Shown one piece after another: positions 1-64,000 of a DNA stretch of 64,000 nt. The notes below the pieces were generated by a model, which was not told where the DNA came from, did no database searches, and saw only the letters and a list, made by a program, of their open reading frames with translations. A program made the position numbers and the translations under genes. The DNA is from a virus: the IMG/VR virus record IMGVR_UViG_3300002092_000025. One strand, 5' to 3'. Position 1 is the first letter of the stretch, and every line of letters starts with the position of its first letter.

Positions 1-2472
<2,472 letters not shown>

Positions 2473-2500
2473 GATGAAATCCAATTAGTTTGCTAAAACA

Positions 2501-2522
2501 TATTTATCTATAGCAATAAATA
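2501..2522. promoter_or_regulatory. Back-to-back late-promoter motifs (ATAAATA; minus 2501-2507, plus 2516-2522)
   Basis: They match the core of the T4 gp55-dependent TATAAATA promoter and lie between divergent structural genes. Confidence 0.7.
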
Positions 2523-2530
2523 CATCAGCC

Positions 2531-4048
2531 ATGCCAAGACTCAGTTTATACAAGCCCGAAAAAGGCAACGACTATAAGTTCATAGATAAACAAATCTACG
2601 AGATGTTTCAGATTGGGGGTACTGATGTTTTTGTACATAAGTACCTCGGACCTGCCGATCCTGGTGATCCCAATCGAGCAACTAGCCCTTCTACTATTCA
2701 AGATGTATTATTTTTAGAAAATCGTGATAGAAAATATGATTCATCTATATATATCATGAGAGGAGTGTATAATGTACAAGATATTGACTTTAATCTAAGT
2801 CAATTTGGTTTATTTCTACAGAATGATACGATTTTTATGACTGTGCATATAAACAATACAGTTGATACATTGGGACGTAAAATCATGAGCGGTGATGTTT
2901 TAGAACTTCCACATCTTAAAGATGACTTTGCTCTTAACGATTATACTATAGCTCTAAAGAGATTTTATGTAGTAGAAGATATAAATCGTGCTGCTGAAGG
3001 TTTTAGTATAACATGGTATCCCCATCTGTATAGGTTAAAACTTAAACCTATAATAGATAGCCAAGAATTTAAAGATATCTTAGATCTTCCGCAAGACATG
3101 GAAACATATAGCGGAGTATGGACCGATGCTACTCAGTACTACGAAGGTCAAACTGTAAAATATAACGGAAAATTATATCAAGTTATAGCAGACGCATATA
3201 GCGTCGTTCCTCCTAATAGTGATTTTTACAAAGATATAACCGATGGCGGTATGTTACGAGATGTTATGAGCACATACCTAAAAGAAAAACAAGCGAACGA
3301 CGGTGTGTTGGCGGAAGCCGAAGCTGCTGCTCCAATGAGCGGGTATGATACTAGAAATTTCTATACACTACAAGTTGATGCAAACGGTAATGCTCAACTA
3401 GCAACTGTTGATGATCCAAATATTAATGCTAGCTCATCTACTTCGGCTTCTACTACTACTCCAACGCCAACTAAAGAAGGATATCAGGGATATTTAATTG
3501 GAGCAGGAATTCCTCCAAACGGTGCTCCATACGGATTTGGTATACAGTTTCCATTCTTACCAGCTGAGGGTGAATATTTCTTAAGAACTGATTATCTACC
3601 AAATAGACTTTTTCGATTTGATGGTAAAAGATGGGTTAAATTTGAAGATGCTGTTAGAATGATTAAAACTAATACTGATAATAGAGAGATTCAAAAGACT
3701 AATTTTGTTAATAACACAGCATACAGCGGTATTAATTCTCTCTACACAGACACGTTTATTATTAGTAATCCTATGGTATTCCGTCCGGCTGACCTAACTC
3801 AAGGATTAGATATAGATAACAAAAAAGTAATAACTACTATAAATTATAATAACAAATATGGTGTAGAAGTATTTGTTAATGATCAAGTTATGCCTGTTTC
3901 TCAAGTTTATAACGATAGTGGTAAACTAGCGTTTATAACATTATATAAATTACTAGTTAGTAGCAGAGTTACTTGGACTATATATGCTGAACAAGTACAA
4001 CAGAGAGTTGCTCTAAGTAAAGTTTTAAGACCGACTGCAGATCTTTAA
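2531..4048 (+). CDS. gp14: Neck/head-closure protein, gp14-like, with an inserted CBM-like module
   Basis: N-terminus MPRLSLYKPEKGNDYKFIDKQIYEMFQIGGTDV and the WYPHLYRLKLKP segment recall T4-like neck proteins. It lies directly upstream of gp15. Confidence 0.65.
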   Translation: MPRLSLYKPEKGNDYKFIDKQIYEMFQIGGTDVFVHKYLGPADPGDPNRATSPSTIQDVLFLENRDRKYDSSIYIMRGVYNVQDIDFNLSQFGLFLQNDTIFMTVHINNTVDTLGRKIMSGDVLELPHLKDDFALNDYTIALKRFYVVEDINRAAEGFSITWYPHLYRLKLKPIIDSQEFKDILDLPQDMETYSGVWTDATQYYEGQTVKYNGKLYQVIADAYSVVPPNSDFYKDITDGGMLRDVMSTYLKEKQANDGVLAEAEAAAPMSGYDTRNFYTLQVDANGNAQLATVDDPNINASSSTSASTTTPTPTKEGYQGYLIGAGIPPNGAPYGFGIQFPFLPAEGEYFLRTDYLPNRLFRFDGKRWVKFEDAVRMIKTNTDNREIQKTNFVNNTAYSGINSLYTDTFIISNPMVFRPADLTQGLDIDNKKVITTINYNNKYGVEVFVNDQVMPVSQVYNDSGKLAFITLYKLLVSSRVTWTIYAEQVQQRVALSKVLRPTADL

Positions 4049-4057
4049 GGAGAAACG

Positions 4058-5554
4058 GTGCAATATTTTTATGACGCTCAAATTAGAAGATACTTAGCAC
4101 AATTAATCCGTATGTTAAGCGGTTTTAAGGTACAATCAGCTGATGGTACTGAAAAAGTTGTTCCTGTCATGTATGGGGATTTATCTAGACAAGTAGCAAA
4201 CGTATTACGAGATAATTCTGAAAATAAAATTCCAAGCGCACCCAGGATCTCTGTGTATATCTCTGATCTAAAATTAGATACTTCTCGGTTAGCTGATGCT
4301 AGCTATATCAATAAAATTAATATTAGAGAACGTGCGATTGATCCTGCTACTAATACATATACAAATACACAAGGACAGAACTATACTGTTGAGCGTTTAA
4401 TGCCAACGCCATATAAACTAGCGATAAAAGCAGACATATGGACTACTAATACTGAACAAAAATTACAGATATTAGAACAGATACTGATACTTTTTAATCC
4501 TAGTTTTGAAATACAGACTACTGACAATTATATAGATTGGACTAGTTTAACTGCTATCTATCTCGATGATATTACATTTAGTAATAGATCTATTCCAGTA
4601 GGTACTGAGAGTGATATTGATGTTGCAACTATTGGATTAGATACTCCGATATGGTTAACACCTCCAGGTAAACTAAAACGCCTCGGGGTTATCCAGACTA
4701 TTATTTCTAACATCTTTACAGAAACTGGCGAATTATCGAGTGAGTTTATTTACGGAGAATCAAATAGTACTGTTTATGTTTCACCAGGAAACTACGGTGT
4801 TTTAGTTTTAGCTAATAAGATGTGGCTAGTTCCAGATGGTGGTGCAGTTGTTGATGAAACAAATACTAGTGTACCTGTAAAATATACTATGGATGTAAAT
4901 TGGTTTAAACTATTGGATCAATACGGACAATTCCGTGCAGGTGGTAGTAGGATTTATCTAACTAAAATCGACGGCACAGAAATAGTAGGAACTGGTGCAG
5001 TTGATATAACAAATGAGGCTGTCATGTTAGTTAGCTGGGACCCTGATACATTTCCAACTAATACGATTGTTCAGGGAAGAGGAACTATAGATGCCATAGT
5101 TGATCCACAAACTTATAAACCAACTAATGTATTAAATGGTATAAGATATTTAATATTAAATGATATTGGTATTAATAATGTAGATGTTTGGGATAATACA
5201 GTTAAGTACAATGTAGATCAACTAGTCACATATCAAGGAAAATTGTATAAAGTTATACAATATGCTGTTAGCAAACAACCAACTGATATAAATTTCTTCC
5301 AAGATGTTACTAATAGTCATTATGGCCCAACTGCTTGGAAAAACACCGATCAATCTAATTTCATAGCAAAAGCAAACGACATTATAGCATGGGATGGAAA
5401 TAATTGGTCAGTAGTATTTCCAGCTAGTACAGTTTCTGATATAGTTTACATTACTAATCTCAAAACTAATATACAATATAAATGGGATGGTGAGTATTGG
5501 ACTAAGAGTTTTGATGGTGAATATATGGCCGGAAGGTGGCGTATCGCGTTGTGA
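4058..5554 (+). CDS. gp15: Tail sheath stabiliser/terminator, gp15-like, with C-terminal extension
   Basis: MQYFYDAQIRRYLAQLIRMLSGF...VPVMYGD...PRISVYI...MPTPYKL...LQILEQILILFNP are gp15-family motifs. AAGGAG Shine-Dalgarno; GTG start. Confidence 0.8.
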   Translation: MQYFYDAQIRRYLAQLIRMLSGFKVQSADGTEKVVPVMYGDLSRQVANVLRDNSENKIPSAPRISVYISDLKLDTSRLADASYINKINIRERAIDPATNTYTNTQGQNYTVERLMPTPYKLAIKADIWTTNTEQKLQILEQILILFNPSFEIQTTDNYIDWTSLTAIYLDDITFSNRSIPVGTESDIDVATIGLDTPIWLTPPGKLKRLGVIQTIISNIFTETGELSSEFIYGESNSTVYVSPGNYGVLVLANKMWLVPDGGAVVDETNTSVPVKYTMDVNWFKLLDQYGQFRAGGSRIYLTKIDGTEIVGTGAVDITNEAVMLVSWDPDTFPTNTIVQGRGTIDAIVDPQTYKPTNVLNGIRYLILNDIGINNVDVWDNTVKYNVDQLVTYQGKLYKVIQYAVSKQPTDINFFQDVTNSHYGPTAWKNTDQSNFIAKANDIIAWDGNNWSVVFPASTVSDIVYITNLKTNIQYKWDGEYWTKSFDGEYMAGRWRIAL

Positions 5555-6009
5555 TTAGAAAAATTAATAGCAGTGGTGCTTTTTTCTTAAGCAAAGACAC
5601 TAAGCGTTTTTTATTATTACAAAAATCTTCAGGTAAAAAAGAAAACACCTGGGGATTAGTAGGTGGAAAATCTGAGCCAAACGAATCAGCATGGCAAGGA
5701 CTACAAAGAGAAATCGTAGAAGAAATTGGATTTTTTCCGGAAGTTATTAAAACTATACCATTAGAAACATTTGTTAGTGACGATCATCAGTTTAATTTTC
5801 AAACTTATATCTGTATAATACAGGATGAATTTATTCCTAAACTAAGCAAAGAGCATCGCGGATGGGCATGGTGTGAATTAGATAATTGGCCAAAACCAGT
5901 ACATCAAGGTATTAAGAATACTGTTGGAAGTAAAATAACTCGTGTTAAGATAGAAACTATTTTTGATCTTTTAGATTTGATTTCTAATGAATTACCAAGT
6001 TCCGGTTGA
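5536..6009 (+). CDS. Nudix hydrolase
   Basis: Perfect Nudix box GX5EX7REUXEEXG: GKSEPNESAWQGLQREIVEEIG. Confidence 0.9.
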   Translation: MAYRVVIRKINSSGAFFLSKDTKRFLLLQKSSGKKENTWGLVGGKSEPNESAWQGLQREIVEEIGFFPEVIKTIPLETFVSDDHQFNFQTYICIIQDEFIPKLSKEHRGWAWCELDNWPKPVHQGIKNTVGSKITRVKIETIFDLLDLISNELPSSG

Positions 6010-6714
6010 AGCCCAGGGTGTTTTAACCCAAATATCAGACAATCCGTCTGTATAATTTGTCGTACAATAATATAGATTATCTTCATCAGCTGCCATCATA
6101 CCTGCTTTATCACCGGATAATCCTTTTGACGTAGTTGGTATCCTAGTATTAATTATATGATCGTCAACGAATTTTTTGTTTGGAATATCGTCATCATCGG
6201 TAACATGTGTTTCGTAATTTTCAGTACCAGTAACTGATATAGTAGTTTGTCCAGTGTTAATAATTAACTGACTTTTTGATGCTAAACTATTACCGGTACC
6301 TGTATCAATATAATTTGTACGTATTCCGGATATAGTTCCAAATCCTTCCGAGTACTGAGCTTTAAATATAAATGTCCCGGGTCTTGTACTTCGATTAACT
6401 GGATCAAATCTATTAAGTGTTTCATCCCAGAGTAGTTGGGCTTGCCCTTGTACTGCTCCTGATCCTCTATCTATAACAAATCCACTACTTCCAGTGCCTT
6501 GTCCTACACCTGGTCCAGTTTCTCCTGAATTTAATACGATAATATTATCTTTAACGATTAAATCTATAGTACCTACATTTGTAGTTGTACCTGATATTAT
6601 TAAATTTCCAGTTATATAGACATTACCAGAAGTTGATGTAGTGTCAAGGGTGATACTACCACCCTTGGCTACTATTTTATAATTACCGTCAACTTTTATA
6701 ACATTACTTGCCAT
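5992..6714 (-). CDS. Putative virion fibre/appendage protein
   Basis: Beta-rich, Gly/Thr-rich sequence (GNVYITGNLIISGTTT...KDNIIVLNSGE) with a C-terminal GDKAGMMAADEDNLYYC module. It lies downstream of the capsid region. Confidence 0.55.
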   Translation of the reverse strand: MASNVIKVDGNYKIVAKGGSITLDTTSTSGNVYITGNLIISGTTTNVGTIDLIVKDNIIVLNSGETGPGVGQGTGSSGFVIDRGSGAVQGQAQLLWDETLNRFDPVNRSTRPGTFIFKAQYSEGFGTISGIRTNYIDTGTGNSLASKSQLIINTGQTTISVTGTENYETHVTDDDDIPNKKFVDDHIINTRIPTTSKGLSGDKAGMMAADEDNLYYCTTNYTDGLSDIWVKTPWASTGTW

Positions 6715-6721
6715 TTATAAC

Positions 6722-7261
6722 TTACTGATTACCTGTTACTGGTGTTAATAGAATGTAGTCAGCTGTACTATCGTTAACTAGTACCCAAGTATAAACATTT
6801 CCACTCCAGTCTGTTGCTGTACGCTTTTTTAGATTGCGTAGAGCGATTGGAGTTGCATGGCCTGACGTTGTATATCCAACGATACGCATTTCACCGCTCG
6901 CTGATGGAGTACCACTAACTAGTTTAGCTGTTCTAACTTCGTTTGCGACGCCGTTTACTGGACTATTACAAGTTGCACTGCAAGTAAACAATGTACCAAC
7001 AGCATACTTAACAGGAGCACCGACTTGATGCCAATCTGTTGTATCTAATGTTTTAATAACGTATTGAGTACCAACAACTAGATCTTCATCGTTAACAGTT
7101 GATAGATCAACAACTTTATATCTACGTGAACCTACTTGTTTTAGAATATATACATCTGTTTGATTTGAACCAAAATATGCTTCACAACGTATACCTGAAT
7201 TACTAGCGTATGTACCAAATACTTCTGTACCTGCTACGTCTCTTCTTAACGGACGACCCAT
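6722..7261 (-). CDS. Putative virion (head decoration-like) protein
   Basis: Strong AAAGGAG Shine-Dalgarno and a late motif at 7331-7337. Internal module VGTQYVIKTLDTTDWHQVGA. Confidence 0.6.
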   Translation of the reverse strand: MGRPLRRDVAGTEVFGTYASNSGIRCEAYFGSNQTDVYILKQVGSRRYKVVDLSTVNDEDLVVGTQYVIKTLDTTDWHQVGAPVKYAVGTLFTCSATCNSPVNGVANEVRTAKLVSGTPSASGEMRIVGYTTSGHATPIALRNLKKRTATDWSGNVYTWVLVNDSTADYILLTPVTGNQ

Positions 7262-7280
7262 TTTTTTCTCCTTTAATTTT

Positions 7281-7314
7281 ACCGTTCTAGGGCTACGAGG
7301 TTGGGTTCCCCATA
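7281..7314 (-). promoter_or_regulatory. Two adjacent hairpins in the 5' UTR, just upstream of the Shine-Dalgarno
   Basis: Minus strand reads TATGGGG-AACCCAA-CCTCGTA, then GCC-CTAGAAC-GGT, then AAAATTAAAGGAG. Confidence 0.45.
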
Positions 7315-7330
7315 AACCAAATTAGTACAG

Positions 7331-7337
7331 TATTTAT
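7331..7337 (-). promoter_or_regulatory. Late promoter motif ATAAATA
   Basis: Overlaps the stop codon of 7334..7612; about 70 nt upstream of the 7261 start. Confidence 0.65.
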
Positions 7338-7612
7338 CGTTTTGCCAAACTTGCGATAAGGTACATTTTAGAGAATGTACGTGTTATATTATTAATTTCT
7401 TTTAATTTCTCTTCTCTTAACTGTTGATGATATAGTGTTTCGTGTCTACGTAAGCTAGTATCAATAACAGCGAGTTCTTTAATTTTAATTTCTAAATTTT
7501 TACGGATGCGTAGATAGTCATTATAGAATTCGGGCATTTTGTTTATAAGCAAACGAAGATTTAATGAAACAGAATCCCAATCTTCTGGATTTTCTATTTT
7601 TAGATTTTCCAC
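7334..7612 (-). CDS. Hypothetical helical protein
   Basis: 92-aa ORF with GAGG Shine-Dalgarno and GTG start, located downstream of the gp23 terminator. Confidence 0.7.
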   Translation of the reverse strand: MENLKIENPEDWDSVSLNLRLLINKMPEFYNDYLRIRKNLEIKIKELAVIDTSLRRHETLYHQQLREEKLKEINNITRTFSKMYLIASLAKR

Positions 7613-7638
7613 GTTAACCTCTTGTTTGTTAAACTTAT

Positions 7639-7666
7639 ATATTAATATCTATTTAAATTTTGTCAA
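7639..7666 (-). promoter_or_regulatory. Possible sigma70-type promoter
   Basis: Minus strand TTGACA (7666-7661), a 16-nt spacer, then TAATAT. Confidence 0.45.
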
Positions 7667-7672
7667 GTGGTC

Positions 7673-7698
7673 AAAGAAAAGCGGGCATAACGCCCGCT
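7673..7698 (-). terminator. Rho-independent terminator after the major capsid gene
   Basis: Minus strand AGCGGGC-GTTAT-GCCCGCT followed by TTTCTTT, 23 nt after the gp23 stop. Confidence 0.85.
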
Positions 7699-7721
7699 AA
7701 ACTTTTTATTATCCTATAATA

Positions 7722-8903
7722 TTAAGAGAACTTAACATTACCGAATGTTGCATTTAGACCAACCTTACCTAGGTAGTCAGCTGCGTTACCGAGCGATGAA
7801 GCTGCATTGCTGAGTTCAACGTAACCATAACGTGTCATGAAGCTAACAACTGGTTCGAAAGTTGCTGGATCAAGTACAACACCGCTTGACATTAGAGGAA
7901 TGTATGGGCAGTAGAACGCAGGAGCGTCTGATTCACTTGAACCTTTATATCCGATTAGGATGTCTGTTGCATCATTAGCATAAGCATTTACATAGATACG
8001 CATTGCACTGTTTAGAGTACCAACGAACTTAGTGTTAGTTGGAGCTTCAAATGTGCCTTCAGTTGTACGAGCAAAAGCTGAAGTAGTAGCTGACTGTAGG
8101 ATTGTTAGCGCGAATGGGCTAACAACTGCCCAGTTACCAGCACCACGACGTGTACGCTGTGCGATCAAGTTAGCAACACGATTGATCTGAACAGCTAGAG
8201 CAGCATGTTCGTCACCAACGAATGTTGCAGTACCGGAAACAGCAGCCTGATCGTAATCAAGAACAGCTGAACCAGCTAGTGAGCTTAGGCTTGCTAGGAT
8301 TTCCTGATCAATTTCTGCAGTAATTTCTTGTGCGAGTGCTGCCATAATTTCTGCTTCGATATCGATACCTTGCTGTGCTTGAGCATCTTGAGCAGCTTCA
8401 AATGTCCAACGAGCTGATAGCTTGCGAGTCTTCGCTTCAACTACCTGCTTGAGGATCTGAATGCTCATTTTGTTTCCAGCGCGACCTTCGAGTGCAGCAG
8501 TTGAAGTGCCACCTGGAGTAGTGCTGTTATTACCTGAGTAAGCAGCAGCAATACGGAATGGGCTTAGTGCTTCTTCGCCTGCTGATACTGTTTCACCACT
8601 TGTTACGCTATCGGAATAACGCACACGTAGAGTATGGATTTGTCCTACTGGACCAGTCATTGGCTGAACGCCAACTAGTTCGTTTGCAATAACTGTCGGC
8701 ATAACACGACGAATTACTGGAAGAATGACACGATTAAGTGTTGCAACGTTACCGGCAGATGTGGCACCAGCAGTAGCGGATTCTACGAGATGCTTACGTG
8801 TGTTCTCGAGAGTAACGCCCATTACTGTACGCTTGTTACCTTGAAGGCCTTCTAAGAGTGCCTCTTTTGTATCGTGCCAGCGGCTTTCTAATAGTTCTGA
8901 CAT
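7722..8903 (-). CDS. gp23: Major capsid protein
   Basis: T4 gp23 motifs: RRVMPTVIANELVGVQPMTGPVGQIHTLR, KTRKLSARWTFEAAQD, EITAEIDQE, FYCPYIPL, FEPVVSFMTRYG. Confidence 0.97.
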   Translation of the reverse strand: MSELLESRWHDTKEALLEGLQGNKRTVMGVTLENTRKHLVESATAGATSAGNVATLNRVILPVIRRVMPTVIANELVGVQPMTGPVGQIHTLRVRYSDSVTSGETVSAGEEALSPFRIAAAYSGNNSTTPGGTSTAALEGRAGNKMSIQILKQVVEAKTRKLSARWTFEAAQDAQAQQGIDIEAEIMAALAQEITAEIDQEILASLSSLAGSAVLDYDQAAVSGTATFVGDEHAALAVQINRVANLIAQRTRRGAGNWAVVSPFALTILQSATTSAFARTTEGTFEAPTNTKFVGTLNSAMRIYVNAYANDATDILIGYKGSSESDAPAFYCPYIPLMSSGVVLDPATFEPVVSFMTRYGYVELSNAASSLGNAADYLGKVGLNATFGNVKFS

Positions 8904-8916
8904 AGCTTAAAACTCC

Positions 8917-9996
8917 TTATTTTAATCCCGCTAGTCTACGGATGTCTACAATATTGTTGCTTACAACATTGTTTGTTTGTTCTTTATTGCCTGTTACTGC
9001 TTTTGCCTCTACTAGTGCCTGCTTGGTTGCGGTACCATCTGACATAACTGCCGGTAGATACTTGTCGTATGCTTTACGAAGGTTCGCAGTGCTGACACTT
9101 TCTAGAAGCTCATTCATAACTGCTTTCTTGTCTTTGCCGAGTGGAGCAAGTAGTTCTGACATAACTTCTCTACGTGTTCCTATATCACGAATCTTTGCGA
9201 TTTCGCGTTCTTTACTCTCGACAATCTTTGCTTTTTCAGCGATCTTAGCTTTTGTTACTGACAGTTCACGTTCCTTATTTTCAAGGACCTTAAACATTTT
9301 AGCAACTTCGCTCTTTTCGTTGAGATAGCTGTGGGTATATTCCGAAGCAAACGCTTCGAAGATTCTGCGACCAAAGTCATTACGTCTTGCTGAAGAAATA
9401 TCTTCTTTCAACTGTGCCATCTCTTTAGTAATTGTTTTTACAACAACACCTTCTACCATCTTAGCAGACTTCTGAATGAAATGAGCTTTAACTGTGTCAA
9501 GTTGTGCTTTCGCTTCCTTAACTAGTTTAACTTTAGTTTCAACAACTTCTTGCTTGTCTTTATAGAATTCTGAGATTTCTTTTGCTAGTTGAGTTACAAC
9601 AAACTCTTCTAACTTAGAAAAATTGCTAGACATCTTTTTGTGATCTTCATGGAGTTCGACTAGTTCGTTCTTTAGCTGACTGAACACAAAGTTCTGTAGC
9701 TTCGAAGCGTCTTCGTTCATTTTTCTTGCATATCTGATTTTAGCTTCAGATAACTGCTTCTTGTCTTCGACAAATTCAGCAATTTCGCTTGTTAGACGAT
9801 CAGTTAGCATTTGATCAAGTGATTCGACCATCTGGCTCTTTTCGTGTTCAAACTTTTGTGCAAATTCTTCACGTAGTTCAGCGGTAACTTGTTCGCGGTT
9901 TTCTTGGATTCTTTTGTTCCAAGCACCTTCGATTTCCGTCTTAATCTCTTCGGAAACCACATTGTTCTCAAATAATTGTTTTAGTACATCCAACAT
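8917..9996 (-). CDS. gp22: Prohead core scaffolding protein
   Basis: Highly charged coiled-coil protein between the protease and capsid genes. It ends in IRRLAGLK. Confidence 0.85.
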   Translation of the reverse strand: MLDVLKQLFENNVVSEEIKTEIEGAWNKRIQENREQVTAELREEFAQKFEHEKSQMVESLDQMLTDRLTSEIAEFVEDKKQLSEAKIRYARKMNEDASKLQNFVFSQLKNELVELHEDHKKMSSNFSKLEEFVVTQLAKEISEFYKDKQEVVETKVKLVKEAKAQLDTVKAHFIQKSAKMVEGVVVKTITKEMAQLKEDISSARRNDFGRRIFEAFASEYTHSYLNEKSEVAKMFKVLENKERELSVTKAKIAEKAKIVESKEREIAKIRDIGTRREVMSELLAPLGKDKKAVMNELLESVSTANLRKAYDKYLPAVMSDGTATKQALVEAKAVTGNKEQTNNVVSNNIVDIRRLAGLK

Positions 9997-10013
9997 AATG
10001 TGATTCTCCTACC

Positions 10014-10646
10014 TTATTGGAGTCCTCGTATAATATTTACGAGTTGTTCTTTTAAAAATTTCTGTGCCTTAGGGTCATGCCTTACTTCGCTTGCTATATT
10101 AAATGCCTGATTTCCACCTCTTGTATTCATAAGGTGTTCATAGATAGGAGTGGGATAAGCGCCTGGAGCAGAAGGTTGAGCGACAATGTCAACAGTTACG
10201 ATTTCAAAGTCACTTACTTGACCTGTTCCATCGTCTTTAACATTGCCGCTTCCTCTGCTACTCACGCCTAACTTTACGCCTGATTCTAACATTGTCTTCA
10301 CTAACTGTCCCATTGGAGTTGGGAGGACTTTAATCTTCCCATATCCGTTTGGACCTTCCATCCACATCTCAGTGATTAAGTGACTTACACGGTCTAAGTT
10401 GATTCTTAGATCCTGTGGATGGTCAACTTCTCCAAGTACGCTATACCCGCCACTTATTTGGTCATTAAGTGTTTTGACAGCCTTAGCGATTTCAGAGACC
10501 GGATATACTCGCTGGTTCGCGTTTCTCACGCCACCTTGTATGAAGATACCCTTCATATGCAAGCTCTTGCCGTCTTTTTCATCGCTCTCAACGACCACTT
10601 GTGCTTGGTCGAATGATAGGTGTTCTTGGAGATAGATTGGCTTCAT
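10014..10646 (-). CDS. gp21: Prohead protease
   Basis: GIFIQGGVRNANQRVYP, LGEVDHP, GVKLGVSSRGSG and VTVDIVAQPSAPGAY are gp21 family motifs. Confidence 0.95.
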   Translation of the reverse strand: MKPIYLQEHLSFDQAQVVVESDEKDGKSLHMKGIFIQGGVRNANQRVYPVSEIAKAVKTLNDQISGGYSVLGEVDHPQDLRINLDRVSHLITEMWMEGPNGYGKIKVLPTPMGQLVKTMLESGVKLGVSSRGSGNVKDDGTGQVSDFEIVTVDIVAQPSAPGAYPTPIYEHLMNTRGGNQAFNIASEVRHDPKAQKFLKEQLVNIIRGLQ

Positions 10647-10652
10647 TATTTC

Positions 10653-11663
10653 TTACTTTCCACCAATGATGCTTTTTTTATTCTGAGCATCTTCGCCGGA
10701 ACCTTTTTTCTCAGCACCGTGACCTTTTGTGTTGTTCTTGTAGAACTGCTTTACATTAGTGCCACCAACTTTGTTTACGTTGCCGGTGTTCATGTCCTGT
10801 GGCTTACCTTTAAGAAGACCAGTTCCTTTTAGTTCGCCTTGACCAGCGAAAACTTCAGTTCCTGTACCGCCTTGTGCGATATTCTTTACAGTGCCACCCA
10901 TGTCGTTCTTGCTGAACTTTAGGCTGTTCTTGTTAGTGTTGCTTGGGCTGCTGTTAGTTGCTCCAACTGGTTGTCCTTCAGTTGTACCAGCTACTTTACC
11001 GCCTTTGTAAGCTTCACCGACTTTATCAACATATTCACGCATTAGTGCTGATGGGCTAAGATCGATTGATTCGATTTCTTCTTCAAAAGGCATCATCATA
11101 CCTTCGTCTTCGTCACCCATGTCATCCATTCCTGGCTCTTCGTCAGGTAGCATACCGCCGTGGATATCTGGATTTTCTTCTTCTTCATGACGTTCTGCAT
11201 CAAGCATCTGTTGGAACATGTCTTTTAGTTCTTCAATGTCGCTCTTGAGATCCATCATGGATGGTTCTTCGCCTTCTTCATCACCAAATTCCATACCGTC
11301 GTCGTCAGTTTCACCGTCTGGACCTAATTCGTCGCCCATGTCTGATGCATCACCGTCGCCACCTACTGCGTCGTCATCTTCACCTTCGTCATCACCTTCA
11401 AAATTGAACATTTCATCCATTTCGTCGTCATCAGCTTCTGCTGATTCATCCATGTCTTCATCTTCTTCTGAGGCTTCATCCATGTCTTCATCTTCTTCTT
11501 CAGAAGCTTCATCCATATCTTCGTCTTCCATTTCTTCATCTAGTAGATTTTCGTAAATCTCACGAGATTTAGCAACTACTAACTGATGGAATAGTTCTTC
11601 TGCTTTTGCTTGCTCACCGTTTACGATGTATTCAAGCAATGATTCAAAATTCTTTGCGGCCAT
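10653..11663 (-). CDS. Very acidic prohead core/internal protein
   Basis: D/E-rich region aa ~35-200, a Gly/Lys-rich tail, position between portal and protease, and an AAGGAG Shine-Dalgarno. Confidence 0.7.
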   Translation of the reverse strand: MAAKNFESLLEYIVNGEQAKAEELFHQLVVAKSREIYENLLDEEMEDEDMDEASEEEDEDMDEASEEDEDMDESAEADDDEMDEMFNFEGDDEGEDDDAVGGDGDASDMGDELGPDGETDDDGMEFGDEEGEEPSMMDLKSDIEELKDMFQQMLDAERHEEEENPDIHGGMLPDEEPGMDDMGDEDEGMMMPFEEEIESIDLSPSALMREYVDKVGEAYKGGKVAGTTEGQPVGATNSSPSNTNKNSLKFSKNDMGGTVKNIAQGGTGTEVFAGQGELKGTGLLKGKPQDMNTGNVNKVGGTNVKQFYKNNTKGHGAEKKGSGEDAQNKKSIIGGK

Positions 11664-11698
11664 GATTGTCTCCTTCTCATGCTAAGGCTGTCAATATG

Positions 11699-11705
11699 TA
11701 TTTAA
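11699..11705 (-). promoter_or_regulatory. Late-promoter variant TTAAATA
   Basis: About 35 nt upstream of the 11663 start. Confidence 0.5.
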
Positions 11706-11758
11706 CAATTTTGTGAAGGTACGGCATATAATATACGAAAATGCGGCGATTTTAGAGT

Positions 11759-12346
11759 TCAAGATTCGAAGGAATCTAGAATCTTATTGAACTCGTCGTA
11801 ATATATGTCCTTAAAATTATTTATCATCTGCCAGTCGCGCTTTATATAGGCGCCTGCTTCATTAACACGAATAAATTCAACATTATTATATTCTCTAAAA
11901 ATCGTTTCCGATTGTTTCATCCAATTGCCAAAATATGTCGCAGGATCTTCCGATGATCTGTAATTTTTAGTATTAGCATAGACATTATTAAGGCGATCAT
12001 TTATACCTTGGAAATCAAATCCTAAGATATAAACACGCTCGTGTCTATCTAAGCAGGATTTTAACAATGCAGTCGGACCGCTCGACCATCCTTTGGGATT
12101 AGAAAATAGTTTTAAATTTGTATATTCTATAAATTTTGAATTAGGATTACTCCATACTTCGTGAGTATTATGATATCCGCTCGTACATATCTCGATAACC
12201 ATTTTAATATCAACGGAAACTAAAACATCCGGTGAAAATTCTCGATAAAGAGCATTACACCCGTATATTTTACCTTTTCCTCGTAATCTGTTTAAATCGA
12301 TATTCAGACGGCTACGCCCATTACCTAATACAAATGCTGTGTTCAT
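11759..12346 (-). CDS. MAF_flag10/MptE-like (sialyltransferase-like fold) protein
   Basis: AFVLGNGRS...IYGCNALYREFSPDVLVSVD...GWSSGPTAL...VYILGFDF is the motif series of motility-associated-factor-like glycosyltransferases. Confidence 0.6.
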   Translation of the reverse strand: MNTAFVLGNGRSRLNIDLNRLRGKGKIYGCNALYREFSPDVLVSVDIKMVIEICTSGYHNTHEVWSNPNSKFIEYTNLKLFSNPKGWSSGPTALLKSCLDRHERVYILGFDFQGINDRLNNVYANTKNYRSSEDPATYFGNWMKQSETIFREYNNVEFIRVNEAGAYIKRDWQMINNFKDIYYDEFNKILDSFES

Positions 12347-12348
12347 CT

Positions 12349-12597
12349 TTACGCTGCTGGTTCAGGTGGAGGAGCTGCATACATTTTGCTTACAAATTTA
12401 ATATCTCTAGCATGTTCTAGTTCGTGTAAATCAGCTGCTCTACGTATTTTGTTTAACTGCTTTAGAGTTAATCTAACTTTACGCTTGTTTCTTTTCTTCA
12501 TAACAGAATCGTCATTGTCAGCATCATAACGATCATCCTGACTCATGTCCTTGTCTTTATTATTAAAATAGAATAGTTCACGTAATATCATGTTCAT
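12349..12597 (-). CDS. Small conserved-looking head-region protein (probable start MILRELF at 12591)
   Basis: Directly follows the portal gene. An ATAAATA motif at 12603-12597 overlaps the first ATG. Confidence 0.7.
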   Translation of the reverse strand: MNMILRELFYFNNKDKDMSQDDRYDADNDDSVMKKRNKRKVRLTLKQLNKIRRAADLHELEHARDIKFVSKMYAAPPPEPAA

Positions 12598-12606
12598 ATT
12601 TATCCA

Positions 12607-14319
12607 TTAGGCCGGAGCTCCGGCTGCCGGGGTTGGAACACCACTAGGACCAGCAGCCGCCGTTTGAGCACCCGGAGGAGATATTGCTCCGTCTGCTGGC
12701 ATTTCTTCTTCAGGTGGTGCCATTGCATCTTCGATGCCGCCTGGGGTTATTCCAGCACCGCGCATTTCTGAACTTGCATCCTCGTCGATGCCTCCCATAT
12801 CTCTGTTTTCTTCTCTCCAGAGTCTTTCATTCTCTATGATTTCTTCTTGGCTCAATCCTAAGAAACGCTTCATAGTAAAACGCTTACTCATATACGGAAT
12901 TTCATTCATTGTCTGGAACGTCTGTACACGAGCAGTATCGAGTTCACTTAAACGATAAGCAGCAAAGTTCTGAGGTGGATTAAACTTTAAACTAAAGATC
13001 CCATTATCTATTATGATACCATTCTGGAATAGATAAAGTTTAAATTCTTTATCAATTTCATTTTCCATTAGGCTTTGTAAGCGTTCTAGATATTTGTTAA
13101 AACGTAATTCTTGGATATAAGCAGTTCCGACTTTACCATCATTAAATGTACTTGCGCTATCGTCTGCACCTGTTGGGAGATATGAACTAGGAATACGTAA
13201 CGCACGGAATAGTTTATTAGTAAAGAATCTTAAATCGTCAATTTCACCCAAGTTAGTACCGCCCGGAAGTGTTTCAACTTTAGATCCACGTCCTTCTGCT
13301 GTCTGCGGGAAGAAGTAATCTTCGTTGATACTCATTGGATTATAACTGTTATCGATAACACTTGCACCACCAGTAGCACTAGGAATTCTTCTTTGATGTA
13401 TTTCGTTCTTTACTCGTTCAACGAAAGCCATAGCCATATGACTAGGCATATTCCCAACATCAATATAGAATACACGTCGCTCTGGAGCACGTTGGACACG
13501 GTAAATGATGATAGCATCTTCTAACAGTTCCTTCTGCTTATAAACTTTAAAAACAGATTCAAGTAATGAGTTTCCAAAAGGATAATTGTTATCTAAACCT
13601 TCGCTTAGACTTATATGTACCATGTGTTTAGCTTCGATAGCCATTTCATTCTGTGCTATGCTAAAACGTGTACCACTCTGTTGTGGAAACGCACCTGTCA
13701 TACCTCGAGCACCGGCACCGCCGCTAACATAAGCAGATCCGCTAGGCTGTGTATTTTGATTTGAAGGATTAATCTGTGTCACAACTAAATTATGGAAGTT
13801 AGGATTAAGATCACGGATAATATATTGCTCTGGTTTCTTACCATCGCTTTCATTAACGATAATCTTAACTAACTTACCTGGATCTAAGTAGAACCACTTC
13901 TTAGTTTCTGGATCGCGGATAAAAAATGTATCTCCGTATTTGCAAGTATTACGGAATATCTTGAAAATTCTTGTTTCAAGTTGCTGTAAGTCTGACCACT
14001 TACGCAGGTAATCTCCAAGTAATTTAACTTCTACGCTTGTTGCTTTATCGCGGAAGAAAATCTGGAATGGTGTATTATTTTCTCTGCTCTTCTGTGTACT
14101 AAACTCTGCGATAATATCTAGAGCAGCATTAACTTCGGAGTCGGTATCCATAGTATCATACTGTAGATAACGTTCAATACGATTAGGACTTCCAACGTAA
14201 ACATCTGGAAGATATGAACTATAATTTGATTTAGATCCTGTGCCGATCGATGGCATTCCGCCCAGCGGGCTTAATTGTCCATTTGGATTTACAGGGGTAA
14301 AATACCTTTTCCAGCTCAT
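12607..14319 (-). CDS. gp20: Portal vertex protein
   Basis: LEDAIIIYRVQRAPERRVFYIDVGNMP, INEDYFFP...EGRGSKVETLPGGTNLGEIDD...LFRALRIPSS are gp20 motifs. Confidence 0.96.
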   Translation of the reverse strand: MSWKRYFTPVNPNGQLSPLGGMPSIGTGSKSNYSSYLPDVYVGSPNRIERYLQYDTMDTDSEVNAALDIIAEFSTQKSRENNTPFQIFFRDKATSVEVKLLGDYLRKWSDLQQLETRIFKIFRNTCKYGDTFFIRDPETKKWFYLDPGKLVKIIVNESDGKKPEQYIIRDLNPNFHNLVVTQINPSNQNTQPSGSAYVSGGAGARGMTGAFPQQSGTRFSIAQNEMAIEAKHMVHISLSEGLDNNYPFGNSLLESVFKVYKQKELLEDAIIIYRVQRAPERRVFYIDVGNMPSHMAMAFVERVKNEIHQRRIPSATGGASVIDNSYNPMSINEDYFFPQTAEGRGSKVETLPGGTNLGEIDDLRFFTNKLFRALRIPSSYLPTGADDSASTFNDGKVGTAYIQELRFNKYLERLQSLMENEIDKEFKLYLFQNGIIIDNGIFSLKFNPPQNFAAYRLSELDTARVQTFQTMNEIPYMSKRFTMKRFLGLSQEEIIENERLWREENRDMGGIDEDASSEMRGAGITPGGIEDAMAPPEEEMPADGAISPPGAQTAAAGPSGVPTPAAGAPA

Positions 14320-17300
14320 TACTTGCCACCCATTGCGCTACCTCGTTGACGTATCGCATCAACTTGGTCTTTATTAAAGTCTCTAACTTCTTTAGTCAAA
14401 TTAACCAATTCAGTTAGTAGTGTATTTAACTTATCTGCGTTGTCTGTCCTTGGGGTTGTGGACGATCCACTTCCAGCTGCTCCACTTCCTGAACTACCGC
14501 TTCCTGCTGATCCTTGTGTTCCGGCTATTGTTTCTTTTAATTTTGCAATATCAAGTGCTGACATCGAAGTACCTAATGCGCTAACACTCTTCGATAGTGT
14601 ATCGATCGATTTAGCAAAATCAGTTACTCCGCTAGATTGATTTTTAAGATCATCGCCTAATGTTGTTTTTAGAGTTTGCAATCCATTAGCTATATTGCTA
14701 ATGTTAGTTCCATTAACTTTATCTAATACAGAAAGACTATCAGCAAATTTCTTAATACCACCATCGCCTGATACTAATCCACTAATACCTTTTCCAAGAC
14801 CTTCTAAGAATCCGCTACCAGTAAACAGCGACATTGCTTTATGAAGGTCTATCATAGGCTGTGCTATATTCCTAATAGCGTCGGCATTAACTTCACCAAA
14901 TGCTGTTAGTGATTTTGCTATTGATGTTAAGCCACTTGCACCGCCGAGTGTTGCTAGAATACCACCACCCGCTAAACTAACTAACGGATCTGCTACAGCA
15001 GCTAGAGCCGGACCTAATGCTTTAAGTTTATCGCTATCGAGTTTTGTTAACTGTTCTAATACTACTGGTATCGATTTAAACCCGTTAACAAATGAATCAA
15101 TAACTTTCGATACACCTTCAAACATAAATCCAAGTCCACCTGCTGCTAGACCAAATGCTGCTACTACTGCTGCTACTGGAACTAATACAGTAGCTAGTCC
15201 TGCACCAAGAGATGTTAATGCTTTTCCTAGTAAATAGACCCCTGCGATAACAACACCGCCAACACCGAGTACGGTTCCGATATTATCAAGTGCCCATTTA
15301 AATCCATTCATTGCTGTTTCAACTAAGCTAAATGATTTTTCACCGTCGCTGGAGAAAAATCCAAAGAACTTCGTGACCAAAGGAAAGGTGTCTTCTATTG
15401 ATTTTTTAATACCATTGAGCATCATTTCAACCGGACTAGATGATTCCATTGCATCAAGTTGAGATTGAATATCTGCTAATTGACGATCTCCGGAATTTTC
15501 GTTTATAGTTCCAGATTTTAATCCTTGTTGTATTGATGTTTTTTTTGCTTGTAACTCGTCTCTTTTCTTTTTCTGCTCAGGCGGTTCAAATAAATTTCTA
15601 ATCAATCCCATAGCAATTGGTTTGAGAGAATCAAATAATCCAGAGAATGCATCGGTTATTGATCCAGTACTAATAGCATCTGTTAAACCAGTTAAGAAGT
15701 TATCAAGTCCTCCAATAATTTTTTCAAAGAATGGTCCAATTAAATCAGATTTTTTATTAAAAAATTCGGCAAATTTCTTTAATACATCTTGTATTTTTTC
15801 AAATACTTTGCTCTTAATCATCGCTAACATAATATCGCTTTTTACAGTTTGGAAGACCTGTCCAAAAGTACCCATTGCTTTGGTTATTTCTTCTCGCTTG
15901 TCTTGTTCTTTAACAGCGTCATCGATATTTGCATTTGCTATTTCGTTTAACGAATTAAGATATTCTTGCATCTTTGCTAATTCTGGATTAGCTGCGATCA
16001 TTTCAGAACTAAATCGTCCTAAGAAACTTTTCATATTCTTAGCTTGATCTTTATATCCTTGTATCTGTTCTCGAGTTGATAACTTACCATCTCCGAGAGC
16101 TTTATTAAACTTTAAGAATCCCGGAACAGCAGTCGCCATCATAGATCCAAACTTATCACCAGGTTTAATAATTCCCGCCATAGCATTTGTCAATGTATCC
16201 TGGAATGGTGCAAATTTTGATCCTGTTAAAATAACACCTGCTTGAAAATTCTTTAGAGCATCACCAGTTAATTTGCTAGCCATAAAGGATAATCGACCTT
16301 CTTTTAGCTGTTTTGCTAGCATTTCTTCAGTTTGTTTTCTAGACAGCCCAGTTGCTTTTGATAGCTTATCCATCTCTAGGATATATTCTTCAGTACCTGC
16401 AATGAGTTCAGCTTCTGATTTTCCTTGTAGACGTCCCATACGCATCTGTATATCTAGATAACTAGACAAGTAATCATTAAGATCACCTGATGTCATCCCC
16501 ATCATCTGCATATTTTTACCAAATTCACTAGTAGTAACTCCTCGACTCATCTTCGCAAATGATTGAGCACCTTGGGTTACTGTTCCGCCTAGCTGTGCTA
16601 ACAATCCACTATTTTGTTTTACCATAGCAGTAAAATCTTCTAATGGCATTGCAGCTTCGGCAGCAGTTTTTCTAAGCAGTGTTATGTCGTTATTAAATGA
16701 AGCACCAACTGAACTTGTTTCTCTTAGTCCTTCCATGCCGTCTGTAAAGAAGCTTAACAATCCTTTACCAGCAGCAACTATACCGGTCATAATCAATCCA
16801 AATCCTGCGCCAACTATACTACCAGCTGCACTGGTTATTGAACCTCCAAAACTCTTAACTTCTTTTCCAGTTGATCCCAAGATACTTCCAAATACACTGC
16901 TGCGATCAGTAGTACCCGATAATGAGCTTTCTAAATTTTTAGCTTCTTTTCCAGTAGTTCCTAATAGATCACCAAATACACTGCTACGTTTAGTAGTACC
17001 CGATAATGAGCTTTCTAGAGCTTTAGCTTCTTTTCCAGTAGTTCCTAATAGATCACCAAATACACTGCTACGTTTAGTAGTACCCGATAATGAGCTTTCT
17101 AAATTTTTAGCTTCTTTTCCAGTAGTTCCTAATAGATCACCAAATACACTGCTGCGATCAGTAGTACCCGATAATGAGCTTTCTAAATTTTTAGCTTCTT
17201 TTCCAGTAGTTCCTAATAGATCACCAAATACACCGCTACGTTTAGTAGTATTTGATAATGCACCATCTAGAGCTTTAGCTTCTTTTCCAGTAGTTCCCAA

Positions 17301-17705
17301 TAGATCACCAAATACACTGCTACGACTAGTAGTTCCAGCTAGTGAGCTTTCTAGATTCTTAACTCCCTTGCTAGTCGAACCTAAAAGATCACCAAATACA
17401 CCGCTACGTTTAGTAGTATTTGATAATGCACTATCTAGAGCTTTAGCTTCTTTTGAAGTTTGACCTAGCATATCGCTGAATATTTTACTGCGATCAGTTG
17501 TTTGATTTAATGCTTTAACATTTCCATCTAGTGCTTTATTAAAGAGTTCGTTAACTTTGCTACTGGCAGATTTTCCACCAGCACCCCCGCCGCCCATCTT
17601 TTCTATTGCAGCAGCAACCCGTAGTAATGTTACTTCAGAAGCAGCGTTTTCTAATTGCGCTCCGTCAAACTGTCCACCACCACGTACACTAACTTTTTCA
17701 GCCAT
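14319..17705 (-). CDS. Probable tail tape measure protein
   Basis: 1128 aa, largely helical, with Ala/Gly-rich hydrophobic segments and internal tandem repeats. It is adjacent to the gp26/gp51-like chaperone genes. Confidence 0.7.
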   Translation of the reverse strand: MAEKVSVRGGGQFDGAQLENAASEVTLLRVAAAIEKMGGGGAGGKSASSKVNELFNKALDGNVKALNQTTDRSKIFSDMLGQTSKEAKALDSALSNTTKRSGVFGDLLGSTSKGVKNLESSLAGTTSRSSVFGDLLGTTGKEAKALDGALSNTTKRSGVFGDLLGTTGKEAKNLESSLSGTTDRSSVFGDLLGTTGKEAKNLESSLSGTTKRSSVFGDLLGTTGKEAKALESSLSGTTKRSSVFGDLLGTTGKEAKNLESSLSGTTDRSSVFGSILGSTGKEVKSFGGSITSAAGSIVGAGFGLIMTGIVAAGKGLLSFFTDGMEGLRETSSVGASFNNDITLLRKTAAEAAMPLEDFTAMVKQNSGLLAQLGGTVTQGAQSFAKMSRGVTTSEFGKNMQMMGMTSGDLNDYLSSYLDIQMRMGRLQGKSEAELIAGTEEYILEMDKLSKATGLSRKQTEEMLAKQLKEGRLSFMASKLTGDALKNFQAGVILTGSKFAPFQDTLTNAMAGIIKPGDKFGSMMATAVPGFLKFNKALGDGKLSTREQIQGYKDQAKNMKSFLGRFSSEMIAANPELAKMQEYLNSLNEIANANIDDAVKEQDKREEITKAMGTFGQVFQTVKSDIMLAMIKSKVFEKIQDVLKKFAEFFNKKSDLIGPFFEKIIGGLDNFLTGLTDAISTGSITDAFSGLFDSLKPIAMGLIRNLFEPPEQKKKRDELQAKKTSIQQGLKSGTINENSGDRQLADIQSQLDAMESSSPVEMMLNGIKKSIEDTFPLVTKFFGFFSSDGEKSFSLVETAMNGFKWALDNIGTVLGVGGVVIAGVYLLGKALTSLGAGLATVLVPVAAVVAAFGLAAGGLGFMFEGVSKVIDSFVNGFKSIPVVLEQLTKLDSDKLKALGPALAAVADPLVSLAGGGILATLGGASGLTSIAKSLTAFGEVNADAIRNIAQPMIDLHKAMSLFTGSGFLEGLGKGISGLVSGDGGIKKFADSLSVLDKVNGTNISNIANGLQTLKTTLGDDLKNQSSGVTDFAKSIDTLSKSVSALGTSMSALDIAKLKETIAGTQGSAGSGSSGSGAAGSGSSTTPRTDNADKLNTLLTELVNLTKEVRDFNKDQVDAIRQRGSAMGGK
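16860..17480 (-). repeat. 84-nt (28-aa) tandem repeat, about 7 copies
   Basis: ccagtagttcc recurs at 16951 and 17035 (84 nt apart) and onward. Unit GTTGKEAKNLESSLSGTTDRSSVFGDLL. Confidence 0.95.
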
Positions 17706-17729
17706 TAATTTTCACCAGAAATATACGCA

Positions 17730-17763
17730 TATAAATATCGTATCATATATATCGTTTATTTAT
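17730..17763. promoter_or_regulatory. Divergent late promoters (plus TATAAATA 17730-17737; minus ATAAATA 17763-17757)
   Basis: A full T4 late consensus precedes the gp26-like gene and an opposite-strand motif precedes the tape measure gene. Confidence 0.75.
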
Positions 17764-17776
17764 TGGAGCAAAGATC

Positions 17777-18637
17777 ATGGTAGTTCAAGACAATTCAAAT
17801 CCGTTAAGGAAATATTTTAGACAACCTAAAATCTATCTTAAACTTCCAAGCAAAGGCAAATATTACACGCCTGGCGCTATTGATATGCCTGAAAACGGTG
17901 AAATTCCAGTATTTGCTATGACAGCAAAAGATGAATTGATTATTAAAACTCCAGATGCTTTATTAAATGGTGAAGCAACAGTTGAAGTTATTAAGAGCTG
18001 TATTCCTAATATCAAAGATCCTTGGAAGATGCCTAGCATCGATAGTGATGCTATATTAATAGCAATACGACTAGCAACTTATGGTGAAAAACTAGAGATA
18101 ACAACCAAAGTTCCCGAAGTTGGTGAAGAAAAAACATTTGAAATTGATCTTCGTATGTTATTAGATCAATTAATAGTTTTTGAATTTGATCCATTTATAA
18201 CAATTGACGACGATATGACGGTTGAATTACGTCCAACAAACTATAAAGAATTCACTGACAATGCTCTTAAGACATTCGAAGAGCAGCGTATTTTTAGATT
18301 AGTAAATGATACAAACATTCCAGATGAACAGAAGCTCTCTGCTTTTTCTGCCAGCTTCCGTAAGTTAACTGAGTTAACTATCGATCTAGTTGTTAATAGT
18401 ATAGTTTGTATCGATACCACTGACGGAAAAGTAACTGATAAGAAACATATTAAAGATTTCTTTGAAAATGCTGACCGTAGTACTTTTGAAAAAATATTAA
18501 AACATCTAGAAAAGATGAGAGACGAAAGTAAGATCAAACCGTTAACAGTGCGAGCAACACCAGAAGAGATTGCTGCCGGTGCTCCAGAAGAATACGAAAT
18601 TCCTATCACGTTTGACCAATCAAATTTTTTCGGATAA
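17777..18637 (+). CDS. gp26: Baseplate hub assembly/tail chaperone, gp26-like
   Basis: RQPKIYLKLPS.G..Y, MTAKDELIIKTPDALLNG, IDSDAILIAIRLATYGE are gp26-like motifs. Confidence 0.75.
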   Translation: MVVQDNSNPLRKYFRQPKIYLKLPSKGKYYTPGAIDMPENGEIPVFAMTAKDELIIKTPDALLNGEATVEVIKSCIPNIKDPWKMPSIDSDAILIAIRLATYGEKLEITTKVPEVGEEKTFEIDLRMLLDQLIVFEFDPFITIDDDMTVELRPTNYKEFTDNALKTFEEQRIFRLVNDTNIPDEQKLSAFSASFRKLTELTIDLVVNSIVCIDTTDGKVTDKKHIKDFFENADRSTFEKILKHLEKMRDESKIKPLTVRATPEEIAAGAPEEYEIPITFDQSNFFG

Positions 18638-18667
18638 GACTCCTTGGGATGGATCTTCCTGAGATCC
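18622..18667 (+). promoter_or_regulatory. Candidate -1 ribosomal frameshift site with downstream stem-loop
   Basis: In-frame heptamers A AAT TTT (18622-18628) and T TTT TTC (18625-18631). The -1 frame is open into 18649..18861. Stem GGATCT-TCCTG-AGATCC at 18651-18667. Confidence 0.65.
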
Positions 18668-18861
18668 TCAAGTATGTTGATGCACTCGACAAGGAGTCAA
18701 AAGCCATGAAAGAAGAACTTTTTAAATTGTGTTGGTATATGCGCGGCGGTATATCTATCGACGATGCGTTTACTATGAGTTTTGAAGATCGCCAGATAGT
18801 TAGTGCTATAGTTAAAGATAACTTAGAGACTGCTAAGAAAACAGGAATGCCGTTCTTTTAA
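18649..18861 (+). CDS. gp51: gp51-like baseplate assembly catalyst; probably also the C-terminal part of a frameshift fusion
   Basis: LCWYMRGGISIDDAFTMSFEDRQI resembles the gp51-like family. It lies in the -1 frame relative to gp26 and has no clear Shine-Dalgarno. Confidence 0.6.
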   Translation: MDLPEILKYVDALDKESKAMKEELFKLCWYMRGGISIDDAFTMSFEDRQIVSAIVKDNLETAKKTGMPFF

Positions 18862-19949
18862 AATTTCTTTAGTACTACGTGCGACGATGATGATTCGGAA
18901 AGTACGACTCTGATTCTCAAATCTCTTAAAGTAACACCACGAGCTTCTAGCATCTTTGTTGCAAAGAAATATGCTTTACGTGATATAGGTTTACCACTGT
19001 ATGCTGCTTCCGCGATAGCTTTTAACATCCTAGCTTCACTAAATTTAGTATCAGGCATTTTAATCGTAGTTGTCCGTGTAACTGGTTTATTCGGAAGAGC
19101 TGCTTTATTTTTTGCATCATTCTTAGCTTTCCAGTCAGGAACTGTTTTACCTGCAGGTGCAGCAGCTGGTTGCGCTTGTGTTGGAGCAGTAGTAGCTGGA
19201 TCTTGTTTTGGAGCAGCAGTTTTAAATCCACTCGCAGCAGCAGCTGGTTTTTGTATATCTGCTACACTTTTTCTAAATCCACCCTGGGATGATGAATTCG
19301 GAGCTTGCTTTGCGGGTTGTTCAGGAGCACCAGGTTGTGGTGCTGGATTATCTTGTGTTGCACCCTGGGCAGGTGTTGGAGCCGGTTGAGGGGCTTGCCC
19401 GGGTGCTTGTCCAGGTTGTTGTTGAGCAGCTACACCCGCAGGTGATCCTGTTGGAGCAGCAGCAGGTTTTTGAGAAACAGCAACACCAGGCTGTGCAGTT
19501 GGAACAGTTCCTGGTCCGGGAGCAGCTCCAGGTTGTTGGCTTGCGCCAGATGCATCCGGTTGTTCACTATCACCATTAGCCGGATCTCCAGCAGCAAGAT
19601 TCTGCGATACTCCCATAAGAAATTTTTCTACTTCACCTGTACTCATTGCTTGTGGATTTTTAGGTGGAACTTTAGCAGATACTTGCTTAACTACATCGCC
19701 CATAATCTTTTGTGTTTGTAGGAATTTAGCGAGAGAATCAACTGATGGTGCTTGACCAGAGCTACCTACATATTTGTAATAGTCTTTGTATAACTTATTT
19801 GCAACAGTACCAGCATCTAACTTGCCCTGTGCTTGAGCTCCCCATTTACCAGGAAGAAACTTCGCTCCTAGTTTATTAAGTCCTCTAGATACCATTCCCT
19901 GTGGTGCTTCGTCAACTTCATGTTTGTCAAGGAACTCATATATTTTCAT
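18858..19949 (-). CDS. Low-complexity Pro/Ala/Gln-rich protein, possible internal head protein
   Basis: 363-aa ORF with a late motif ATAAATA at 19979-19973. N-terminus MKIYEFLDKHEVDEA. Confidence 0.7.
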   Translation of the reverse strand: MKIYEFLDKHEVDEAPQGMVSRGLNKLGAKFLPGKWGAQAQGKLDAGTVANKLYKDYYKYVGSSGQAPSVDSLAKFLQTQKIMGDVVKQVSAKVPPKNPQAMSTGEVEKFLMGVSQNLAAGDPANGDSEQPDASGASQQPGAAPGPGTVPTAQPGVAVSQKPAAAPTGSPAGVAAQQQPGQAPGQAPQPAPTPAQGATQDNPAPQPGAPEQPAKQAPNSSSQGGFRKSVADIQKPAAAASGFKTAAPKQDPATTAPTQAQPAAAPAGKTVPDWKAKNDAKNKAALPNKPVTRTTTIKMPDTKFSEARMLKAIAEAAYSGKPISRKAYFFATKMLEARGVTLRDLRIRVVLSESSSSHVVLKKF

Positions 19950-19989
19950 TTTGATTCTTTCGATTGTTCATTTATTTATTGTTTTAATA

Positions 19990-26586: not shown

Positions 26587-28973
26587 TGGGTAAAATTGTA
26601 AATCGTGAAACCGGAGAAATTGATTTCGTTGACGATGTTCCACCTACTATTCCGGGGGTAGGAGAGGATCCATATTCCTTAGGAGGGGCTGCTTCGGCTC
26701 CACAAGATCTAACTCCTACACCAGCCGACAATACCAGTTATACTGATGCAACTCCTCCTAATTTTAGAGCGTCAGAAAACGCCAGTATGGCAGATTTAAA
26801 CAATCAACAGCAAGGTCCTCCGATGCCGGATACTACGGCTACTACTGCTAGAGATAGTAATACTGCCGATACTACAGGATCTACAGGCGGTAATAGTGGA
26901 CAAACCGGTTCGGGATCGAACACATCATCTTCTGGATTTAGATCAGAAGCAGGCTCGAGAGATGAAAGCTATACTTCTCCGGGATCAAGTGGCTCTGGAT
27001 CATCATCGGGCGGTACCGGAACTGGTACTTCAATGAGCAGGACTGTTGCAGGTATGCAGAACGCTATTAATGCTTCAACAGTTATGCAAGGACAAGGTTA
27101 CAACTATTCCAAGTATGCTTCAGCTAAGAAAAATCCTCTTAATCAGTATATTTCTTTTAACTGCTTGTATACTTTAGCTTGTCTAACTCCACAACAACAG
27201 AAAGATGCGAATTTTAGTTCGTCGGGTTTAAAAAATATCGTCTGTCGTACACAAGGAGATTGGACGAAAGATAATCACGTTGCGACAGAATTCGGTAGTT
27301 ATGATTATATTATTGATGACTTAGTTATAGCTACTTTACCTTCGATGAGTAAAGCGGCCGGTGCAGCATTCGCAACTAAGATAACTTTCAAAGTCACAGA
27401 ACCCTATAGTTTAGGTTTATTCTTCTTAGCATTGCAAGAAGGTGCTACTAAATCTGGATATAGTAATTTCCGAGAAGCTAGTTACCTGTTGATGGTAGAA
27501 TTTTCTGGATATAGAGAAGATAAGAAACCTTATAAAGATAATAGCCTAACTAGATATATTCCTATAAAATTCGTAACTATAAAATTAAGAGCAAGTCAGG
27601 CCGGAAGCATATATGAATGTGAAGCTATACCTTATAATGAAGTTGCTTTTAGAGATCCATTTACTACGATTAAAGAAACTACCCAACTTTCGGGGGGAAC
27701 AGTTGATGAATTATTGAAAAGTCTATTAACAGCATTACAACGACAAGTTAATAATGTTAAATCAGATAAGACTATTGATAATCCAGATACTATCGAACTT
27801 ATCTTTCCTAGTAAGTTTACTTCAAAAACAAATGACGGTAATGCGATATCGAAAAGTACTGTTTATACTAATTTTGATTCTGCAGGACAACCTCCTTTTC
27901 CTTCTCAGGATGCAAGATTTGATAAGGTTAAACAGATTTATAAAGACCTACAGATTAATACAGAAAAGAAAAGGAACTTCAATTATAATGCTGGGACCAA
28001 GATACAGGATATAATTTCAGAAGTCATACTTAGAAGTCAATTTGTTGTAACACAATTATTAGAAGGTGCTTCAAAAACTGATCCTTTGGGAATGATTGAC
28101 TGGTATAGAGTTGAAGCAAGAGTCGAAGACGGGCCCGAAAGTAAAGCATTAGGTAGACAGTCTAGGAAGATGATATTTAGGATAGTACCTTATAAAGTAT
28201 CTATTAGTAGACTCATACCCCCAAACACACAGCCTCCGAGTTATGAAGGATTAAATGCTTCAACTACTCGTGTATATGAATATCTCTATACAGGGCAAAA
28301 CACAGATATATTAAAATTGGATTTAGAATTTAACATGGCATTCTACGCAGCAATTCCGGCTGATGCGACTAATACTACCGGTACTGCTAACTCAGGTCTT
28401 ACTACTAATGCTGGTGGAAAAAACGAAATAGAAACATTCAATATGTCAAATAAAGTTCCATCTAGTAACGCTAGCGATGAAACTGGATCAGCGGCACCGA
28501 GCGGTAATCCAAATGCAGTTGTTTCAAATCCTAAGGGAGGTTCGGGATCAGACGACGGCAAGTCGATACAATCGAGAACACTAGAAGCGTTATTAACTAA
28601 CGAAGGTGATTTAGCAAATCTTGAAATCGAAGTTAGGGGAGATCCTTATTATCTTCCTAGCAGCGGAATGGGAAATATAATAAGAAAAGAAGCCGACGGT
28701 GCAGCTGGATTTAATGAAATGGAAGATGGCGCAATGAATTATCAGAGCGGAGAAACTGATTTTGTTGTTGTAATTCGAACTCCAATTGATATTGATCCCA
28801 AGACAGGTTTATATAAATTTGCTAAAACAGTTGACGAGTTAAGTGGACTGTTTATGATAACTGAAGTAGAATCTAAGTTTAATCATAATAGATTTACACA
28901 GATAGTAAGAGGAATAAGAAGGCGTGTACAGCTTGGATCCGGATCCGGATCAAAGAATACATTCTTTTCATAA
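26586..28973 (+). CDS. Baseplate hub protein (gp27/phage late control D-like) with a low-complexity N-terminal extension
   Basis: It lies before gp5. C-terminal LEIEVRGDPYYL and GLFMITEVESKF...FTQ are hub-like. The first ~170 aa are Ser/Gly/Thr-rich. Confidence 0.65.
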   Translation: MGKIVNRETGEIDFVDDVPPTIPGVGEDPYSLGGAASAPQDLTPTPADNTSYTDATPPNFRASENASMADLNNQQQGPPMPDTTATTARDSNTADTTGSTGGNSGQTGSGSNTSSSGFRSEAGSRDESYTSPGSSGSGSSSGGTGTGTSMSRTVAGMQNAINASTVMQGQGYNYSKYASAKKNPLNQYISFNCLYTLACLTPQQQKDANFSSSGLKNIVCRTQGDWTKDNHVATEFGSYDYIIDDLVIATLPSMSKAAGAAFATKITFKVTEPYSLGLFFLALQEGATKSGYSNFREASYLLMVEFSGYREDKKPYKDNSLTRYIPIKFVTIKLRASQAGSIYECEAIPYNEVAFRDPFTTIKETTQLSGGTVDELLKSLLTALQRQVNNVKSDKTIDNPDTIELIFPSKFTSKTNDGNAISKSTVYTNFDSAGQPPFPSQDARFDKVKQIYKDLQINTEKKRNFNYNAGTKIQDIISEVILRSQFVVTQLLEGASKTDPLGMIDWYRVEARVEDGPESKALGRQSRKMIFRIVPYKVSISRLIPPNTQPPSYEGLNASTTRVYEYLYTGQNTDILKLDLEFNMAFYAAIPADATNTTGTANSGLTTNAGGKNEIETFNMSNKVPSSNASDETGSAAPSGNPNAVVSNPKGGSGSDDGKSIQSRTLEALLTNEGDLANLEIEVRGDPYYLPSSGMGNIIRKEADGAAGFNEMEDGAMNYQSGETDFVVVIRTPIDIDPKTGLYKFAKTVDELSGLFMITEVESKFNHNRFTQIVRGIRRRVQLGSGSGSKNTFFS

Positions 28974-28982
28974 GGACAGGAA

Positions 28983-31466
28983 ATGGCTGATAGTTCAAGA
29001 TCTAGGAATGATACATATTCAACAGGCATGGACGGCCCGGGACCGTTTATCGCTAAGGTTATCAATAATATTGATCCTAATCGACAAGGTGCCCTCGAAG
29101 TTCAACTACTAAAGACCATCGGTGACCAATCTTCAGCAGACCACCAGCTCTATACGGTCAAGTATCTTAATCCATTCTATGGAGTTACTGATATTGACCT
29201 CAATGGATCTGATCCAGATGAGTTCAATCATACACAAAAAAGTTATGGATTTTGGTTTGTTCCTCCCGACACCGGTACACTTGTTATGGTTATCTTTGTT
29301 AATGGTGACCCAGGACAGGGCTATTGGATGGGCTGTGTCCAAAATGTGTTTATGAACTACATGATTCCTGCTATCGCTGGTAGCAAATCAGGATCAGATA
29401 AAACTCGTGAGAACGATGAGACGTCTTGGAGCAATAAAACCGTAGACACTAAGACAACCTATGGTACAGATTTTGTTCCTGTTGGAGAAGTTAATAGAGG
29501 CTCCATTAAAGCAGGAAACTCAACAGTTAATCCTAGGATCGATGAGATGAAAAAACCGGTACATCCTTTCGCAGATGTTCTAGTTAAGCAAGGTTTGATC
29601 ATCGATACGGTACGCGGACCAACTACGAGCAGTGCTCGACGTGATAGTCCTAGCAATGTTTTTGGAATTAGTACTCCGGGACCTATTGATAAGAGGACTA
29701 ATGCACATAAAGGTAGTGTCGGTAGACAAGATGGTAAGGTTACTAAGTTCATTAGTCGTCTGGGCGGCCACCAGTTGGTTATGGATGACGGTAATGACAG
29801 GATACTGAGGAAGAATAAACCCGACGAAGGCCCGCCGGAGTATGCTAATCTTGAATCAGGAGACACTGGGGGATTAGTTGAATATCCACAAGACGAATCA
29901 TTTCGCATAAGGACACGTACTGGACACCAGATCCTCTTACATAATACAGAAGATTTAATCTATATAACCAATGCAGGAGGGTCGGCTTGGATAGAATTAA
30001 CCAGTAATGGCAAAATTGATATCTATGCTGCTGACAGTATCAGCATACGGACTGAAGAAGATTTTAATTTTACAGCAGATAGAGACATTAACTTTCATGC
30101 TGATAGAGCTATAAACATGTTTGCTGTTTCTAGGATGAGTTTTGAAACAAAAGACAATTTAAATCTCAAAGCCGGAGTTGGGTTGAATATATCTGGAAAT
30201 ACAGATTTATCATTAATCACCGGTAGTGATATATCAATAAGTGCCGGTAAAGGATTTAATCTTAAGTCAAGTGATTTGAGACTAACTGGGACTAATGTTG
30301 ATATTTTAGCAGGCGGCCAGTTACATATGACTGCTTCTGCTGATATAAACATCAAAGGTAATAGAACATTAATAAGTTCTAATAGAAATACAGAAATACT
30401 AAGCGGTAGTAGCACTATTTTAGGTTCAGCTAACTTAGAAATTGGCGCAAGTGGGACAATAACTATGCAAGGTAAAGCAAAAGTTGATATCAACGGTGCT
30501 TCACCGATCGCAGCTTCACAAGCAGTTGAAGCAGTTCCGGCAACTATTTCGTCTTCGTCGTCAAATTCTCTAACACTTTATCCATTGCCGGGTGTGGGAT
30601 CTGTCCTAGTTAAGCGAGCTCCAGCATCAGAACCATGGCCGCATCATGAGAATAAGAACCCTCCAGGGTTTACTAGCGACTTAACTGACAGAGAAAATCC
30701 AAGTATGCCATACGGGTTAGGTGCAGAACGCTTAACTATCAACAAGACCGAAGATGGTGAGAAGGTTCCAACCGAGTTAGGAGGCGGCGCAGGGTTTGAA
30801 GGTGGGCCACCTAGCGGCGCAGGCGGCGGTGTTGTTGGTAAGAAAGCCAAAAATAGCACAGGTGCTCCGTCAACCGATGTTGAATCTACAGCTTCAAATC
30901 CGAATACAGCAGTTAAAACTGACTATAACGACGGATCTCTGGAAAGAATGCCAGCTAAGTGGATCGATGATAAGGAGTTTATCGCTAAGAGTGCCAAGCT
31001 CGCAAGCAAGTATGGCATGAAAGTTGAAGAATTAATCACATTAATGTTCATCGAATCGGGTTGTAGTTCAACTATTCAGAACTCTTTGGGCTATACAGGA
31101 CTTATACAGTTTGGTAAGTCGGCACTGGTATCTATGAATAAAGCCTACGGAACTAACTGGAGTACTGATAGTATACGTCAGTTAAGCCGCACACAGCAGC
31201 TTGACCTAGTTGAACAGTTCTTTGATATGTGGAAAAAACAGTTGAAGATTGGAGATCTATCATTGGGACGCATGTATATATTGATATTCATGCCAAAGTA
31301 TGTTAACTATCCAGAAGATTATGTTATCGCCGGACCCGATTCACCGATAGTTCACTATAATAAGACACTTTGTGAGAATGGATATTGTACTCCTAGGTCG
31401 ATCATGAGAGTTCCTAACAGAGAAGTTGCTGGTATAGCACAGAAGCTTCAACGTGCAGGTTATTAA
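28983..31466 (+). CDS. gp5: Baseplate central spike, gp5-like, with a C-terminal lysozyme-like/transglycosylase domain
   Basis: N-terminal OB fold (GFWFVPPDTGTLVMVIF...GYWMGC), RTRTGHQILL, beta-helix repeats, and C-terminal LMFIESG...GYTGLIQFG. Confidence 0.85.
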   Translation: MADSSRSRNDTYSTGMDGPGPFIAKVINNIDPNRQGALEVQLLKTIGDQSSADHQLYTVKYLNPFYGVTDIDLNGSDPDEFNHTQKSYGFWFVPPDTGTLVMVIFVNGDPGQGYWMGCVQNVFMNYMIPAIAGSKSGSDKTRENDETSWSNKTVDTKTTYGTDFVPVGEVNRGSIKAGNSTVNPRIDEMKKPVHPFADVLVKQGLIIDTVRGPTTSSARRDSPSNVFGISTPGPIDKRTNAHKGSVGRQDGKVTKFISRLGGHQLVMDDGNDRILRKNKPDEGPPEYANLESGDTGGLVEYPQDESFRIRTRTGHQILLHNTEDLIYITNAGGSAWIELTSNGKIDIYAADSISIRTEEDFNFTADRDINFHADRAINMFAVSRMSFETKDNLNLKAGVGLNISGNTDLSLITGSDISISAGKGFNLKSSDLRLTGTNVDILAGGQLHMTASADINIKGNRTLISSNRNTEILSGSSTILGSANLEIGASGTITMQGKAKVDINGASPIAASQAVEAVPATISSSSSNSLTLYPLPGVGSVLVKRAPASEPWPHHENKNPPGFTSDLTDRENPSMPYGLGAERLTINKTEDGEKVPTELGGGAGFEGGPPSGAGGGVVGKKAKNSTGAPSTDVESTASNPNTAVKTDYNDGSLERMPAKWIDDKEFIAKSAKLASKYGMKVEELITLMFIESGCSSTIQNSLGYTGLIQFGKSALVSMNKAYGTNWSTDSIRQLSRTQQLDLVEQFFDMWKKQLKIGDLSLGRMYILIFMPKYVNYPEDYVIAGPDSPIVHYNKTLCENGYCTPRSIMRVPNREVAGIAQKLQRAGY

Positions 31467-31492
31467 TGTTAAATATGATAGAGGAATAACAG

Positions 31493-31933
31493 ATGGCAGT
31501 CCAAGGTTATAGCAATCTCAGTATAGGTTCAAATTCTGCACAGTCTAACTCTCAGAAGTTCTTACCTAGGACTTATAAAGGGTTTAGTTCAGTTAGTAGT
31601 GATACTAACAATGGTGCTCTCTATGATCTCGCATTGATCAAACAAGATCTCATTAATCACTTCCATATTCGTAAGGGAGAAAAGTTAGAGAATCCGGAAT
31701 TTGGAACTATTATATGGGATATGCTCTTTGAACCAATGACCGAACAAGTCAAAGAACTGATAGTTAATGATATTTCGACTATTGTTAACTCAGATCCTCG
31801 TACTAGATGTATCCAAACAGTTGTTACACAAGTTGATCAAGGTATACAGATTGAATTAACACTCTTATATGTTCCATATAATATACAAGAATCAATGCAG
31901 TTTGCGTTCGACAGTAAGAACATGCTTGTTTAA
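31493..31933 (+). CDS. gp25: Baseplate wedge subunit
   Basis: IKQDLINHFHIRKGEKLENPEFGTIIWDMLFEP...DPR are gp25 motifs. TTAAATA at 31469-31475. Confidence 0.9.
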   Translation: MAVQGYSNLSIGSNSAQSNSQKFLPRTYKGFSSVSSDTNNGALYDLALIKQDLINHFHIRKGEKLENPEFGTIIWDMLFEPMTEQVKELIVNDISTIVNSDPRTRCIQTVVTQVDQGIQIELTLLYVPYNIQESMQFAFDSKNMLV

Positions 31934-31957
31934 TAAAATACCACATTATTATCTAAA

Positions 31958-31964
31958 ATAAATA
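31958..31964 (+). promoter_or_regulatory. Late promoter motif ATAAATA
   Basis: 24 nt upstream of the gp6 start. Confidence 0.65.
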
Positions 31965-31988
31965 AAGTATCAACGAGGCAGATGATAT

Positions 31989-34900
31989 ATGTCGGTAACC
32001 GGACGTCAGAACAACCTATTTTTAGCTGAAGATTGGAGGAGGATTTACCAAACCTTCAAGTATGCAGATTTCACGAGCTACGATTTCGAAAACATTCGTC
32101 GTGTTATGATTTCTTATCTCAGGGAAAACTATCCCGAGAATTTTAATGACTATATTGAGTCAAGTGAATATCTAGCACTGATTGATCTTATCGCATTCCT
32201 GGGACAGAGTCTCGCATTTCGTATGGATCTTAATGCACGTGAAAACTTCTTAGAATTAGCAGAACGTCGAGAAAGCATATTAAGATTAGCTCGTTTATTA
32301 AGCTACAATGTAAAAAGAAACATCTGTGCTAGCGGATTACTTAAGTTTGAATCTGTATCAACTACTGAAGAAGTTATCGATGCTGGTGGTAGGAACTTAC
32401 AGAACATCATAGTTACTTGGAATGATAATACTAACAATAATTGGTTTGATCAATTTGTTAAAATCATGAACTCTGCTATGATATCTAATCTCCAGTTCGG
32501 CATTCCTCAGACGTATTCACTTGTTAATGGTATCTACACAGAACAATATAGATTGAATAGTCAAATAAACGACTTAACTATTTTTCCATATTCTAAAGTT
32601 ATCGATGGTAGGTCTTATAACTTTGAAGTAACTAGTACTATTACAAAAGATAGTACTATACAAGAAGAAGCTCCATATTTTGGTCGCCGTGTTTCTTTAC
32701 TATATCGAGATGATCAGTCGGGATATGGAAGTAATGATACTGGTTGGTTTATGCATTTCCGACAGGGGTCATTACAACAAAGAGATTTTTCTTTAATAAC
32801 CCCTACAACTAATCAAATAGTTGATGTTACTGAAGTTAATATTAATAATGATGATGTTTGGTTGTATGCCTTGGATCAAAATAACAAAGAATCTGCTCTT
32901 TGGACACAGATTCCATCTATAACAGGAAATAATGTTATCTACAATAGTATAGATAAAACTATAAGAAATATCTATAGTGTACAGACTGGAACTAATGATT
33001 CGATATCTTTAGTATTTGGTGATGGCATATTTGGCAACTTACCTAAGGGTAATTTCCGTTGTTATTACAGAACATCTAATGGTATTTCTTATAGTATACA
33101 TCCTAGAGACATGAGAGGTATTGTTGTATCTATTCCGTATGTTTCTAAAGCCGGATCAGTTGAGACATTACAGGTAACGATGTCGTTAACGTCGTCTGTT
33201 ACTAATGCTAGCGCAGCCGAATCCAATCAAGAAGTTAAAAATAGAGCACCTGCAACATATTATACACAGAATAGAATGGTTACCGGAGAAGATTATAATT
33301 TAGCTCCTCTTTCTTCTAGTCAAAGTATAGCTAAAGTTAAAGCAGTTAATAGAACAACTAGTGGAATCAGTAAGAATTTTGATTTGATAGATCCTACTGG
33401 AAAGTATAGTACTACTAGTTCTTTCTGTACCGACGGCATGATCTATAGAGAAGATATTAAGAATAATTTTGATTTTACTTTTAATTCTAGAACCGACATT
33501 GAATCTATGATAAAGAATAAAGTTGAACCTATAACAAAACTTCCTATCATGCGAGATTTTTATTATGGAAGATATAAATTTGATTCTATAGATATAACTG
33601 CTACTCTAAATCAAAGTACTAGTTCTTATAATGAAACTACGGGATATATTTTAGGTATAGATGGGGTAACTCCTACAAAAGTTGGAGTATATGCTGGAAG
33701 TAATATATTAAAATATATCGAACCGGGTGCATTGGTTAAATTTTCTCCACCTGCTGGAAAATATTTTTCTGCTAGCGGAACGTTAGTATCAACAGCATCA
33801 ACTACAACCACAGATCGTATATGGAGCAGGGTATCACAAGTAACAGGAGACGGGACTGGTTATAATAGCCAGGGAAATCTAATTACTGGAATTGGTCCGT
33901 TAGTATTTGATCAGATTATCCCTACTGGTTCCATTATAACAAGGATCATTCCAAAGTTTTTAGGCTATATGCCAACAACTATTCAATCATTAATGATAGA
34001 TCTAATTTTTAATTATAAAAATTTCGGATTAAGATTTGATTATCAAACTAGAAATTGGGCTATCGTACAGGCTAAAGATTTAAATGTTACTGATCCTTGG
34101 GATCAATCTACAGCAGGAAATACTAATAGTTTGAAATTAGATACTAGTTGGATTATCTCTTTCGAAACAAATGGCCAGAAATATATTATAACATATCGTG
34201 GACTTGAATATTATTTTGAATCTATCAAAGAAAATAGATTTTTCTTTGATGGAACTAGGAAAATATATGATCCAACTACTGGTAAGTTACAAAAAGATAA
34301 GGTTTCAGTACTCAAATTTAATACATTTCCATCAAACAATAATAATTTAGGTAGAGATTATCCTTGGGAGATTATCGGAACTACTAGCGAAAGCGATGGA
34401 TACACTAGTAGTAAAGCGGTTAAGATAACATTTGCAGATAGCAATGACGACGGTGTTGTTGATAATCCTGAAGAATTTGATATAATCGTTAATCCGACTA
34501 TTACTAATAGTAATTTTCCGTTTATATTCTTTGAAAAATATGTAACTGACAATTATAACATCGATTATCGTCATGTTTCAAACGACGATAACATGTTTTT
34601 AATATACGATAAAGAAAGTTCAGTTCTGTTCGATGACAGAACCCCTTTTAATAATGGGCAGCTATTCTATTTTTATTATACTGATATAGTAAAAATTTAC
34701 AATAAGACATCGGGTACATTTACTACTACTAGAGATTATTATGCTAATGTTGGACGTAGCGGGCTTTATTTCCATTATCTACATAATGCTGATTCAACTG
34801 TAAGGATAGATCCTAGTGCAAGTAATATTATGGATCTATATCTATTGATTAAAGATTACGATACAGAATATAGAAAATATATCAATGGAGATATAACAAC

Positions 34901-35441
34901 TCAACCTTTACCTCCTAGCAGCACAGAATTGAGATTAACTTATGGTGGCAACCTAGACAAGATTAAGAGTATAAGTGATGACATAATATATCATCCGGTG
35001 CGTTATAAACCGTTGTTTGGTGATTCCGCTGATAAAAGATTACAGGCGACATTTAAAGTAGTCAGGAATATGGAACAGGTTATAACAGACAACGATATTA
35101 AAACTCGAATTATTGCTGTTATTAATCGATTCTTTGCGATAGATAATTGGGACTTCGGTGATACTTTCTATTTTAGTGAGTTGTCTGCATCTGTTATGAA
35201 TAACTTAGTTCCTTACATAACTACATTTCTTATTGTTCCGAATAATAGCGATCAGGTATATGGTAGTTTACAACAGATATCATCAGCTCCAAACGAAATT
35301 TTTATCAGTAGTGCAACAGTTAATAATATCGAGATAATAGAATCGATAACAGCCGACAACGTAAAATCGGCAGGTTACATACTAACTACATCAATACTTG
35401 ATATCAATAGCAACAATCTAACAAGTTCTACAAATTTTTAA
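31989..35441 (+). CDS. gp6: Baseplate wedge subunit, enlarged (1150 aa)
   Basis: DFTSYDFENIR, ARENFLELAERRESILRLA..LSYN, GDGIFGNLP and QNRMVTGEDY are gp6 motifs. Confidence 0.9.
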   Translation: MSVTGRQNNLFLAEDWRRIYQTFKYADFTSYDFENIRRVMISYLRENYPENFNDYIESSEYLALIDLIAFLGQSLAFRMDLNARENFLELAERRESILRLARLLSYNVKRNICASGLLKFESVSTTEEVIDAGGRNLQNIIVTWNDNTNNNWFDQFVKIMNSAMISNLQFGIPQTYSLVNGIYTEQYRLNSQINDLTIFPYSKVIDGRSYNFEVTSTITKDSTIQEEAPYFGRRVSLLYRDDQSGYGSNDTGWFMHFRQGSLQQRDFSLITPTTNQIVDVTEVNINNDDVWLYALDQNNKESALWTQIPSITGNNVIYNSIDKTIRNIYSVQTGTNDSISLVFGDGIFGNLPKGNFRCYYRTSNGISYSIHPRDMRGIVVSIPYVSKAGSVETLQVTMSLTSSVTNASAAESNQEVKNRAPATYYTQNRMVTGEDYNLAPLSSSQSIAKVKAVNRTTSGISKNFDLIDPTGKYSTTSSFCTDGMIYREDIKNNFDFTFNSRTDIESMIKNKVEPITKLPIMRDFYYGRYKFDSIDITATLNQSTSSYNETTGYILGIDGVTPTKVGVYAGSNILKYIEPGALVKFSPPAGKYFSASGTLVSTASTTTTDRIWSRVSQVTGDGTGYNSQGNLITGIGPLVFDQIIPTGSIITRIIPKFLGYMPTTIQSLMIDLIFNYKNFGLRFDYQTRNWAIVQAKDLNVTDPWDQSTAGNTNSLKLDTSWIISFETNGQKYIITYRGLEYYFESIKENRFFFDGTRKIYDPTTGKLQKDKVSVLKFNTFPSNNNNLGRDYPWEIIGTTSESDGYTSSKAVKITFADSNDDGVVDNPEEFDIIVNPTITNSNFPFIFFEKYVTDNYNIDYRHVSNDDNMFLIYDKESSVLFDDRTPFNNGQLFYFYYTDIVKIYNKTSGTFTTTRDYYANVGRSGLYFHYLHNADSTVRIDPSASNIMDLYLLIKDYDTEYRKYINGDITTQPLPPSSTELRLTYGGNLDKIKSISDDIIYHPVRYKPLFGDSADKRLQATFKVVRNMEQVITDNDIKTRIIAVINRFFAIDNWDFGDTFYFSELSASVMNNLVPYITTFLIVPNNSDQVYGSLQQISSAPNEIFISSATVNNIEIIESITADNVKSAGYILTTSILDINSNNLTSSTNF

Positions 35442-35453
35442 TTTGAGGTTTAA

Positions 35454-38400
35454 ATGGCGAAAAACGATCAAAACGAGTTTCCTTTATTAGTAGGTTTAGA
35501 TAACCAAAAGACAAGGCAAACTGCTCGACATCTTCCTACTTTCTTTAGGACAGATCAGAATAAAAAATTCTTAGGTGGAACGTTTGATCCGTTAGTCCAA
35601 CCTGGTAAACTATCTAGAATCAATGCTTATATTGGTAGGAAAGATATTCCAAATTATCTTTTCGATGACAATTACGTAGAAGAAAATTCTACTCCTAGAC
35701 AATATTATCAACTTGAACCTTCGTATTCATACCAAGATCCGGTTACTAAAGAAGTTGATTGGTATGCTGACTACCTAGATTATATCAACGGAATCAATTA
35801 TTTTGGAGCACCGGTCGCTAATCATAGTCGATTGAATAAACAAGAAGCATATACTTGGAATCCAAATATTGATTGGGATAAGTTTGTAAATTATAGAGAA
35901 TATTACTGGATACCTAACGGACCAGATCCAATAAAAATTACAGGAGAAATGGAGTCTATATCTTCAACTTATACTGTTAAGATACAGCAACAGGGAGATA
36001 ATTCAACCTATATATTCAGTCCAAGTATATTTCCTCCGGGATTGACTTCCAATCCTCGTCTGACTTTATACAGAGGAGTAAAGTATACATTCGTTATAGA
36101 CGGACCGGGAAAATCTTTCTGTATAAAAACACAGATCGTAGGCGGCGATGCTTATACCTATAATATAGGTGTAAGTCAACAAAAAATATCAAGTGGAACA
36201 TTAACATTTGAAGTGCCATTTGAAGCTCCTAATCTATTATATTACATCGATTCTAATGATATTAATACAGTAGGTATGATCGATATAAAAGATTTATCGT
36301 CATCACTTTATCTTGATGTTGAAGCAGAAATACTAGGAAAGAAAAATTATATAACCAGTTCAGGTATAGATCTTATTAATGGTCTTAAATTGAAATTTTC
36401 TGGAAATATCAAACCGGAAAAATACGCTAATGGATTTTGGTATGTTGAAGGTGTCGGAACAAAGATCAAACTGATCAACTATGAAGAATTAGAAACGCCT
36501 GCTATCTACGGTTCAACTATAGAATTACCGTTTGATAACGAACCTTTTGATTCGCTGCCTTGGGATACTGCATCTAACTATCCTCTAGAAAAAGATTACA
36601 TAACGATTAGTCGTGCTTCGACCGATAGAAATACTTGGTCTAGAAATAATCGTTGGTTTAGTCGTTCAGTTTTAGAAACTACTGCGACAGCTAACGGACA
36701 GGTTGCTATAATTGATCAATCTCAAAGAGCATTGCGTCCTATAATTGAATTTTTTCCAAATATTAAATTATATCAACATGGATGGATTTATAAATCAGAT
36801 GTTGATTTTATCGATACGTTTACTACAGACGTTTTTTCAACCATCGAAGGCAAGATCGGGTATAAGATCGACGGTGACAATTCTATACTTCCTGGATACA
36901 GAATATTGTTTACAGCCGATAGTGATCCTCTAGTTAAGGGTAAGATATTTGAAGTTAAACAGATAACGAATAACAATCTAAATCAAAAACAATTAACATT
37001 ACAACCAACTGCTGATTCTGATCCAATTGAAGGTGAAATCGTTTATGTAACTAAAGGTGACAAAAATAGTGGTTGTTCGTATTATTATCAAAACGGTATT
37101 TGGAATCTAGCACAAAAGAAATCAGCAGTTAATCAAGAACCATTATTTGATTTATTCGATGAAGATAAGATTAGTTTTTCTGATACTACGATATATACTC
37201 ATACAACTTTTCCTGGAAATAGGATTTTTGGATATAAAAAAGGAACAGGAACTAGTGATACTGAATTAGGATTTCCTATATCTCATCTTAACATTAACAA
37301 TGTTGGTGATATACAATTTGAATTTGATCTCGAGACAAAGACTTGGTCATACCAATCCCCCGATGCAGTTACACTCATAGATTCAGTAATCAATATTAAT
37401 TCTTATACTGGATTTTTGAGAAGATATAATGATGATGCTACGTTTACATATCTAAATGGTTGGGTTAGAACAGCTAGAGATACTGAACAGAATGTAGTTA
37501 GAGTTTTGAGGGTCGGTGGAAGCACAGATTTAATCTCAATCGATGTGTTTGATAATAGTGCAAGTCTAACGGATCTTAGAATAAAAGTTTATGTAAATGA
37601 TACTAAAGTAGAGCCTGCTAATCTTTCGTTAGAAACTATTGGAAATACAGCTTATATACGTTTCTCTTATATGCTAATGGCAGATGATAAGGTTGTATAC
37701 AAAGTACGTTCAAGTGCCAGTAAAAATCTCAAAGGCTATTATGAGATTCCTTCTAATTGGCAGAATAATCCATTTAATGATTCAGTATCAACTTTTACTT
37801 TTGGCGAAGCAACGGATCATCTAAAATCCATAATTGAAGATGTTCCGGGATTTTCGGGAGCATTTCCTGGAAACAGCAATCTACCAAACATTGGACTACT
37901 ATCACCTTATGGAAAAAGATTCTTACAGCATTCTGGATCAATGCCTTTAGCTAGTTTCTTGTTAAGAGACGAACATGCAAACGTAGTTAGGGCGTTAAGA
38001 TGGACAGCAACCCGTTATTCGGAATTTAAGAAAGAGTTTTTAAGATTAGCACAAACTAATGCTTATGAGGGGTCGATAACCGAAATAGTTGATCAGATAC
38101 TCTTAGATTATTCTAAAGCGAAGTACATTGATACCTCACCATTCCATTTTTCAGATATGGCTCCGTATGGTGCAGCATCTATACGAAATTACGTAGTTAA
38201 TGATCCACGTTTACCTATGTTTGTTATAGATAGCATATTTGATCCTATGACAATTACCAAACGTTCTGTTTTGGTCTATCTCAATGATGTACAATTAGTT
38301 TATAATAGAGATTATAATTTTGATATTGCTGATGCATTTGTTAATATTAAAGTATCGTTATCGGTTGGTGATACTATTATTATTAAAGATTATGCTAGTA

Positions 38401-41400
38401 CTGATGGTTGTTATATTCCGTTTACTCCTTCAGCATTGGGAATTTATCCTAGCTTTATTCCGGAAAAATATATAGATGATACGTATGTTACTACTATTCC
38501 TGTTATACAAGGGCATGATGGAAGTATCATTGCAGCATACAATGATTATAGAGATGATTTGATTTTAGATTTAGAGACTAGAATATTCAACACACGTAGA
38601 GTTGAATATGATATATCTATGTTTAATATCCATAGTGTTATAGGAACTTATTATTTTAGAACAGACTATACTAAGACTGAGATAGATGATATAATGTTAA
38701 CTGATTTCTTGAGTTGGAATTCTATCATCGATCAAGATTTTACTAGTAATAATTCCTACATCGAAGAACAATCTTTTACTTACAATTATGGTAGAGCCAC
38801 TGCACCTAATACTACAGAACAACTAACAGGATATTGGAGATCTGTCTATAGATATTTCTATGATACTGATCGTCCTCATACACATCCTTGGGAAATGCAA
38901 GGATTTAGTATTAAACCCGATTGGTGGGATAGTGCATATGGCCTTCCTCCCTATACTAGCGATAATAAGATACTTTGGGATTCGATTGAAAACGGCATCA
39001 TACGAGATCCAAGCGGACGAAGAACTATCGTTCGATATAAGAGGATCGGACTAAGAAATTATTTGCCAGTTGATTCTGCAGGAAATTTATTAAGTCCGTT
39101 AGACAGCAATTTAGTTACGAATTTCTCCTTAGTTAACGGTAAAGGTACATATGTATTTGGTGATCAAGCACCAGCTGAAAATGCTTGGAGGCGTTCGAGC
39201 GAGTATCCGTTCTCTGTATCAGTTGTTATGTGTTTACTACGAGGATCAGAGTTTATTGGCAAGATGTGGGATAGATTTAGAATAAAAAGAAATCTAGCTA
39301 ATCAGGTATATTATACTCCAACCGGAAAAAGATTACGTACTGCTGATCTAGTTTTTTCAGACGCTGCTATAGATAATTCAAATGATCCAAATGCTTTAAG
39401 AACATATACTTCGGGTTTAGCTAATATAGTTGAAGAATATGTGTTTATACAGAAGTATATTAATATTGATACTTACAAGACATATTTGTCTGGATTAACT
39501 GCTAAACTTTCTTATAAAATTGGAGGATATACTAGCAAAGAAAAAATAAAAGTTCTTTTAGATAGTCGTAGTCCTACTTCATCATCTGGTAATATATTCT
39601 TACCAGATGAAAACTATCAAATATTTTATAACAAGAGTTTTCCTGTTAGTACTATTTCCTATAGTGGTGTTTTGATCGAGAGATTAGGATCGACTTATCC
39701 TGACTGGTTATTAAGTAAGAGATATAGGAAAGGTGATAGAGTTATCTATCAAAAAGATATCTATCGTTGTACAACAGCACATAGTAGTGATAAAATAATT
39801 ATAAATTATGAAGAGCTTACTATAGATTATGATCCTCAGTTACCGGGTGATCTTTCTACACAGCGATTTAATAAAAATATTAATTATTGGGCAAAAGAAA
39901 ATACCAATGTTGCTGGATATAAGATAAAAGGATATGATAATTCTAAAAACTATTTCGAGATTTATCCTCCTAGAATTTCCAATGCAGATCCAACTTTTAA
40001 CGTTGGTGGCATATCGGAAACATATGTTATCTGGACCGGCAATACGAGTAATTCTATTCCTATAGTTTCGGGCGATCCAACGATTAATGCTGCCTCAAGT
40101 ATTCATTATGCTAAGGGGCAAGTTGCTAAAGTAGGCGATATTTATTATAGAGCATTAGTTGGACATACAGCTTCTACTACATTTGCAAATGATATAGCTA
40201 AATGGCAAGTGCTAGGCGGACTTCCGATAGTCGGAGGCAGGACTGCTTCACGACGTACAAATTTTGAAGATACTGTATTAAGAATTCCATATGGTATTAT
40301 TTTTACAGAGTATCAAACTGTTGTAGATTTCTTATTAGGATATCAAAAGAGATTGGAAACATTGGGTTTTGTATTTGATGATTATGATACTACCCTAGGA
40401 CTTCCATTAGATTGGTTAACTAGTTCTAAAGAATTTATATTCTGGACTTTACAAAATTGGTCAGCTGGTGCCGTTATAACATTAAGCCCGTCGGCTAATA
40501 TGTTAAAATTTGTTTCTACTATGTCTGCATCTATCGATGGATTTGTTTCGGATTTCCACGATTATAGTATCTTTAAAGCAGATGGATCACAATTAAAAGC
40601 AGATCTAACAGATGTTTATAGAGAAGATAACGGATTTACTATAAAACCATCTGTAGAAACTAACGATGGTATATTTCATATTAGAACTAATTTAGTCTAT
40701 AGAGAACATGTGTTATTATTGGACAATGTTTCTATATTCAACGATATTTTATATGATGTGGTCCCAGGATATCGACAAGGGCGTGTTAAGTTACTTGGGT
40801 TTAAAACGAGCGATTGGGATGGTGGATTTACTAGTCCGGGATTCGTATATGATGAGGCTAAAGTATCTGAATGGAAACCTGATACAGATTACGGTATAGG
40901 CGATGTTGTTAGATATAAGAATTATTATTTTACAGCAGCTTCAAGAATAAATGCTAACAGTAGTTTTGCGTATGAAGATTGGACGAAATTAGCAAAAAAA
41001 CCAAAAGCCGGATTAATTCCAAATTTTGATTATAAAATTGAGCAGTTTAGAGATTTCTATAGTTTAGATGCGAGTATATATGATTCAAATCAACAAGCGT
41101 TAGCTAGACATCTAATCGGGTATCAACCTAGATCATACTTAAACAATATTATAGTTGATGATGTTTCTCAATATAAATTCTATCAGGGATTTATCAAAGA
41201 AAAAGGAACTTACAATAGTGTTTCTAAATTGTTCGATGCTTTACGTGCTAGCGGATTTAGTACTGTTGATATCAAAGAAGAATGGGCATTTAAACTAGGA
41301 GATTATGGTGCAGTAGATGGAATTTCTGAAATTGAATTTCCATTAGATGAACATGCCTTTCGTTATAATCCACAGGATATAATATTAACATCAAATCCAC

Positions 41401-44400
41401 AAGAGTTTGATGACCTATCTATCTATAATGTTACTTCTCGAATGTTAACCATTAAGCCAAGTTCTTATGATAGTAATCCATTTAAATTAGTTAAGTTAGA
41501 TTCTGAACAAAGCAATTTTGGAGTATTTAAATATAGGGTTGCAGGTTACGTAAGAGATGAAGATGTTGATCATATTCTCTTTAACGAAGCTGCACTGATG
41601 AATTATGATATTAACTATTTTAGAGAAAATGATAAGATATGGTTAGGATATACTTCTAATAATGATTGGGATGTTTTAAATTACATCAATTTGAAAATAA
41701 CAATTACTAATTGGTCTGTACAAGGAAATATAGTATCGCTAGAATGCAGTCGTATCCCCGATGTTGCTAAAAATGATATAATAACTATTTCTAATTTAGA
41801 TACTATAGACGGAACATATAAAGTACAAAAAGTCTATAATAATATAATTGAAGTCTTTACATTTAATTCAACATTGTTTCATCTCCAAGACGACAGTACA
41901 CATGGATTACTTTATAAGATGCAATCGGTTAGATTTAAGGATCTTTCAGGTGTTGCAATTAAAAATTATAACAAACCAAATATTAAAGGCGAGAAAATTT
42001 GGGTAGATAGCGACTCAAATAAACGTTGGATGGTATTAGAAAATGAAGATGTCTTTACAAAATATTCTTTACCTACGACTGTTACAAATAAGGTTGATTA
42101 CGAAAGATACGGATCGACTATTAAGATCAGTGGTGATCAAAAATGGATGTTCGTTGCAGCTACTAACCTAGTTAACAAGAATTCAAGCGGAGAAGTATTA
42201 GTAAGCGGATTAGTCTTCATCTATAGTAGACATAGTATTCTCGAAGATTGGAGTTTGTTTCAATCTATCTCTATGCCTACAGGATACCTAACAGTATTAA
42301 CTGGCTCAGAAAAATTTGGAACTAGTATTGATGCATCAGATGATGGAAAATTGGTCGTAGTTGGCGTACCTTTTGCATCTAATTTAAGAACTTATTTTAA
42401 AGGAGATTATAGTAGTATAACAAGCTATAATGCAGGAGATATCGTAAAGTATAATAGCAAACTTTGGAAATGTTTACAAACAACTATGGGTAGAATAACC
42501 AATTCAGCATACTGGCAGCAGACTATACTACAGGGTGTAAACTACTCAACTGCTCCGTCGTCTTCGTTAAACAACCAGGGTGTTGTTACTGTGTTTAGAT
42601 ATAATCCTTCGACTTCGGCATTTGAGATAGAAACTGTTATATCATCGAGCGATCCAACTGCTAACGAAAACTTTGGTAGTAAAGTCCGCATAAAATCCGA
42701 CGGTATTAATTCATGGTTAGTTGTTGGTGGCAAAGGATACAATAGCGGTGCCGGTCGGGTACAGATCTTTAAAAACAATCGTCAAATAATAAAAGCAACT
42801 AACACTAATTTTGAAGGTAATTTTATAACGGTCGATTCGACAGCAAATCTCTACGTAGGTATGCCTGTGGTATTTACTGATAATCAATTTGGTAGCCTAT
42901 CATTATATACAACATATTACATTTACTCAATTGATAGTATTAAAAATATTATAACGATAACAGCATCAGTTGGCGGTTCACAATATGTATTAACTAATGG
43001 ATCAGGTGTCGCAACTATGACAGCTGGTGGATGGACATATAGCACACAAACATTCCTAGATCTAACTCTACCAGCAGGAAGCCAATTCGGTTATGATTTA
43101 GATATGTCAGACGATTTAAAGACTATTGTAGCTTCTGCTCCTGCTTATAACGAAGGTGCTGCTTACGTATTTCAATATCAAAAAAGTAGCGATTCTTGGA
43201 TACAATCGGAAGTTATTAATGCGACCACGATAGTATCAAAATCAAATTCATCATATAATCTCGTCGGAACCAATAGTTATCTATCGGCAGCTGATCAATT
43301 TGGGTATGCTGTTTTATTAACAAATGATACGTTATTAATATCTTGTCCAAATGATGATGTTGGAAATACTGATTTAGGATCAGTTTATCATTTCGATATA
43401 CTCGATGGTTTTTATAGATTAAAGAATATTATATTACCGCCGACTACTTTAACTACTTATAAAGGAGCACAGACAGAGAGATTTGGTCTAAGATTATCTC
43501 TAAACACAACAGCTAAAGTATTAGCAGTTTCATCAGCCGGTGGTAATTTTATCGGGTTAACCTTTGATGTTCACGTTGACAGGTTAGTATTTACAGATGC
43601 TGAATTAAGGAATTACGAATTAGATCCGGTGAGTAAGCTGACCACTTATCCTACTACATTTGACGCAGACTCAACAGCATTCTATGATCTAACATCGTTT
43701 ACTGGTGCTGTTTATGTTTATAACGATTTTGAAAATAATTTCATATATGGGGATAAATTAGTACCCGACGACACATTAGTAGAAGATGATGAATTTGGTG
43801 CAGCAATCGCAGTAGCAGAAAATTATATCGCAGTTGGTACTCCGAATCATTCTGTAAACGGTCACCCTTATGGTAATGTGTATATGTTTGATTTTACATC
43901 ACCTAGTTGGAAGACCATTGCATCTCAGGATTCTGTAGTTGATGTTGATAAATTTAAGAAAGCATTTATATATAACACAGCTACAAATACGTTAGTACAA
44001 GATCTAGAATTTTATGATCCGGCTAAGGGTATGATCTCCAAGGTCGCTGAACAAGAAATCAATTATCAAACTTATCATGATCCAGCAGTTTATCAATACG
44101 GATTACATGATAGTGGAATGATAATAGATCAAAGTAATCCGTGGACAGATGAGCATGTTGGTAAAACTTGGTGGGATCTTTCTAGATTCAAATACACTTG
44201 GTATGAACAAGGTGATGCGACCTATAGAACTAATAATTGGGGACGATTATTTACAGGATCAACTATTAATGTTTACGAATGGGTAGAAACTACATATCTT
44301 CCAAGTCGTTGGGCTATATTGGCTGATACTACAGACGGATTGGCACAGGGGATAAGTGGTATTCCTAGAGAGATTGATGACTTTACATACAGTACAAAGT

Positions 44401-47400
44401 TTAAATATGATCCAATTAGTGGAACTAATACTACGATGTATTATTACTGGGTCAAGGATAAAACAACTCTTCCAAACGTACCAAATAGGAATTTAAGTTG
44501 TGCAGATCTAGCAAGATTAATATTTGATCCTAAGTCTCAGGGCAAGAGTTATATATCAATAACCGGTCAAAATAGCATGTCGTTAACTAATGTTAATAAT
44601 AAGTTAATACATTCAGATATCTCGTTAAACATGGAATTTCACGCTATCGATAATAAGGATCTTGCAATACATAGACAATATGCATTGATAGCAGCCAACG
44701 ATGCTAAATCTATAATCCCACATGTGCTTGAACAAAAATGGTTTGATAGTTTGATAGGTTATAATAGTTTGGGGTATCGTGTACCAGACCCAAATGTCAG
44801 TCAAAAACAAAAATATGGAACTCTAAATAGCCCAAGGCAATCATGGTTTGTCAATAGATATGAAGCCTTAAAACAATTATTTGAATATGTTAATACGGTG
44901 TTAGCAGCAAATCAAATAATTGACGATTTTAGCTTAACTAATCTAAAACTAGCAGATACAGTTCCAAATTTAACATCAGGATTAATCGATCAACAGATTG
45001 ACATTTTAGACGAATTGAGATTTATCGGAGTTACACGTTTACAAACCGCTCTATTATCTGTTAGAGTTGAAAACGGTAGTATAGTTAATGTAAACATCGA
45101 TGACAGGGGTTTCGGATATGGAACAAATAAAGTATACAATGCTAATTGGTGGTACGGACCAACCGTTAGTATATCCGGAACAGGTGAAGATGCTATTATA
45201 CAAACTTATGTTGATAAATTTGGTAGAGTAGCAGGAACAGATATCGTACGTAAAGGTACAAATTATGATCAATCTACTACATTAATCTCTGTTAGACCAT
45301 TTACAGTATTAGTATTAAACGATGCCGAAGCATCAAATGGTTGGAGTTTACAGCAGTGGGACACGAGCAAACTAAAATGGTTTAGGATTAAGACACAAGC
45401 GTATGACGTTACTAGATATTGGTCATATAAGGATTGGTATACTAGCGGTTATTCGATTAACTCAGATATCAATTATCAAGTAGATGGCACATATGAGTTA
45501 GGTGCATTATCGGCCGATATTGGACAGATTGTAAAAGTTCGTGATGCCGGGTATGGTAATTGGTTATTATTAGAACGTATAGCTGAAACCAATGGTCCAG
45601 ATTACACGATAGATTATAAAGTTATCGGTAAGCAAAATGCGACGATCGCATTTTCTACGGCTCTTTATAATTTGAATAGAGACATTGGCTATGATACCAA
45701 TTTTGGTTATAGCAGCAATCTATACGATCAAAATCCAACGACAGAATTACGAATCATATTACAAGCACTACGCGACGATATATTAGTTGATAATTTAAGA
45801 ATCGAATATGTTAATATTTTCTTTAATAGTGTTTATTATGTTTTAAGTGAACAGTTATATGCTGATTGGGTATTTAAGACTAGTTTCTTAAAAGTTAATC
45901 ATAATGTCGGTACTCTAAGACAACGTATAACTTTTCAAAGTGATGTATTAGAAAGTTATCAACATTTCTTAGAAGAAGCAAAACCATATAAAACTAAGAT
46001 ACGTGAATGGGTTAGTTCTTACGAGAGATTACAGCAATCGGGAAATGTTATAACTGATTTTGATTTACCATCTCATTATGATAATGCGATCGGTGCGATT
46101 GAAACAGTTAACACAAATTCTACTAATATAACAGTTTATCCTTGGAAAAATTGGTTAGATAATCACACATATCAAGTCATTAATATTGCTATAGCCGATG
46201 TAGGTAAAAATTATTATACCGCGCCTAAAGTTATTATCAGTGGCGGATTTGCAGATACTAATTCAAATCAAACTACAGTAATTTCTAGTATAGATATGAC
46301 GGCTAGTGCGACCTATGTCCAACTTGCAAGAACATCGGGAGTTACAACTAGTTCTCCTATGTCTATTAATATTCCGGGTGTTTATTCTATATGGACATTC
46401 TCACAAGGTAATCTCATACTTTCGGCAGCAGGATTGCCTTATCATGGGTTTGGAAATCCTGCAGCAGTAAACATAGCTAGAGCACAGGATTATAAATTAA
46501 CATTACCGTTACGTGCTGGAACCGATGATCCTTCTACCAGTGCTTATACAGTTAATCCAGGAGCTGCTGGGTTTTGGTTAAATGGTGTCGCAGTCTTTAA
46601 TCCATCTGCTGCAAATGGAGCTCCAAAGGGATTTGATCTTCCACCGGCTGGATTTAATTATAATGCAGCATTCGAAGCTGGACAAGAACTAGGATATAGT
46701 TTTGGAGAAGATCTAGCAGGCGGACATGCACAAGAAAACGGTGTATATCATTATCATGATTTTAGTTTTGCGGAAGCATGGCGTTATGGAAAAGGTGCAG
46801 CAACTGGATCAAATACCGCACTGGGCGTTTCGGAAGTTTCTGTTATTCCATACTTAAATGGCACACTAACACATCCAAACGGACATTCTAAAATACTTGG
46901 ATGGGCAATCGACGGATATCCTATTTACGGACCATATGGTTATACTAATGCAATTTCATCAACTAGCAAGATCAAGAGGATGAAGACTGGATATAGATTA
47001 AAGGATACTTCCTATAGATTAGGAACCGGTGCATCTAATCTTTATACATATCCTATGGGAATATTTGTACAAGATTATGAATTTGCAGAAATTGGTGACT
47101 TAGATACTCATAATGGGCGTTATTGTGTTACTCCGGATTATCCAAATGGAACATATGCTTACTTTGTTACGATAGATGTTGAAACTGATGAGAACGGTCT
47201 TTATGTCAGTGAAGCTCCGGTATATCCTTATGTCATTGGAACTACATTTTATGCAACTCCTTTACAACAGGGAGTTAATATAGTTCCGGGTAAAGGTATT
47301 GCTCCGGTTGCATTTAGCGTTATGTCTACCGATAATGTCGCAGCAACACAAAAAGAAATTAATGCAACAGCTACCGCATATATCGCCGATGGCAAGTTAT

Positions 47401-50400
47401 ATAAGATTGTTATAGATGACCCTGGTATCGGATACATAACTGCACCGATGGTACATATTAGTGGCGGAACAGCCGACGTTGCAAACGACGGTGCTAAAGC
47501 ATATGCTATCATAGGAAATGGTAAGACTAAGTCAACTACTGTTGGTATTAAATTTGATAGATATACTTTCTCATATGAAGCTAGTGACTTTAGACAAACA
47601 GATTTGTTTACTGGTGATAATAAAACAAATATCTTTAAATTATCATATGCTCCAGAAATTGAAAAAAATAAAATTAATATATCTATCGATGGCATCGAAA
47701 TATTTGGAGCACAATATACTGTATCTCTGAATAAAGTTTTACATGATACATATACCGCATTAGAAGGAACTATAACCTTTACAGATATTCCAGCAGACAA
47801 TAGTAATATACAAATAACCTATGACAAGAATATTAGCCTATATAGTGCTGCTGATAGAATTAACTATGCTTATAATAAAACCACCGGACAGCTTGGAAAA
47901 AATCTAGGTCAATTAATGACCGGGATTGATTATGGTGGAGTATCTCTAACTAGTATCGATTTTGATGTTAGTGGCGGTTGGGATGTTCTTCCGTGGGATG
48001 CAGCATCGTGGGATAATGTTTTAGATACAAATAATGATGTTGTTATTATAAGCGACGGTACTACTAGATCTTTTGATCTAGGATATATTCCAGAAGATGG
48101 TGAAGTTATTAACGTATACATCGAACGGAAAGAAACGACTATAACTAAAATTACTCGAGCACTTACAGTAGGTATGTTAGTAATACCTGTAGAATCTTTA
48201 GAGGGTATTAAAGTAGGCGATTCAATAACGATTCCGTCGATTACGTATTCTGGTATAGTTATGGCAGTAAACATTGATATTTCGACTAAGACTGTTGTAA
48301 TATCAAATCTAATTCCGCATGTAGTTTCTTTAAATAGTGATATTAGATTTACCCGTACTACAACAGTAAGAATTGATGATCCTTATTATAGTGTATATGA
48401 TGACATCACTGAACAGCCAAACGGTAGAAAAACTGCTCCCGATAATGCACAGATGGATTCGTTTGTCGGCGACGGTAGTACAAGCGTTATAACTATACCT
48501 CATACGGTGGATTTATATGGAGATATGACTCCTAATACTACATATGATACTCTTATATTCCGCAAGAGTACAAGTGATGGATCGTTATTACCAACAGATC
48601 GTAGCTTAATGGATTCTTTTGTAATCGGTGGTGATTTAGCTTATCAAACAGCCAAAGGTATCGCAGCTGATGAGATAACTATCGACGGTGATGGCTTTGT
48701 AACGACTGATACTAGTCACGGACCAGAAGAATTGATACAGGGTCAAGTTATAGATACACTTGATCTTAATGTATATCATGCTCCATCGGCAGGCGGTCCA
48801 AATGTTGTTGTTCAACATTTTGAAGGAGACGGATCTACAAAAACATATACATTAGATCAGATTCCAGGTACAGCAGATGGATTAACGGTTGTAGTTAATG
48901 GAATGTTTGTAGAATCAACGATCAACTTTATTGGAAGGACAGTAACTTTAAACCAAACCCCTGCCGATGGATCTAAAGTTTCGATAATGTCAATAGATAC
49001 TGCCGGTTATGATATTTTAGATAAGGCAGAGTTTGTAGGCGACGGCAGTACTAAAGAATTCCTAATGGCAGCTCGGTTTGCCAATGGGGATGTAACGGTA
49101 TTTGCAACAGTTGATGGTATAGTTAACCCTGTTAATATTAAAGCTAGTAATAACACATATAAAATTGTTAATGACGTTATCGTTTTATTTGATATTGCAC
49201 CGGCTATTAATTCTGTAATACAGATAATGGTATTCTCAGCTAAACCTTATGTAGTTGAGCAAAAATTCAGTGAAGTTACGAGCCAGTATATAACTGTCGT
49301 ATCAGATGTAAAAACATACACATTAAATAACCCACCTAAGATTAACGGCCCAATTAGTAGCTCTGTTTTTGTTGTTGCGTTTTCTTACTTAAAATCGTCG
49401 ATATACAAAATAGCAAGAGATTCGAATGTCGCGACTGTAACTACTACTAGTTCTCATGGATTAACTGTTGGTACAGTTGTTAATATTACAGGTATCGATT
49501 ATTATAGTGATAGTACACTTGATGGATTTAATGCAACCGAAGCAGTGATACAATCAGTTCCGTCGTTAACAACATTTACATATAATAATGTAGGAGATGA
49601 CAAATCTGAATCAACAGTTGACGGTATTGTTGTGACAAATGAACAGTTTGGTGAATTCTTAAGAGCACCAGAATGCCAGAATTTTGTATATGACGGTGTA
49701 CATAAATCGATAGCTATTAGTGAAATTAAATATTCTTTTGGTTCGTTGATTAGAGCTGATATTAATGTTTATAACAACGGTGCATTATTGATCGCAGGAC
49801 GAGATTATCAATTAGATACTTCAACTAATCTAATAACACTGACTGGTGGAAATAAAGATGATGAGATTATAGTTGAAATAGTAAAGAATAATGATTTTAT
49901 TATACAAGATAACACTATCGTATTCTCTCCTAGTTATAAAATAGATAGTATTAACCAAATAAAAGTTACTACCTTTACTAATCATAATATTCTTAAAGTT
50001 AAAAGATCTAGTAAGATTTTTAGATTTACTACAGGATATGATCTATTAACATATGATACAACAAGATATTCAACATTTACTAGTGCTATTAATACGAGTG
50101 GAGTATTGGATCTTCCTAGATCGATATCTAGTAACAGTGGATTATTTGTTGCATTTAATCGTAAGTTGTTAACTCTCGATATCGATTATACTGTTTTAGA
50201 TAATAGGAATCAGATCAAAGTTATATTACCTGATATATTAGGAAGTAATGATTATATTGATATTATAACTATGAACGATGTAACAGTAAGACCATCTTAT
50301 GGATTTAAAATATTCAAAGATATGATTAACCGTCCTCACTATAAAGTATTGGATAAGAGAAAGACCACTATATTGGCTAAACCTTTAAGATATTTTGACA

Positions 50401-51131
50401 CTAAGATTGAAGTAGAGGATGGCTCTGTATTAGAAAATCCGGGCGGGTTATATACTAGCGGTGCTAGATCTAATGTTCCTGGAGTAATAGAAATTGCGGG
50501 TGAGCGTATTGAATATTTTATTAAAGAAGGTAATATTTTGAGACAACTTCGTCGTTGTACTCTAGGAACCGGAATGAATAATATGGTTAATGCTGGCACC
50601 AAGGTTGTAGAATTAGGACAGAAGAATACCATTCCTTACTCAGATATCGATGTTAAGAAAAATCATTTTGGGGATGGAGTAGCAAATGCAGATGGCGTGG
50701 TTATTGGTACCCAAATATTTGATCTTGATTTTGTTCCAACAGCTAGATATTTGAAAACAGATACAGACAAAACACCAATTCCGTTTATACATGTGGGAGA
50801 TATTCCATCTGGATATTATCCATGTGATCAGATAGAAGTGTTTGTTGCGGGACGCCGTTTATGTAAAGATCCGATAAAAGTATATGACCCATCACAAGGG
50901 CAGGATAGTTATAATGATGAGAATTATGTATGGTTAGATGCTGAATTTAGTGTTAATGGAACTAGTAAATCAGTTAGATTAACAAAAGCTCCCAGTGCGG
51001 GGCAGCTAATTGTGATCATCTATAAACAAGGCAAGATATGGCAGAAATATAATGAAGGGGTGTCTTTAAGATTTAGTGATACTGATATTGCGAGATTCGT
51101 AACAGCTCGATCAGTTGATTTACCTAAATAA
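35454..51131 (+). CDS. Giant (5225-aa) multidomain baseplate/virion protein
   Basis: One uninterrupted ORF directly after gp6, in the position of wedge gp7. It contains CBM-like modules, FG-GAP-like repeats (~42100-43900), a YHYH domain and many GDG..F/Y-type repeats. Confidence 0.85.
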   Translation: MAKNDQNEFPLLVGLDNQKTRQTARHLPTFFRTDQNKKFLGGTFDPLVQPGKLSRINAYIGRKDIPNYLFDDNYVEENSTPRQYYQLEPSYSYQDPVTKEVDWYADYLDYINGINYFGAPVANHSRLNKQEAYTWNPNIDWDKFVNYREYYWIPNGPDPIKITGEMESISSTYTVKIQQQGDNSTYIFSPSIFPPGLTSNPRLTLYRGVKYTFVIDGPGKSFCIKTQIVGGDAYTYNIGVSQQKISSGTLTFEVPFEAPNLLYYIDSNDINTVGMIDIKDLSSSLYLDVEAEILGKKNYITSSGIDLINGLKLKFSGNIKPEKYANGFWYVEGVGTKIKLINYEELETPAIYGSTIELPFDNEPFDSLPWDTASNYPLEKDYITISRASTDRNTWSRNNRWFSRSVLETTATANGQVAIIDQSQRALRPIIEFFPNIKLYQHGWIYKSDVDFIDTFTTDVFSTIEGKIGYKIDGDNSILPGYRILFTADSDPLVKGKIFEVKQITNNNLNQKQLTLQPTADSDPIEGEIVYVTKGDKNSGCSYYYQNGIWNLAQKKSAVNQEPLFDLFDEDKISFSDTTIYTHTTFPGNRIFGYKKGTGTSDTELGFPISHLNINNVGDIQFEFDLETKTWSYQSPDAVTLIDSVININSYTGFLRRYNDDATFTYLNGWVRTARDTEQNVVRVLRVGGSTDLISIDVFDNSASLTDLRIKVYVNDTKVEPANLSLETIGNTAYIRFSYMLMADDKVVYKVRSSASKNLKGYYEIPSNWQNNPFNDSVSTFTFGEATDHLKSIIEDVPGFSGAFPGNSNLPNIGLLSPYGKRFLQHSGSMPLASFLLRDEHANVVRALRWTATRYSEFKKEFLRLAQTNAYEGSITEIVDQILLDYSKAKYIDTSPFHFSDMAPYGAASIRNYVVNDPRLPMFVIDSIFDPMTITKRSVLVYLNDVQLVYNRDYNFDIADAFVNIKVSLSVGDTIIIKDYASTDGCYIPFTPSALGIYPSFIPEKYIDDTYVTTIPVIQGHDGSIIAAYNDYRDDLILDLETRIFNTRRVEYDISMFNIHSVIGTYYFRTDYTKTEIDDIMLTDFLSWNSIIDQDFTSNNSYIEEQSFTYNYGRATAPNTTEQLTGYWRSVYRYFYDTDRPHTHPWEMQGFSIKPDWWDSAYGLPPYTSDNKILWDSIENGIIRDPSGRRTIVRYKRIGLRNYLPVDSAGNLLSPLDSNLVTNFSLVNGKGTYVFGDQAPAENAWRRSSEYPFSVSVVMCLLRGSEFIGKMWDRFRIKRNLANQVYYTPTGKRLRTADLVFSDAAIDNSNDPNALRTYTSGLANIVEEYVFIQKYINIDTYKTYLSGLTAKLSYKIGGYTSKEKIKVLLDSRSPTSSSGNIFLPDENYQIFYNKSFPVSTISYSGVLIERLGSTYPDWLLSKRYRKGDRVIYQKDIYRCTTAHSSDKIIINYEELTIDYDPQLPGDLSTQRFNKNINYWAKENTNVAGYKIKGYDNSKNYFEIYPPRISNADPTFNVGGISETYVIWTGNTSNSIPIVSGDPTINAASSIHYAKGQVAKVGDIYYRALVGHTASTTFANDIAKWQVLGGLPIVGGRTASRRTNFEDTVLRIPYGIIFTEYQTVVDFLLGYQKRLETLGFVFDDYDTTLGLPLDWLTSSKEFIFWTLQNWSAGAVITLSPSANMLKFVSTMSASIDGFVSDFHDYSIFKADGSQLKADLTDVYREDNGFTIKPSVETNDGIFHIRTNLVYREHVLLLDNVSIFNDILYDVVPGYRQGRVKLLGFKTSDWDGGFTSPGFVYDEAKVSEWKPDTDYGIGDVVRYKNYYFTAASRINANSSFAYEDWTKLAKKPKAGLIPNFDYKIEQFRDFYSLDASIYDSNQQALARHLIGYQPRSYLNNIIVDDVSQYKFYQGFIKEKGTYNSVSKLFDALRASGFSTVDIKEEWAFKLGDYGAVDGISEIEFPLDEHAFRYNPQDIILTSNPQEFDDLSIYNVTSRMLTIKPSSYDSNPFKLVKLDSEQSNFGVFKYRVAGYVRDEDVDHILFNEAALMNYDINYFRENDKIWLGYTSNNDWDVLNYINLKITITNWSVQGNIVSLECSRIPDVAKNDIITISNLDTIDGTYKVQKVYNNIIEVFTFNSTLFHLQDDSTHGLLYKMQSVRFKDLSGVAIKNYNKPNIKGEKIWVDSDSNKRWMVLENEDVFTKYSLPTTVTNKVDYERYGSTIKISGDQKWMFVAATNLVNKNSSGEVLVSGLVFIYSRHSILEDWSLFQSISMPTGYLTVLTGSEKFGTSIDASDDGKLVVVGVPFASNLRTYFKGDYSSITSYNAGDIVKYNSKLWKCLQTTMGRITNSAYWQQTILQGVNYSTAPSSSLNNQGVVTVFRYNPSTSAFEIETVISSSDPTANENFGSKVRIKSDGINSWLVVGGKGYNSGAGRVQIFKNNRQIIKATNTNFEGNFITVDSTANLYVGMPVVFTDNQFGSLSLYTTYYIYSIDSIKNIITITASVGGSQYVLTNGSGVATMTAGGWTYSTQTFLDLTLPAGSQFGYDLDMSDDLKTIVASAPAYNEGAAYVFQYQKSSDSWIQSEVINATTIVSKSNSSYNLVGTNSYLSAADQFGYAVLLTNDTLLISCPNDDVGNTDLGSVYHFDILDGFYRLKNIILPPTTLTTYKGAQTERFGLRLSLNTTAKVLAVSSAGGNFIGLTFDVHVDRLVFTDAELRNYELDPVSKLTTYPTTFDADSTAFYDLTSFTGAVYVYNDFENNFIYGDKLVPDDTLVEDDEFGAAIAVAENYIAVGTPNHSVNGHPYGNVYMFDFTSPSWKTIASQDSVVDVDKFKKAFIYNTATNTLVQDLEFYDPAKGMISKVAEQEINYQTYHDPAVYQYGLHDSGMIIDQSNPWTDEHVGKTWWDLSRFKYTWYEQGDATYRTNNWGRLFTGSTINVYEWVETTYLPSRWAILADTTDGLAQGISGIPREIDDFTYSTKFKYDPISGTNTTMYYYWVKDKTTLPNVPNRNLSCADLARLIFDPKSQGKSYISITGQNSMSLTNVNNKLIHSDISLNMEFHAIDNKDLAIHRQYALIAANDAKSIIPHVLEQKWFDSLIGYNSLGYRVPDPNVSQKQKYGTLNSPRQSWFVNRYEALKQLFEYVNTVLAANQIIDDFSLTNLKLADTVPNLTSGLIDQQIDILDELRFIGVTRLQTALLSVRVENGSIVNVNIDDRGFGYGTNKVYNANWWYGPTVSISGTGEDAIIQTYVDKFGRVAGTDIVRKGTNYDQSTTLISVRPFTVLVLNDAEASNGWSLQQWDTSKLKWFRIKTQAYDVTRYWSYKDWYTSGYSINSDINYQVDGTYELGALSADIGQIVKVRDAGYGNWLLLERIAETNGPDYTIDYKVIGKQNATIAFSTALYNLNRDIGYDTNFGYSSNLYDQNPTTELRIILQALRDDILVDNLRIEYVNIFFNSVYYVLSEQLYADWVFKTSFLKVNHNVGTLRQRITFQSDVLESYQHFLEEAKPYKTKIREWVSSYERLQQSGNVITDFDLPSHYDNAIGAIETVNTNSTNITVYPWKNWLDNHTYQVINIAIADVGKNYYTAPKVIISGGFADTNSNQTTVISSIDMTASATYVQLARTSGVTTSSPMSINIPGVYSIWTFSQGNLILSAAGLPYHGFGNPAAVNIARAQDYKLTLPLRAGTDDPSTSAYTVNPGAAGFWLNGVAVFNPSAANGAPKGFDLPPAGFNYNAAFEAGQELGYSFGEDLAGGHAQENGVYHYHDFSFAEAWRYGKGAATGSNTALGVSEVSVIPYLNGTLTHPNGHSKILGWAIDGYPIYGPYGYTNAISSTSKIKRMKTGYRLKDTSYRLGTGASNLYTYPMGIFVQDYEFAEIGDLDTHNGRYCVTPDYPNGTYAYFVTIDVETDENGLYVSEAPVYPYVIGTTFYATPLQQGVNIVPGKGIAPVAFSVMSTDNVAATQKEINATATAYIADGKLYKIVIDDPGIGYITAPMVHISGGTADVANDGAKAYAIIGNGKTKSTTVGIKFDRYTFSYEASDFRQTDLFTGDNKTNIFKLSYAPEIEKNKINISIDGIEIFGAQYTVSLNKVLHDTYTALEGTITFTDIPADNSNIQITYDKNISLYSAADRINYAYNKTTGQLGKNLGQLMTGIDYGGVSLTSIDFDVSGGWDVLPWDAASWDNVLDTNNDVVIISDGTTRSFDLGYIPEDGEVINVYIERKETTITKITRALTVGMLVIPVESLEGIKVGDSITIPSITYSGIVMAVNIDISTKTVVISNLIPHVVSLNSDIRFTRTTTVRIDDPYYSVYDDITEQPNGRKTAPDNAQMDSFVGDGSTSVITIPHTVDLYGDMTPNTTYDTLIFRKSTSDGSLLPTDRSLMDSFVIGGDLAYQTAKGIAADEITIDGDGFVTTDTSHGPEELIQGQVIDTLDLNVYHAPSAGGPNVVVQHFEGDGSTKTYTLDQIPGTADGLTVVVNGMFVESTINFIGRTVTLNQTPADGSKVSIMSIDTAGYDILDKAEFVGDGSTKEFLMAARFANGDVTVFATVDGIVNPVNIKASNNTYKIVNDVIVLFDIAPAINSVIQIMVFSAKPYVVEQKFSEVTSQYITVVSDVKTYTLNNPPKINGPISSSVFVVAFSYLKSSIYKIARDSNVATVTTTSSHGLTVGTVVNITGIDYYSDSTLDGFNATEAVIQSVPSLTTFTYNNVGDDKSESTVDGIVVTNEQFGEFLRAPECQNFVYDGVHKSIAISEIKYSFGSLIRADINVYNNGALLIAGRDYQLDTSTNLITLTGGNKDDEIIVEIVKNNDFIIQDNTIVFSPSYKIDSINQIKVTTFTNHNILKVKRSSKIFRFTTGYDLLTYDTTRYSTFTSAINTSGVLDLPRSISSNSGLFVAFNRKLLTLDIDYTVLDNRNQIKVILPDILGSNDYIDIITMNDVTVRPSYGFKIFKDMINRPHYKVLDKRKTTILAKPLRYFDTKIEVEDGSVLENPGGLYTSGARSNVPGVIEIAGERIEYFIKEGNILRQLRRCTLGTGMNNMVNAGTKVVELGQKNTIPYSDIDVKKNHFGDGVANADGVVIGTQIFDLDFVPTARYLKTDTDKTPIPFIHVGDIPSGYYPCDQIEVFVAGRRLCKDPIKVYDPSQGQDSYNDENYVWLDAEFSVNGTSKSVRLTKAPSAGQLIVIIYKQGKIWQKYNEGVSLRFSDTDIARFVTARSVDLPK

Positions 51132-51134
51132 ATA
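51128..51134 (+). promoter_or_regulatory. Late promoter motif ATAAATA
   Basis: Overlaps the stop codon of the giant gene. Confidence 0.6.
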
Positions 51135-51140
51135 AAGCGA

Positions 51141-51824
51141 GTGATTGATATGGAAAAAGAAGAAATTAAAACACCTAGAGAAACCAAAGATCAGGATACA
51201 GAAATGAATACAACCCCAGACGAAAAAGGTCCTTTCCACATAGAAGGACATATAAAGATCTTCGATCCAGAATCTGGAGATGTTTACATTAACAAACGTA
51301 ATGCGATCCATTATGAGAATATGAGCGTTGCTCTTGCTGAAAGTCTCGCTAATGCGGGACAAGGTGCTATCTACATGATGGCGTTCGGTAACGGCGGAAC
51401 CAATGTTGATCCTACTGGAATTATAACTTATCTAACACCAAACAGCGTAGGTACAAATAGTACCCTTTATAATCAAACATATCAAAAAGTAGTAGATGAT
51501 CAGAGTGTTGCTAATACTGATCCTACTAGAAATAAATTAGAAACTCGCCATGTGATCGGAACTACTTACACAGATATAGTAGTATCTTGTTTATTAGATT
51601 ACGGCGAACCAGCAGCACAACAGGCATTTGATAATGCTAATGATATAAACAATTTATATACTTTTGATGAATTAGGACTTAAGAGCTATGATCCTAGTAA
51701 TAGTACAGGTGAAGGAAAGTTGTTAACACACGTCATCTTCCATCCAGTTCAAAAGAGTTTAAACAGACTTATACAGATAGATTATACTATACGTATACAG
51801 AGCTTGTCGGGGTATAACGGATAA
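51141..51824 (+). CDS. Conserved-looking virion structural protein (baseplate region)
   Basis: EGHIKIFDPESG..INKRNAIHYENMS, MAFGNGG, FDELGL, LLTHVIFHPVQKSLNRLIQIDYTIRIQ. The true start may be at 51150. Confidence 0.65.
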   Translation: MIDMEKEEIKTPRETKDQDTEMNTTPDEKGPFHIEGHIKIFDPESGDVYINKRNAIHYENMSVALAESLANAGQGAIYMMAFGNGGTNVDPTGIITYLTPNSVGTNSTLYNQTYQKVVDDQSVANTDPTRNKLETRHVIGTTYTDIVVSCLLDYGEPAAQQAFDNANDINNLYTFDELGLKSYDPSNSTGEGKLLTHVIFHPVQKSLNRLIQIDYTIRIQSLSGYNG

Positions 51825-53944
51825 TGCCATACACTATTAATCACTCAGATGAAACTAAAAATCCTATATTAGTTAATGATAACACCATTAACAGTTCAGA
51901 CACTAGTCTAAAATTTCCGGGAAGGAATGAAAAAGGGTATGGTGTTGCTATAGCAGAAAATTTCTTAAATTTATTAGAAAATTTTGCTAGCCCAACCGAA
52001 CCGGACAATGCTATAGAAGGGCAGTTGTGGTATGATACTAGTGTTCCTAGTTCGAAAATTTTAAGGATTTATAGTGGTTCAGTAACAGGCTGGAAAACAA
52101 CTGGTATTAATCGAGGGGGAACGTCGGTTAGAAACAATACTTCCGGCGCATTAGGTGATTTGTTTGTCGATACTGATACTAATCAATTATTTCTATGGTC
52201 GGGGACGTGGCAGTTAATCAGCGGTACTTCTAGTTCAGGAGTTAAAACCGGAACTGTTCCAGATTTTATCGTAGATACTACCGATGCTAAACAGCCAGTA
52301 CTTTTAAATTATATAAACGATGTTATTGTTAGTATATACAGTATAGGTGATACACAGAATACTAATAAACAATTACAACCTTTTAAACCTAAAATTGACA
52401 TAGTTGGATTTACTAATAGATTCATTTATCCTGGACTTAATCTAAGACAAGATGCTGTTGGTAATAATTTTAAATTATGGGGAGTAGCCGAAAAAGCAGA
52501 AAATCTATATAATGCTGTTAGTAATGAAACTATCTTAGCATCTTCTATAGTTCGTAGCGATAAATTTAATACACTGACACAACCTTTAACTATAAAAAAC
52601 GAAACAGGGTTAAATGTTGGAAGTAATGGAGAATTACAATTAAAGGTTGTTCCCGGTACTGGCCCCGGAACTGGTGTTTTATATCACAGTTCTTCTAGCT
52701 CTGGTATGGAACTTAGGATTAATGATAGTACTAGTGATATTGCAAATCCTAGGACATTAATCAGATTAGATTCAACTACTACAAATGTTGGGATTGATAA
52801 TATTAACCCTTTAAGAAAATTAGATGTTAACGGAAGTGGTCGATTTACATCTACATTAGAAGTTAATAGTACCAATGATGCAACAATATCGGCTGGATCT
52901 GCAGTTACAATTGATAGTACTGATACGGGATCAATCTTATCAAAAGGTGGAATGACTCTTAAAAAGAGTCTGCGTGTGGGCAATAATATAGCAGTTGATG
53001 GTTATATACAATTAAATGCACCGGGTGGTACAGCAGCTATAATACCTAATATTCCTAGTTTAAACGTTAGTACCGGAGTTGATATCGGAAGTAGTTCTGC
53101 TAAATTTAAAAAGATTTGGGCCACTACATTTGAAGGTAATTTTAATGGAACATTAACCGGTACATATCACGGAAATGCCGATACTGCTTCGCAATTAACC
53201 AACACTGTTCGTTTTAAAATATCAGGTGAAGTCGAAGATAATACTGGAATCGATTTCAACGGTACCGGTTCTACAAAAACCTTTAGCACTAAAATATCAC
53301 CAGATTTTATAACTAAAAAAGATTTAATATCAACAACAGATAATTCAGATACATTTGTAATATATCGTAACGCTGATTCTAAGATGTATAAGACTACTAA
53401 AGCAACTATGGTATCAGATCTAGCACTTATTCCGATCGGAACAGTATTACCTTATGCTGGGACTGAGGCTCCTACTAATTTCTTATTCTGCGACGGAAGC
53501 GAAGTATTACAAGGAAAATATGCATTATTATTTGCTGTTATAGATTTTAACTATGGACCAAAAAGTCAGTTAAAAGGATTTGAAACATTTAGATTACCGG
53601 ACTTTAGGGCCCGCATGCCTTTGGGGCGTAATGGGATGGACAACGGAAATGACGTAGTACCTTCTAAAGCAAACATAAATGAAACAGTAAGTGCCGGTGG
53701 TGGTAAGATAACTGACCCTACTCGTGTTAACGATGGCAATATTGTTGCACTTGGGTATGTTGGCGGGTCTGATACTGTAACAATAGCACAAGATCAAATA
53801 CCGGTTGATGTTAGTTCAACTGCTGGTTCAGCGGCATATATCGCTTCTTCGGCTACTTCTGGAACTAAAACAGTTAATACTATAAGTGTTGTTAATCCAT
53901 ACCAGACTATCAATTATATAATTTACACAGGAAAACCGAATTAA
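51824..53944 (+). CDS. Short tail fibre-like protein with a tail collar domain
   Basis: IPIGTVLPYAGTEAPTNFLFCDGS...YALLFAVI...YG...FRLPDFRARMPLG and terminal NPYQTINYII match the collar domain. The N-terminal domain is shared with the next two genes. Confidence 0.85.
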   Translation: MPYTINHSDETKNPILVNDNTINSSDTSLKFPGRNEKGYGVAIAENFLNLLENFASPTEPDNAIEGQLWYDTSVPSSKILRIYSGSVTGWKTTGINRGGTSVRNNTSGALGDLFVDTDTNQLFLWSGTWQLISGTSSSGVKTGTVPDFIVDTTDAKQPVLLNYINDVIVSIYSIGDTQNTNKQLQPFKPKIDIVGFTNRFIYPGLNLRQDAVGNNFKLWGVAEKAENLYNAVSNETILASSIVRSDKFNTLTQPLTIKNETGLNVGSNGELQLKVVPGTGPGTGVLYHSSSSSGMELRINDSTSDIANPRTLIRLDSTTTNVGIDNINPLRKLDVNGSGRFTSTLEVNSTNDATISAGSAVTIDSTDTGSILSKGGMTLKKSLRVGNNIAVDGYIQLNAPGGTAAIIPNIPSLNVSTGVDIGSSSAKFKKIWATTFEGNFNGTLTGTYHGNADTASQLTNTVRFKISGEVEDNTGIDFNGTGSTKTFSTKISPDFITKKDLISTTDNSDTFVIYRNADSKMYKTTKATMVSDLALIPIGTVLPYAGTEAPTNFLFCDGSEVLQGKYALLFAVIDFNYGPKSQLKGFETFRLPDFRARMPLGRNGMDNGNDVVPSKANINETVSAGGGKITDPTRVNDGNIVALGYVGGSDTVTIAQDQIPVDVSSTAGSAAYIASSATSGTKTVNTISVVNPYQTINYIIYTGKPN

Positions 53945-55062
53945 TGTCTTATGATATATTTAAAACAGATGGAAATAAATTAACAACATTATCGGATGGC
54001 AACGTCGATACTGTCAAAACTGATTTAACGTTAGTTGGAAAAAACTACAGTGGATTTGGGCAATATATAAACGAAAATTTTGTAAAATTATTGGAAAATT
54101 TTGCGACTAGCGGAGCTCAACCCACTAATCCCTTAGAAGGGCAACTATGGTATGATAAGAGCCAGGGTAGATTAAAAGTATATACTATTAATGGATGGAA
54201 AGGTGCTAACGGTACACTAGTTGAGGCAAGTGAACCAAAACTTCGTTCAACTGGCGATATTTGGATTAATAGTTCTGAAAAGCGTATGTATTTTTATGTC
54301 GGAAACGACAAGTATCCAGCATCTAAGATATGGAATGACAGCCAATATAAGAGTGGGTTAGATGTAGTTAGTACTGTTGATACAAATGGAAATTCTGTAG
54401 ATGTTTTAGAACTTTGGATATCAGATACTATGCTTGGTATATTTTCACCAAAAGCATTTAAAGTAGGGCTTGACACTGCTGGAAATTCTAATATACCTGG
54501 ATATACAACAATATCAGCTGGATTTACGACAAATCCTAGTTTGTTAAACGATCCTAATTTGAATTTTATTTTTGATACTATTGTTAGAACAGCGAAAAAA
54601 CTTTTGAGCTTGGACGGTATTACATCTTATACAGCAGACGATTTCCTAAAAAGATCATCTACCCAGGGTGATCAAACTCTTGGAAAAATAACAATTAAAA
54701 ACGACAACGGATTAACGGTTGGTAATAATCAATATGCTAATTTTAAGATAGATGGCGTTGATTTGAGGATTGAGAATGTCGCACCGGATGGCAATATATA
54801 TCTAACAACTAGCCATTCTAGTCAAACTTATACTTCTTTAAAGATTGATGCAACTACGCAACGGGTGGGAATAGTTACTTCAAATCCCACTAGGACGTTA
54901 GATGTTAATGGAGATATGAAAGTTAGCGGCCCATTGCGGATGGCTAATTTGTCAACTACAGCTATTGGAAATTTAAGTGCTCAACTGGGTGATGTTGTTT
55001 ATAACACAACCACTAATAAATTCCAAGGTTATACTAATACAGGGTGGGTTGATCTTAATTGA
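53944..55062 (+). CDS. Fibre/baseplate protein, paralogue of its neighbours
   Basis: ENFVKLLENFA...PTNPLEGQLWYD N-terminal domain; C-terminal GDVVYNTTTNKFQGY...GWVDLN. Confidence 0.7.
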   Translation: MSYDIFKTDGNKLTTLSDGNVDTVKTDLTLVGKNYSGFGQYINENFVKLLENFATSGAQPTNPLEGQLWYDKSQGRLKVYTINGWKGANGTLVEASEPKLRSTGDIWINSSEKRMYFYVGNDKYPASKIWNDSQYKSGLDVVSTVDTNGNSVDVLELWISDTMLGIFSPKAFKVGLDTAGNSNIPGYTTISAGFTTNPSLLNDPNLNFIFDTIVRTAKKLLSLDGITSYTADDFLKRSSTQGDQTLGKITIKNDNGLTVGNNQYANFKIDGVDLRIENVAPDGNIYLTTSHSSQTYTSLKIDATTQRVGIVTSNPTRTLDVNGDMKVSGPLRMANLSTTAIGNLSAQLGDVVYNTTTNKFQGYTNTGWVDLN

Positions 55063-55075
55063 GTTCCTGTATTTG

Positions 55076-55082
55076 ATAAATA
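55076..55082 (+). promoter_or_regulatory. Late promoter motif ATAAATA
   Basis: 30 nt upstream of 55113; TAGGAG Shine-Dalgarno. Confidence 0.65.
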
Positions 55083-55112
55083 TCTTAATAATACGACTTA
55101 GGAGTCATTATA

Positions 55113-56780
55113 ATGACATATACAATTAACCGTTTTGATAGCACAAAATTAGTAGATGTGGAAGATGGTACAACTAATAATGCCTATACCCCCATTACGC
55201 TCATTGGTAGGAATGTTGCAAGTTATGGTGAAATTCAAAACGAAAATTTTCTCTATCTGTTAGAAAATTTTGCTAGTAGTTCACAACCCACAAAAAAATT
55301 AAGTGGGATGATTTGGTATGATAGTGGGGTTAAAAAATTAAAATTCTGGGACGGAAGTTATTTTAGGACTACTGGGGGTGCTGAAGTTAGCAGTACGCAA
55401 CCTTCTGCGTCTTCTCCACCTATTGTTCAGCAACAGGGCGACTTTTGGTACAATACTTCTTCTAAACAATTATACGTTTATGATCCTAATTTTACAAATA
55501 ATAGTGGTTATGTACTAGTTGGACCACAGGGAGTTGTGGGTGCTGCACAGACTAATTTAGAGAGTGTTAGTTTAACTGATACAAACAATAATAAACATCC
55601 AGTCGTTAAAGCGACTGCAAATGGAAATGTTGTTTTTGTTATTAGCTCAGACAATGCTTTCCAAATAGATTCTGCTGTCAATAGTATTTCGGGTTTTACT
55701 CATATCTATCCAGGTATAACACTGATCAATAGTGATTCGGGGTCAACAAATACTTCTTATAGATTCTATGGTACTGCAACAGATTCAGATAAATTGGGTG
55801 GTGCATCTAGTAGTGCATATATGTTAAAGAATAATCCAGACTTTTCAACAGCAGGTATTTCGGGGAAATTTCCTGATGTAGGATTTGCTGTAGGAACCAA
55901 CGGTGAGATAAAAGTATTTATGGATACCGTCGCTAATACAGATGATCCAAGATATACTGCCAATCCGAGTGCATATCCGACAGGAAGATTAGCCACTATT
56001 GCAAACACATATTCAAATAGTTTATTTTTTAGAACCACTGATGGGATTTATACTAGAACTCCGTTGATTCTTAAAAACCAACAAGTAACTCCAGGTGCTG
56101 ATCAAACTTATGATCTTGGAACAGCAGGGTTAAGATGGAATACTATATATGGTGTAAATATATATGCAGATAATTTTCATGGAACTATAACCGGAACTGT
56201 ATCGGGTATAGCTGATAGTTCAAAAAAACTATTGGTAGATTCGGGAGTATCAGATCCAGCATGGTCGTCTGGTACAGTAGCAACACATTATAGATCTGCT
56301 ACTACTACAACTAAGCCAGGATATAGTGTTGTTGCTAGAGACGCGAATGGCGATCTATGGGGGAATGTATATCACGGTACAGCAACAGCGGCCCAATATG
56401 CTGACTTAGCAGAACGTTACGAAGCAGATAGATTTTACGAACCAGGTACTGTTTTAATATTTGGCGGTGATAAGGAAGTTACTACTACTTCAACTATATC
56501 GGATACTAGGGTAGCAGGCGTAGTTTCAACTGCTCCGGCTTATTTAATGAATTCTGAAGCCGGCGATGATGTTAGTTTCCCTGCAGTTGCATTACGAGGG
56601 AAAATCCCTGTTAAAGTATCGGGTGTTGTTAAAAAAGGTGATGTTTTAGTTTCATCGTTTATTCCAGGATATGCAGAAGTTGCTGCTAATCAATTAACTG
56701 TTCCGGCTGCTGCTATAATTGGAAAAAGTTTAGAAAACAAAGATGATCCAGGTACTGGTGTCATAATGATGGTGGTATAA
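55113..56780 (+). CDS. Fibre protein with a C-terminal intramolecular-chaperone/peptidase G2-like domain
   Basis: Shared ENF..LLENFA N-terminus; C-terminal YADLAERY...GTV..GG...GVVSTAPAYLMN...VALRGKIPVKV.G.VKKGD.LV...G.A...IIGKSLE. Confidence 0.7.
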   Translation: MTYTINRFDSTKLVDVEDGTTNNAYTPITLIGRNVASYGEIQNENFLYLLENFASSSQPTKKLSGMIWYDSGVKKLKFWDGSYFRTTGGAEVSSTQPSASSPPIVQQQGDFWYNTSSKQLYVYDPNFTNNSGYVLVGPQGVVGAAQTNLESVSLTDTNNNKHPVVKATANGNVVFVISSDNAFQIDSAVNSISGFTHIYPGITLINSDSGSTNTSYRFYGTATDSDKLGGASSSAYMLKNNPDFSTAGISGKFPDVGFAVGTNGEIKVFMDTVANTDDPRYTANPSAYPTGRLATIANTYSNSLFFRTTDGIYTRTPLILKNQQVTPGADQTYDLGTAGLRWNTIYGVNIYADNFHGTITGTVSGIADSSKKLLVDSGVSDPAWSSGTVATHYRSATTTTKPGYSVVARDANGDLWGNVYHGTATAAQYADLAERYEADRFYEPGTVLIFGGDKEVTTTSTISDTRVAGVVSTAPAYLMNSEAGDDVSFPAVALRGKIPVKVSGVVKKGDVLVSSFIPGYAEVAANQLTVPAAAIIGKSLENKDDPGTGVIMMVV

Positions 56781-56827
56781 GATCGATAATGATAAATTAT
56801 TTTATAGTATTAGGAGCGTAAATTAAA

Positions 56828-57781
56828 ATGGCAACAGCTGGATCAAATATACTTGCATTAGATTATAATAGCATACAAACTCAAGTTGCGAGTATTTTAG
56901 GTGCTCCAGTAACAGCTACGCCGTCAATCGGATATAATCAAACAGTACAAAGTGCTCAGGTTACGGCTTCGTCTAGTGTCATAACTCAAGATCAATGGCA
57001 GAGATTAAAAAACGATATAACAAATTGTGCAAGACATCAAAATACTACGATAACAGATCTCGATAATCTTACGATTACCCAAGGTAATCCTGTTTATGCT
57101 GCCAATAATACTCCATTTACTACCGCAACTGCGGCTATTCTAGCTAATAGATTAGTAATGCCGTCAGTTACTGGGCAATTTACAACTGGTACCTTGAGTG
57201 CATTAACCTTTACCAATAATTGGACAACTCAGTTAACTCATACGGTTACTGTAGCTTGGTCTACTGCTGCTGCTATGAGTGCTTTTTTTAACGCTGGCGG
57301 ATATATATCTTTTACAGCATCAAGAGACGCGGGCAATGATAATCCAGCAGGGGGGTTCCCACAACCGCAGAACAAATCTTGGGATGATCTATTGGGCATT
57401 ACCGGTGGTACATCAGTGCTAGGTACTGTATATTTTAAATACAATGGATGCTCTAATAGTTTAGCCAAAGGAACTGGATCGGGCATTGGGGTATATAATC
57501 TAACAAGTAATGAATTACCACTTTATACTTATAGTGGTGGGAGTTATGCAGGAAATGATTATACTATTAAGGCATTATGCCCAGGAGTTGCATCAAATAG
57601 TGGCGGTGCTGCTAATTCCATAACATTTAGAATATACTTTAATGATGGTGCCAAGGCAGGTAGTCCGTACGATCTAGTAACCGGAACATTTAGAAGTACA
57701 GTTGGATATCTTAATTCAATTGGTACTATTGCAACTATTGCTCCACCGGTTAGCGGTACTCCGACCTTTACCGGAAGTTAA
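56828..57781 (+). CDS. Thr/Gly/Ala-rich virion structural protein
   Basis: ILALDYNSIQ, ITQDQWQRL and FFNAGG.I.F; last gene of the late fibre unit. Confidence 0.65.
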   Translation: MATAGSNILALDYNSIQTQVASILGAPVTATPSIGYNQTVQSAQVTASSSVITQDQWQRLKNDITNCARHQNTTITDLDNLTITQGNPVYAANNTPFTTATAAILANRLVMPSVTGQFTTGTLSALTFTNNWTTQLTHTVTVAWSTAAAMSAFFNAGGYISFTASRDAGNDNPAGGFPQPQNKSWDDLLGITGGTSVLGTVYFKYNGCSNSLAKGTGSGIGVYNLTSNELPLYTYSGGSYAGNDYTIKALCPGVASNSGGAANSITFRIYFNDGAKAGSPYDLVTGTFRSTVGYLNSIGTIATIAPPVSGTPTFTGS

Positions 57782-57791
57782 TAATCAATAA

Positions 57792-57820
57792 TTGACATAT
57801 GAATTATTTTCATTTATAAT
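57792..57820 (+). promoter_or_regulatory. Perfect sigma70 consensus promoter
   Basis: TTGACA (57792-57797), 17 nt, TATAAT (57815-57820). Confidence 0.85.
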
Positions 57821-57843
57821 TAAGTTATAGATGGAGATAGTTT

Positions 57844-58194
57844 ATGGATGAACGGTTAAAGGCTGCTCTAGATGTAGCCAATCATATGGTTACATATAAT
57901 AATCAACGAGAGCTAATCAAGCAAGAATTTAAAGAAAATTGTCTATATCACGAAGACGGCCATCGTTTTGTTATCGATAGAGAATTAATTAATTTTTTAT
58001 CAACATTAACACAACTAGGGCACGATACTGATGTAGTTATACTTGATGATTTTGAAAATCCATTCATGATCGAAAATGTTAAAGAATTCCTAGATAAAAT
58101 ATTCATGATCTATATTGAAGAAACCAATAGCTATTATCATAAGTATGCGCTATTAAAATCTACTAGATCAATTTCAAAAATAATGGAGATATGA
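57844..58194 (+). CDS. Hypothetical protein
   Basis: 116-aa ORF with GGAG Shine-Dalgarno; first gene after the sigma70 promoter. Confidence 0.75.
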   Translation: MDERLKAALDVANHMVTYNNQRELIKQEFKENCLYHEDGHRFVIDRELINFLSTLTQLGHDTDVVILDDFENPFMIENVKEFLDKIFMIYIEETNSYYHKYALLKSTRSISKIMEI

Positions 58195-59082
58195 TTGTCG
58201 GAGTCTAAAGGTATTCTATTATTTGCTCATAATAATCAAGAAATTGATTACATAACGATGGCTAGTGTTTGTGCTAGGTTTGCAAAAAAGAATTTAGGAG
58301 TACCAGTAACTGTGGTTACTGATTCCAGTTCTGTAAAATGGGCTTTTTCTCAAGATCCTAAAATTATGGAAGCATTTGATAATTTCGTATTAACTGATGA
58401 TATTCCGGTGCTAGTTGATCAAGATAAAAGATTTTATGACGGATCTTTGGATTATAAGAAAATTAGATTTAATAATGGATTTAGATCTTTATGTTATTAT
58501 CTTTCGCCGTACGATCAGACTATAGTAATGGATACTGATTTATTAATAATGAATGATAGATTAAAAAATGTTTGGGATACCGATGAAGATTTTATGATAA
58601 ATTCGGATCATTTTGATCTAGCAAGATATAGAGATGATTCTGAATTTAAAAAGACTAGCGATCGTGGTATTGATTTTTATTGGGCAACTATTTTCTATTT
58701 TAAGAAAACAGCTTGGACAAAATCTTTCTTTGATCTATATCAACATATAGTTGAAAATTATGATTTTTATGTTTTTACATATCAGTTACCGTGGCATCTT
58801 ATGAGGAATGATTATGTAGTTAGTGTTGCTATACATATAATGAATGGCTTTAGTAATAGATCAAAACCTGTTAAATTACCTTGTACTGTATATTATACGC
58901 TAGATCGAGATGAACTAACTCAAATAAATTCTAAGAATGAATTAATATTCTTTGTACAAAAACAGGATCATCTAGGTGAATATACTTTGATAAAAACATC
59001 TACACAGAACGTACATATAATGAACAAATATAGTTTTATTAGGAATATACCAAAGATGCAGGAGATATTAGATGCAGAATAA
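58195..59082 (+). CDS. GT-A fold glycosyltransferase-like protein (GT8-like)
   Basis: YYLSPYDQTIVMDTD (DxD), WATIFYFKK, RNDYVVSVAIHIM. The start codon is uncertain. Confidence 0.65.
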   Translation: MSESKGILLFAHNNQEIDYITMASVCARFAKKNLGVPVTVVTDSSSVKWAFSQDPKIMEAFDNFVLTDDIPVLVDQDKRFYDGSLDYKKIRFNNGFRSLCYYLSPYDQTIVMDTDLLIMNDRLKNVWDTDEDFMINSDHFDLARYRDDSEFKKTSDRGIDFYWATIFYFKKTAWTKSFFDLYQHIVENYDFYVFTYQLPWHLMRNDYVVSVAIHIMNGFSNRSKPVKLPCTVYYTLDRDELTQINSKNELIFFVQKQDHLGEYTLIKTSTQNVHIMNKYSFIRNIPKMQEILDAE

Positions 59083-59938
59083 AGGATATCTAATATTAGC
59101 ACAGAATGGAACAGTTGATTATGTTCGCATGGCGTATGTGTTAGCTTTAACTATAAAGTTAACTCAAACTGAAATTAATTCGGTTTCTCTATTAACAGAT
59201 GTTCCTGATGCTGTACCAGATCATTATAAGTCTGTATTTGATAATATTATAGAGATCCCGTGGTTTGATGATGCTTTGAATTCTGAATGGAAAATTGAGA
59301 ATCGTTGGAAAATATATCACGTCACACCATACGAACAAACTATATTACTGGATGCTGACATGATAATCTTATCAGATGTTAGTCATTGGTGGGATTATCT
59401 AGAAAATAATCATGATTTATATATAACAAAAAACGCTATAACTTATCGTAATGAAATGGTAACAGATAGATCTTATCGTAGGACGTTTGCTGAAAACAAT
59501 TTACCAGATGTGTATAGTGCTTACATGTATTTTAAAAAATCAGAAACAGCAGAACAATTTTGGAAATTAGTTGAGATTATCGCAAAAGATTGGCAAATTT
59601 TTTATAATAAATATCTTACAGAATATAAACCAAAGATACTCAGCATGGATGTAGTATTTGCTCTTGCTATAAAATTATTAGGAATCGAAGATCAGATAAC
59701 TTCTCCGTTTGAATATCCTCAATTTGTACATATGAAAAGTCGTGTACAGAACTGGTCAAACCCTGGAGACGATTGGATGACACAAACTGGAACATATCTA
59801 AATAAACAAGGTGTTCTAAAAATCGGTAATTATCAACAGAGTGGAATATTTCATTATACTCAAAAAGACTTTTTAAATGATTATATACTTTATGTTTTTG
59901 AAGATCTTTATAAGGAGAAATTAAATGGATCCGTTTGA
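59072..59938 (+). CDS. GT-A fold glycosyltransferase-like protein, paralogue of the preceding gene
   Basis: KIYHVTPYEQTILLDAD (DxD), YSAYMYFKK, MDVVFALAIK, FVHMK. Confidence 0.65.
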   Translation: MQNKGYLILAQNGTVDYVRMAYVLALTIKLTQTEINSVSLLTDVPDAVPDHYKSVFDNIIEIPWFDDALNSEWKIENRWKIYHVTPYEQTILLDADMIILSDVSHWWDYLENNHDLYITKNAITYRNEMVTDRSYRRTFAENNLPDVYSAYMYFKKSETAEQFWKLVEIIAKDWQIFYNKYLTEYKPKILSMDVVFALAIKLLGIEDQITSPFEYPQFVHMKSRVQNWSNPGDDWMTQTGTYLNKQGVLKIGNYQQSGIFHYTQKDFLNDYILYVFEDLYKEKLNGSV

Positions 59939-60548
59939 ATATTATGAATCATTAAAACAACAAGAAAATTCTATTAAGAAATGCTACTTTTATTATGATC
60001 TATCGACAGGTGTTATTGATTCAATGAAAATGGAATTAGATAACGACGATCCTAAACCATATATAGAAGTCTCAGAAGAAAATTTACCAGAAGGTATACA
60101 AAACATCTTTGATTTTTTAATAGTAGAAAAAGATGATAAGATGGAATTAGTTAAAAAACAAGATTCATTGATAGATATAATAACTGTTGATGATATAATT
60201 CATCAGATGTTTAGGATTCCTCATGATCCAGATATTAAAATATCTCAAGCAAATTATAGTTTTGATCTATTAATAGAACAGGATAATATTAAACAAGAAT
60301 TCAGGATACGGGTTTCGGACATAATTAAAAGTCGATATAATATAAGTGCAGCATCTGGACAAGAAATGAAATTTTTTGTAACGGCAGAAAATGATCCAAA
60401 TATATTATATCAAACCGTCGGTGTATTAGTAACTGATCTATTAAAATATAAATTTGTTACATTCTCATATGAGGAGTTTGAAGGTATTCCCTGTAATATA
60501 TTCTCCAAGAGATATTTTCAAAATTATATACATATAGTGATCGAATGA
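59925..60548 (+). CDS. Hypothetical protein
   Basis: 207-aa ORF coupled to its neighbours by overlaps. Confidence 0.75.
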   Translation: MDPFEYYESLKQQENSIKKCYFYYDLSTGVIDSMKMELDNDDPKPYIEVSEENLPEGIQNIFDFLIVEKDDKMELVKKQDSLIDIITVDDIIHQMFRIPHDPDIKISQANYSFDLLIEQDNIKQEFRIRVSDIIKSRYNISAASGQEMKFFVTAENDPNILYQTVGVLVTDLLKYKFVTFSYEEFEGIPCNIFSKRYFQNYIHIVIE

Positions 60549-61432
60549 CAAAACTATTTCTTCATGAAGTTGATACTGTATTCATTAGTTATGACGAGCC
60601 AAATGCTGATAAGAATTATGCAGAATTGGTTAATATATTACCTTGGGCTAAACGTGTACACGGTGTTAAAGGTAGCGATGCAGCACACAAAGCCGCAGCA
60701 GATCTAAGTGAGACAGACAGATTTATCACTGTTGATGCTGATAATATCGTAAATAAAGAATTCTTTTTACAAAGTATAGAATTAGACGACAACAATAAAG
60801 ATTATGTGTTTAGTTGGTGTGGTAAAAACATAGTCAATGGGTTAATATACGGCAACGGTGGATTGAAATGTTGGACGAAAGATTTTGTTCTAAACATGAA
60901 AACCCATGAAAATAGTGATCCCGATGATACTGAAAGTGTGGTAGAATTTTGTTTTGATCCAAGATACTATCAGATGAACGAATGTTTTAGTGTTAGTCAC
61001 ATTAATGAAAGCCCTTTCCAAGCGTGGCGTGCAGGGTTCCGTGAGGGTGTTAAGATGAGTCTCGATCGCGGAAGAAAGTCTACTGATATACATAAGGTTT
61101 GGTGGCAAAATTATCATAGATTACTGATATGGTGTAATATTGGGGCCGACGTTAAGAACGGGCTTTGGAGCATGTATGGTGCTCGATTAGGTTGTTGGAT
61201 GACAACGTTAACTGATTGGGATCATATACAAGTTAGAGATTTTGAATATCTAACACACCTTTGGAACAAGGAAATAGAATTTGGAATTGAAAATAACTTG
61301 TTGGATAAAATTAAAGAAAAAGGAAATGAATTGCGAGAAGAATTAAATCTTGATATATCGGATATTGATGCAAGCGGGTCTAGATTTTTTAAATTTGTAT
61401 ATCAAAATACCCCACGGATTATTAAACGATGA
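60545..61432 (+). CDS. GT2-like glycosyltransferase
   Basis: FISYDEPNAD..Y, RVHGVKGSDAAHKAAA, FITVDAD (DxD), YGNGGLKCW, QAWRAGFREGVK. Confidence 0.65.
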   Translation: MTKLFLHEVDTVFISYDEPNADKNYAELVNILPWAKRVHGVKGSDAAHKAAADLSETDRFITVDADNIVNKEFFLQSIELDDNNKDYVFSWCGKNIVNGLIYGNGGLKCWTKDFVLNMKTHENSDPDDTESVVEFCFDPRYYQMNECFSVSHINESPFQAWRAGFREGVKMSLDRGRKSTDIHKVWWQNYHRLLIWCNIGADVKNGLWSMYGARLGCWMTTLTDWDHIQVRDFEYLTHLWNKEIEFGIENNLLDKIKEKGNELREELNLDISDIDASGSRFFKFVYQNTPRIIKR

Positions 61433-62811
61433 GTCAAGAGACTGACAGAATTTATCAAATCTCCAAAGCTGCAAATGAAATTAGCCCGACATTTTGTTTA
61501 GCTAAGTGGCATCATACTACTATCTATTTACATACAGGACAGACACATAGTTGTTATCATCCTAAACAGCATCATATACCTATTGAGGAAATTAAAGTAA
61601 ATCCCTCTGCATTACATAATACACTACATAAGAAAAAAGAACGTGCATTGATGTTAGTAGGAGAGAAACCAGTAGGCTGTCAGTATTGCTGGAATGTTGA
61701 GAGTCTTAGCGATTCTCATATATCAGATCGTATGATTCGTAATGAGTCGATTTATAAACCAGAAAGATTAGAAGAGATTAAAAATAATCCTTGGGATTTT
61801 AATATTAATCCTGAATATGTTGAAATAGCATTTAGTAATGAATGTAATTTTAAATGTGGATACTGTCACCCAATGGCAAGCTCGTCTTTTCATTCCGAAA
61901 TTAAAAAACACGGGCCATATGATACTGTAAAAAATCATAGGCTTGATGTAGAATGGTTTAATCCACACACGGAAGATAATAACCCATACATTACTGCTTG
62001 GTGGGAATGGTGGCCTGAATTATCTAAAACTCTTAATATTTTGAGGATAACTGGCGGCGAGCCATTAATGCATAAAAGCACATGGCGGCTTTTTGATAGT
62101 TTACGAGAAGATCCAAAACCAAATCTAGAATTAAATCTTAATAGTAATCTCGGTATATCATCGAGATTAGTTGAGAAGTTGTCTGATAATGTAAATGATT
62201 TATTATCTAATAACAAAATTAAGGCTTTTAAATTATTTTCAAGTATGGATACCTGGAATAACAGAGCTGAATATCTACGCACTGGATTAGATATAGAATT
62301 GTGGGAAAAGAATTTAGATATATATCTTACAAGGACAAACCGTCCAGTTTCGATTATGTGTACTTTTAATATATTAAGTGTGACATCATTTACTGATTTT
62401 TTACAAAAGGTATTAGAATGGCGAGCGAAATATCAGCATAAGTTAAATCCGACCGGATATGGTCGTCGCATACGTTTTGATACTCCATATTTAAAGGAAC
62501 CGTTGCAGTATGATATGTTGATATTACCTAAAGATGAATATCTACCTTATTTTGATAAGATATTAAAATTTATCGATGATAATCGAGATGAACATGATCC
62601 TACTAAATTTACAGATATTGAATTTGAAAAATTTAGGAGGGTTAGAGATTATTTTGCGACTAAGAATTATGATGATGAAAAAGTCAGAGAAGGTAGGATA
62701 GATTTTTATAATTGGTTTACTGAATATGATAAGCGTAGAAATGTAAACTTTTTAGAGACTTTTCCGGAGATGGAAAATTTTTGGAATTTATGTAAAAGTT
62801 TAAATAGATAA
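61429..62811 (+). CDS. Radical SAM enzyme with an N-terminal twitch/SPASM-like Cys cluster
   Basis: CxxxCxxC motif NECNFKCGYC; ITGGEPL; N-terminal FCLAKW...SCYH...GCQYCW. Confidence 0.9.
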   Translation: MSQETDRIYQISKAANEISPTFCLAKWHHTTIYLHTGQTHSCYHPKQHHIPIEEIKVNPSALHNTLHKKKERALMLVGEKPVGCQYCWNVESLSDSHISDRMIRNESIYKPERLEEIKNNPWDFNINPEYVEIAFSNECNFKCGYCHPMASSSFHSEIKKHGPYDTVKNHRLDVEWFNPHTEDNNPYITAWWEWWPELSKTLNILRITGGEPLMHKSTWRLFDSLREDPKPNLELNLNSNLGISSRLVEKLSDNVNDLLSNNKIKAFKLFSSMDTWNNRAEYLRTGLDIELWEKNLDIYLTRTNRPVSIMCTFNILSVTSFTDFLQKVLEWRAKYQHKLNPTGYGRRIRFDTPYLKEPLQYDMLILPKDEYLPYFDKILKFIDDNRDEHDPTKFTDIEFEKFRRVRDYFATKNYDDEKVREGRIDFYNWFTEYDKRRNVNFLETFPEMENFWNLCKSLNR

Positions 62812-62827
62812 TGAAAGAATCCAATTA

Positions 62828-64000
62828 ATGAATAAAAAATCAATTTTTATTAGATATGAAAAATTTATTATTGAAAATAATCAAAAAGTAACAAATGTGG
62901 ATGGAATTAATCCTAATAATATTTGTAATTTTATAAGTGATAAAAGGTTTAGATCTTCTCAGGTTATTGATACTATCTTTTATTATTATCAACACAATCC
63001 TAATTCAGAAGAAATGATAAACATTGAATCAATTGAAAGTACAAATGATAACAACTATATTATTCCAACAGCAGTAGCCTATCATCCCGACGATTGGACA
63101 GATACAAAACATAATAAATCTATATTTGAGTACCTGCCTGCAACTTATTTAAAAGACATGCAGGATAAAAAAGCCCTATTATTAATTGATCAAAGTGTCG
63201 AAGGGTATCATACTGTGTGGCTATGGGATTGGTTTTATAAAAAATGCCAGGAGTATAACTTAGATCCCTCGTCGATAATTTATCTAACAGGCGATCAATC
63301 GTCGACTGATAGTTATAGTGATTGGTGTAAGATAAACAATCCCATAGATCGATTAAAGGTAATTCCATCTACTTCGTTAGCTATGTATATACATAGGCAC
63401 TATATTACAAATAATTTGAATATTAATTTTGATGAATTATTAGAATATAAAAAAACAAACAATAATAATATTTTTTTATATGATTGCATTAATCTTAGAC
63501 CCAGACCTCAACGTATCCTAAATTTTTTACATCTTCTTAATGCAGGGTTATTAGAATTTGGAAATATTAGCATGTCGTCATATAAGGAATGGCGATCGCA
63601 TTTTACTATTAATTCTACTTTTTTAAAGAGATATAATTTATCAATCGAGATTTTATCTAAATTAGATGATTGTACACCTAAAAAAACATTACACACTGAT
63701 CTCATTGGAAAAGATAGACATTATTATGTTTATGTTGAACGAATACTAGATGAAATGTATAAGAATAGTTGGGTATCGATCGTAGTTGAATCGTCTTATT
63801 TTAAAAGAGAGAATGCTGTATTTATAAGTGAAAAAACTTTTAAACCTATCGCATGTATGCAGCCTTTTATAATTGTTGGATCAAAAGGAACATTAAAATA
63901 TCTAAGAAAGTTAGGATATAAAACATTTCATCCGTACATTGATGAGTCATATGATGAGTTAGACGATGATGAAAGATTTGCTTCTGTAATTGAATCGATC
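62828..64000 (+). CDS. Glycosyltransferase-like protein, truncated at the right edge; absent from the ORF track
   Basis: ATG at 62828 and an apparently open frame to the window end. It contains WVSIVVES...FISEKTFKPIACMQPFIIVG..G.LKYLRKLGYKTF..IDESYD, a SEK-motif domain reminiscent of GT10-type transferases. Confidence 0.65.
   Translation, partial: MNKKSIFIRYEKFIIENNQKVTNVDGINPNNICNFISDKRFRSSQVIDTIFYYYQHNPNSEEMINIESIESTNDNNYIIPTAVAYHPDDWTDTKHNKSIFEYLPATYLKDMQDKKALLLIDQSVEGYHTVWLWDWFYKKCQEYNLDPSSIIYLTGDQSSTDSYSDWCKINNPIDRLKVIPSTSLAMYIHRHYITNNLNINFDELLEYKKTNNNNIFLYDCINLRPRPQRILNFLHLLNAGLLEFGNISMSSYKEWRSHFTINSTFLKRYNLSIEILSKLDDCTPKKTLHTDLIGKDRHYYVYVERILDEMYKNSWVSIVVESSYFKRENAVFISEKTFKPIACMQPFIIVGSKGTLKYLRKLGYKTFHPYIDESYDELDDDERFASVIESI

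What the first reader, a model, noticed from the sequence alone, without database searches (positions are those of the whole stretch)
18600..18861. Probable programmed -1 frameshift joining the gp26-like and gp51-like ORFs (a G/GT-type chaperone pair in a T4-like phage)
The gp26-like gene ends TCA AAT TTT TTC GGA TAA, which gives two overlapping in-frame X XXY YYZ heptamers. Slipping -1 reads TTT CGG ATA AGA CTC CTT GGG ATG GAT..., straight into the 70-aa ORF, for a 361-aa fusion. That ORF lacks a clear Shine-Dalgarno. A stem-loop follows (GGATCT/AGATCC core, extendable with CTTG/CAAG from 18643). Such frameshifts are established for lambda G/GT-type tail chaperones next to tape measure genes, whereas T4 gp26 and gp51 are treated as separate genes. 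This would suggest they are functional equivalents of G/GT.
Basis: partly seen in the sequence, partly recalled or inferred. Interest (0 to 1): 0.75.

Follow-up and report, generated by a model that had tools for sequence, protein, structure and literature searches.

The report
Conserved frameshift in baseplate-hub chaperone gene
One tail-baseplate assembly gene of this uncultured freshwater giant phage very probably makes a short and a long protein, because some ribosomes slip back one base at a TTTTTTC run that every relative examined keeps; phage T4 encodes the same two forms as two separate genes (26 and 51), and I found no paper or record that reports the slip.

Summary
The gp26-like gene (17777-18637, PF12322) ends TCA AAT TTT TTC GGA TAA. 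T_TTT_TTC (18625-18631) is in phase, and the -1 frame runs from it for 76 codons to 18861, giving a 361-aa fusion.

It is not chance. The heptamer is invariant in 57 unique jumbo-phage sequences and in 54/54 cyanophage-type, 4/4 Aeh1-type and three L177-179 loci. Other third codon positions vary freely. The -1 peptide is conserved from the first codon after the slip, but no start codon is: the window's ATG 18649 is not kept in relatives.

T4 gp51 is a paralogue of gp26 with a C-terminal tail, and the fused products align with gp51 end to end (hhalign E 8e-18). Two T4-type genomes lack the heptamer and carry two PF12322 genes. Twelve heptamer-bearing genomes carry one.

A 9-bp helix starts 6 nt after the site (z -2.5), and such stems are enriched in relatives.

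The frameshift reading is supported at about 0.85. The lambda G/GT parallel is one of logic only; homology and gene order were not shown. Nothing has been shown at protein level.

The scan has already noted the same thing on at least 19 other genomes. I found no published report.

The parts
17730..17737 (+). T4-type late-promoter-like TATAAATA upstream of the gp26-like gene, followed by GGAG at 17765-17768, 8 nt before the ATG
   Evidence: Read directly. The window also encodes a gp55-like late sigma factor at 24535-25365. Promoter use is inferred.
17777..18637 (+). Zero-frame gp26-like gene: the short form, 286 aa, baseplate hub assembly chaperone family
   Evidence: PF12322 E 7e-16 (cut-off passed) and phrog_150 E 2e-21. 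AlphaFold2 model pLDDT 86.6, pTM 0.80.
18622..18628 (+). Second in-phase heptamer A_AAT_TTT; a slip here would give the same protein
   Evidence: It is not conserved: the codon supplying X is AAT in 28 of 57 unique relatives and GAT, AGT, CAT, GCT, CGT or ACT in the rest.
18625..18631 (+). Conserved slippery heptamer T_TTT_TTC, the proposed -1 shift site
   Evidence: Invariant T at six positions and C in 55 of 57 unique sequences, while neighbouring third positions vary. Present in 72/72, 54/54 and 4/4 loci.
18635..18637 (+). Zero-frame stop TAA, one sense codon after the heptamer
   Evidence: The stop lies one codon after the heptamer in 40 of 57 relatives and 2-11 codons after it in the others.
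18631..18861 (+). -1 frame extension: 76 codons plus stop, the C-terminal tail of the long 361-aa form; it contains the 70-aa ORF
   Evidence: Open frame. Conserved from codon 1 (R-x-R-L-L ... WYMRGG ... ER ... PFF). Folds as three helices, pLDDT 90.8. The fused profile is colinear with T4 gp51 to its last residues.
18649..18651 (+). ATG of the 70-aa ORF; not a conserved start
   Evidence: Relatives have W, L, T or S codons at this position. The first ATG in the -1 frame falls anywhere from codon 2 to 49, most often at 19.
18638..18698 (+). Predicted 3' RNA structure: outer 9-bp helix 18638-18646/18690-18698, inner hairpin 18651-18657/18661-18667, small hairpin 18672-18675/18680-18683
   Evidence: MFE -24.8 kcal/mol, z -2.5. 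Stems of 7 bp or more starting 4-9 nt after the heptamer occur in 66% of relatives, against 14% of shuffles and 26% elsewhere in the gene. A stimulatory role is inferred.
14319..17705 (-). Divergent neighbour: 1128-aa tape-measure-like virion protein with 28-aa repeats and hydrophobic segments
   Evidence: translation. phrog_14121 virion structural protein, E 3e-8. The RaK2 counterpart is annotated as similar to a tail tape measure protein. Its identity as the tape measure is inferred.

Best explanation
The gp26-like gene is decoded in two ways. Most ribosomes stop at TAA 18635 and make the 286-aa short form. A fraction slip back one base when the two tRNA-Phe sit on UUU UUC within U_UUU_UUC (18625-18631). 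Both tRNAs re-pair perfectly on UUU UUU. Those ribosomes then read CGG AUA AGA ... to 18858 and make a 361-aa long form: the same N-terminal body plus a 76-aa three-helix tail. An RNA helix that begins 6 nt downstream probably pauses the ribosome and raises the slip rate.

The two forms correspond to T4's two paralogous hub assembly chaperones. The short form matches gp26 and the long form matches gp51. One gene therefore supplies both at a ratio fixed by slip efficiency.

Shown here: the sequence anatomy, its conservation, the coding signature of the -1 frame, and the homology to gp26/gp51. Inferred: that the slip is ribosomal, the ratio of the forms, the role of the RNA structure, and what the tail binds.
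For: 1. Anatomy: an in-phase heptamer with the -1 frame open from 18616 to 18861.

2. Conservation: T_TTT_TTC/T is present in 13/13 isolate jumbo phages whose proteins are only 28-35% identical to the window's. It is present in 72/72 of the loci (IMG/VR contigs and isolates together) whose gene end could be aligned, in 54/54 unique cyanophage-type loci, and in 4/4 Aeh1-type and 3/3 L177-type loci. Across 57 unique sequences the six T positions are invariant, including two synonymous positions. Other third positions carry 0.1-0.6 bits. TTC is only 26% of Phe codons in these genes but fills the A-site codon in 55/57.

3. The -1 frame is coding from the slip. Invariant second-codon-position T's appear at +16 and +19. 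The peptide R-x-R-L-L..EEI is conserved ahead of any start, and the first ATG sits at codon 2 to 49. RaK2 and PA5oct records annotate no ORF there at all. The tail folds confidently (pLDDT 90.8).

4. Natural control: T4 and a 58%-identical relative keep Phe-Phe as TTC TTT or G TTT TTT. They have no heptamer, gene 25 follows directly, and there is no extension. Those two genomes carry two PF12322 genes; twelve heptamer genomes carry one.

5. Homology: T4 gp51 hits PF12322 over residues 1-201 and phrog_150 out to position 280, whereas gp26 stops at 235. Aeh1 and S-WAM1 extensions hit phrog_634 'baseplate hub assembly catalyst' (E 1e-13, 2e-30) and phrog_150 positions 236-280. The fused window-type profile against gp51 plus fused T4-likes gives prob 99%, E 8e-18, aligning residues 16-350 with 2-248 straight through the junction. 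Tail profile against tail profile gives E 4.8e-4.

6. RNA: window z -2.5. The 60 nt downstream are more structured than control windows in both groups: median z -1.67 against -0.27 (p 2e-6) and -2.9 against -0.2 (p 4e-14). Stems at the right spacing are enriched.

7. This is not an assembly error. A contig from an independent lake-water study covers 18450-18900 with one substitution and no indel.
Against: No protein, ribosome-profiling or reporter data exist for any member, so the evidence is entirely comparative.

A U6 run could also support transcriptional slippage, which would give the identical protein.

The window does have an ATG at 18649, so separate initiation of a 70-aa peptide cannot be excluded as an additional route.

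Pseudomonas phage Cygsa01 has lost the heptamer (AGC ATT TTC ACC TAA) and carries the tail as a small ORF with its own ATG overlapping the stop. The tail can therefore apparently work unfused.

No single consensus RNA structure fits all relatives, because the pairing partners shift between subgroups. The window's structure is only moderately better than shuffles.

The window-type tail alone has no PHROG or Pfam hit. Its link to the gp51 tail rests on profile-profile alignment and colinearity.

The sequences are phylogenetically related, so the p-values overstate independence.
Confidence: 0.85

Rival explanations
1. Transcriptional slippage. RNA polymerase occasionally adds one U in the T6 run. 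Ordinary translation of the edited mRNA then gives the same 361-aa protein without any ribosomal slip.
For: The site is a homopolymer run of T6, or T7 in Xoo-sp13, XacN1 and L177-179. A +1 U insertion would produce exactly the same product. Sequence conservation alone cannot separate the two mechanisms.
Against: From general knowledge of bacterial and phage RNA polymerases, efficient slippage needs runs of about 8-9 or more, and selection would then favour longer runs. Here the run is held at exactly six T followed by C in 55/57 sequences. Structure is enriched on the 3' side at 4-9 nt spacing, as expected for ribosomal pausing. Tail chaperone genes with U-rich heptamers are an established ribosomal precedent.
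Confidence: 0.05
2. Two ordinary genes. The tail is made only as a separate small protein by initiation or termination-reinitiation at ATG 18649, and the heptamer is conserved for other reasons.
For: An ATG lies 11 nt after the stop in the window. Databases annotate small separate ORFs in several relatives. Cygsa01 has such an ORF with its own ATG and no heptamer. The literature tabulates gp26 and gp51 as separate genes (PMC5349666).
Against: The start is not conserved. The first ATG falls at -1 codon 2 to 49, at codon 19 or later in about 70% of jumbo-type sequences, and is absent in one. No Shine-Dalgarno precedes 18649. The six residues before the window's Met are conserved in the -1 frame. 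Synonymous positions of the heptamer are invariant. T4 gp51 carries body and tail in a single frame.
Confidence: 0.06
3. The heptamer is a by-product of a conserved Phe-Phe motif in AT-rich genomes, and the downstream frame is open by chance.
For: Phe-Phe is conserved as amino acids even in T4 gp26 (EFFELL). TTT is the major Phe codon in these genes (74%), and T is the commonest third base.
Against: T4-type genomes keep Phe-Phe without the heptamer and without the extension. The X position is always T although the amino acid there varies (N, D, S, H, A, R, T). The minor codon TTC is nearly fixed. A 58-77-codon -1 frame is open and conserved in more than 100 unique sequences, and its product folds confidently.
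Confidence: 0.01

Closest known systems
Bacteriophage T4 gp26 and gp51 (hub assembly chaperones; Pfam PF12322 T4_baseplate; phrog_150 and phrog_634)
   Same: It belongs to the same protein family. The window's short form matches PF12322. T4 gp51 is a gp26 paralogue (BLASTP E 2e-6) that adds a C-terminal tail. The fused product aligns with gp51 end to end. Leiman et al. 2010 (PMC3004832) list both as hub assembly chaperones, with gp51 essential, of unknown function and absent from the particle.
   Different: T4 encodes the two forms as two divergently transcribed genes and has no heptamer. Here, and in cyanophage-type, Aeh1-type and jumbo relatives, one gene with a frameshift site appears to supply both. 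The window-type tail is about 17-25 residues longer and carries a WYMRGG motif. T4 also makes an internal-start product 26' (annotated), for which I saw no counterpart here.
Lambda gpG/gpGT and the conserved -1 frameshift of tail assembly chaperone genes in long-tailed phages (Levin 1993; Xu, Hendrix & Duda 2004, 2013, 2014, as summarised in PMC5009743)
   Same: The expression logic is the same: a -1 slip at a heptamer near the 3' end of a chaperone gene gives a short form and a C-terminally extended form with a shared N-terminal body. The role is in tail assembly, and the gene lies next to a tape-measure-like gene.
   Different: There is no sequence match to TAC families. The gene is divergent from the tape-measure-like gene instead of lying between the tube and tape-measure genes. 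In T4-like relatives the neighbour is a gp5-like or unknown gene. The body is much larger (286 aa). Binding of the body to the tape measure, or of the tail to the tube protein, is untested.
P2 gpE/gpE+E' tail chaperone frameshift in a contractile-tailed phage (Christie et al. 2002; recalled from memory, not read here)
   Same: A myovirus with a -1 slip on a U-rich heptamer (recalled as T_TTT_TTG), producing a short and an extended chaperone.
   Different: The protein family and genome position differ. The P2 case is experimentally shown; this one is not.

Membership tests
Programmed -1 ribosomal frameshift cassette | In-phase X_XXY_YYZ heptamer that allows both tRNAs to re-pair in the -1 frame | tested here: met
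   T_TTT_TTC at 18625-18631, in phase with the 17777 ORF.
Programmed -1 ribosomal frameshift cassette | The -1 frame is open across the heptamer and continues into a substantial ORF | tested here: met
   Open from 18616 to 18861, 76 codons after the slip.
Programmed -1 ribosomal frameshift cassette | Heptamer conserved in homologues, including at synonymous positions | tested here: met
   57/57 unique jumbo-type, 54/54 cyanophage-type and 7/7 Aeh1/L177-type sequences. Lost only where a separate gene 51 or a separate small ORF exists.
Programmed -1 ribosomal frameshift cassette | Protein-coding conservation in the -1 frame starts at the slip site, with no conserved start codon | tested here: met
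Programmed -1 ribosomal frameshift cassette | Stimulatory RNA structure 5-9 nt 3' of the heptamer | tested here: inconclusive
   The window has a 9-bp helix at +6, z -2.5, and such stems are enriched in relatives. But there is no common consensus structure, and function is untested.
Programmed -1 ribosomal frameshift cassette | The trans-frame protein is actually made | not testable with these tools
   Needs mass spectrometry, a reporter assay or ribosome profiling.
PF12322 T4_baseplate (T4 gp26/gp51) | HMM match above the curated cut-off | tested here: met
   59 bits against a cut-off of 24.5, E 7e-16, residues 23-251; phrog_150 E 2e-21.
PF12322 T4_baseplate (T4 gp26/gp51) | The long form is colinear with gp51, including its C-terminal tail | tested here: met
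   hhalign prob 99%, E 8e-18, residues 16-350 against 2-248. Tail-only profiles give E 4.8e-4 at prob 32%, so the tail link taken alone is modest.
PF12322 T4_baseplate (T4 gp26/gp51) | Needed for hub assembly; the long form is absent from the finished particle | not testable with these tools
   T4 data only (PMC3004832). Note that the CBB homologue is annotated 'structural protein' in its record.
Lambda G/GT-type tail assembly chaperones | Short and C-extended long forms produced by a -1 slip | tested here: met
   Met at sequence level only; see the rows above.
Lambda G/GT-type tail assembly chaperones | Gene lies between the tube gene and the tape measure gene on the same strand | tested here: not met
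   The gene is divergent from the tape-measure-like ORF 14319-17705. Portal, protease and capsid genes follow that ORF. No tube gene was found among the window ORFs scanned. Neighbours in T4-like relatives are gp5-like or unknown.
Lambda G/GT-type tail assembly chaperones | Sequence match to a curated TAC family | tested here: not met
   The Pfam scan at E 0.01 returns only PF12322 for the body and nothing for the tail.
Lambda G/GT-type tail assembly chaperones | Fold shared with solved TAC structures | tested here: inconclusive
   Foldseek against PDB: best E 0.3. The wide VIA search gives only generic helical-hairpin rows with Z under 8. A weak or missing match does not show that the folds differ.
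Lambda G/GT-type tail assembly chaperones | Body binds the tape measure; tail binds the tube subunit | not tested
   No tube gene in the window and no complex prediction run. Needs pull-downs.

The most novel reading that the evidence does not exclude
Outside the T4-proper lineage, the whole T4 superfamily (marine cyanomyoviruses, Aeh1-type phages, and RaK2/PA5oct/Atu_ph07-type and freshwater jumbo phages) makes its gp26 and gp51 hub chaperones from one gene by an unannotated -1 frameshift. T4's gene pair 26/51 would then be a duplicated, hard-wired version of that switch. The pair would be the long-missing counterpart of lambda G/GT in T4-like phages. Slip efficiency would set the short:long ratio, and the three-helix tail would recruit the first tube or hub subunits onto the chaperone-coated tape measure.
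Probability: 0.4. Interest if true: 0.85.

Novelty: new variant of a known kind. Interest (0 to 1): 0.76.

Why it matters
Three reasons.

1. It would add a recoding event to one of the most abundant virus groups on Earth, the marine cyanomyoviruses, and to many therapeutic-candidate jumbo phages. None of the 17 records I read annotates it. Their annotations either split the gene, truncate the tail ORF or omit it.

2. [quoted passage not shown] On this reading gp51 is the long form of gp26, so 26/51 are a short/long chaperone pair.

3. It suggests that T4-like phages, for which I found no frameshifted tail chaperone reported, use the same trick with an unrelated protein. That points to convergent pressure for a fixed ratio of two chaperone forms.

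It is directly testable in cultured phages.

Tried and rejected
- Whole-genome look-up of the window failed because no genome is held. Paralogue counts therefore come from relatives only.

- RNA evidence: the look-up of sequencing runs listed no RNA holder for 18200-18900. The transcriptional-slippage rival could not be tested, and I did not spend the second search.

- Consensus RNA fold over 34 relatives returned no pairs. I then used per-sequence z-scores and a stem-spacing count instead.

- Fold searches of the gp26-like model (PDB Foldseek, AlphaFold DB Swiss-Prot, wide VIA search) and of the tail model (PDB) gave no convincing match. BFVD with the tail model gave only Atu_ph07's own truncated 40-aa ORF (prob 0.91) and a 57-aa pf16 protein (prob 0.60).

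- PHROG and Pfam scans of window-type tails: no hit to phrog_634. Seven RaK2-type members hit an unnamed family, phrog_18291.

- Ten literature searches and readings found no report of a gp26 frameshift. Subscription-only papers were not searchable.

- Complex prediction was not used. The report claims no specific binding pair, and no tube gene was found among the window ORFs scanned.

- An upstream Shine-Dalgarno-like stimulator was considered by eye. GAAGGA or CGAGGA lies 8-9 nt upstream in cyanophage-type and Aeh1-type sequences but is absent in the window group and coincides with a conserved R/E-G-L motif. I did not pursue it.
Full report
WHAT IS IN THE SEQUENCE

The + strand ORF 17777-18637 (286 aa) ends TCA AAT TTT TTC GGA TAA. 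It matches Pfam PF12322 'T4_baseplate' (E 7e-16, above the cut-off) and phrog_150 'baseplate hub', so 'gp26-like' is right. A T4-type late-promoter-like TATAAATA (17730-17737) and a GGAG 8 nt before the ATG precede it.

Two in-phase X_XXY_YYZ heptamers overlap: A_AAT_TTT (18622-18628) and T_TTT_TTC (18625-18631). The 70-aa ORF 18649-18861 is in the -1 frame, which is open from 18616. A slip at either heptamer gives the same product...S-N-F-F-R-I-R-L-L-G-M-D..., of 285 + 76 = 361 aa.

The window is part of an uncultured freshwater T4-like giant phage. It carries portal, prohead protease, major capsid, gp55-like sigma factor, gp46/47-like, gp5-, gp25- and gp6-like genes. DNA holders are freshwater and lake metagenomes. 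The divergent upstream neighbour (14319-17705, 1128 aa, repeats, hydrophobic segments) is tape-measure-like.

IS IT MORE THAN CHANCE?

I sampled relatives at four distances.

(a) Thirteen sequences, the window plus twelve isolate jumbo phages whose proteins are only 28-35% identical to it: Atu_ph07, Phosso, Xoo-sp13, XacN1, CBB, PA5oct, 121Q, RaK2, SCTP-2, XaC1, PHA46 and Hallingskeid. All 13 have T_TTT_TTC or T_TTT_TTT in phase near the gene's end, inside the stretch where the -1 frame is open. The -1 frame then runs 58-76 further codons. The zero-frame stop lies anywhere from 1 to 11 codons later.

(b) An IMG/VR scan with the window's protein. Together with the isolate loci, 72 of 72 loci with an alignable C-terminus have the heptamer, and the extension is almost always exactly 76 codons.

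(c) Cyanophage-type contigs found with S-WAM1 gp26: 54 of 54 unique sequences read TTT TTC GNN TAG, followed by a 62-68-codon -1 extension.

(d) Aeh1-type Straboviridae (4/4) and another clade, L177-179 (T_TTT_TTT).

Over 57 unique jumbo-type sequences the six T's are invariant and the seventh base is C in 55. Other third codon positions carry only 0.1-0.6 bits. The base supplying X is always T although the codon is AAT, GAT, AGT, CAT, GCT, CGT or ACT. TTC, the minor Phe codon (26%) in these genes, is nearly fixed in the A-site codon.

An independent lake-water assembly covers 18450-18900 with one substitution and no indel, so this is not an assembly artefact.

WHICH FRAME IS READ AFTER THE SITE?

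Immediately after the heptamer the conservation pattern switches phase. Invariant T's at +16 and +19 are second positions of -1 codons. The peptide R-x-R-L-L-x-x-x-x-E-E-I is conserved from the first -1 codon.

The window's ATG 18649 is not conserved; relatives have W, L, T or S there. Across relatives the first ATG in the -1 frame falls at codon 2, 3, 7, 9, 13, 19, 20, 26, 31, 33, 37 or 49, or is absent. Several GenBank records annotate nothing there (RaK2, PA5oct) or only a truncated piece (Atu_ph07, 40 aa). None of the 17 records read shows a joined CDS.

With an alignment of 31 metagenomic relatives the 76-aa tail folds as three helices at pLDDT 90.8. The 286-aa body folds at pLDDT 86.6, pTM 0.80.

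RELATION TO T4 gp26 AND gp51

In T4 itself gene 26 (208 aa) is followed by gene 25 and ends GAG TTC TTT GAG TTA CTA TAA. Phe-Phe is kept, but there is no heptamer and no extension. Gene 51 (249 aa) is transcribed divergently.

T4 gp51 matches PF12322 over residues 1-201 (E 4e-52) and phrog_150 to profile position 280, whereas gp26 stops at 235. The two are paralogues (BLASTP E 2e-6).

The -1 extensions of Aeh1 and S-WAM1 hit phrog_634 'baseplate hub assembly catalyst' (E 1e-13 and 2e-30) and phrog_150 positions 236-280. This is why cyanophage annotations call the small ORF 'gp51'.

A MAFFT alignment shows gp51 colinear with simulated fusion products, with gp26 ending at the Phe-Phe. A profile of 46 fused window-type products aligns with a profile of T4 gp51 plus fused T4-like products at prob 99%, E 8e-18. 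It pairs residues 16-350 with 2-248, runs straight through the junction (FFR-x-r-L-l against FFR-i-x-l; T4 has VFKLL), and ends at the shared S-x-x-E-x-x-x-M-x-P-x-E-R motif. Tail profile against tail profile alone gives E 4.8e-4 at prob 32%, which is modest on its own.

Copy number fits. T4 and a 58%-identical relative without the heptamer have two PF12322 genes. Twelve genomes or long contigs with the heptamer have one. They are Aeh1 and a relative, S-WAM1, a second cyanophage, RaK2, PA5oct, Atu_ph07, CBB, 121Q, Xoo-sp13 and two incomplete window-type contigs.

Cygsa01 is a third state. It has one PF12322 gene, a decayed site (AGC ATT TTC ACC TAA) and the tail as a 57-aa ORF with its own ATG overlapping the stop.

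RNA CONTEXT

Over 18632-18702 the MFE (-24.8 kcal/mol, z -2.5) has a 9-bp helix, 18638-18646/18690-18698. It starts 6 nt after the heptamer and encloses that hairpin.

No single consensus fits all relatives, because the partners shift. AGGATCT/AGATCCT is used in one subgroup and GGCTTCT/AGAAGCT in another. Even so, the 60 nt downstream are more structured than control windows of the same genes. Median z is -1.67 against -0.27 (p 2e-6) for the jumbo type and -2.9 against -0.2 (p 4e-14) for the cyanophage type. The sequences are related, so these p-values are optimistic.

Uninterrupted stems of 7 bp or more starting 4-9 nt after the site occur in 66% of jumbo-type sequences. The figure is 14% for shuffles and 26% elsewhere in the gene. 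Several cyanophage-type loci (four of the six printed) show the same outer-helix-plus-inner-hairpin layout, with a 10-11-bp outer helix at +5.

MECHANISM AND RIVALS

The best-supported reading is a programmed -1 ribosomal frameshift that yields a short (gp26-type) and a long (gp51-type) hub assembly chaperone from one gene. I put confidence at about 0.85.

Transcriptional slippage on the U6 run would give the same protein and cannot be excluded without RNA data. The run length held at six and the 3' structure argue against it (about 0.05).

Separate initiation as the only route is contradicted by the missing conserved start and by the conserved pre-ATG residues. It may coexist in the window, and it is evidently the solution in Cygsa01 (about 0.06).

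COMPARISON WITH THE KNOWN

The logic is that of lambda G/GT (PMC5009743) and, as I recall it, P2 E/E+E'. Membership in that family is not supported. There is no TAC Pfam match. The fold search found no convincing match, which is inconclusive rather than negative. The gene order also differs.

Leiman et al. 2010 list gp26 and gp51 as hub assembly chaperones and call gp51 essential and of unknown function. Other papers tabulate gp26 and gp51 as separate genes, with no gp51 entry for Aeh1.

Ten full-text searches found no report of this frameshift. The 2016 recoding review does not contain the words baseplate, T4-like or cyanophage in the part held.

The scan's own notebook shows that the same finding was already made on at least 19 other genomes by other agents. 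I repeated their key claims independently here.

VERDICT

The frameshift interpretation is supported. The G/GT equivalence is a reasonable but untested functional analogy.

I class this as a new variant of a known kind: a tail-chaperone frameshift in an unrelated protein family and a phage group where I found none reported.

Noticed in passing
window 18596-18645: In two independent metagenome studies, several contigs of other phages match the window at 90% or more only across this roughly 50-nt island around the heptamer, and run on unlike it on both sides (tables 7 and 8). The slip-site cassette is thus conserved at nucleotide level well beyond the flanking coding sequence.
   Followed up: partly
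L017 2072-2982 (Pseudomonas phage Cygsa01): A natural variant. The heptamer has decayed (AGC ATT TTC ACC TAA) and the gp51-type tail is a 57-aa ORF with its own ATG overlapping the stop (TAATG). It still hits phrog_634 (E 9e-12). The genome has a single PF12322 gene, and the next gene is gp5-like.
   Followed up: partly
L014 2803-3090 (T4 gene 26'): The T4 record annotates an internal in-frame product 26' (95 aa, the C-terminal part of gp26). T4 therefore makes three PF12322-derived products (26, 26', 51). Whether 26' has a counterpart in frameshifting phages was not examined.
   Followed up: no
window 18858-19949 (- strand): A convergent 363-aa ORF whose end overlaps the stop of the -1 extension. 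It is very rich in P, A, Q and G in its middle and has no Pfam or PHROG hit.
   Followed up: no
window 17730-17768: T4-type late-promoter-like TATAAATA (17730-17737) and GGAG (17765-17768) ahead of the gp26-like gene, in the 71-nt gap it shares with the divergent tape-measure-like gene. The window encodes a gp55-like late sigma factor at 24535-25365.
   Followed up: no
L001, L005, L007 and other GenBank records: Annotation of the tail ORF is inconsistent. It is absent in RaK2 and PA5oct, truncated to 40 aa in Atu_ph07, and a separate 'hypothetical protein' in CBB, 121Q, XacN1, SCTP-2 and others. No joined CDS appears in any of the 17 records read.
   Followed up: yes
A4 columns; L001 about 2280-2320, L007, L005: Most relatives have a C-x2-C ... 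C-x(1-2)-C/H pattern (a first pair in the middle and a second just before the Phe-Phe). T4 gp51 gives weak zinc-ribbon hits. The window's protein has lost the Cys residues of both pairs (VPEVGEE and RATPEEIAAGAPEEYE).
   Followed up: no
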